DNA of 52,350 bases, the filler included, from Bipalium vagum (Eukaryota): the NCBI GenBank assembly GCA_037834085.1. It is 3 parts of 3 records of this genome, joined end to end, with 100 filler letters (N's around TTAATTAATTAA, not from the genome) between each part and the next. Parts side by side here need not be neighbours in the genome. Positions count along the whole stretch, not along the records: positions 16,930 to 34,001 come from JBBMKC010079832.1; 2 more parts are not named here. One strand, written 5' to 3'. Both the position numbers and the translations under genes were made by a program. Below are positions 1-52,350 of the stretch, one piece after another. The notes below the pieces were generated by a model, which worked only from the letters and a program-made list of their open reading frames with translations, had not been told where the DNA came from and searched no databases. Within the stretch, counting starts at the first letter, position 1. The number at the start of each line of letters is the position of its first letter.

Positions 1-521
1 GTAATAGGTTTTTTTCAGATTTTTATGAAAACTCTTCAAAAAAATCCATTTTAATATATAATTTTGGAATATATTTATATTTAATGAACTTTAAGATTAT
101 TGTTATTTGAATAATATTGGATATCTTTTTAATACAAAAACTAATTATCACATCACTAGATTTTCAGTTGTTAATTGAATTGATATAATTTTGAAATATT
201 TATATTGATTTAATTTTATTATTTTAATATTGATTTAATATAATTATTTTAGTATTTATTTAATTTCTTAGAATAATTTATTAAAGTTATTAATTTTATT
301 TAAATTTTAAACATATATTTTTTATATTGTGACTTAATTATACATTTTTTTATTTATATTATTTTAAAATTAAACATTCTCAATAATTCATTACAGCGAA
401 ATAGGATGGTTTTGGGTTATATAGCATATAATTCTGAAGAAATTGAAAAATGACAAAACGCAGTTTCAGAAATCCTCAGATTAGAAAACAATTAATTATA
501 AATATTCAAAATACTAGACGG

Positions 522-522
<1 letters not shown>

Positions 523-576
<54 letters not shown>
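523..576. repeat. (AAT)n microsatellite
   Basis: Directly visible perfect repeat. Confidence 0.95.
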
Positions 577-578
<2 letters not shown>

Positions 579-839
579 CTACAATAAAAATACTATATAA
601 ACTATTAAAAGAGAAAAGGATCATGTTATTTAGAGATTAAAAAGCTGGAATGAGCTAATATGATCAGACCATCTAACTGTCAAAAATCTAAATAATGTTT
701 AATGAATTTATTTTAAATCTCTATTGTACAATAGAAAATGATAAAAGTTTTTGTTTGATTATTTTTGTGCAACAAAATCATTATTCTTATTTTCTTTTTA
801 TTGTTACATGTATTCAATTGGCATGTGAATATTGTTCAG

Positions 840-3800
840 ATAATTGCAAGCTCTAGTAGTCTGAAAACCCAAGTGAATGCTTTTCTGAGTAATATCAACA
901 ACTTCAAATCAATTTGCAGTATAATATCGTATTTTGCAAGAATGGAAAATAGAATCGATAGTTTGCTAAATAGTCATTGGGCAACACCTCTGGGAGTTAA
1001 TATTGATTCCAGTTGGTCAACTAAGAAACCAAAAGGTGACTATTAATTTTATTTAAAACAATAATTAATATGGTTGTATTATAATAATTATTATTATTTG
1101 AAAATTTTTAAATAATTATATTTTAGTTTTTAATAATAATACTTCAAATATTAAATAGATTACAATAAAAATTAATATATTACTTCTAATAACAAAATAG
1201 ATTAAATATTCTATTGTAATTGATTTTTCCTTAGAACCATTTCTATTTTAATTTTTTCACTGATCAATTTTACAATGAAAAAAATTAGGTATTTATGTCA
1301 GTTGGTAATAGATTTAGAAAATATAATCTTGTTAATCAAATCTTATGACGATATTATCAAAAAATAAATATCTTTGTTCATTGATTATGAATTTAAAATT
1401 TTGGTAATTTGTTTAATTAAAAAAATTAATCAAATTATCGACTATTTACATATGTTTATGTAGTAAAAAATTTAAAATTTTAATAATAATAATAATAATT
1501 CAAGTTTCATTTTTTTATCTAAATATAAATGTATATATTAAAAATTATTAAATTCAATTTTAATTTAAGATCTTTTTGAGTCGAGAATTAATATATAACA
1601 GTAAATTAACAAAATGAAGAAGTGTCAATTGATTTTCAGATTTTGGAAATTATATTAAGATTTAATTAATCTTTCAAATTGTGGCTTATATTTCCTTTTA
1701 AATCACAAAATTGAGTTTAATTGTCAAAGCAAATTATCAAATGTTTATTACTCATACTGAAAATATTTATTTTACATATATTTATTTTTTCTTTAAATAT
1801 TATGGAAAACTATTTAAAATAGAATAGTAAAAATGTCTAATTTTTTCCCTATACAACAATTAAAAATTACATATTTGATAATTTCCCTAAAATTTTGCAT
1901 ATATCAAATGTGAGAATTATTTATAAAATTTTAATACTGAAAATTTGGTTTAAATTAAATAAAATAATATTTAATAAATAATATTAATTCATATAATTAT
2001 AATTTAATATAACATTTTTCAACAATAATTATATTTTTTGTAAATATATTGGATCTTTTCTCATAAATAATAAATAGTTATAGATGGATCATTTCATAGA
2101 GATTGTTATTTTTAGTCAGTATTTGATAAAAAAGCTTCTCTTGATTATTGAAATTAATTTTTCTTATTGTCCTATTCATTTTCATCAGCTTATGTGACCA
2201 AAAGATTATTAATTTTACAAAAATATTTTTATCGGTTGCGTCGACGTAAATCCGTGGTGATCTAAATCTATCTATTAAAAACTGATACTCTTAAATTAAT
2301 TATAAGAAATTATAAGATCAATTAAAGTCTATTATAATCTTACCCACCTGAATATTCAATTAACACTTCTCTTGTCATACTGATTTTAAAACTTATTCTT
2401 AAAAACTCAATTTGTAAGGATTGCTATATCTTCGTCGATTTCAGGCTAGAAAACGATTTTGGAGAACTTCAGAATCATTTTAGATTTATCTTTGTAAACT
2501 GGAGATTTATTAAAAATGTGAAATGTAAAAATTAGCATCCATTCGCGTGTTAGCTTTTAAGGAAAACAGAATTAATAAATATGGAAAATTCTTTTATATC
2601 CGAAAGTTTAAAAATTTTTGTTAATGGTTTATTGGATAATAATCTTAATAAAAATTAAATATTAAGATCAAGATTATTCAGACTTGAAAGTATTAAGTTT
2701 TGACGGAAATGGTCAGGTCACTAGGTTAGGTCAACAGAAGATATTTATTTTGAAGTATCTATTATAAGTGATTGAAGTGCTTATCATTAAAATTTCTATT
2801 CTGAAATTTTGAGTAGTTCGTTACTAAATATACATTATTATTATTATTATTGAATTTATGCGGCAAAAGGTAGGATGAATGGCGAATAATACTTTAAGCC
2901 AGTTTAGGTATCCCATTATTTATCATAAATGATTTGGTCTTGAATATTTGTTTGACGAATGGGTTTCTTAGGAGTCTATTTATAGAACAAATATTAAATA
3001 AAAAGCATATTTCCAAATTTTAAAAACCACTGTTAATTGACAAATATCAAAATTAAAACAGATTTTTTTGTTTATATTATTCAGATACATATATTCTATT
3101 TGTTAATACAAAGTACTATTTGTTAATCCATAATCAACTTTGTCAACAGATTTTTCATCTTTTTCATTCGCTGTCTAATCAAATTAGACAAAAAAGCCAA
3201 AAGTAGGACCTTAAAAAGTTTCTGACAGATTTATTTCTGAGTAGATCTAGCGATTTCGAGAAAAAAGATTTCGACTAACTGGTGGAAAGTTGGTAGAAGG
3301 TCTGAAATATTAACGGAAATTACGTTATTGATTGGTTTTTCATAATTTGTAAATAAAATATTTTCTATTAGTTATAAATATATTATTATACAAAATCATT
3401 AAAACTTATGATACAACTTAATAGGTAGATTAATTACATAATTCTATTTGATGCAAATAAAATGGTTCCAACTGAAAACTCAAAAACTATTAAAATATTT
3501 TTCGAGTTAATTTATAAGTTATAGAAATGCTCTATTATTTTATAATTATAATTTAATTTTCTAACTTCATAGAGATTTTCTTGACTTAGGTGTTTTGAAG
3601 AATATTCGAAGACCTTCCAGACGTTTAAGTAATGAGGTTAGCGAATACCGAATTCTGGAAAATTTGTCCATTGACCCCACCACGTCTCCAGGTTATTAAT
3701 TATTAAATTAAAGCCAACTTTGAAAGTTTCAAATGAGTAGTGATTGAGGAAAATTCACCTACTTATATCCCTTGTTTGGAATGGCAAACGATGATAAAGT

Positions 3801-6800
3801 CTATGTTTCCAACACTGTGTACTGCGTTTGAGTATCATTTAATGGTTTTTTTTGAACAAATAAAACTGGGAGAAAATCCACAGCCATTTTTTCTGGAGCC
3901 CCTTAATCAGCCATCTCCTGGGAAAGTGTCGGAGGTAGTATATTTTAAAAATTATTTTATTAAATTATTCAATTGATTCATTTGTTGAGGATTCGTATGA
4001 TCCACACCATTTTTTATTATTTACAACCATACAGTGGATTGATAATAATAATAATATATTGGATACACATTTAAATATAAATTAAATTAATTTAGAGTTA
4101 AATTTTATTTATTATATAATTGATTTTTTAAATATTTTATATTTAATCAAGAAATTTAATCAATATTTTTTTCTCACTATTAAATATTTTTGTCAATTAT
4201 AAAAGGTTGCAATTTATTGTTTAACATTGGTTGCATACTGATATCTTATTTAAAGTAAAAAACTCAGACAATTAATTATTGTTATTACTAGGAATAATTG
4301 TAATTGTCAATCTTTTTGTATGCAATAATTTTATTGACAAAAGTTCTGTGATAAAAAATAACTTAATGGATCTCATCGGTTCTTTTTTTGGAAATCGTTA
4401 GGAAGATACTACTTTTAGGAGTAAAAAACGATGCATGATCACATAGATACATTTTTTGATTAATGTTATACAATAATAATATATGTCAAGATATTTATGT
4501 CTAGATTTTGTACTTGCATTAATTTTTAAAGTAAAATAGTTGATCTCAATTGATCGTTGAGTTGATCTTATATAAATATTTTATAATCTTTATAAATTTT
4601 TGTATTTAAATCTTGTTATTCGATAAATTTTGGTTAATATTATTGATTTTTTAGTGAAATCTTAAATATAATTATTGTATTGCGAAATTTCAATCTCTTC
4701 TGTCTGTAATTGTAGGACCTGTGCAAAATTATTTGGAAATTCATGAGATGTATATACATTTGCAAAGAATATTTCATTAGATAAAATTACTTAAAGCAAA
4801 AAATATATCAGTAGAGTTTATCGAAATAACAAGGAAAATATTTTTCTGAAAAGAAATACAACCAAATTAATCTTTTTTTATTTTATTAGTACGGGAAACA
4901 TTATATTATTAACTTAGCATCTGATCACTTGCATTAAGTAAAGATAATATAATATCTCAAGATCTCCCTTATATTTTTGTTGCTTTTTAATGAAATTCTT
5001 AATATTCTGGTGTGAAAAAATAATGATAATTACTTATATTTTTAAGTAGTACTTCTTTGCTGTTAATTCAAATCCATTTTGTAATTAAAATATTTGTTGT
5101 ATTGCGATCCTTTAAGCTTTATGAATAATTTAACGACCTGAAAAAACCTATTTAAAAAAGTATCTTTTAATATATAATTGTCATATATCAATATAATATA
5201 TCAATACTTAATTGGTGGTACCAGTAGGTTTTAGTTGATATTGATTGAGTTTTCAAAATTTATCACATCTCTATAAAGTCAATCAGATTTTTGTGATTAA
5301 AAATTTAAAATAGGGTTTCAAGATGAAAAGTGGTTGTTATAAAAGTAATATAAAAACTATAAAATAAGAAGTATTTTAATAAAACTATTTATTTTAAACC
5401 GATTATATATTACACAGACAACAAATTCTATTGATATTTAATAAAATATTTTTAACCTCGATAAAATTGACGAATTTTTCTTTTTATTCCTCCCATTAAC
5501 TTCTGCACAGTCATTCTAGTTATCTTGTCTATTAATTTCTTCTATTTTCTTTTAAAGTCTGCTTCATTCTTTGCAGCGCCCTGAGTGTTATCAAAGTTCC
5601 GTTTTACAATTGCCCAATATTTTTCTATAGGTCAGAATTCTGGACAGTTAGGAGGGTTGGTTTGTAGACAAACAAATTTCAAATTATTTGTTTTGTACCA
5701 TTCTAATGTATTTTTAGCATAATGAGAACTTAAGGGATCGGGCCAGTACAAAGTGACTGTGATTTAAATTTCTTGATCCAGTTTTGTTGAAACTTCTACT
5801 TTTTTCCACAAGTATTTGCCACGTGAGGTATTTCTTTTGGAATTTTGAGAGCTTTTCATCCTAAATCTTTCAGCAACTACGTCTTTAGTTTCTGTAACAT
5901 AATATTTCTGTCCTGGCATTTGTTTGAAATCTCCTTTAATGTAAGTCTTATTGTCCATAATAACACAATCAATTTTGGTAAAGGAAATTTTCATAAAGCT
6001 TTCTAGAACGAGTTTTAGCAATTTTATTCTTTTGTTCATTACAATAAGAAGCAATAGTGACTTTGTAGGACTTGAATCCTCTAATCTGTTTCACTTTGTG
6101 GATGTATTTATATAGATGTTTTACATTTTTTTCAATATCGCGTACTGAAAGCGACGGATTTTTCTTAAACGCATTGATGACCTTGTTGGAACTGCCTTCC
6201 GTTCAATAGTAAAAGTTTTCTTGTAATTTGAAATAACTTTTTGAACGGTTGATTTTGAAAATCCAAAAATTTATCGATCGTTGAATATGAAGCAGCTTTA
6301 TTTTGATTTTATTTGGAAAATTTTTTTTCCTCATTTCAATTTATTTATCATTTTCATTGCTAATATTTATTGATCTAAAAAATCTATAAATTATCTAGAT
6401 AATATGACATTGAGTTTAATTTATAAAAATAATGGTATTTAAGCAACTTATTCAAAAGTTATCACAGTTTGTAATCGACTACTTTTCATCATTGATAGTC
6501 TTTAAGTGATACGTAGTATGTATCAATTTAATAAATACCGATTAAGAATAAAAATGCTTCAAGAATGTTAAGGGAATATCTGATTCTTTGCTTTTGATAG
6601 AACTATTGACGAAAAGATATCTACCATAAAGTTAATTTAACATCTTTAAACCACTTTTCAAAACTTTGATTATTAAATTTCTATTTATTATTTTTCACAC
6701 AAGAATTTTATTTTTTATTTTAATGGTCAAATATTAACATAGAAATATAATATTTACAATTATTTTTGATTTGTAAGATACATATAATTTCTTACTTCAG

Positions 6801-7292
6801 TCTCTTCAAAATTATTTAAGATTTATTGAAGACTTGCTGCCATTACTTATGGTATGTTACGAAAGTCCTGTTGAAAGCTTACTGAAAACGTTTCATAATT
6901 GTATCCAAAGTCAAACAGCAAAGCTTTTTAATGATCTTCAAATCGTTGCTTCGACTCGACAAACCCTTGACACCCTGTTTCTAGCTCTCGGTGATTCTAT
7001 AGCTATGCAATTGATTTGGGCACTACTAAACAATCTTTTCAAACCTAAATGTGAAGAATTGTAAGATTTATTTATTTTAATATACATTTTTTGTAATTAG
7101 TATTATTTTATTGATTTTTTTTATTTTCCACAAAAGTGAAAGGCATTTTTATTAATCTTCAAATGAAAAATGTTTAGAAATATTTCTGTATAATTTTAGT
7201 GATGTCTGAAACAATAACAAATTAAACTTTGATATTATGAATACAAATATTTATATAAGCTTACAAATGCTAATATATAAATAATAATAATA

Positions 7293-7337
<45 letters not shown>

Positions 7338-10300
7338 ATAGAATAAAGAAATATTATAAAATAAATATTGTTAATCTACAAAATTCATCTAGGAGAAACA
7401 TGAAAAGATTAGCAGAATTTCCATCTCAATTTTGTTCATTAGAATTCAACCTTATAATTGATTATCTTAATTCTTCATTACTGCTTGTTATTGTGATACA
7501 CTATATGTTCTGGTTTTGGTAAGAAGCTGTTTTTAATTGATTTTTATTATAAACATTTTGTTATTTATAGCTATCAAACCGCCTTTTTGATGGTATTTTT
7601 TAATTAAACAACCATGTTTCTCTTCAATGTGACGTTAGTCATTTCGACTAATTAATAAATTTTTTTTTTAATACAACATTAAATTACCAATAGTAATCAT
7701 ATTAATATTTTCTGGAATGATCCAAATGATACCATGCCAAAATGTCCGTTGAATACTGGAAATAGAAATGAGAATAAATTCACATAGGATCAAATACAGT
7801 TTGAGAACTTGGTAGTAGTGAGAATGGCAGTGAGAACACAATATTTTGCTATGTGGAACTATATTTACAACCCTTTATGATGATAGCATAAAGAATTGTT
7901 TAATCCTGGATAAAGGATGAGGACAGAGGTATTGTTACAATATCAGATGACATCAGGTGAGTTGGCGTGTCTTGTGAGTGTGGCGTACCTGCGACAGCTA
8001 GCCATAGACAAAATTGTTTTCGTTTGTTAATAAACATGTGGCTCTTTTACATACAGATCAAATTCCTTATTTTACAAAGGTAATACCTTTCTCTTTTATA
8101 CAGACGGTTTTCCTACTATGGAAATATTTATACTTTTCATGTAGGGGATTTGAAAAAATATCTCTTAAATAAGATTTTCCCTTAAGTACAAGTCCTTTAT
8201 ACCCGGGTTCGACTGTAGTAGTAAGTTGGGGATAGTACATTCTTTCGTTCAGTACATTAATGAAACTATTTAAAAGAAGTTTTCCAGAAATGTAATTCAA
8301 AAAATATTCTTTTTTTAGAGGTATGTATTTTTTTGAACAAAAGAAAATATTTTCCGATTTCCAAAAGATATTCTCCCGGCAACTCATTGAACGTTGCTTT
8401 AATGAACTGGTATCGGTTATTTTACAAGACAGTAAATCGAATTTCTGGAGCGATTTGAAAGAGTTCCATGAAAATAAAATAGTTGGATATCCAATCCAAG
8501 CATGGCATTTGTATTTACAAAAATTATGGTTTTCTTTGAGCAATACATGTCCAATACAAACAGCCAGAGAGATATTTGCCGATGTATTGACGCGCAGTCT
8601 GGAATTTCTTGTTCAAAGATATGCATCAGCTCGACCTTCTCGTCGACGGGTACGTCAAGTTCGGTAAGAAATTGTACTTCATAGGAAATGGGAACAATTG
8701 ATTTCTAATATTTTAGAGCAGATATGATTGCCATCTTCCATATTGTCGAGTATTTTATTTATAATCTGGCTGACAATGTCGACGACCTGTTGGGTTTTGG
8801 AGAAGATTTGTCAAAGTTGAAAAGAATTCATTTTGCTTGCATGTCTTTGCTTCAAGTTGTACTCGTCCTCACTGGTCCAATAGAGTTGTTAGCATCGTTA
8901 GTATAAATATTTATTTTATTTCCATTAAGTACTCATATAAATATTTCATATTAATCATTTAAATTAGAATCAATAATTAAAACTGGAAAACTGATAATTC
9001 AATTCATATTTCTTTAGATATACTAATATTACTGAAAATCAATACCCTTAAAATCATTCAAATAATTATCAATATGAAAATCATTACGAAATTTTCTCTT
9101 CTTAATAAGTTATGTTCATCACCACATTGTTCAAATTCGATTTTCTAAGTTCAAAATAAGTTTAGTATTTTTCACATCATGTTCCCTAATAATGTAAATT
9201 ATGAATTAGATGTTCATAAATTTGTCAAAAAGTAAGCAAACATTAAAGAAATATGGTAATAATTAAAGATTACTGACAGTGGGAACCAAAATATGTAATT
9301 CGGTAGGTAAACTTTTTCAATTTTGAGAAAGGCAGAAATTTAGAGTTCAAGAAGTTCAATTAACAATTTGACACAGTCGAAATATGCATCAATATAAGTA
9401 GTGTGGTGCTGTTTAATTTCAGTTAATATCATATATCTTCGAGGATATGTTCACTGTTAGGTCATACTTGCTGAAGGAATTTCATAATCTCAGGTAATAA
9501 GAGATCGTTAGTACTTGCAACACAATGGGGCAACAGCGCACCATCCACATATGGTAAGAAAATGATTGGAAAAAAAGTTCAATGATCCCTTAATTTAAAG
9601 ACAAGGCTCAATTGAATAGGCTCTTAGTTTGTTCAATCTTTTTATGGGTGTAACTAAAGCACATTATGTACAGAAACAGACTTTTTATAATTGGCTGAGC
9701 TTAAGTACAGAATTAATCATGGTTGTAGCAAGGTATATATAAATATATTGGAATGTGCCAGCGAACATTCTTAAATATATTGTCTCGATTAAGACATTGT
9801 ATAAACCACCCAATGTATAACGGTGACTGGTTGAATAAACAATCAGATATTGTAATTTCTTTTAAATAAATGATATTCCATGAAAATCATTGCCGACATC
9901 ATATTTTTGCTTTTATTAAAATATTTTAAATGAATGTGAAATAATAAACACCTTGTAGATTTCTCTTCTTTAAAAATTCAAATTCACTTGTCCCTTTCTT
10001 TTAGACTAAAATTTCTTCTTATCATTAAATATCGTATTTTAAATTTTGGCTCAAATATTTCGTGTTTTCGTGCTTGTTATATTCGTATAACAAAATATGT
10101 CTAATATGGTCCTTTGGCATTTCCATTTCAAGTAATCTAAAAAGGTAGAATAACAAATATAAAATTTTTAAATCTTACATTTTATTGAAGGGTAAATCTT
10201 AAGTTATTGGTTTTATTAAATTTATATATATATTTATTATATTTCTTATACTTTAGTAGCAATTTTCAAGATTATAGAAAAAAACGCATTTTTTATGGGA

Positions 10301-13300
10301 TGAACTAATAATATTGATATAAAAAGGATATTTTTCTTATTACTTTTAAAATAAATTAGTGCAATTTTTTAATTATAATATTTTTTGACGTTAGTCTATT
10401 AATATTTTAATTTGAATCTTAAAAAATGTGATAATCCTTATAGAATTCATGAACAGGGATTTAATAAAGGAATATCTTTACCCCCAAAGGAATACTCCAA
10501 TTCATTTTGGATGCATTTAATTAAACCTGCTAGATATCCAAATCCGTTGCCAAATTCTGTTGGGTTAGTTTTCTGTGGTTTTTTCAACATATGTTTTTGT
10601 GATAATTTTAGTTACCAAATTTTTATTGATTCAGAGTAACAATTTTCATTGATTCTTTACGAAATGAAAATAATTAAAAAGTTAACAAGAGAAATATTAA
10701 TAATTGAAAATATATTCATGTATCAAAGAAAAATGTTGAAAATATTTTGTCCACTAGATTCCTAAAAGAATATTTTTATCAGTTTTTATTTAGCCACGTG
10801 ATTTGATATAATTTTTTGAAAAAATTAATAAAAATTTTTGTTTAAATTACAAGCTATTGTTTTAAGTTATTCAAAAATATTTTTGAAATATAATACAACA
10901 ACATATTAGATATTTGAATTAATTCGGCTCCGTTTTTAATACAAAAAACACCTTATTATGAAAAAAACAAGTACATATACATTAATCAAAATATCCTCCA
11001 TAGTTTGCTGTTATTTTCTCACATCTGACTGACAGTTGTTGCAATCATTTACGGAAATCCGACTCGGTTTTTGAAATCATAATTGTTGAAACTATTGTTC
11101 TTGTATTCTCTTTTTTTCCCTCCCTCTTACAGGCTAATGTCTTCTTAAAGTTATTATTTCGCTTTAGTGTTAGTTTGACTGTTGTCTTGAATCAGGTATC
11201 AATTTTCTTCGTTTAGTATTATTTATTATTAAAGTTTTATTTCAACTAAGATTTTTAAATTTTATAGTAAAAAATGTATTATTATAAAGATCTTTACATT
11301 TTTAATCGTGATTTTCCTCTTTATGGTACAGCTTTATAGTTTTTAGTTATTTGTTCACATAACTCTACAATATACGTATATGAAATCGAAATTCTGTGTT
11401 CTATATCGAAAGTTCAGTTTATAGACAAGTTAACATTTTAGAATATTTTTAAATTGTTTCAAAAATTATAGACAGTCTAAAATAAAATCCTGTGGTCATT
11501 AGTTATTATCTAATCTGGTTTTTAACGTCCACAATCATTCAACTTTTTTATAAATACTGATAACTAGACTTTAATCGGATAGTAATTATAGTCGAGTATT
11601 TATTTCAGTCTAAAAGTATTTGAAATTGCTGGATTACCTTTGGCTTTTTCCTTCATGAAAAATTATTAGGTAAATAATTAAAATGTTATCAGTTTTTCGT
11701 GCTTTCATGGTGAAATGTACTCTCTAAGATCTAAGACGCTAAATTAGTCTGACAATTTGAAATGTGAATAATGTTCGATATAAAAAAACAGTTTAATATA
11801 AATACTAAGAGAAACATAAAAAGAAAGATCTTAAAATATCCGAGATTTCCAAAATAATAATAGTAGCTTTGATATAAATTAATTACAGTTGAAAAGAATC
11901 GAATATTTTCTTTGTTTATTATCAAAAACTTGTTTATATTTTCGCCAATTGAAAACTTTAGTCAATATAAAAAGTAATGAAATTTGAATAATTTTCCGAT
12001 GGATTTCTCTCTAAATTTCTAATTTTTTCAAAATTGAAAAAAACAATTTAAAACTGAATATAATTTTCCTGTTAAAGAAGAGCTGAAATATTTCTGAATT
12101 TATATATCAACAAAATACTGTAGACCATTCAGAGCAAAATCGGATATTTCACATATACCAACCTTAAATGAAACTTCTATATTTAACTTTTTATTCTAAA
12201 TTTTCCTGTCAAAATATTTTTATATAAATACTACTTAGGTAATTTTATTTTATTAGAATGAAATCAGTCGATTCCACTCTCAGAAGCACAGTAACTCTTC
12301 AACTGTTCCTCAACTCAACTCAATTTGAAAAAAATAAAATAGTTGAAGTAAGCATTAATTTTGTACTAGTAAACTTTGAGGGTAAAAATATTTTAATTGG
12401 TCTCAGAGTAAATTTCCAAACAAATATAGAATCGATTTTTAATAATCTTGAGTATTGAAAATCAAAATATTTAATAATCAATTAATTTCTTAACAAAAAT
12501 AACTTCGATTTTTCAGATTTTCACACAGAGGTTCACGTATGTCACCAAAAATAAAATTTCTCTTAAAGTGATTCTGAGTTAAGAAGGTATGAATAAAAAT
12601 ATTGATTTGGCAATCGATGTTAGAATTAACTGTCATTTGTAAAATTTTATGGTAGTTTATATTTAAAATTGTTTCGTTTTTATAAAATAAATAAAAAAAA
12701 TTAATAAATATGATACCGTAAAACAAGACCATAAGATAATTAGATCAAGAAAAATTATGATACATCCTGTTAGATTACATCGATAATATCTTATTTATTT
12801 TTAAAGTTTAAATATATATGCATTTTTATTGAATTATAATTTTTATTTTAATAAATTATTGTGAAAGATAAAAAATCAATAATAAAGTTCTTTTTCAACT
12901 AAACGCCTTTTAATAGTTGATCACAAAAATTGCTTAGATGTTTCTTATTATGAAACATGTTTTCAACTTTATCAATTCTTCATCGGTAACTAACATTTTA
13001 TATTTCACATTTTAATTAATAAAATATAGTATCAATTAACTTATTTTTATCATATTATAATTTTTTTAATTAATCAGAGAACACACTGGCATCCCTTTGG
13101 TATTTGATCCGCAAGTAATTATTAATACGTGAACGACAATCAGAGATTAAAATCCACTCAGGAGAAAGGATATTTTTTATATTGATAATGTTTACAAATA
13201 CAACATTATTCAGTTCTGTTTCTAAAGCTCCCATTTAAATCTATAAAATCTGAATTTATTCTTAACTAAATAATGTTCTGTAAATTTATTATTTTATCAT

Positions 13301-16300
13301 TATTCACTTCATTTTTCGATTGTGAAACCTAAATTTTATTTTCAGCTATTATGCCATGACAAAATGAGCTTGATAACCAAAATAATGACATATTTATCAA
13401 AGCAGCTGGTCCATAATCAGACTCAGTATGATCAGATATGTGGGATATTTTTATCCTTTTATCAAGTTATCATTACAATTTCTGATCCGTTCAATTATTT
13501 CCATGCCATTCTTATTGAGATTATTGACAAGTAATTCCTTTTAATTTTGGATATTTTGTTCAAAAAGTAATGCAAAACTTTTATCTCAGTGCTTTTCTGA
13601 AATTTTCATCAATAACATTAATTTTGAATGTTTTTACATTTATCCAGTGCTCATTTTAACATTTTCTTGATTTAGTCAATTACTTGATGATTTAACAAAG
13701 TCAAAGAAGAAGAATTTTAAATAAAAGAAACATTGTTCAAATATTACTAAAAGATAATCGATGGACTCAAATTTCAATCACTAAGTTTATTTTATAGATT
13801 TCTTTATTTCGTCTTCCAATAATAATAATAATAAAAATCATGAAAAGAAAGTTATGGTATTCGTTGGGTGTGATTATAAACGAATCATATATTTTGAGAT
13901 TTTGTCAAAGAATTAATTTTGATATTTACATTTATTAGTTGACCAAACTGAAACATTAAAAATTAAAAACAGAAGATCGGCAAACTGTCAACGCCAATAT
14001 TAGACCATCCACTTCTTTACCACTCAATAAAAATTATAAAACTTTGGTTTGCGTGTATTGTAACATCCATCATGTAGCCAATATCTTGCCTCTTCCAATT
14101 ACCATTTGTTTCTCTATTGTAAAACTTTCACTAATGATGATGACGTGAGATCCAGCATTTTGTTGAAGAAAAATCCAAAAGGTTTTATAAACGACTGGTT
14201 TTTATGCTTCCGGAAGATGATAACAGGTAATCGAATTGAGTCACCATAATTCAATTTTTTGTTAAAATTGTGAAAACAAGTTCCTTGGCCTCAAAATGAT
14301 ATTGAAGTCATAGTAGAAAATATTATTAATCTTGTTCAAACATTTAATAATTGTAAACTTGATTTTTAGTCCTTGTCACTGATAACATTTTAATAACTTT
14401 GATATAATAATCATTTTTATAATGGTTTTTAAAAATCCATCAGTATTTCTAACACATTTATTGATAAAAATATATACTTACTACAGGGATTTCTAAAGAT
14501 TTATTTTTCCTGAAACAAGGAAAACATACAAATTCATGACTAAACGTGTTTATATAATTATATTTATTGCCGAGTCTAATGTCAAATAGGTTCTCGTAAT
14601 AAATTGATCTTCGTAATCTATCCTCATGCCAATAATTTCCTACTTTTGATTTCTGGTAAAGCATTGCCTTTTACTTGGTAACGGCTATATTTTAAGTTTC
14701 CTAATTCTGGACAATAGATTTTTAAATGACATTCTAAATAAACTGTCTCGGTGTAAATGAAATATGACTGATGTCCCACTATTAAAACTTTCCATTTAAA
14801 ATTTATTTTAAGAAAACGATTTTGGATGTTAAAGAGTATTTTAAACGGTGTTTTATATTATTTATTTTTTCCAGCCACATATGTCAATTTTAACAGACAG
14901 GCTTTTCAAGAATGATAATTTTCTGTGAAAATCAATTTCTCAATAACAATTATTTTATTTTATTATTAATATTATCTATGAATCTTGTCTTGATTTTTCT
15001 TTATTGAAACACATTTATTAATTTGTAGTAATCAAGGTTGGTCAGAATTTCACTCTGAAGATGATAAGTACTTACCTCCTGTATGGTTATCTGTGCTGTA
15101 TGATATTTGTGACCCTTACGTTTCCACAATTGTCAACAAAATCATCTCATTTATCAATAATTTAAATAAGCCACGTTTGGATTTGAATTCCACGTTATTT
15201 CAAGATGGAATCTTACCCTGTGGTTGCGAATATACAAAGATAAATTCAAATAACGATAAAGGTTTCGTACAATTTAAATTTATTAGTTAAAATTTTTTAT
15301 TTTAATATAAAATTTATTGATTTTTTATTTTTTTTAAATATTTTTTTCAACATGGAATTTATATATATTCTCACTTTTAAAACTAAATAAAATTGAATAA
15401 GACTGGTATAACATTGATTTATGTGATTATTAAATATCACTGGAAACGAAAATAATGACTACTAATAATGGAATCAGATAGTAAAGGATTTGATTTAATG
15501 AAAATAGAGTCATAAATCAGTTAAATTTTTAATTGAATAAATATATTTAATGGAATTCTTAATATTCTTAATAGTTGAATTTTTTAGGTAACTTATTATC
15601 AGTTATTTCCTGATTATTAGCCTATGGAATCAGACAGATTGGGAAGGGCTTATGTTAGGATAGATTTTTAAAACGTTGGTATTCTTTTTTTCCTAATATA
15701 GACCTTGGATTTCTTTTTTGAAAACGCCAGTATGCGTCTAAATAGACAACGAACTTGCATCCTTTGATTAAAATTGATTAAATACAATTATTTCCAAAAT
15801 TTCTCTACAAATTTTACTTTTGTTATTTTTTGAAGTTGATGCTAAAACATTTGTAAAATTAACGTTTTTTCTGTTTTGGTCTTCCAGTACTGAATCAAAA
15901 ATAACATTGACATCTTCTCTTATTTCATTTTTTCGGAGTTTTGGCTATTACTATTATTCATTGAAGAAATAAATATTTATTATTGGAAACCTATTATGTT
16001 CCTCTTAATAAAAAATTGCAGGCTTTTTTTTCTGTACTTTACATAAGACCATTTTATTATTAATTTATACGGTCGCAGGAAAGTCGACTTAGTATGATAA
16101 ATTTACTAATATTTATTTTGTTCTTGAAGTAATCTTACAAGTTCCAAGTCTTAACGATCTCAATTGAGTTACTTAAACTTGTCAATGTTTTTTACAAAAA
16201 AGAATTTGACAAATGTTTTTTTCTAATATTTATCGTTCTGGCGAAAGTAAAACTTCCCATTGAAAAAAGAATAAATGTTTTTGATCTGCTTCTATCCCAG

Positions 16301-16733
16301 ATCAGACAGAATAGACAAACAAAAGACTGGAGATTGTTTTTGATATATGATTTTATTTTTTTAAAATGTATTTTGAAAGTTGAAGGGAACGTAAAAAATT
16401 AAGTTATTTTTAAAATTTTCGTCAATGTCTACTCAGCATGGTTTTTTTTCGTTATTTTTATCCATTTTTGATCGCTTAATTTTATAGAGGAAGAAAAACA
16501 TAATTTCCTAAAAGAAATTTCTGGAGAGATTTGTACACAAGCTCTGCATTTACCGATGTCTTTGCAAACATTGATGGCCAGATTGCAATTGCGCATTGAA
16601 GAAAAGAATATATCTGTCTTGGGAAATCATTGTATTTTACACATATTTTTACAAACTATCCATCGGAAATTGATCAAACTTAATATCGAAAATGTTCATG
16701 CCCACTGGATGGAAATTGCTGCTTATCTTGAAG
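840..16733 (+). CDS. KIAA0825: KIAA0825-like (DUF4495) protein, multi-exon, ends uncertain
   Basis: Phase-consistent GT-AG exon chain: 840-1035, ~2189-2256, 3150-3202, 3573-3691, 3741-3933, 6801-7060, 7393-7518, (uncertain micro-exons ~7571 and ~8288-8320), 8378-8663, 8717-8896, 10444-10563, 12257-12347, 13346-13530, 15029-15261, 16488-16733. Core peptide SVILQDSKSNFWSDLKEFHENKIVGYPIQAWHLY...AREIFADVLTRSLEFLVQRYASARPSRRRVRQVRADM matches recalled vertebrate KIAA0825 ([32 protein letters not shown]...SLSLLASRYARAHPSRKRTPQLRLD). Confidence 0.85.
5312..6502 (-). mobile_element. Degenerate Tc1/mariner-superfamily (maT-like) transposon in a KIAA0825 intron
   Basis: Minus-strand fragments CVIMDNKTY, LYWPDP...HYAKNTLEWY and NPPNCPEF*PIEKYWAIVKR; imperfect TIRs (gatgaaaagtggttg near 5322; cgactacttttcatc near 6476); stops and frameshifts. 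Confidence 0.8.
7279..7340. repeat. (AAT)n/(ATT)n microsatellite
   Basis: Directly visible. Confidence 0.9.
7933..8051 (+). mobile_element. Possible short 3' LTR relic
   Basis: TGTTACA...TTTACA ends, internal AATAAA, locally GC-richer, immediately preceded by purine-rich ggataaaggatgaggacagagg (PPT-like). Confidence 0.35.
8055..8210 (-). mobile_element. Tigger/pogo-type MITE end
   Basis: Minus strand reads TA|CAGTCGAACCCGGGTATAAAGG, typical of Tigger-like TIRs; the other end is poorly conserved. Confidence 0.35.
8378..8663 (+). CDS. KIAA0825: Most conserved KIAA0825-like exon
   Basis: ORF 8323-8667; donor CG|GTAAGA at 8664, then a 53 nt intron to ttttag|A GCA GAT ATG at 8717. Confidence 0.85.
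13880..14700 (-). mobile_element. Highly decayed Tc1/mariner-like transposase remnant
   Basis: Minus-strand FLQQNAGSH (cf. FQQDGAPSH) followed by NVSVWST (cf. DYSVWS); boundaries approximate. Confidence 0.45.
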
Positions 16734-16761
16734 GTATTAACCAACCTTGCACTATTGTCTA

Positions 16762-16765
<4 letters not shown>

Positions 16766-16829
<64 letters not shown>
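16766..16829. repeat. (ATT)n microsatellite abutting a gap
   Basis: Directly visible. Confidence 0.95.
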
Positions 16830-16929
16830 NNNNNNNNNNNNNNNNNNNNNNNNNNNNNNNNNNNNNNNNNNNNTTAATTAATTAANNNNNNNNNNNNNNN
16901 NNNNNNNNNNNNNNNNNNNNNNNNNNNNN
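16830..16929. other. 100 nt assembly gap with artificial TTAATTAATTAA linker (16874-16885)
   Basis: 44 N + 12-mer + 44 N. Confidence 0.95.
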
Positions 16930-17610
16930 TTTTTACTATAATTTTATATTTCATATTTTATTTTATATTTTATATTAAACAGGAGAGAAAGAAAATCAAA
17001 TTTCGGATTTTAACTTTTACAAATAAATAAAATAAATAAATAAATAAAATTTACAAAAATTATATATTGTTTTTCATACAACAAATGTATTACTAAATAA
17101 TCACTAAATGACCATCAAAATGTTTAAAATCACTAATGTTAATGTTTTGAGGATTTGGATTGTTTTGGAATCGAAGTTGTTGAGGATTTTGATTGAATTG
17201 GTTGGACCGAAGGTGGGAGTCTCCACAATATTATTTGTATAGATAATAAGATAGTGTATATATAAATAATATAAAATATCATGCGGAATAATATGTATAA
17301 ATTATTATTAACAGTAGTATTATTTATTTGTAATTGCAGAGCTATTTATATTATTAATGATTGTATTATTTATTTATAAATTAAGTAAACTTACTATATC
17401 AAAATTACTATATAAATCAGCTTGAAATCATTATTTTTCTCCCAGAAAATTATCTATGAAAAAAGGTATGATTTTTCTTAATAATTTTATTTTGCTGACC
17501 AGGGTTTTCCTGGTACAGCTTTTAATTTAAAAGTTTGCTGTTTGAGTGACTGCCTGAAACAGTTTGTTGTTTTTTATCTGACTGCCGGTTTGCAGTTTTT
17601 GTATAAAAAA

Positions 17611-17746
17611 TTAATGGTGAACCAACTTGGGTCGCTGATTTCATGGCTGAGTATAAACGAATAGCTGAAGCCTTCGGTTACAATGATACCAGAATTATTC
17701 AGAGGTTGCCCATTTATCTAAAAGGGATGAAAAGTAGTGCCTACAG
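17611..17746 (+). mobile_element. Gag N-terminal fragment of an LTR retrotransposon
   Basis: NGEPTWVADFMAEYKRIAEAFGYNDTRIIQRLPIYLKGMKSSAY; clearly related to the gag at 19101 and 30540. Confidence 0.7.
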
Positions 17747-18850
17747 ATGTAGAGGTAAGACATGGACACAAAAAATTAATGGAAACAAAAAATAAAATTA
17801 AAACTAATCAATTAAATCAACGGAAACAGAAAGAGAATTAGAACAAGATATGATATATTTCTATAAACCACTTACTGATGCTCTAGGCACTAAAAATTAA
17901 AAAGCTAATAAAGAAAATATAATAGATGTAACACAAAGCTTTTTGAGTTTTACGATACACAAGGTGGTTTGAAGTTTCACAATGAAAAATCTTCAATAGA
18001 TTGTAGTATACAACCTATTTTACCATCTTTAACTTTTGATTTATATACTTCTTTTTTAACACCATCCATTGCTCTAGCAATTATAGCTAACACATTAATA
18101 ATAAATGAAATCCCTAAATAATTATAAAAAAAGACAAATTCAAACTAAGCTTTTCGCAAAACGGAGTCGGTGGAGCTTCCCGAGACGAAGTCGAGGTTGA
18201 GGTCTCATGAGGGCTCTACCGTAATCTTTTAAAATTATAGTAAAATGAAATTCTTTAAAACAAAATGATGAAAAATTATTTGAATTAACTGATAATTTAA
18301 AATATTTAATGGAGGGAAAATTGCATTCTGAGAAACGAGAAAAATCAATAGAACAAAAGGATTTAGTTAATTATATTCAAATAACAAAACTTACTAAGGG
18401 ATTACAAAAATGTAAATATATTATAAGTATAAAAATGAGGTATTTAAAAATGACCAAATAAAACGAGATTGACAAGCGTATAGAGTTTATAAACGGAAAT
18501 ATTTAGTTGATCAATTTGTAACTTTAAGAAAATATTTATCTGCTAAAAAGCTGGTCATAATAATGTTAATTTAATTTAGTTTAATTTAAAATTTTTTTAA
18601 AAAGTTAAAAAAGTATGAAAAATGATTATTGTGAAAAAATAAAAGATAAATTTGATCTAGATTCTGCTTAAAATACTTCAGAGCAAATACTTTGCAATAC
18701 GTTCTTTTTATTAATCTTCTTATTTCTTTTGTTTGTTTTCTTGGCAATTCGATTCTGCTTCGCTCTAGGCGACAGAATAGGCATTTTTGACATCAGGGCT
18801 TTTTCGGTTATCATAAATCCAAGAAGACTTTAATGAATTAATATTATAAC

Positions 18851-19071
18851 TGTGATAAGAGTTGTATTTGTATTACAAAATATATTTTTGTAAAAAAAAT
18901 CGTGCAATCTTAGTTAATTTAATTTTGACATAGTTCGTATCTTAGAACACCTATTTGTTTCACTACCTTTGAAGTAGATGGTGAGCCCAGTTCTAACCTA
19001 TATTAATAGTGTTAGCATTTTTATATTTTCGAGATTAGATCTCGCAGTAAGCGTCGAACCAAACCCTTACA
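18851..19071 (+). mobile_element. Putative 5' LTR (~221 bp)
   Basis: TGTGATAAG...CCCTTACA ends, finishing 2 nt before the PBS; the left boundary is inferred. Confidence 0.55.
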
Positions 19072-19073
19072 TT

Positions 19074-19091
19074 TGGTGAGCCCGACGTGAT
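19074..19091 (+). promoter_or_regulatory. Primer-binding site complementary to the tRNA-Trp 3' end
   Basis: TGGTGAGCCCGACGTGAT versus the tRNA-Trp complement TGGTGACCCCGACGTGAT (17/18); lies between the LTR end and gag. Confidence 0.8.
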
Positions 19092-19100
19092 TCTAAAAAA

Positions 19101-19780
19101 ATAGGTGAAGAACGAACTAAAGTTCCAGTATTTAATGGAAATCCAGTAGATTTCCCAGAATTCACATCCGAATACTATCTCACAATGAAAGCATTTGGGA
19201 AGACGGATGAGCAGATGGTGACACGATTACCACTGTCCCTTAAAGGACAAGTGGAGGCTTTCCACGGTGAAATCCTGGCTAAACATTTGGCTGATTACGA
19301 AGATGCAGTAGCCCTTCAACAGCTGAGTGAAGGTCCGAATGCAGTGGTACAGCCATACAAACTAATAACCTTTAAAGAGATAATAATGGAATTAGAATTA
19401 AAAGTTCTCACAGATATGAGCAGATTATTAAGAAATAAATTCTATGAGCGCAAACAGCGTCATAATGAACGTGTAGTAGAATACACGTATCAATTAAATT
19501 TATTGGCCGAGAGAGCCTTCGGACCAAAAGCAAATTGGCCCGCAACTACGACAGTGATCGTAAAGGATCAATGGTGGTCAGGATTAAGCTCAGCCATTAG
19601 ATCTCAATTAGTATTATTTGGTACAGAACCAATGGACCAACTGGCACATAAGGCCACTATAGTTGAAGCAAGCCTAGAAACAAAACCAGTTTTAACTACT
19701 ACGGTAAGTCATAAAAAGACATGCAGTAATTGCAACTGAATAGGGCATTCTGCTAGAACTTGTCTTTTCAAATCCAGAAA
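19101..19780 (+). mobile_element. Gypsy-type gag pseudogene with CCHC knuckle
   Basis: GEERTKVPVFNGNPVDFPEFTSEYYLTMKAFG...RLPLSLKG; MHR-like RKQRHNERVVEYTYQL; CSNCN*IGHSARTC with one in-frame stop; start codon appears as ATA; no pol seen downstream. Confidence 0.85.
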
Positions 19781-20467
19781 TAATAATAATAATAGTAGCA
19801 ATAATAATAATAATAGCAGTAATAATAATAATGATCAAAATAAGTATAATAATAATTATGAAAGTAATCTTCAGAAAAGACATTCTGCAAGAAACAGTGA
19901 AAAAGCAAACGCAGAGGTATGTTCCGAGTCGTCTATCAGACCATTTTTTAGGCTGGTTCTAGGGGTTCCCTAACTCGACAGGACTCATCAAAAAATCCTG
20001 TTGTAACGTATTCCTGATAGGGTAAAATACTTACAAATTAAAGGATTGAAGTAAATCTTTTGACACGTAATTTGTTGCCGTAGAGAACGGAGATCTTCGA
20101 AAAATTTGATTTTTTTGGAATTGAATATTGATTATCGTGGCAATTGGTATCTTCTGATTTTTTTTTCTCCTTAATGTCAATCTTGTTCTTTTCTCTATTT
20201 TTTCTATGAATTTTTGAAGGAAATTCTTGCCTTATATACAGTAGTAGAGGTTTACCGACAACCGTCAATCGCTACTTTTGGAAGGCTATTTCCTTCAATA
20301 GCCTTATATTTCAAAATTATTTTTCTATTGTCTTGACGACTAGATAAATCGTTATTTTAGTCATTATCAAGTTATTCTTATTAATACTTATTTAACTTGT
20401 TATTTAAAAGTACTTTATAATTAATTTTATTAATAGTAATATTATTATAATAATTATTATTATAGAC

Positions 20468-22050
20468 CAGGTGTCAGCAACCTACAGCCAACGAAAGGTT
20501 TTGACAAGCCTATGAAGATACTTGGCTGACCCGTGACCGCTTGTTAAATAACGAAAATATTTTTAAAAAACAAAACTTGTTCAAATACAATATTTAAATT
20601 AACCCATAAATTCAAAGATTAGGAAAGTTGATGGTTAATGTACAATTTTTCAGGATTCTTAAACGATTAATTATTTAAATATCGAGTGAAATTGTTGCTG
20701 TGAATAAAGTGACAAATATCAGGCTCCATTACATGACCAACCATTTTTAAAATTTTAAAAAAGTTAATGGAGAATCAAGGAGAAAGATGAAGTCAGGAAG
20801 TTGAAATCAAAGTTTGAAAATCAGACATCATTTATTATGAAGAAAAGAAGTGAATATGAATCTAATAACCGTACACTCTATGAAATGTCAAAACATCTCT
20901 GAAAAAGATAAAAACGTTTACGGATGGTGAATTTATTAAACAATATTTAATGACAGTGATGAATATTGTTTTGTCAGAAAAAAAGTTATTATATTCTTCC
21001 ATAAGTCTATCTGGTAGGACAGTCACAAGAAGAGCTATCATCAGATGTTAAAAATTGTTTATTGAACTCCTGCAACGAATATTGCAATATTTTTCAATTA
21101 AAGTTTTTGAGACTACATACTTAAATGATACCACTCAGCTTGCAGTATTCCTGCGAGGAGTGAATTCGAGTTTACAAATTTTTGAAGAATTTTCAGTTAA
21201 TTCATTTGAAGGATACAGTTACTAGAGCAGATATCTTTGAAGTAGTGATTAATATGAAAAAAAATTGTATTTAGATGTCACAACTGATGAAGCACCTGTA
21301 ATGGCAGGAAATAAGAAAGGCTTTGTTGCACTATTACAGACCACGTGGAAAACCTTGGAAAAGAACAGAAGCTGGTCAAAATTCATTGTATTATTCATCA
21401 AGAAGCCTTATTCACCAAATCTTTGAAAATGAAGAAAGTTGTTAACCTGATCCTATTTCGTGGATTAAATCATCGTCAATTTAGACTATTTTTGGTGGAC
21501 AGAGGCTGACTATGGAGACCTAGTCTATTTCTTCATTGGCTAAGCAGAGGTTCAATGCTCTAAAGAATATTAAAATTACATAATGAAATTGTCATTTTTC
21601 TTCAAATAAAATCTGTGGGTGCATCATATTTTCGCGATTCTAATTAGGTTTCATCTTTGGCGTTTCTTGTGAGCATTACCAGTCATTTAAATAACTTGAT
21701 TTTACACTTGAAGGGTAAAGCTCAGGTTATAAACGATATGTTTGGTCATATTCTTGCATTTGTTAGTAAACTACACCTATGGGAATACCAGCTTCAACAA
21801 GAAAATTATTCACATTTTCTATCCCTTCAGGAATGCAAACCACAAAATCCAGAAATATCTGTGAATATGAATATCTGAAGAATGAATTTTCATCTCGTTT
21901 ACTGACTTTCTATTGCAAGATGAATATGTTTCAGAATATATAAGTATAAGTATCAGAATGCTTTCAAATTGAGTTGATTAAATGCAATGTGAAAACGTAT
22001 TGAAATTAAAATTTCACTATACATATAAGCCCTACTTCGAATTATCACCT
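20468..22050 (+). mobile_element. hAT-Charlie (GTF2IRD2/SPIN-like) transposon, decayed and 3'-truncated
   Basis: 5' TIR CAGGTGTCAGCAACC; motifs FTDGEFIKQ, ISLSGRTVTRR, DTTQLAVFLRGVN, TTDEAPVMAG, IHCIIHQEAL, WLSRG, LAFLVSITSHLNNL...KLHLWE; frameshifts. Confidence 0.9.
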
Positions 22051-22526
22051 ACTTAAAATAAAACCGTTTTTTATTAATATGATTTTAAATAATTCTGTCA
22101 AATTCGATAATTGCCAGTTATCTAACGCGGATATCACTTAAAGAACTGCATTATGTAACTCATAAATGTCACAAATATACGTAAAAATTCAAACTTTTAA
22201 CAAATATTAATTTATTAATAAAACGGTCATTTCATAAGTACACGTGTGATAAAGACATTCAATTTATTTTTTAAAAACCATTATAACAATTTAAATGCGA
22301 AACAATAATGACCAAAAAACTATTTGAATATTTTTGAGTTTAAAACTTCGATGGGTGTCAGAAATCATTCCTTAAAATTATAAATCAATTTTTTCAAAAA
22401 ATAATAACATTGAAAATTTGTGTGGCGCAATCAAACAAAAACAATCATTTTTCAAAAAAAACGAATATTCATTAAACAATTAAAAAACTAAAATGAAATT
22501 TAATACACGATCAATATTATTTTAAA

Positions 22527-25500
22527 TTACAAATTCTTCATCCTTTTGATATATTTTCCCGTTTTATTGGTCAGGAAGGTGTTTAAAGGCAAAACAGCAA
22601 CTCCGTAAATACTCAAAAACCCGATATCCAGTTCCGTGGTATTTAAGTTATCTGTCAAAATGCAGAAATGACGAAATTTTTTCTGAAGAAAATATTGCTG
22701 ATTGAGAACGTGATCCTGTTGATTTGCGATATCTTCATCGCCGGCCGTTTGTATTTCAACGAGATTCATCGAATCGTCTTTGCTGTATTTTGTTGAATAT
22801 TCTACGAGAATTGATTGGATAGCGTTCAGATTTTCCATCTCAGCTTCGTTTGAGCACGAAGATCTTTGGAAATACAAATCTTTTATTTTATTGAAATATT
22901 TTGAATTTTTAAAAAATCAATATATTAATTAACAATAATACTTATACAAATAAAAAATATTTAAAATTATTAATAATAGTAATCACTATATATTGATTAC
23001 AGATTTTAATTAACAGATTTGAAGATCTCTCAATAATTAATTTATGATTTAAAATTCAATTTATTCAAATATAATTTTTAGTACCGTAAATACTCGAATA
23101 TAAGTCGAGGTTTTTTTCTATACAATTTGATGAAAAAATGGGGTCGACTTATATAAGAGTCATAGCAGTTTTAACCAATGAAATGGCTGTATTTATGCAA
23201 TGTATCACGTTGTGTTCATAATTGAATACTGGTTATCATTTATGTTTCGTTTACGAGACCAATGGACATCGTGGATGTCCAGTGGACAAGCGCAGACCAC
23301 CAAAGCTTAAAACCTGAAACGACCAGACCTCTTGACAGTCACTGGGTGGACCAAAACAGCCTGGGATAAGATAAACGCCCCACTCATCTCATACAGCTTC
23401 AAGAAGACCGGGATATCAAACAAGATGGACGGAACTGAAGACTACATGACACCACCGCTGCCGAAGATTATGACGAATCGGATGATGACTTCTATTCAGA
23501 CCATATGACTAATGAGCAGACATATTTTTGCCTCGACTTATACACGAGGTTGACTTATATTCTAGTATCTATGGTACTTACCAAAATGAAATAAGGCGAG
23601 ACAGTTGGAAATTAAATATTATTGATTATTATTATTATATTTTATCATTGATAAAATATTCTTGATCGTCCACTTTTAAAATAATAATAGAGAATAATTA
23701 ATAAGCAGTTTTCATCAAACGCTAAACTCCTCTCTTTTTCCCTCACAAAAATACTCACCAAATCAATTATATCAACAATCTCTCCACTGATCGACAAAAA
23801 AACCACTTACACGAGATTAGAGAAATATCTGTAAACACTGCATGGAATCTTCAAACACCAAATCCGATTGGAGTTCTGTCGTTCATTGATCATAAATTCG
23901 AGCATATTTCGAATGTTCTCGGCATGAGTGCTGGTCAGTGCATGGTGATCGAGAAATATACAAGACCGACTGTGCGGGAAAATCGGCTGGCACGAAAACC
24001 GAGAAACGCTTTCCACATCTATATAGGACAGGAAATGGACACTGGAATTGTTTTTCAATAGCAGCAACGAAATCGGACTGGTCGATTGGACAGTATCAGG
24101 CCGTTGGGTCGATGAGTCGGGAAATCGCCAATCCTGATGAACCAGAACATGGAGATCTTTGCCGGCTTGTTTGTAATTAGTCGTGTCGTAAACACGAGCG
24201 TTGTTCTTTTGCAAGAACGACTAGAACGACAAAAAACAATATTTCCTCTTTAACGATTTCAATGCCAATGGGAAAAATAAAAATAAAACCTTCACCAAAT
24301 GAGCCATGGAGCTACCTTTGTCATGTGAATCGACAACGAACACTTTTCGACCCGTCCAACTTTGATTATCGTCTAAGTAAGAAAAATAATTGACTATAAT
24401 ACACTGTCAAGTTAATCAATAAAAACTACCATCCAAAAACGGAGTAGCCGGAGTAGGTATTGGAGCTAACGTTATGGCTTCTGGTGGAGGAACAAGCCAC
24501 TGTAACTATTGGAAAAAAATTATTTTCCAAACCAATTAAAATTATCCATGTTTTTTAAATGGATCAAACAAAAAAATCTATTAAATCTTTGAGAAATTGA
24601 TGATAATTTAAAAAAATAACACTACCACAAAAATCGTTTTTTATTAAAATGGAAAAAAACAGTAGTGTGCTAAAATCAATGACAAGTGAATAAAATAACA
24701 AAATTTTTCATCTTACCCGACTAACTTCCGCCTTTTCTTTTTTGATTACTTTTTTCCCAACCGGTTGCGATTTATTAATGGTCATTTCGTCGTCAGAAGA
24801 TGACAGCAATCCTTCCGATTCCGTATCTGCTGCTGGCACAGTTTCCTGGATTGATTGTTTTTTTGTCGACCGTCTATTACTGCTACTACTAGTAGTGGCA
24901 CCACTTCTCTGTGACAATCGTGTATCAGAAGAAGTTGACGTTTTCGAATCCAATTTCATTTCTTTAGATTTTGTATTATGATGATGGTGATTGTGGTGCA
25001 AAAGAGATTTTTGATCGATTTCTGAAGACACGTGGTTGGCTTTCAATTCGTGGTCTTCTATTTGAGCTTTGATTATCAATTCAGCCATACCACATTCGTC
25101 ATATACGTTAGTATTGTTTTGATTAGACGTGCAGCTGTCTTGGGATTTTTTGTCTTCCCTACAGCAAGAATTGCTGACAGTTCCCGAGCATTCTCGATTC
25201 TTTTCCACATCTCGTTTATAGGACAACATCATAGCACGCAATCTAGTGCGTTCTGGACTTGATTGACCATCACTAGATTTACTGACAGCGTGCGACCGGC
25301 GTGCCACAACGTTGTGGGTTGAAATTGGTGGAACTGCTGGAATAGTCTTCCTGTTCATCATCATGCTCATTTCAATGGACTGGTCGAACGGTGTTGGAGA
25401 CGGTGACTGTTCATTGTCAATGATGTTGCTGGTGGTTTTGTACCGTTGCTGGTCACCACAGATGATGGGCACAGATGATAGCTTTCTACTGCGAATAATG

Positions 25501-27905
25501 AAATCCCGTTCTAAAACATTGATTTTCGATTGAATATTGCAGAAAATCTCTTTTGACACTTCCTGGGCATTTTGCGATGTCATTTTTGGAAATTTCTCTC
25601 CACTCCACGAATTCATTACAGATTGAACGAAATCATCCCAATCTTTCCCGTCTCTCTGGCTAGGAGAAGATTCGATTGCTTCTTTGATGGAATCGTGAAA
25701 TTTCCGCAACATCGCTTTACATATTTCTCCTTTGTCTAAAAAATTAACAGAAATGGTTTCCGATGATTTCGGTATCGTCTCAATTTGATTTTTATCTTTA
25801 TCATCGATTTTTGATCCAACTGATACAGCCATCTGTTCCTGTTTTATATTTGCATCGTCAATCGATTTTTGATTATCCGATTCATCAACCAAGGAACCTG
25901 TAAACGGTTTATCCAATTTCTCATTTACCACAGTCTCATCAACAAAAGTTGAACAGAACCCAGGTGTTTTCATTTGCTGCTGATAATATAAAGTTAAAAT
26001 GTCCTCATCGGTCAATGGAGCAAATCGACTTTGTCTTTTTTTTCTCGTTCTAGATTTTCCTGTTTCGGCTTTTTCATCATTATCCTCTTTTTTTTCATTG
26101 TTTAAGTCTATGGTTTTGGATTGATTAATTGAAAACTCATCATTTTTCTCTTCCCATACATCAACTAATTGAAAATTTTCCAGATCCAAAATATCCATAT
26201 CCCCAGCTCCCAGTTCCATGTCTTCAGGAACAATTGATTTCTGGATCCCTGAATGTCCCACATCAATCGACGATTGTTCCATTGAATCATCATTGATATT
26301 CATTTCTTCATTTTTCAAACACGAATTTCGTCCGTCTACCTTTCCGTGTTCCACAAATCGATCCCAATTCCAAAATTCATTCTGAATATCATCGCCATTC
26401 ATCATTAAATATTCCATGGCGATTTCTTGATCACAACAGTTCAACACGGCTCCTTCGCCCGATTTGTTCTGGGACCTACATGCTTCTGTTAAACCTTTAA
26501 TGTACTCATCAGTTTTACATGGATCAGTCTGTACATTTTTATAATAATGGACAATCACATCCTCGAGAACTTGATAAGCCGAATCCCAATTCAAACTCGA
26601 GTCTCTCATGAGCACCTTTCTGATGTCATCACCTCGCTGAAAACTGACACCCAATTCTTTATTTGCATACTTTTGTAACTCTTTCTTCATCTTTCTCAAC
26701 ATCGATTTCAATTTTTTCGGCATTGCAGGAATAAATTTTGGATTCTTTGAACAGCGCAAATGTCGTATTTTACCTTGAATAGATTTAAACTTAAAGATCA
26801 AAGAAAGAGAAATTTTCCCAATAAATACTCGTTTTTCTGTCTTATACATGTTTAGACAATTTTTTAATTTATTAATCGATCATAAAATCGACATGTTAAC
26901 AGTGATCTGTTTATTAATAAATTTTCTTAAAAATAAATACTCAAAGTTTATGTTTAATAAAATAATTAATAATTGATTTTTATAATAATTTCTTAAAAAT
27001 TAATAATAGTAAATATTACCGAAAATTACATAATAATTATACAATTCTAACGACCTTTATTTTTTAAAAAATCTTATAAGACTTAAATTGCTTCACACAA
27101 TTCAGATTTTTATTATTTGATAAATATTATAAATGTAAATATGAATATAATTAAAGGCAAGGAAAAAACGATTTAAATTCATAAAATAAGCAAAATTTAA
27201 ATTAAAAATTATAATTTTGGGAAAATAGATATATACTTAAAACAAAATTTATGAAAATAATCTTTTTAAATTAATAAAATAACTATAATAGAAAGACTTC
27301 AATTAGAAAATACCTCGACGAGATTCATTGAAACAAATGTCTCGAATTGCTTTACATCGCACACTAATCAATCTCAACTTTAGATTATCCATCAATGAAT
27401 GATCGCGGTATAGTTCTTTATATACACGACTTATCAAATAAATTGAATTCAAGTGTTTCTTTAAAGACAGATTGTTACGAACACTAAAGTTATATAATTC
27501 ACCTAAAAATTGTTAATTTAAAAACTATAAAGATAGGATCTCACCCAACTTGATTTTCTTAGAATTTTCAATGGATTTTATACATATTATTTGCTTTTTA
27601 AAAATGGAATTCAAACTTTTCTCCAATTCATTTATTACTTTAGGCACTGGCTCATTTGGTATTATATCTGAAATAATTAAAAATATAACTATTTAAAATA
27701 AGCTTACATTTTTCAACAGCATCATTTTGCAATTTTATTAACGAAGATTTTAGTTTTGATAAAATTCGGTCACCATAGTCTGGTATGTATATATCACTTA
27801 TATCTTCCAATTATAAATAATCTTATAAAAGTATTAAAATAAATTACTTGAACGATTCTTGAAAATATCAAAATGCAATATTAAGCTTTTATTTTCAGAA
27901 CTCAT
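22527..27905 (-). CDS. TASOR/FAM208A-like protein (C-terminal DomII + PIN-like domain), ~1142 aa, 9 exons
   Basis: Exons 27905-27848, 27803-27708, 27667-27545, 27502-27314, 26773-24717, 24505-24430, 24372-24290, 24220-23811, 22863-22527. All are GT-AG and phase-consistent, totalling 3429 nt. C-terminus RKVFVVDSHDKGSSMAHLVKSFLQKNN...LHVLVHQD...ISLLLLKNNSSVHFLSYIDVESV...IFLDHHAL...ENIRNMLEFM...IWCLKIPCSVYRYF...FRHFCILTDN...YGVAVLPLNTFL is collinear with recalled TASOR (KFYI...EIKEYL...LLIIIQNED...IPGLVTLKKLPCVSFAGVDSLDDV...IVSDESIL...ENLKNFLTFL...WQWKVHCKFQKKL...QRHIVFLTEK...NGIVVATAEDFM). Gene model is high confidence; family assignment moderate to high. Confidence 0.72.
23084..23574 (+). mobile_element. 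Internally deleted pogo/Tc2-like element (491 bp) in the last intron of the TASOR-like gene
   Basis: TA duplication on both sides; 24 bp TIRs CCGTAAATACTCGAATATAAGTCG / CCATAGATACTAGAATATAAGTCA; internal NLKRPDLLTVTGWTKTAWDKINAPLISYSFKKTGISNKMDGTED, the pogo transposase C-terminal motif. Confidence 0.9.
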
Positions 27906-28230
27906 CAAAAGCAACAATTATTAAAACAATAACATTAAATAATAACAGGAATTAAGAAATAAAAATTATGATTTGGATTTTGATTAATTCTCGAGTATTT
28001 ATTAATTAACTTGACTAATAATTTAAAAATATGATTAAAATTTGACAGTTTAATTTTGATTTATTATTCTTTTAAAAATTGAATTTTACTCAAAATCTCA
28101 ATACAAAATTTCTGAAACTAAAAAGTTTAAGTAATTTACGTATTTTAATTTTATTGTTAAAAACTGCATTAATTAATTAATTAATTGTAATAATTGAAAT
28201 AGTTTTTGGAAAGAAGAAGTAAAATATTAG

Positions 28231-31200
28231 ATTACCTAAGAAGTGGGCTTCGTTTGCAAAATGCTTTAAGCCCATCACGTTTCTTTCAAATTACTATACT
28301 GCAAACTTTAATTTTAAATTCCCAAGAAAAATGCCCTGTTTCATTAACAAATTCTAAAGACTACATGAGATACAATGCCGTCAATATGTTTGGAGCAACC
28401 CCTGTAATTTACATATAATGATGAAAATATATAATTATAAGTACTTTAATGAAGTCTAGATTTAAATATACCAAAGAATATGTTAAAGCACATTTTTCCA
28501 CAAAAATATTTTGAAAGTGAAATTTTTTCATTTGTAGAAAAAAAAATTTTTCAAAAACATGATTATTTAAGTTATTTTGAATAAAAGATTGTAAGACAAT
28601 GAAATAGGTTTTATTAACATTTACAGTTATATTAGGCATTTCAGTAAGCAGTTTACTGCAACATACTTAAAATTAATAACTTGTATTCATGCCTTTATTT
28701 TTTATTACCTCTTGATCCTTCTTGCCAGGCTTTCATACACACTTTATTTGAGAAACTGGAATCATTGTCTACTAGACCTCTGACATTCCCCAAAGTGTCT
28801 TAATATTGGTTGGTCTTCAACAAGCAATCTAGGCTTTCAGATCAGCCACAAAGACTCAATTATATTTAGATCTTGTGACTGAGCCGGCCAATTACTGAGA
28901 ACACATAATTTTGACTTGTCCAAGAATGATGATACCAATCTTGCTTTATGACATAGGGCTCCGTCCTGCTGAAATATATCTTGTGACTCATATAATAGCA
29001 ATAACCATTTCTTTATTAAATCCTGATAGACAAAAGAATCCATGCGATAGGGACACATTATAAGAATTCTGGTGTCATCTTCTTTTATAGCACTCAAACT
29101 ATTAAACTCTTACCTCCGAATTTCATAGTGGAATATATCTGAATCCTTACGGTTTGCGAACGTATTTTCTTCTTCTGAAGAACAGTTCTAACCTACATTC
29201 GTCAGTAAAAATGACCACATTCAAAAAAGAAGGAAGTAATTTCTAATAGTCTTTGCACGACTTTAAGCGATTCTTTGTGTGTTGCTCATTTAATAGTGAT
29301 TTCTTCGCTACAATCTGTCCAAACAAGTCATTTTTCTTAATATTACTTTTAACAGTACTTATGGAAGAGGTTTGACTTGCTTCCCAATCAGACAAAAGTT
29401 TTGGGGAATAACGAATAAACAATCTTTAAGATCTCTGTGTATTTTTTTGGCTTACAACAACTTTTACATATATTTTCCAATTTTTTTTTAAACTTGAGTT
29501 GAATACGTTGCACTGAATGCCGTGAAATATTAAGCAGTGAAATATTTTCAATAACTAACCATATTTAACCAAAATATTTCTAAAGTAGAAAAATATATTA
29601 GGCAAAAATGAGTAAAATATCATAAATATAGCTTTTATTTATTAAATTATTGAAACTTGAAAATAGTTTATACATTTTAATTATTTACAAATTTTAAAAA
29701 ACGGATTTTATAATAAATTTAATTTTCACAATTATAAACCACTCAATATTAATAATTTTTTTAGCGACTTATAAAGCTAACATCAAAATATATATAAATT
29801 AAAAAAGTTCTAATCATAAAACTTTAATATAATTTGTAATCTACATTTATATGCATTTTTACAGGGTGCCTCCAAACATACGTACGTTCTTTTCTTTTGG
29901 TCTTGATCCCATCCTGAACTGGAATTTAATTTTCCTGATCGATAATATCTTGCTACATGCCAAATTTTCTGAAAATTAAAAAAATTCTTTGCTCTTTGTT
30001 CATGTCGCTCCAATTCCATACTTCTATTCATACTACTGTCCATTTTTCATTTTTCTGATTGTACAAATTATCGATAGTATTCCTTAAATATTCATTTCTG
30101 TCTTCTAGGATTTTTTCTCAAACTCACCCAGATCCTCACAATCTACTAACCATAATGATCTTCTCAATTTGTATCAATCCTATAAAAATTGATCCTCTAC
30201 TATCTTCTTAATTGTCTTCGTCCATTGATTCTTTATTCCGAAAGTGCTAATAAATCAATTTGATGTGTATTTCCATACATGCTAATATGCTCTTTGTTTT
30301 CTTTGATAAAACATCTGTCTATCTACTCTACATATATTTCCTGGGATTAACTTTTTAGTTAAATCTTACTATTTTTGCTCAACTATTATTAGCCAACTTA
30401 ATATCATAATACACTTGGAGTCATTCCACTCAAATGAATTATCCTCTCATCATTTTAGTCTCATTACATTCTAATGCTTCTGCAGCCTGCCTATATTTCG
30501 AAATAAAATCTGCAAATTCTAATGGGTTTCCACTAAATGTCATAATCGGTAACTTCACTATCTCATAATCAATTCTTGCAACTTCCTTAACTTTCTCTGT
30601 AATATTTTCTGATTCTACTTCTTGATTAAGCTCTTCAATATCTTCTTCCTTTTCCTCATATAAACTTTTAAGTATCTTCGTTAATCTTCTTGTTAGTAAT
30701 CCTTGTAAATCTACATTTGATTTCCTCTCATTTGCTAGACTACTTTTCTTAACACTTACTGGTTCTCACTAAAAAATATTCACACTAAAAACAGACCTTT
30801 ATACAATTCCGGCTTTATTAAAAAGTTCCCAAAAAGAGTTTAAACAAACAATTCAATGCCACACATGACGACCTAAGTATTGGTGAAAGCGATTGATTGT
30901 TTCATTTCTTTTTTATTTTAACATTTTTCTTGATTTTTTCTTCAAAATAACTTTTGCCTTGATTTACATAATTTACAATTTTTATTAAAAAGGAAATTTA
31001 GTTACCGATTTTATTTATTCATTAGTGGTGTTTATTGATTAATATTTCAGATTATTGTATTTGAAATTCTTAACAATTGATCATCATTTTCGTTATTTAT
31101 ATATTTTTTAATTAAATTTTTAAAAATCATTTTGATGAAATCATTTCCTTCATTTGTCATTGGTCAAGGAAAACCCATATTATACAACTCGTGACATTGT

Positions 31201-31999
31201 GGGTATTACCAATGTCCATTTCAAGTCATTTGTTTAAGATGGGTTGTGTCTAGTTACAATATTTGGATGCCATAACATTTAAATGAAAAAATTTAATCGA
31301 GCTGAAATTGCTGAAGCGAAATCAAGAAGTCCATCGTGTACCACGAACTTTTAAAATCAAAAGAAACAATTACTGTGGAATGATATCAACATCATCTAAA
31401 ATGATTAAAAATGAATTGAATAAAAAAGATCTGAAATAATAAAAAAGTAATAATAATAAATCATCATTTCTGAGTTAAGTAATTAATAATAATAATAATT
31501 AATCATTAAAATAAAGGTCGATCCCCAGAATATCGGGTCAAGTTAATTAGTATTAAATTTAGGGTGGCTGTGATATAAACCTAGTTAAGAAAGAAGCCAG
31601 ATTTTGTGGATTGGCTAATATAAAAATTGGTGAGATAAAAGTCAATCCAATAAACAGATGCCGCGTTTTCTTATATGTACCTTTCTAATCATTATTTGGT
31701 ACTATCCAAATAATCCAAATGAATTTATTTTTCGTTTTATCGTTGACCGTGCATAACTATTATTACTTCCCTTTTGAGAATAACTAACTAGAACAATTTG
31801 GAGCTCATTTTAAAATTAATTTTTTTTTACATATAAATTTGTTATCATCAAAGACTTTATTAAAATTAAATCAATATTTAATAAAACAATAAATTCTAGG
31901 AAATGTTATCCCCAGATTTTTCCTTGGATTTTCAGAAATTTATGGATTAGTTCACAGAAATTAGCAGATACATGTAATGAATTTCTGTCAGATTCGTGA
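28231..31999 (+). CDS. Candidate 3' exons of the KIAA0825-like gene (28231-28403, 31563-31676, 31900-31999)
   Basis: Open, exon-like segments with AG acceptors: DYLRSGLRLQNALSPSRFFQITILQTLILNSQEKCPVSLTNSKDYMRYNAVNMF (phase-1 acceptor fits the donor at 16733), GGCDINLVKKEARFCGLANIKIGEIKVNPINRCRVFLY, and KCYPQIFPWIFRNLWISSQKLADTCNEFLSDS*. Weak similarity to the recalled KIAA0825 C-terminus. The phase of the last junction is unresolved. Confidence 0.4.
28660..29560 (-). mobile_element. Degenerate Tc1-like transposon
   Basis: VVIFTDECRL, MKFGG and IFQQDGALCHKARLVSSFL...NWPAQSQDLNIIESLW; boundaries approximate. Confidence 0.9.
29900..30770 (-). mobile_element. Decayed gag (same clade as 19101)
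   Basis: Coiled-coil N-terminus, then LPIMTFSGNPLEFADFISKYRQAAEALECNETKMMR; eroded knuckle FFNFQKIWHVARYYR (cf. CFNCQKxGHVARxC). Confidence 0.75.
31130..31440 (+). mobile_element. Mariner transposase fragments
   Basis: ENPYYTTRDI, SSYNIWMP*HLNEK (cf. WVPHEL) and VYHELLKSKETIT. Confidence 0.65.
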
Positions 32000-32841
32000 C
32001 CAGATGCTTAGATGCTAATTTGCCAGCAATGCACAATCTTAACAAATATTATATAATATAAAATATTATTTTATAAAATATAGATTACATATTTTTACAG
32101 ATCAATGTAGCGTGTTTCCAGAGTGATATGACTGGTTCTGTACATTTTTTATCGATAGAAAATACTTCTCTACCTAACTGAATATATATATCACCACAAA
32201 ATAAGTTCATGATAGTACGAGGATAATTCAACCACCACAAGACTCCTGGTATTTAGATTTAATTGAATTTCAGCTGTTAGACAAATCTATTTATACTTTT
32301 GAAGGGGAGAAAATCGTAATCATTAATATTGCAGAAACGAAAAAATGGACATCTCTCATAATTCCACATGGTTTTTAATTCATCATCATGATGAGAATAA
32401 AGTAGGATGTCCACTTTCGGAAAAAACGTAAATTACTTCAATTAATAAAACAAAATATATTTAATATTATTAAGAAGATATAATATTATTAGTCAGATTA
32501 AAGCAGATTTTTACAGGAATAAATATTTGTAAATTTAAATAAATAATTAAATAAATAAAAAAATATATATAAATATTTCTACGTTTTTCATAATAAATTC
32601 TATATGGCTAACACTTTTGAGCATGAGTATATATATATATATATATATAATAATAATAATTATACATATATACATGTATATATAAAATTTTTTTTGTTAA
32701 AAATGATTAAATAATTTAATTATTCAGATTAAAAATATCAACTAAAGAAATTACATTTAGCCCATTAGGGAATAAAAAATTAATTAAATTGAGTAGAAAA
32801 ATTCTACTATTATGAAAATATTTTAATTTATTATTTTCAAA

Positions 32842-32903
<62 letters not shown>
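32842..32903. repeat. (ATT)n microsatellite
   Basis: Directly visible. Confidence 0.95.
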
Positions 32904-32904
<1 letters not shown>

Positions 32905-33409
32905 TATTTTTAAAATTAATATTAAAATTATTCATTTATTTCAAAGACTAATTTTTCTAATGATTCAGATCCAATTAATCAACATTCGTTATTTCCGATG
33001 TAATCATTAATCATTTCTCTTTAATTTTTGTTTTAGTCAGATCAAAACGGAAAATAAAATATTTCTTTTGATAAAAGTTCAAAACCAAAAATAAATTTTT
33101 ATCTATTAAATTAAATTATTTTATTTTTGTATTAATTGAATCAGTAATTTTATTTTAGGAAAATTTATTCCCATTGGATTTTGCCAAATAAAAATAGATA
33201 AAAATATTAGGTTATTTTTTTAATGTTTTTTTTCATTTTCTGATTTATTATTTGTATTTGAAATATAATTTTAATGTCAAAAGATGAATGAATCAAAAAA
33301 ACTATATCAAGTGTCTTATTCATATTTCTGTAATTATTTTATTATGGTTTCTTACTAATTATGCTTTATTTAGAATTATTTAGATTTAATTTAATCTTAC
33401 TTAAATTTC

Positions 33410-33768
33410 TTTTAGTTTGTATTGGAAAATATATACAGTGATTCGACGAATGTTGAACTCTTTTTCAAAAATATAATATAATTATAATAACGGATAATGT
33501 CTCATTCCATAAGACAATGGATGTAAAAAGGTGGTTAAATGAATCAGGACATGAGCAAGTCTTGCTACCTCCGTATTCACCTTTTATCAATCAAATAGAG
33601 GAAGTATTCGATAAGTTGAAGGTTGTTGTTGTAGCTTCAGATCATCCTAACAATCGGATTTATTTGATAACCTCTATTACAAAATCCATAACTAATATTA
33701 GTCCAGTTGAAATCAACAATTACATAAAACATTATCGTAGTTTATTCAACTCTTCTTGGATCGGCTAG
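33410..33768 (+). mobile_element. IS630-Tc1 (DDE_3) transposase C-terminal remnant
   Basis: IIITDNVSFHKTMDVKRWL...LLPPYSPFINQIEEVFDKLK. Confidence 0.85.
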
Positions 33769-33926
33769 AAATAAAAAAATCGCCAGTAAGAATAAATACT
33801 ACAAAGGAATCTTGAATTGTGGAAAAAGATTGAAATCTGTTTGAACATTTAAATCTTGTTGTCTGGATGTGTTTTGTTTGTACAATCTTTTAATTATTTG
33901 TTTGTGTAACATGGATTGTAACCGAT

Positions 33927-33946
33927 TAATAATAATAATAATAATG

Positions 33947-34001
<55 letters not shown>
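33927..34001. repeat. (AAT)n microsatellite abutting a gap
   Basis: Directly visible. Confidence 0.95.
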
Positions 34002-34101
34002 NNNNNNNNNNNNNNNNNNNNNNNNNNNNNNNNNNNNNNNNNNNNTTAATTAATTAANNNNNNNNNNNNNNNNNNNNNNNNNNNNNNNNNNNNNNNNNNN
34101 N
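34002..34101. other. 100 nt assembly gap with artificial TTAATTAATTAA linker (34046-34057)
   Basis: Identical structure to the first gap. Confidence 0.95.
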
Positions 34102-37019
34102 ATTTGTTGTCTTTAAAATAAACGCATTTTGTTATTTTTAAAAAAATCCGCAGAATTAACTGGTACACCTAATATTATTAATAATGTAAAAATTATTATT
34201 AATATTATCATTATTATTATTAATTATCGGCGAAATGAAAAATATTTCAAATATTATAAATGATCGACATAAAATGGGTATGGGTGCATGTAATATGAAT
34301 GAAGATGGTGTGAAATAAGAAATGAAATTTAACATACCAACGATTTACATATATTATTTGTATAAATACACATGTGACATTGTGCCAAACTTCTCGTCCT
34401 TGGCCAAAGGAAGCAATGAACACAGGTTTCTAAAAGTCTACCACACAAATTTCCACGACGTTCATAAATCACCAGTCTGTGAATGGTACTGATGGCACTA
34501 ATGGCGGGAGGTGTGCACTGGTACATGTGTCGGAAGATGCATTTTGATGCTGATTGATTTCATGGAGAGACTGATAGAAATGGCGATACATGTCCAGAAT
34601 AATGAAACAGAATGAAAAACCACCGAGATGAAATTTAGAAGCAGGAAAACATGTTCCAGTGGTATGTTTTCCGATAAAGTACATGAAAAAGAACATTTTG
34701 AATATTGTTTTAAAGGGTAACCCATCTTAAGAGCCCCCGTTATAAAGATGTATTCTGGTTACAATCAATTCTTCATTGTTACAATTATGGCTTATTATTA
34801 TTATTATTATGAAAAAGAAATATTATTGTTAAGTATTAAAATTATAAAGAAAAATATTTCATTTGTCGGTAGGAAAAGGTCAGATTAATCCATTCTACAT
34901 AGATTTATAATGCCAAATATATCACGAATTATAAAACTGTGTGACTTCATTGTTAAATAAACAATGAAGTAATAATTGAATTTGGATTAAAATTTTTCCG
35001 TCGAAGGCCCCAAGATGAAATATGAAATAAATTAAAAAACGACTCTTACTTTACTGATAACAGGAATAATAATTATAAATGTACTAATGAAAATAAAAAT
35101 GTATTAATATTTTATATTCATTATAAGAAATGCTCTGAAATGATATTTTCCATGCTGAAAAGATAGTGAAGTGCTTTATTTTGTAAAAGGTTTCAAAGGA
35201 TTAGGGAAAAACAATTACAGAAGCAGAACTATCAGAAATAGACCAAAATTAGGGGGATTACTATATTTTTTGAGAAAAATGTTGTTAAATATTGTGCTTC
35301 TGTTTTACAGGATGTTTAAGATATTATATAAATATATTTTTATAAATCCATCCGACCTTTACTTGTTTAAGTACGCTAATATATCAATAATATCAATAGA
35401 TCAAAAATAAATATTATCAATATTGCGATCATGCAGCTCTTCTCTAACTTTCAAATGAAAAATTAGGCAAAAATAAAAAATCAATAAATACTAAAACAAT
35501 GTTATAAAACATTTTTTTGTCAATCCTTATTTGAAAACTTATATTGATTAATGCAGAAACGCAGAAATAAAAAAAATTTCTATTAATATTGATTTTAAAT
35601 GACCAATGAAAATCGAGAATATTAATAAATAATTTTTCAGTAATAATAATATTAATAAATTTCAAAGTGGTGAAATATTCGTTAATCCTTCCTAATCTTT
35701 AAATTTATCACTGTTTTTGAAAGAGGATTAAAAAAGCGAGTTTTCTTCGTGCGCAGCGAGCCCTCACCTTTCAATTTAATATTATCGATCTCGTACAGGT
35801 TAACGTAATATATCAGTTTACATTTTTAATATGTCACTTTCGACCAAATTCCAATTTTCAATAAGATCAATCTGTGATCCAGCCATTGTAAAAGTGCACC
35901 GTTCGTTTTTCCAGCATGTCTGAAATACGACTCTGAAAAAATTCATAAATTAATAACCTTCTGGAAAGTTTTGGACCAATTTCATTGTCTTCGGGATTAA
36001 TGTATATTCAATGACTTCAATTTATAATTCCAAGAAAAATCGTCTTTCAACGTATAACAAGACAATTTATTACTTCTGCCTGAGACTGGATTGATTAAAA
36101 TTATATTTTTAATTTCAGTATGAAATTATCCCGAAATTCCAAGACGAAATCACTATCACCCCTCCTCACAATTATAAGATTCAGAAATTATTATCATTAT
36201 TCTCAAATTTCATTGGTTAATAATAATATTATTTAAATAAAAATTTACTGGGTCTCTTGTTAGGATTTAAGCAAAAATTTTTAAATTCAGTATTTTTTAA
36301 AAAATAAATCATGGTCCAACAACGAACGGGGGAAAATATGGCGATTCTAATTCTTGATACAAATTCCAATTGGACTGAGATTTTAAAGAGTTAAACTGAC
36401 CAACTTGGCTGAACGAATCGGACTAAAGTTGATGGCGATTAGACAACTTATGTGGACTTTTCCAAGACAGTGAACGCGTGATAATTTCATTTGGAAATTA
36501 GTGAGATTAAACGAATCCTCGTTGGAGGAGAGGGACTTTGACAATAGTTCGATAGGAAGTGTGAAAAAAAAATTCCCTTTTCCCTTTCTCAAAAGAATCT
36601 CATAATTAAAATATATTCCAATTATTTTCATGATGATGATTATTATTATTGTTAGTGATAGTAGTAATAGTAGTATAAGAATTTAGGTATTAAAATTTTT
36701 GGATTATAAAGTATTACAATTTCATTTTGATAATAACATGGGAAATGGGACAAATTTTACGACGTCGAAAATGATTTCTAGACCCAACCGATTAATTAGA
36801 TATCACCAGATCAATTTTGAAATGATTATTGATTAAATATAATTAATTTCAATATTATATTTAATGGTGATATTAGTTTATGGAAATATAGATTTAATAA
36901 TAATAATAATAATAATAATAATCTGTTTATTTATATATTTTATTATAATCTTTTATAACTTTATATTATAGGTAATAAGATGTGTTAAAAATTAGAACCT
37001 CAGGTCATAATCACATTAG

Positions 37020-37055
<36 letters not shown>

Positions 37056-38419
37056 TAATAACTATTAATATTTTTGGTAATTTATCTGAGGCTAATGTCT
37101 CCTTAGCTATTTGATTATTGTTTTATTATTAATTGTTCAGTCTCATAATTAATTAGAGTATTAAATTCTACCAATGTTTTTTGAATTTTGTTATAAACTT
37201 AAATAAAAAATTTATTTGCCTGGGATCCAAATCAGATCAAAGACTGTTGTATTTTCTCTTTCATTTTGATCCGGTATTTGGAAACCTTTTCTTTGTTACT
37301 TTGCCATCTTAATGTGATTACAGAAATTGTACATGGAATTTTATTTATCTATTAGAAAGAGAAAAATTGAAGAATTTCCATTTTTGAAAAAATAGATTTC
37401 TATGAAAATTTGCAAAATTTCAACCTTATTGATTATTATTTAATTTTTGTGTCGTAAATTTGTTGGGAAAAAATAATCGAGAGATTCTTAAAACCAAGCA
37501 CAATGCTTATCATATAGTCTCGCGACATGTTTTCCTGTATCCCAAGTACCGCTATGTGGTCGTGGGTTTCAGTCAAAGGAGGCAATAAAAAAATAAAATA
37601 TCTCAATTTTCCTGTGATGTTTTTTCTTTGAATAACGTTTAATTTTGATTAGAAATTATTTTAAAAAGAGAAATGTGCCTTTCTGCATAAGGTTAGTAAA
37701 AGGTTTAGACTGCAACTCGGACTAGGCCTTTCCTCGATGAAAACTGCTTATATTTTATATCTTCATTTTTTTCAAGCAAAAATCTTTAGGTTGACTTCTG
37801 TCTTTGATAATGTTGAATATTGACTTTTTTATTGGCAATAAGATGTTCTAAATTTTGAACCTTTAAAATTTATTGATTATTGCTATAAATGAGGAGGGGC
37901 TTGTTATCGTAAAGAGGTTTTCGTTTACTGATGAAGAACGAAAAGATTTGACAGCAATTAAAATTTTCTCTCGATAAACCCTAAATGTTACAGTTTACTA
38001 TTTGCATTTTAACTTCTCTTCAAATATGGTTGGATCGTTTGATTAACTCTCCTTCCATAGTCATCCAACTTGCCAACATAATATTGTTCAATAAAGCCAT
38101 GTATTCGTGCTCTGTCGAGGATTTGGAATTCGAGTGAGTTTTCGATACTCGACTATCATTATCATTATAGTATTATTATTATCCCTATAAATATTATCAA
38201 CTGTATTAATAATATAATTATTATTATTGTTATTATTATTATTAGCATCAATGCTATTATGTTTATCAGTGTTTTTGTTTGTCATCGAGCAATAAAACTC
38301 CGTTTTCATCACCACTTCAGCCTGTTGTCGCTTTTATTGTTTGGGGAGTCTTCCGTTTATTGATTGCCATTTATGTAGTCAGATTACTGATCCCAGTAAT
38401 GATTGTTGTAATTATTTAG

Positions 38420-41400
38420 TGCGTCAGCATGCCGATATTTGTCTGTATAATGCCACCAGTTATAAGTGTTTAGTTGATGAAGTGGAATTTGAGTAAGCTT
38501 TCCTTTTTTCTGTTCTCTCATCTCATTTATGTCTTGAAACGCTTTTGTTAACGACCATGGTCATTGTTTTTATATCGTTATCGTTATCTTTGATTTCCTG
38601 TCTTTAGAGATGGATTTCCGATTTATTCCAGTCAAACCGGTTGGTGTAAAGTTTATAAAGTTTGTCCTCTGTTGAGCAACAATCGTGATAAAAGAGGCCT
38701 GGCCCTTGATGGTAAATTGAAGCATGAAGACACAAATTTGGCATCATCGACAATGTAAGTAGCATTTTGATTGAAAATGTTTTTTATCACTGTTGTAATT
38801 CGAACCTCCTCAATCTCCTCTTTGAGATATCCTTTTCCATTCTTGGTCTCTGGGAACTATGGTTAATTACCATCAACAATTCTCCCGCGATGGGAGACAA
38901 TTTAGTTTAGATTTCCTACCCAGAGGTGACAGTAAATTGGAATTGTAAATTGAAAAACAAATTTACATTTGTTATAAAAATAATTTGTTTAAATGTTTGC
39001 TTACTTATTTTTACATTAAATTGCAACCTTGACAATTTAGCATCTTTTTAACTTGAGTGCTTTTTCTATGAAAAAAATAACATTCTAATTAATCTCTATT
39101 TATGACAGACCCCTATCAACCCCAACGTAAGTCAGCTGCATCGTGCAATGATTTATCAGTGACGAACTAATTCTCCTTTTTTCTAAAGTAGAACTTTGTA
39201 CAGACCGATTGAAAAAAGTCAAACACTCCGTTAAATTATCACCTGTAACAATTCCCAATTTTCTTAAGATATGAAAACGAAAAATCTTCTCAATTCCTTG
39301 CCACGAAATTAAACTTTTTTCAATTTTTGATACCTAGAGAAATGATCAAAATAAATCACTTAAGAATCTTCAGTCTTAAAAACTCAATAATTGTACCTTG
39401 ATATGATCGAAATAACCAGACTTCTTAGTCCACAAATAAAAAATGAGCAAATTATGAACTGTCTTAAATATCAATACAAATGAAAAGAATTAATAAAAAT
39501 CTATTTCTCGGTTATTATTAATATTGATACGTCAGAAATTAACCTCGTTTTTTTACAAAAATACATTTAAACGCTACGCTAATCAATGACATATTCACCA
39601 TTATTATCAACTACAGTCTGCCTTTTATCAGCCAAACAATTGATTACCTTATCGAAGAACAGTGTAATTTTAGAGGCAATAAAAAGATGTGATTCGATGT
39701 TTGGTCTCATCTTCAGTTTTCCACAAAGGAAATGTTGCAAAGATCTAAAGAGATGGAAATCTGTTGGGGGAATGTCTGGGCTATGTGGAAGGTGAAAGAG
39801 TAATTCCCATCCCAAGTCTTTAATTTTCGTTGATGTCATTCGACCTATGCGGCTTGGTATCGTCATCATGATAAATCACACCTTTTTTAATGACTAAAGA
39901 TGGACGCATTTTCATCAACTTCTCATTAATCTGTCTAATAGTTCACAAGATTTTGTGGAATCAATTATCTGATTCCGTTTGAGTAATTCCCAATAGATTA
40001 CACAACAGAATTCCATCAGATACAAACCATAACTTTTTTAGTATAAAGACCTGGCTTTGGCGTTGACATCGGAGTGTGTCCTGAAGATAACCACTGTATT
40101 TTCCACTTTGATTGTCAAACATGATCTATTTTTCCTCACCAGTATTTATACGCTGAAGAAACGGTTAATTGTTGTTCTTCCAAATCAATTTTTGGTAAAT
40201 CGAAACTCTACATGTCTTGTTCTTTTCTGTTAAATCAAGCGGTACCCAAAAGTCTGGTCTGTCTGACTTACCAATCATATGTAAATGGGCCTTGATTATA
40301 GTGGCACTATAGTCCAGGATATTTGCTGTGCTCAGGCGATAATCGAGGATTGGCTGTGACTAGTTCTTCCAGCAATGTCTCATAAATCACAGATGGACGT
40401 CAGCTTCTTTCAGCATTTACCAGACTTGAATTTGGCAAACCATTTCTGTGTTTGACGAATATGTATGGACCTTTCTTTAACATCATTAATATTTTCAGCG
40501 GTAGCTTTGATCGTAGATCTGTGCAGATAATCATAAAGGAACTAATTTCGAACATTTTCCTTACTCGGGACGAAGGAAATCAAAAATAGAACGTATAATC
40601 TACAAAATAAATAGCATTTTTATTACTTCAAATATCCCACTAAATATAAACTATATTAATACAAAAATAATAAATTTTTAATATTTATCACTTAAATATA
40701 ATATCAATAAAACGATGCTACTTTCNNNNNNNNNNNNNNNNNNNNNNNNNNNNNNNNNNNNNNNNNNNNNNNNNNNNNNNNNNNNNNNNNNNNNNNNNNN
40801 NNNNNNNNNNNNNNNNNNNNNNNNNNNNNNNNNNNNNNNNNNNNNNNNNNNNNAGTCTATGCAATAGACTCAATTCCAATTAGTTTCTGAAATTAATTAA
40901 CAGTTTTCTTTGTAAAATTTTCTGAGAAGAGCATTTCTAATATAAAATCATCCATTTATGTTTGATTTCTTCGAAAACGAAAAATAGAATCGATAGAGAA
41001 ATAATTCTTTAAATATTTCCTAAATTAATAGATTAAATAAAATTATTGAATAATGATCGTAATATTTTAATGTGAAATTAAATATATTGATATATTTTAT
41101 TATTTTTTCTTCAATTTTCGAGAGATAATAGAAAAATATATTTTTGTAATGAATTCTTTACAGATTAAAACAGAAAAATTTGTTACAGTAAACAATTACG
41201 AAATTTTTATATAGATTTAATGATAATATGACTTGTTAAATTATGTGGAAAACGTTATATTTTTCAGTGGTTTTTTTGTCAATGATAAAAATTGTAATTC
41301 TTTTCATTTTTATAGTAATATTTTAATGGATTAAAACAAAATCTGAAAAATAATTCCTGTCATTTTTTTACAAGTAATCGAAGATTTTATTAATTTTATT

Positions 41401-44400
41401 TACGAATTGTGGAACAAGAGTAAAGAACATAGAACAAAACCTTCTTGATCATTGTGTTTTTGGGAGCGTTTTCCCAACTCGAATCAATTGACCGTGATGG
41501 TCTTTAATCCCTGAACTCTAAAGTTGCTTACTCGTCAGATCGCTGACATTGATATCTGTGGTGAGTCGAGGCTGAAAGGGACGGAACTCTCGTTCGTCGA
41601 ACACTGTGCAAAGTCTGATTTTCGTATCGCCAGCAAAATTTTTGTCACAACAATCCATCACTGTTCGATTTTGATTTTAATTGAAACTGATTTCATAAAA
41701 CATACTAAATTGAAAATTTAATGAAATTTAATTTCCAGTCCCTCCGACTTTGCCTGCCGCAACGAAAAAGCTTTTTAAAAATATTTCTCCCTTTTTGTTT
41801 AAATAATTGGGAGAATTTTCAGAAATAAATTATTTGTGAGAAAATGACAGAAAAATGATTTAGTTTTTCCAGAAAACTACGCTTTCGAAATGTCAAAAGT
41901 GGCCTTGATAAAACCTGATCCTGAAAATTTCTTTAAATTTAGGGCTTGTTTATTGATCAGAAGCAGCCCAGGTCAAATGTCGTGCCTTTTTCTTGTTTTT
42001 TTTTACCGTTTTTTCCTTTACTTTTACACCTTTACAAGTCTTTTTTGTATGCTTCCTCTTTTCCAATATGGCTTTATTAATAATCAATAAGGATCTTTAA
42101 TAATTAACTTTGGTGGACATTGGCTTTACAGCTAACATTAATTACCTGATTTCAGACGCAAAAACTTTTTTGAAATATAACATTTTTATCTTTTGTCAAA
42201 TTTGATACGTATTTAGATTTTTAAAATACGTCTACTGTCAATTAGACAGCAACCGACCATAAATTATCCCAAACATTGTTTTGATTACAATTTCACTTAT
42301 TCGAACTACGTCCTAAATAAATCACCTTTGGTTTTGGAAATCAATATTGCTTATATTTTCATATTTATAAAGTAATGAAGATAGCCATTATAATCCTATT
42401 ATTATTACTATTATTACTATTTCACAATCATAGTAACATCTGACAATAGAAACAATTGTAAAGCCAGACAGATTCCTTTCCCTTCCTTATTTTAATGTTG
42501 ATATTATTAAATTGATAATAAAGTAAAACAATAAAAATATTTAAATCTATTTGATTGTCGGGAATTTTTTAGTAAAAATCAAGATCGTTTTTGTCAATAA
42601 CAACAATTTTCTATCAATAATGTATGGTCCCTTTTGAAACAACTTCGTCTACCATTTACAAGATAAGATTACATTCTCGTAGAATTTCCGGTCATTATTT
42701 GCAAAAACCTGTGGCACCATGAATACCTTTTCACTTGAATTGAACAGTTTTGCCAATTAAAGACTGTTTCAGCGAGCGAAATCAGTAAAAACCTGTAGGA
42801 GTTAGATCATATCCACCCTTCAAAATTCAATAGTTTCTGCCGAATTACCAAATTTATTTAATGTTTCTTGTCATTTTGATATACTGTTCTTTTTCTGTTT
42901 GTCAATGAAGTTTGTTTCTTCGGCTTCTCACATTCATTAAATTTCATTAGTTGACGGTGGTGAACCAAGAAATAGCTCGTTTTTCTCATATTTCAGCTAC
43001 AGGTCTTAGATTTCAAGGTATTGGATATTATCTAGTTCTGAGAGAATACGTGAAATAAAAAATAAATCTTTGCCAATCGAGAAAAAATGTTTCAAATTGG
43101 AATGGGAGATTGGACTAGGCAACAATAAATTTTCTTCAGTCATCAAATGCAGATTTTATAAAAATTAAAATCTTCAGTTTATCTTTATCTCCTTTACCGA
43201 ATTCACCTTTCAGAAATTTCTTCCGTAAAGAAACTTAAATATGAAAATTTGACGTTGACTTTCGGTTATCGAATCTTTTCCAGACAGGGCACATAACTTC
43301 TGGATTGTGTATCATTTTTAGCTTCATATTAATAATATACTGACCTATATCGAAAATTCAATTTCTTGTCATGCATTTCAAATTTCACATCTCCAAAATA
43401 ATTTAATGTGTTCATAATAAAAACTTACCAATAAACCGACATGGTGTCTCTTCATTGCTGTAATGAATACTGAGTCAATAATGTAAAAATATCTTTTATA
43501 AAAATTAAGTTCATAGCATTGATATGAAAAACTCGAGAAACTTTCCGAACAATATAATATATCATTAATTTAATCAATTTATTGGATTTATTTACTGTCC
43601 AATGTTATATTTTATCTTTCCTAATAGATATCTTAAGAGATATTTTGATTATGATTATATTAATAATTATTTTTATAGCTATAGTAACAGTGAAAAGGAG
43701 TAATGACTGAGATGAGAAAGAAATTTAGAATAAAAAACGATTTTGTAAATATTATTAAAGCATTTTGAAGTGATTTTGAAAAGTGGACCAGTCTTAGGAA
43801 TTCTCTACCATTAATTTGATTTTAAGAAGTCGTAGACCAACAGAATTGAAAGTTTTCCTGTTTGTGGTTTTTATATTCTTCCAGTTGTCCGTGTGTTGTT
43901 GGTGACTTGTCTGATTCCTATTCATTCCGTAAGAAACTTTATTTCAAAGACCTTCTTTAACTGTTTTGTCGACTATGATCATCATCAAAATTATCAGGTT
44001 TGTTAGTTATTTAATATTAAAATATATGATAGGTCAAAATAAAGTTTCTTCGTCAATTTGGTTGGTTTCTGATATTATTGACTACATCTGTTTTTGGTTT
44101 TTTTACACTTCTCTTTATGTAGAACAAAAAAGAGGGAAATGTTATCGATGGCAACAAAATTGGCAGCTCGAACCTTTTCTCCACGTCAAAAACTCTGGTG
44201 CCCGATGAAAATAAATATAAATAAAGTCTTTTATTGGATTTGAGAATTAATTCAAAAATGTAATTAAAAATCTCGTATCACTTTTTCTGTTTCAGAGATG
44301 AAAAGAAATTATAGGAAAAGGAATTTTCCTTTGTTATTAAAAAGAGCTTTTTATGAATTAAAAGATCAGCGAATTATTGAGGCGTAACAAAAATTTCCCT

Positions 44401-47400
44401 CTCTGAAAACTTAATTAATTAAAAAATTAAAGCTCAGCTTTCTATGCAAATATTTTATTGATTTCCGATCTCTCGTTCAGAATAAATGAGAACACCAACA
44501 AGGAGAATCTGGGAATCATCGTACAATATAAAGTGAAGGTTCGACTCGTTTTAGGATTTGGAACCAGGTTGGTACTTTTTATTAATTTTACAATTATTTT
44601 CAGTTTTATAATTACTTATTATTATTATCACTGTCATACCGGATTAATTTTTCATGATGATGGACGAAAATCTTATTTATTAAATTATTTTTTTAGTAAA
44701 TTTTCGCAATTCATATTTATCAAAAAATTTTTTCATGAAAATTTGAAGTTAAAATCAAAATTTAACTTGAAATTATTGATTATTTTAAAATAAATATTAT
44801 TTAGACAAAAATATTTTTTAATTTTCGCAATGTTTTTTTATTATCACAATTAATAATATTTATTTTATATAATATATCTATATTATTTATATATAAATAT
44901 AATATTATAAAATGTCAACTCAAAGGTTTTTTAATTTTTATATTTTTTGTCAAATAATAATAATTATATAAATATTATATTTCTATATGAATAAATTAAA
45001 GGCGGAATTTTAGAAGTCGAATTTTCTATAGCGGTAACCGTAAACGTTTTTACACAACTGAAAGATGATCAATTACCTTTGACATTGCGGAATGTTTGGA
45101 TTCATTCATAAAATTGGAAAAATAATATATTTAATATAATAATAAATGTTTAATTCAGCTAATCATTTATGACAAATTTAAAACTGTGATACTATGATTT
45201 TAATTTTTAATGTACCCCTGTGTTGTCGGAACACAGACAAAATAGAGACGGTTGGTTTTTTTTTATTATTTTCTTAATCTTTTCCCAGTAGAATGACTGC
45301 AAATGCCGCTAACTGATCGTAAGTTTAAAGACATTTTTGTTTGAGTCAATTCGATCAAATATTTTTTTATTGATCTATAGATTTTCTTCCAAAGGAGTAC
45401 TTCATAAAAGTAGTTAATATCTATCGATAGAGCAAATTGAGAGATTTGTTCCCATTTATTTTCAGTATTGATTTAATAATTTTGTGGTGATTTCGAAATC
45501 GATATACCAAAGAATTTAAAGATTTGAATGTGAAAATTTTTTATGGCATTCCATTATAATATACAATTATTTGGGGAACAATGGAAAATGCACGATTTTA
45601 TTAGTTATAAGACTAAAAGAAAAAAATGTTTCGTTTTTTATCATCGGAATTGATGAATTATTTGTTGATATGTTGGAATACGAAATGTGATATAATATGA
45701 CAAAACGTCCATGTTGACAAGTTATGTAATGGAACGCTGGGTGGTGCATGTTATTACTAACGAGTCATAAAATCAACGAAAAAGTAGGAGTCACGTTTCG
45801 GCATTGTCAGAAGTTCAACTTAACGAATTTTACTGTTTTGTAAGAAGAGAGAGGTCGAACGTTTGCATGACTAAAATCAACAGAGGTCACAAGGTGTTAT
45901 GACATATGCTCGTTAATTCAGTCACAAAAAAACCGAGGCCAGATTATTGTTTTAGTAGGGGACCGGTAGCCTAATTTATTTATCCGTGTGATTGACCTCT
46001 CTTTGACCTCTTTAGAATTTATTATTATTTTTAGGTGAGTAATAATTAAAGCAATTCACTAAATAGCACTGAGTTTTAAGAAGTGTCTTTCATGTCATAT
46101 GTTTGTTTTCCACAAGAAAATAGTGAGAATAATAGCAGAAAAAGAAAGCACTGATATCACCAAGAAAGACATCTTTTACAATAAAATTCCGTAAGTGATA
46201 TTTAACATCCATTAGGGAGAAGAGAAGGATATCCCATCTTCCTCTTTCAAATGAAAATGTGAAACTGAACGTTTTTCTCTCTTTAATTTACTTCGTTTTT
46301 TGGAAATATGAAGACTTACAATTCAAGACTTAAGTCTCGGAGCTTTTTACACTTAAAATCGTTGACGGAAATATGTTATGATATTTTCCCTCTGCAAAGT
46401 TGAGAGCATTTGATAGAGATTCATCTCAATGGGCAACGAGACACTGACGACATTCTCAAAGACGGTGTTTTAATTAAGTTTTTCTCTGTGAAGTCTCACC
46501 AACAGAATTTTTGACGCTTTAAGGCATTTTGGGAAAAATTAGTTTTCATTATTTTTTCATCATTGAAAATCTTTTTCTATTAATGAAATTTTGCAATTCG
46601 TTAATACTTTTTCATGCTGAAAAATATAATCATAAAAAACGAAATTATTTTATTACCTCAATAATTTTTAATTTCATTTCTTTCTAAAAAATTTATTTAT
46701 TTTAATATTTTAAAATTATTTGACATTTTCAAAAGTAATAAAATAAAATGAACCAACCTATTTTTTTCTTTTTAATTTAATGTTATTGTTTATTTTTGTT
46801 TATTTATTAGCTGAATTTAACAATCGTTTTGTTCATATATTGATTTTTTTAAACAGACTTGTCAAAATTATTATTTATTAAAAACATTTTTATTATATAT
46901 TACTCCTATTATCTGGAATAATATATATATTGTTGAATTATTTTACAATTTAATTTGAGAGATTTGTTTTTACTTTCTTACCTTACTTTAATGTTATTGT
47001 TAATTTTAATTTATCCATTTTTTTCTAAAAAAATTTAATAATTATTTTTTATTATGTAGTCTCTTTAAAAATCGCCGTTTTCTTAAATAAAATATTTTTA
47101 TTGATAATTAATTAATGATTTATTTCATGTTAAAAAAATGGCTTCTTATACAACTCAACAACTTTGTTTAGATTGTGAAATTATTTTTATGAAAATGAGC
47201 GTTCAATAAAAATGTCTACAGAAAATTACGCAATTTTTTTCGGTCGACATAATTGTCCATAGGAAAGCACGATCAATCAAATTATTCAAAGATTTCAACA
47301 AAGTGTTTCAGTGGAAGATAGAAGAACAAATAAATATAGTCGGAGTGGTCGTTCAAAAATATTCTGATTTGGTTGGTCCAGGTGTAGTAGAAGACCATTA

Positions 47401-50400
47401 AATGTCTATTAGTCGACTTTCATAACAATTTTGAGTTAGTAAAAAACCTTGAGTATTTTATAAAAAGGATTTTGCTCTGAAAGACTATAAGGTTCAAAAC
47501 ACACAAATTATAGCCATTAGATCATTTAAAATGTTGCCCATTTCTAAATTTGGTCAAGGAACATCTAGCTAATTTTCTATTAAGAACATTGTGAAATTAG
47601 TGGATATGTCAATAAAAAACCGTATTTGGTTTAAAGAAAATCAACGATTACCTTTACGTCAAAAATACCTCACTGCAATTGATCCATATTTCTTTGAGAA
47701 TGTTAGCGATGACAATGTAACTGTGTCATGATAATCGACATGGTGAGATGATCACTGAATTTAACAATATTGGTCTGAAGGACGGCGCTACCAGCATTTT
47801 TTGCAAATTAAACAATTGCTTTATTAAAATAAGAATTTAATGGTTGAGTTATTTCAAAAAAAGGTGATGTGAATTGACCAGGAAGATCATGCGATTTGAC
47901 ACTCAGACTATTTTGTGGAGTTAAGTGAAAAATCATCTGTAAAAACAATCCAAAATCAATTCCTAAATTAAATGGAATTATTCGCGTAATTTTAAGATTG
48001 AATCACAATTATGCCAACTCGCCATTAAACAGTTTAACGAACGACTAGACAACTGTGGAAGTACAAGAAGTGGTCATTTGGCAGATATTTTTTGTATACA
48101 AATGGCAGAACTTGTACTTTATTTGTCAATAAAAAGTTTTTTGAAGTTAGGATATACTGTGTGATTTAATAAATATTTTAAAAACAGTGCAATTTGAAAG
48201 ACCCTTTTCATTAATCCTATCATTTTCCATTTATTTTAATTAATCAAATTGATTGAATTAATATTATATAATATTAATTAATTTTAATATTTTACTTATA
48301 AATTTTCAAAAGTAAAAAAACAAAGTGTAACAATTTTTTCTCTTAAAATTCATTGTTATTCCTATTTAGTTTATTTATTAACTGAATTTATCAATCCGTC
48401 TATTGATTTTTTTCAAATTTGTTTTCGTGATAATAATTATTTATTAAAAAGTATTAATATTGAATATTATTTTTTAAGAAATAATATTTTATGGATAAAT
48501 AATTTTCATTTATTGTGTTTATTTTAATTAATCAATTTAATTGGAATTATGTGGAATTATTAATAAAATTACATTAATTATTTTAATTTAATTGATGTTA
48601 ATTAAATTTTAAAATACCAAAGCTCAAAAGAGAATGTTTTACTGACATTAATTTGAAAAATGGACCAATAATATGAATTTTTAATTATTTTACTATTGAT
48701 TATATACTATGAAAAATACTGAATCTTTAAATTGCTTGGCTTTGTTATTTTTTAAAAAGATGTCAGAAATTAATTTATTTCTTACAATGTTTTTTTATTT
48801 GTTGGAAATTAATGAAAACTTTATTTTTCATTATGACATGGATGATATGACAACAGTGCGTTCTTCAAATGTAATTACCAGAAAATTTACAATTGAAAGA
48901 GAGCCTGAATTTAATAATTTTGAAAGCTTTAATAACGGTAGGCTTGATTTCATTCTTGTAGTGAAATCTGTAGAAAAAACATGAACATATACGTGGTTCC
49001 CCATTTTTCCTTTGCTGAACCAGTATAAATCTTATTACTTAAAAAAATAATCTTAAAGCGAAATGTTTTAAGTTTTCATTTATATATTATTTTAACTTAT
49101 CGGTCTCGAAGTCGTAAAGATTAATATTTCTTGGGGTCTTTATTTTTGACTTCTTCGATTTCGAAATCAAATTAAATTTCTTGTCAAGTATTAAATTTGT
49201 TATGTTTATTTGTCCACCCATCATCCTAATTAGATATATTGATTATCGATAATGTATGATTTGTTGTGAACAAATTGGACTTATCAGAAACAATTATTGT
49301 AAATATTTCGAACTTAAATTTTCCGGTTTGTTTATCCGAACTGATTTCCGGTTTCATATTATCATTTACAATTCCATTCACGATATTATTAGGAGTATTA
49401 GTATAATCACTATTTAATAAATAAATTATTTATTATTTAATTAATATAAAATAAATATCTTTTAGTGATAGATTCTCTATAATAAAGAAAGATTACATAA
49501 TAGTTATAATGAATTCAATAATATTAATTTTTTATTTGTTTTTATAAATTAGATAATATCAATAATAAGTTTTAATATTATAAAATTTACAATTAATAGA
49601 ATAATTTCAATAAATTGAATTAATTAATAATAATAATAATTATTATCATTATTAATTAATTAATATTGAAAAATCTAGTTACATTAATAAATCATTCAGA
49701 ATTTAAGTATTACACAATCTTTAAAAGTCCACATAGTTCACCACCCACTCCAATTTTCTAAAAAATTTCAGGACTAAAAATATATAAAATTTTTCAAAAT
49801 ATTCAATTTTTCTATATTTTTCCCTTAGATAAAGAGATGTACATAATTTATCAATTTTTTTGTCATAAACTGCAATATCAATTTTAAAAATACATTAATT
49901 AATTTAATTTTTATTAAAATTGGTTTTTTTTCAATATTTAATTCTTTCATTTGAAATTTACATTTTGTTAATATTTAAATACATTAATAAATTAATTTTT
50001 TTTCTTATTTAAATTCCATTTAAAATAATATTTAACATAGTCCTGTCCATGTCATAACTTATGCAGGTGACCAATTTAGTAGGAATCACATATAAGGATT
50101 AAATATAACTTTTGTCTGTTTTTAAATAACAGGATCAACTTAAGCATGTGCCCAAATTAACAGGTTTCACTATCATTAAAAATAGCTTTCATGAAATAAA
50201 TAACGAATAAAACTGAATTTAAGAACTATAACTTTGTATCGACTTATTTGAAATCTTTCTGAAGTTTCAAAAAATATTAAGATCGGAAAGAATATGTTAA
50301 GGTCATGGATTAACCGAAAATATGAAATCTGTTAAACTAGTTCTAAAGCAAGAAGAACCAGAGAAAGTAATACAATAAGCAAAAGATTATTCTAATGAAT

Positions 50401-51872
50401 TGGGTTATGCTTCCGATTTAAAAACATCTTGTGATTGGTTAACCAGGTTTTTAAAGTGAAAGTAATTAACATTTTGAAAGGTAAAGAGTTTCGAGTATAC
50501 CTGATAATGAGATTGTTCTCAGGGGTCTAATATTTATTGATCACATTAAAAGCATAATTCATGAATGTTGAACGTAAATTGAAAACATTTAAATGTGGAT
50601 GAGACAGCAACATTTATTGAAGAAAATGACAAAATTACTGTCGACACTGTTGGGTCTGCTAAAATTTCCCTTATTAGTAGAAAAATGTCTAATTCAGAAT
50701 AATAATCGCTTCCCAACGGTAGGAAATGATCGCAAACTCAATTTTAAAGAAGACTGAATCAATCAAGATTTTGAATGGTGTTGTGCACTGTACTCTGAAA
50801 AATTTTGGTTTAAATCGAAAATGTTTAAAGTTCCAAAGAATTTGTTTTGTACTGTATTAACACCACCTAATACATTTTTGTTATATTCGACAGTGCTTGG
50901 AGTTATTTCAAAGGAATCCAAAGATTTTTTACACAAAAAAGATTCTGTTTTATGTGATTCTCGGTGGATTAACAACTGATCTTTTTCAACAGTCGATGTT
51001 TTCTGGTCTAAATCTATGGAATCGAAAAATTCTCAATTTTCTATATGATTATTTTCATTCAGTTGACTGTGAACGAAAAAGAACAGACGTAAAAAAATTC
51101 GAAACTGATTTCAAAAATTTTTATAAAATGTTTTCTGAATGACTTCAGTGATTTGATAATTGGACCAAATTCACAGTTTGGTGAAAATTTTGACTCGATA
51201 TCAAGGAAAAGAGGCCATTTTAACAGTAATAACGACATACTCGAGACACCTGAATCCGATTATTAAGAAATGTGCGATGAACAAACATTTTTTAAAATTT
51301 AATTTATCTTCTCCCTCTATTTTTCCAAAAATATCTGGACCAAAACATAATTTCCCAGAGGTATTGTTTGAGATTTTAGAGTAATTATATATAATTTCGA
51401 TTAAATCAATAAATTTTTTAAGAAAAGAATTAAAAATTATATGGTTGGATACTTTAATTTTATTTGAAAATTCAGATTTGCGATATAAAATGAATATTAT
51501 GAATATCATTTTTTGGATATAAAACCTTTTCTTGTTAATAATTATTATTTTAATAGTTCATTAAGTTTTCATAAAACGGATAAATTAAAAATAATAAGTT
51601 TTAAAATGCTGACTTTTTCACAATGTTCAATTGTACAAATAATATTTCAGCGATATTTCTGTGGAATTACCCTTTACTATGAGCCATCCGAAGCCAGTTG
51701 ACGAAGAACCGAACATGAGTAATTTTACTTTTGAGGACCTTCACAACACCAAACCGTATGTTTCCAAAAATGATGGCAACGCCGTAGATGCCAACACGTC
51801 CAAAACCACAAAAACACAAGAGCCCGATTCTTACATTGCAGATCTCGATTTGATCCAACTAGATACTTCTCT
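38420..51872 (+). CDS. ARRB: Beta-arrestin (non-visual arrestin/Kurtz-like), C-domain exons; partial at both ends
   Basis: Exons 38420-38492 ([24 protein letters not shown]), 38608-38754 ([48 protein letters not shown]), 44481-44567 ([28 protein letters not shown]) and 51651-51872 ([15 protein letters not shown]...DLDLIQLDT). Phases are consistent; hallmark [18 protein letters not shown] and clathrin-box-like LIQLD are present. Confidence 0.95.
39528..40725 (-). mobile_element. Near full-length decayed mariner (DD34D) in a beta-arrestin intron
   Basis: WVPLDL, GEEK*IMFDN, YWELLK, DDDTKPH and [29 protein letters not shown]...DNNGEY; ~1.2 kb, runs into a gap. Confidence 0.92.
40726..40853. other. 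Assembly gap (128 N)
   Basis: Run of N. Confidence 0.98.
42450..42800 (-). mobile_element. Possible pogo-like remnant
   Basis: Minus-strand SWCHRFLQ resembles the CENP-B HTH GWxxRF motif; little other support. Confidence 0.3.
47057..48205 (+). mobile_element. Decayed Tc1/mariner-superfamily element with DUF4817-type N-terminal HTH
   Basis: MASYTTQQ...YENERSIK...FFGRHNCP...IIQRFQQ; RPYKVQNT; IWFKENQR; [16 protein letters not shown]; KDGATS; imperfect TIRs. Confidence 0.8.
50038..51380 (+). mobile_element. Tigger-like MITE (50038-50172) followed by a decayed pogo transposase
   Basis: End ACAGGTTTCACTA; [38 protein letters not shown] and VILGGLTT...VDVF. Confidence 0.7.
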
Positions 51873-52350
51873 GTTAGTTAACTTGTGAACTTTTCTTCAA
51901 CAATTTAAATATTATTAATAATATGGCCATTGGTGATAATTAATGATATTTAGGAATTTCGAATTGTTATTTATATTTATTTTACAACGTGTATTATTAT
52001 TTTATTCAAAAATTAATTGTTATTATTGTTGTTAATTACTTATTATTTAATTAATGATTTTGAATATAAAAAATTTAACAAGAAAATTTTATTTCTTTTA
52101 AAAATAATTATATATTTTATAATAAAACTTTATTATAATTTTTCTTGCTGAATTATCCACTGCCTTTTATTACAAGTTCAGATTTGAAACTGGGTTAAGA
52201 GAATTTTTTCGGATTGCTGTAATTGTAAAATTAAGACAAAGTTTTGATAGGAAATTTTATTAAACGACCAAGCTCATTTGATCATTTTGGTGACTTTCAA
52301 AAGATGTCAGGTCAATTTATAAAGGGCGATATACAAACAATTCGAATATA

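Follow-up and report, generated by a model that had tools for sequence, protein, structure and literature searches.

The minus strand of the stretch of Bipalium vagum DNA analysed here (the window; 52,350 nucleotides, filler included) carries a real-looking, intact protein-coding gene of nine exons which, judging from sequence, is a member of a small, lineage-restricted, unnamed and fast-evolving protein family. The account that we hold with about even confidence is that of a real, intact gene of a restricted family whose product has a short helical N-terminus, a disordered middle and a degenerate PIN-like end. The N-terminus, encoded by exons 1-4 and the first part of exon 5, would be short, structured and mainly helical; it would be followed by a disordered region of ~550 aa, acidic and rich in serine and lysine, with short conserved motifs and a basic patch (RKKR..SRFAPLT) as a putative nuclear localisation signal, and then by an alpha/beta module of ~300 aa from exons 6-9, the last ~160 residues of which would run in PIN strand/helix order. 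This PIN-like end probably serves as a binding module, degenerate and without catalytic activity, and the protein may act as a nuclear adaptor, holding partners on the disordered region and binding protein or RNA through the PIN-like end. The closest known look-alike of the C-terminal domain appears to be the PIN of the TASOR/Chp1 type, at a sub-threshold level only.

A script check found that the nine minus-strand exons, from 27905 to 22527 (Table 1), join into one open frame of 3429 nt, made up of 1142 codons and a TAA and uninterrupted by stops, all introns being GT...AG and all phases compatible, which bears out the uninterrupted nine-exon frame of ~1142 aa proposed in an earlier note on this DNA. 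The exons are richer in G+C (0.24-0.49) than the introns (0.14-0.31), the intron upstream of exon 2 consisting of 44 nt at 14% G+C. The probability of a stop-free frame arising by chance was 2.6e-25 for exon 5, 1.3e-5 for exon 8, 9.6e-5 for exon 9 and 5e-3 for exon 4 (63 codons in ~30% G+C DNA); exons 1, 2, 6 and 7 (0.07-0.2 each) are too short to have stand-alone support. Exon 1 (P 0.2) fits exon 2 in phase, the acceptor of exon 2 is weak (..TTGGAAG|), and the inclusion of exon 1 and the links from exon 5 through exon 6 to exon 7 have splice signals, phase and G+C contrast as their sole basis; neither exon 1 nor exon 6 is spanned by a homologue among the two relatives found, and the last residues of exon 7 (..VK) match the first residues of one of these, P0002. 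The arms of the element within intron 8 are 27 nt long and 89% complementary, and contig depth over it reaches ~18,000, compared to ~24 for the gene. None of the RNA runs searched for the locus has it, the sole dataset that does consisting of DNA-like contigs identical to the window.

Table 1. Features of the nine-exon gene model, in window coordinates.
Feature	Position	Strand	Details
Exon 1 (tentative)	27848..27905	-	ATG at 27905; 19 codons + 1 nt; donor GTAATT
Exon 2	27708..27803	-	Phase 1; donor GTAAGC; inside open frame 27652-27810
Exon 3	27545..27667	-	Phase 1; acceptor ..TTATTTCAG; donor GTGAGA; open frame 27525-27647
Exon 4	27314..27502	-	Phase 1; acceptor ..ATTTTTAG; donor GTATTT
Exon 5	24717..26773	-	2057 nt; 686 codons counting the shared first one; ORF
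Exon 6 (inferred)	24430..24505	-	Phase 0; splice signals, phase, 49% G+C vs 21-23% in introns
Exon 7 (inferred)	24290..24372	-	Phase 1; weak donor GTTTTA
Exon 8	23811..24220	-	79% identity to P0002; partial Pfam PIN_TASOR match
Exon 9	22527..22863	-	Phase 2; TAA at 22529-22527; 79% identity to P0002
ATTAAA, candidate poly(A) signal (inferred)	22499..22504	-	~25 nt past stop
High-copy element with terminal inverted repeats	23080..23578	.	Inside intron 8; non-coding

Relatives number two among the billions of proteins searched. A protein search with the 713-aa open frame of exon 5 gave a single match, the distant relative P0001, with 31% identity to exon 5 over 95% of the exon's length. Both boundaries of exon 5 are common to P0001 and its locus, L001, the shared acceptor being AG|GT, where KIRHLRCSKNPK is encoded ahead of the first Met, and the shared donor lying after ..SR; in the species of P0001 the corresponding exon has 65% G+C, compared to 39% in exon 5 here. 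P0002, a protein of 249 aa from a second species, is a close relative with 79% identity, which lines up in order with the last part of exon 7 and with exons 8 and 9, and it joins exon 9 directly to exon 8 with no frame disruption in either. Protein searches with exon 8 and with P0002 returned nothing beyond themselves, a metagenome scan found no relatives, and an ESM Atlas feature search had as its best score 0.79, to plant transposase-associated clusters regarded as noise, with no usable match for P0002. In a phmmer search of 1.84 billion representatives exon 8 had two matches, P0002 and P0003, the second of which is a repeat protein that was rejected as a relative, its match being taken as spurious.

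That there is no functional gene at the locus, but a row of open frames strung together by chance or an unexpressed, decaying pseudogene, is very improbable. Exons 1, 2, 6 and 7 are each compatible with chance and expression of the gene model is predicted only, but this reading has to accommodate the ~685-codon open exon 5, boundaries and blocks conserved in a species distant enough for so large a difference in exon G+C, and the undisrupted agreement of exons 8-9 with a second species' protein, and conservation alone already comes close to refuting it. The intact gene of the earlier note is borne out and is conserved too; the middle of its product is long and disordered, and the C-terminal module structured.

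The product of exon 5 has helices at its N-terminus, a long low-complexity middle that is acidic and rich in serine, and ~11 short conserved blocks. Disorder-promoting residues make up 66% of it, and its AF2 model (two alignment rows) has a pLDDT of 38, mostly below 50, with helices only; composition and pLDDT point to a long disordered central linker, a feature that is not specific to TASOR. The AF2 model of P0002 (three alignment rows) has a pLDDT of 40, and since both models are too poor for fold assignment the structure searches are uninformative. Foldseek against the PDB and a wide VIA-align search with the P0002 model gave generic alpha/beta folds only, amino-acid kinases and AAA ATPases being matched as weakly as PIN chains. 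The PIN fold is a three-layer alpha/beta/alpha arrangement in which strand 1 is followed by helices 1-2, strand 2, helices 3-4, strand 3, helix 5, strand 4, helix 6 and strand 5, with acidic residues after strands 1 and 4. From residue 87 of P0002 the model, at its pLDDT of 40, runs strand, two helices, strand, two helices, strand, helix, strand, helix. The first ~85 aa of exon 8 form an unassigned alpha/beta region (the 'DomII' of the earlier note), its last ~50 aa the start of the PIN-like domain (..FLD.., ..LKIPC..), and exon 9 the remainder (..FCILTDNL.., ..YGVAVL..). All five motif strings that had been picked out in the window are present, three in exon 8 (LLLLKNNSSVHF, ENIRNMLEFM and WCLKIPC) and two in exon 9 (RHFCILTD and GVAVLPLNTF), and we take the strand-Asp FLD, the strand IP..V, the strand-Thr-Asp ILTD.L and the final GVAVL strand to be of PIN type. 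The FLD/LTD motifs and the secondary-structure order, from a model of such pLDDT and with PIN chains not singled out by structure searches, fit a predicted degenerate PIN-like domain, which is probably non-catalytic because it lacks the glutamate that normally follows strand 2.

Pfam scans covered single exons and exon pieces, including slices of exon 5, some 25 pieces (~25) at E up to 10. PIN_TASOR (PF24630; 141 profile positions, gathering cut-off 27 bits) was the only Pfam match for the stretch of exon 8 that holds ENIRNMLEFM and WCLKIPC, at sub-threshold level with the whole exon (E 0.04, 14 bits) and with its best score, still below 27, for the piece 23813-23992 (E 0.008, 16.4 bits, profile positions 2-44/141). 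The match thus starts at profile position 2, and the ~120 residues that remain to the C-terminus are of the size that would complete the domain. Exon 9 and four sub-pieces gave no Pfam match at E up to 10, nor did the upstream part of exon 8 (23963-24220), where the model pLDDT is ~30, and P0002, which has the whole C-terminal domain, gave no PIN_TASOR match in the scan. Chance matches on other pieces had E of 0.03-0.17 (OrsD 0.033, PIP49_N 0.072, SCVP 0.092, BRCT 0.14), and because ~25 pieces were scanned the best E is just ~5-fold better than chance expectation. Exon 8, P0002, profile A1 and exon 9 were each searched against the PDB sequences, with either no match, as for exon 9, or chance matches (SMC6, ApoA-IV).

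An unrelated alpha/beta domain as the C-terminal module, either from another branch of PIN proteins such as SMG5/6 or SWT1 or with a non-PIN Rossmann-like fold, and with PIN_TASOR matched by chance, is improbable. The partial, sub-threshold match, the similar chance matches on other pieces and the kinases and ATPases at the weak level of PIN chains would all agree with such an origin, but exons 8-9 matched no further Pfam family of any sort, PIN families included, even at E 10, the motifs as a set and the order of strands and helices agree with PIN, and a match that begins at the start of the profile accords with the length that is left. SMG5/SMG6 (EST1A) proteins are likewise large and have a C-terminal PIN, and 2dok stood at rank 25 of the weak Foldseek list, but the present protein shows neither an EST1/14-3-3-like N-terminal domain nor a Pfam match to the SMG5/SMG6 PIN families.

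In human TASOR (FAM208A), too, a long disordered linker precedes a C-terminal alpha/beta module (DomII-PIN, residues 1233-1466). The gene might accordingly be a very divergent member of the TASOR/TASOR2 (Chp1-like) group, with exons 6-9 homologous to DomII-PIN and the N-terminal domains lost or, in exons 1-5, diverged past recognition, a reading that we regard as possible but doubtful; that its protein would take part in an H3K9 methylation pathway linked to RNA and directed against transposons is given the same standing, as is true homology to the DomII-PIN of TASOR/Chp1. In favour are the place of PIN_TASOR as the single best Pfam match, with no other PIN family matched, and its position, close to the C-terminus and preceded by a long disordered linker as in TASOR (PMC7619638), the antiquity of SPOC-DomII-PIN, which is common to fission-yeast Chp1 (bioRxiv 10.1101/2020.03.09.974832), the existence of TASOR-like proteins in invertebrates (PMC10578480) and the transposon-rich genome. 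Loss of N-terminal domains also has a precedent in the main isoform of TASOR2 (FAM208B), in which the pseudo-PARP is missing and a greatly extended disordered centre leads up to DomII/PIN (PMC7619638), but TASOR2 retains SPOC and DomI, neither of which is detectable here. Against this reading, the phmmer search of exon 8 met no TASOR-like protein among its 1.84 billion representatives, the margin over chance is small, and the described invertebrate TASOR-like proteins are defined by DUF3715, SPOC and DomI (PMC10578480), all unmatched here. The DomII-PIN likeness claimed earlier stands in so far as PIN_TASOR is the sole Pfam match for the PIN-like start, but that match is partial and far under the family cut-off (14-16 bits against 27, 43/141 positions) and is extended neither by exon 9 nor by P0002. 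The C-terminal PIN of Schizosaccharomyces pombe Chp1 (RITS; SPOC-DomII-PIN, PDB 3TIX) is degenerate and non-catalytic and sits on a chromatin-silencing scaffold, showing that DomII-PIN is older than vertebrates; Chp1 differs in possessing a chromodomain and SPOC, and it was absent from the PDB sequence searches and from the fold-search matches listed.

The pseudo-PARP (DUF3715), SPOC and DomI of TASOR are MPP8-binding domains needed for HUSH silencing, SPOC and DomI forming the MPP8-binding platform, and a helix in the central linker binds Periphilin. In the present protein, of 1142 aa compared to 1670 aa for TASOR, DUF3715 (PF12509) was absent from every exon and from the exon-5 slices in the Pfam scan at E up to 10, and SPOC and DomI had no Pfam match with exons scanned singly (exons 1-4 being of 19-63 codons each), so that the protein is probably no orthologue of TASOR in the HUSH-relevant sense. 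DomII/PIN is in addition dispensable for reporter repression (bioRxiv 10.1101/2020.03.09.974832). As the domains that make TASOR a scaffold are undetected and the module that might be shared is dispensable in that assay, the label of HUSH scaffold is unjustified; the earlier note's scaffold of a HUSH-like system went beyond the evidence, and such a role is considerably less likely than DomII-PIN homology. No link of TASOR to flatworms was found in the literature.

The present result is more modest, namely a well-supported gene model, an unnamed family and a probable degenerate PIN-like end. It is unlikely that the DomII-PIN of TASOR/Chp1 is carried here by a separate invertebrate protein without pseudo-PARP, SPOC and DomI, and that this protein marks a HUSH-related pathway. 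Were this true, the C-terminal module of the HUSH and RITS scaffolds would exist as a stand-alone unit outside vertebrates, and the gene would mark RNA-linked, HUSH-related chromatin silencing in a transposon-rich animal genome. Most work on HUSH has been done in vertebrates, and we know of no role for the conserved DomII-PIN tail of TASOR, dispensable as it is in reporter assays. If confirmed, an invertebrate protein built on the tail alone would offer a simpler system in which to probe the function of the module, and would be relevant to the evolutionary assembly of the HUSH and RITS scaffolds.

Judged on its sequence, the gene is real; its family is very small and has no name. The coding strand is the minus strand, in AT-rich surroundings (approximately 20 - 39% G+C per 1-kb window). 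Splice sites were set by reading the DNA together with short motif look-ups and the nine-exon chain was then checked by script, which returned GT...AG ends and compatible phases in all eight introns and a total of 3429 nt, that is 1142 codons followed by TAA. The earlier note had put the frame at nine exons and approximately 1142 aa, exactly the figure counted here, and all five of the motifs it quoted from the window were found in the sequence. G+C content is 24 - 49% in the exons and 14 - 31% in the introns; the three 5' introns (27314-27905) are micro-introns of 40 - 44 nt with 14 - 21% G+C and the later ones (22864-27313) measure 57 - 947 nt. At the local rate of 0.079 stops per codon, openness by chance is very unlikely for E5 (2.6e-25), E8 (1.3e-5), E9 (9.6e-5) and E4 (5e-3), E1, E2, E6 and E7 being individually unconvincing as open frames by the same estimate. 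No RNA runs carrying the locus were found, the sole run with the locus giving DNA-like contigs that have a depth of approximately 24, span the introns and show zero differences from the window. A non-functional gene is regarded as extremely improbable.

Exons of the gene, long open frames and other features of the window
Feature	Position	Strand	Remark
E1	27905-27848	-	
E2	27803-27708	-	
E3	27667-27545	-	
E4	27502-27314	-	
E5	26773-24717	-	
E6	24505-24430	-	
E7	24372-24290	-	
E8	24220-23811	-	
E9	22863-22527	-	
Long open frame	26849-24708	-	713 aa
Long open frame	24214-23807	-	135 aa
Long open frame	22877-22527	-	116 aa
Element in intron 8	22961-23708		core 23080-23578
Tc1/mariner-type remnant	28840-29422	-	
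Tc1/mariner-type remnant	33517-33765	+	
Open frame, gag-like by eye	19185-19739	+	184 aa
AAT microsatellite	19775-19856		
Short frames, hAT-like by eye	21055-21943	+	
Negative GC skew	29430-30930		-0.3 to -0.4

The element in intron 8 is approximately 500 bp long with 27-nt terminal inverted repeats that are 89% complementary, and its contigs, which show many variant joints and small indels, reach a depth of up to approximately 18,000 against approximately 24 for the flanking gene, indicating a very high-copy MITE-like repeat. Elsewhere in the window there are decayed Tc1/mariner-type transposase remnants (Pfam DDE_3, E 4e-6 and 1.4e-5; HTH_Tnp_Tc3_2, E 3.6e-6; all slightly below the family cut-offs). 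The 184-aa frame resembles a retroelement gag-like fragment by eye, had no Pfam match and is followed by the microsatellite. Several short frames in differing phases look by eye like a frame-shifted hAT-type transposase remnant, three pieces of which gave no Pfam match, and the strongly negative GC skew extends across approximately 1.5 kb that lack any long open frame.

When the 713-aa frame was searched, a single protein matched: P0001, 707 aa long and 31% identical across 95% of the frame (E 9e-73). It is encoded on the genomic contig L001, which is G+C-rich (56% overall, 65% in the exon) and thus comes from a distant species. Likeness between the window and L001 begins upstream of both first Met residues, right after an acceptor (AG/GT.., coding KIRHLRCSKNPK) in both species, and in both it breaks off precisely at the donor that follows ..SR, so that both E5 boundaries are conserved and coding exons must flank E5; no equivalents of exons 1-4 were found on L001. 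Upstream of the conserved exon, positions 350-1011 of L001 hold short repetitive frames (GYWKVLMDIG-like units) that look like an intronic tandem repeat. Exon 5 has 66% disorder-promoting residues, and its AF2 prediction with P0001 gave only helices at pLDDT 38. In approximately eleven short blocks identity to P0001 reaches 50% or more; among them are the basic patch RKKR.SRFAPLT, DILD.ENFQLVDVWE, SPSPTPFDQSIE, SPER.RLRAMMLSYKRDVEK, DECGMAELI and DT.SEGL.SSSD. The block SPSPTPFDQSIE (approximately 25350-25410, minus strand), one of the short motifs that are best conserved in the disordered region, coincides with a faint Pfam match to the PHF12 MRG-binding motif (PHF12_MRG_bd, E 0.17) that is probably due to chance. 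A phmmer search with exon 8 against 1.84 billion representatives yielded P0002, a nameless UniParc record of 249 aa (E 3.6e-65, 79% identity), which opens with the last E7 residues and continues collinearly through E8 and E9 with a gapless junction. The record lends support to the joins of E7 to E8 and of E8 to E9, at least at the level of a gene model from a close relative.

Pfam scans were run exon by exon, on approximately 25 pieces altogether. The sole match of exon 8 was PIN_TASOR (PF24630; E 0.04, 14 bits against a family cut-off of 27 bits), in which residues 85-129 align with positions 2-44 of a 141-position profile; a query trimmed to 60 residues about the match (23813-23992) gave E 0.008 and 16.4 bits at identical profile positions. 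As the best value among so many pieces, 0.008 is suggestive and not significant; plainly accidental matches on other pieces had E values of 0.03-0.17 (OrsD, PIP49_N, SCVP, CRM1_C, BRCT, PHF12_MRG_bd). The match spans ENIRNMLEFM and WCLKIPC, so that this share of the likeness to TASOR proposed in the earlier note is consistent with the family profile. Pfam matched neither residues 1-86 of exon 8, the stretch proposed as DomII, nor, at E up to 10, exon 9 or four pieces cut from it, and P0002, with the whole domain in one chain, gave no PIN_TASOR match.

The two window exons served as additional alignment rows for an AF2 model of P0002 (pLDDT 40, pTM 0.41). From residue 87 this model runs as strand, two helices, strand, two helices, strand, helix, strand, helix, which is the PIN order. 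The C-terminal sequence contains a strand-Asp (FLD), a strand IP..V, a strand-Thr-Asp (ILTD.L) and a closing GVAVL stretch, which we take to be PIN-type motifs. A glutamate is usual after strand 2 of PIN domains and is missing here, which suggests a degenerate site. Foldseek with this low-confidence model found nothing in the PDB at E 0.001 or better, and its list, headed by amino-acid kinases with the SMG6 PIN (2dok) at rank 25, is neither for nor against a PIN fold at such model quality; PDB sequence searches were empty or gave chance-level matches. The module is probably a degenerate PIN-like domain. An unrelated alpha/beta domain with a chance match to PIN_TASOR is considered improbable.

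In TASOR, DUF3715, SPOC, DomI and the central linker are required for HUSH silencing, the MPP8 contact lies in SPOC/DomI, DUF3715 is not needed for assembly and DomII/PIN (residues 1233-1466) is not needed for reporter repression (bioRxiv 10.1101/2020.03.09.974832; PMC7619638). DUF3715-SPOC-DomI is the defining set of invertebrate TASOR-like proteins (PMC10578480). Scanned one by one, the exons gave no match to DUF3715, to SPOC or, PIN_TASOR apart, to other families associated with TASOR. The proposal of a HUSH-like scaffold is unsupported, since that function rests in TASOR on domains that these scans did not detect. SPOC-DomII-PIN is common to TASOR and fission-yeast Chp1 (bioRxiv 10.1101/2020.03.09.974832), and the module is thus ancient. 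A true divergent TASOR/TASOR2 relative is possible, if rather unlikely. The gene product is mostly disordered; it carries short motifs that are conserved and ends in an alpha/beta module, and there is about an even chance that it is, with kinship to TASOR unproven, an orphan PIN-like protein.
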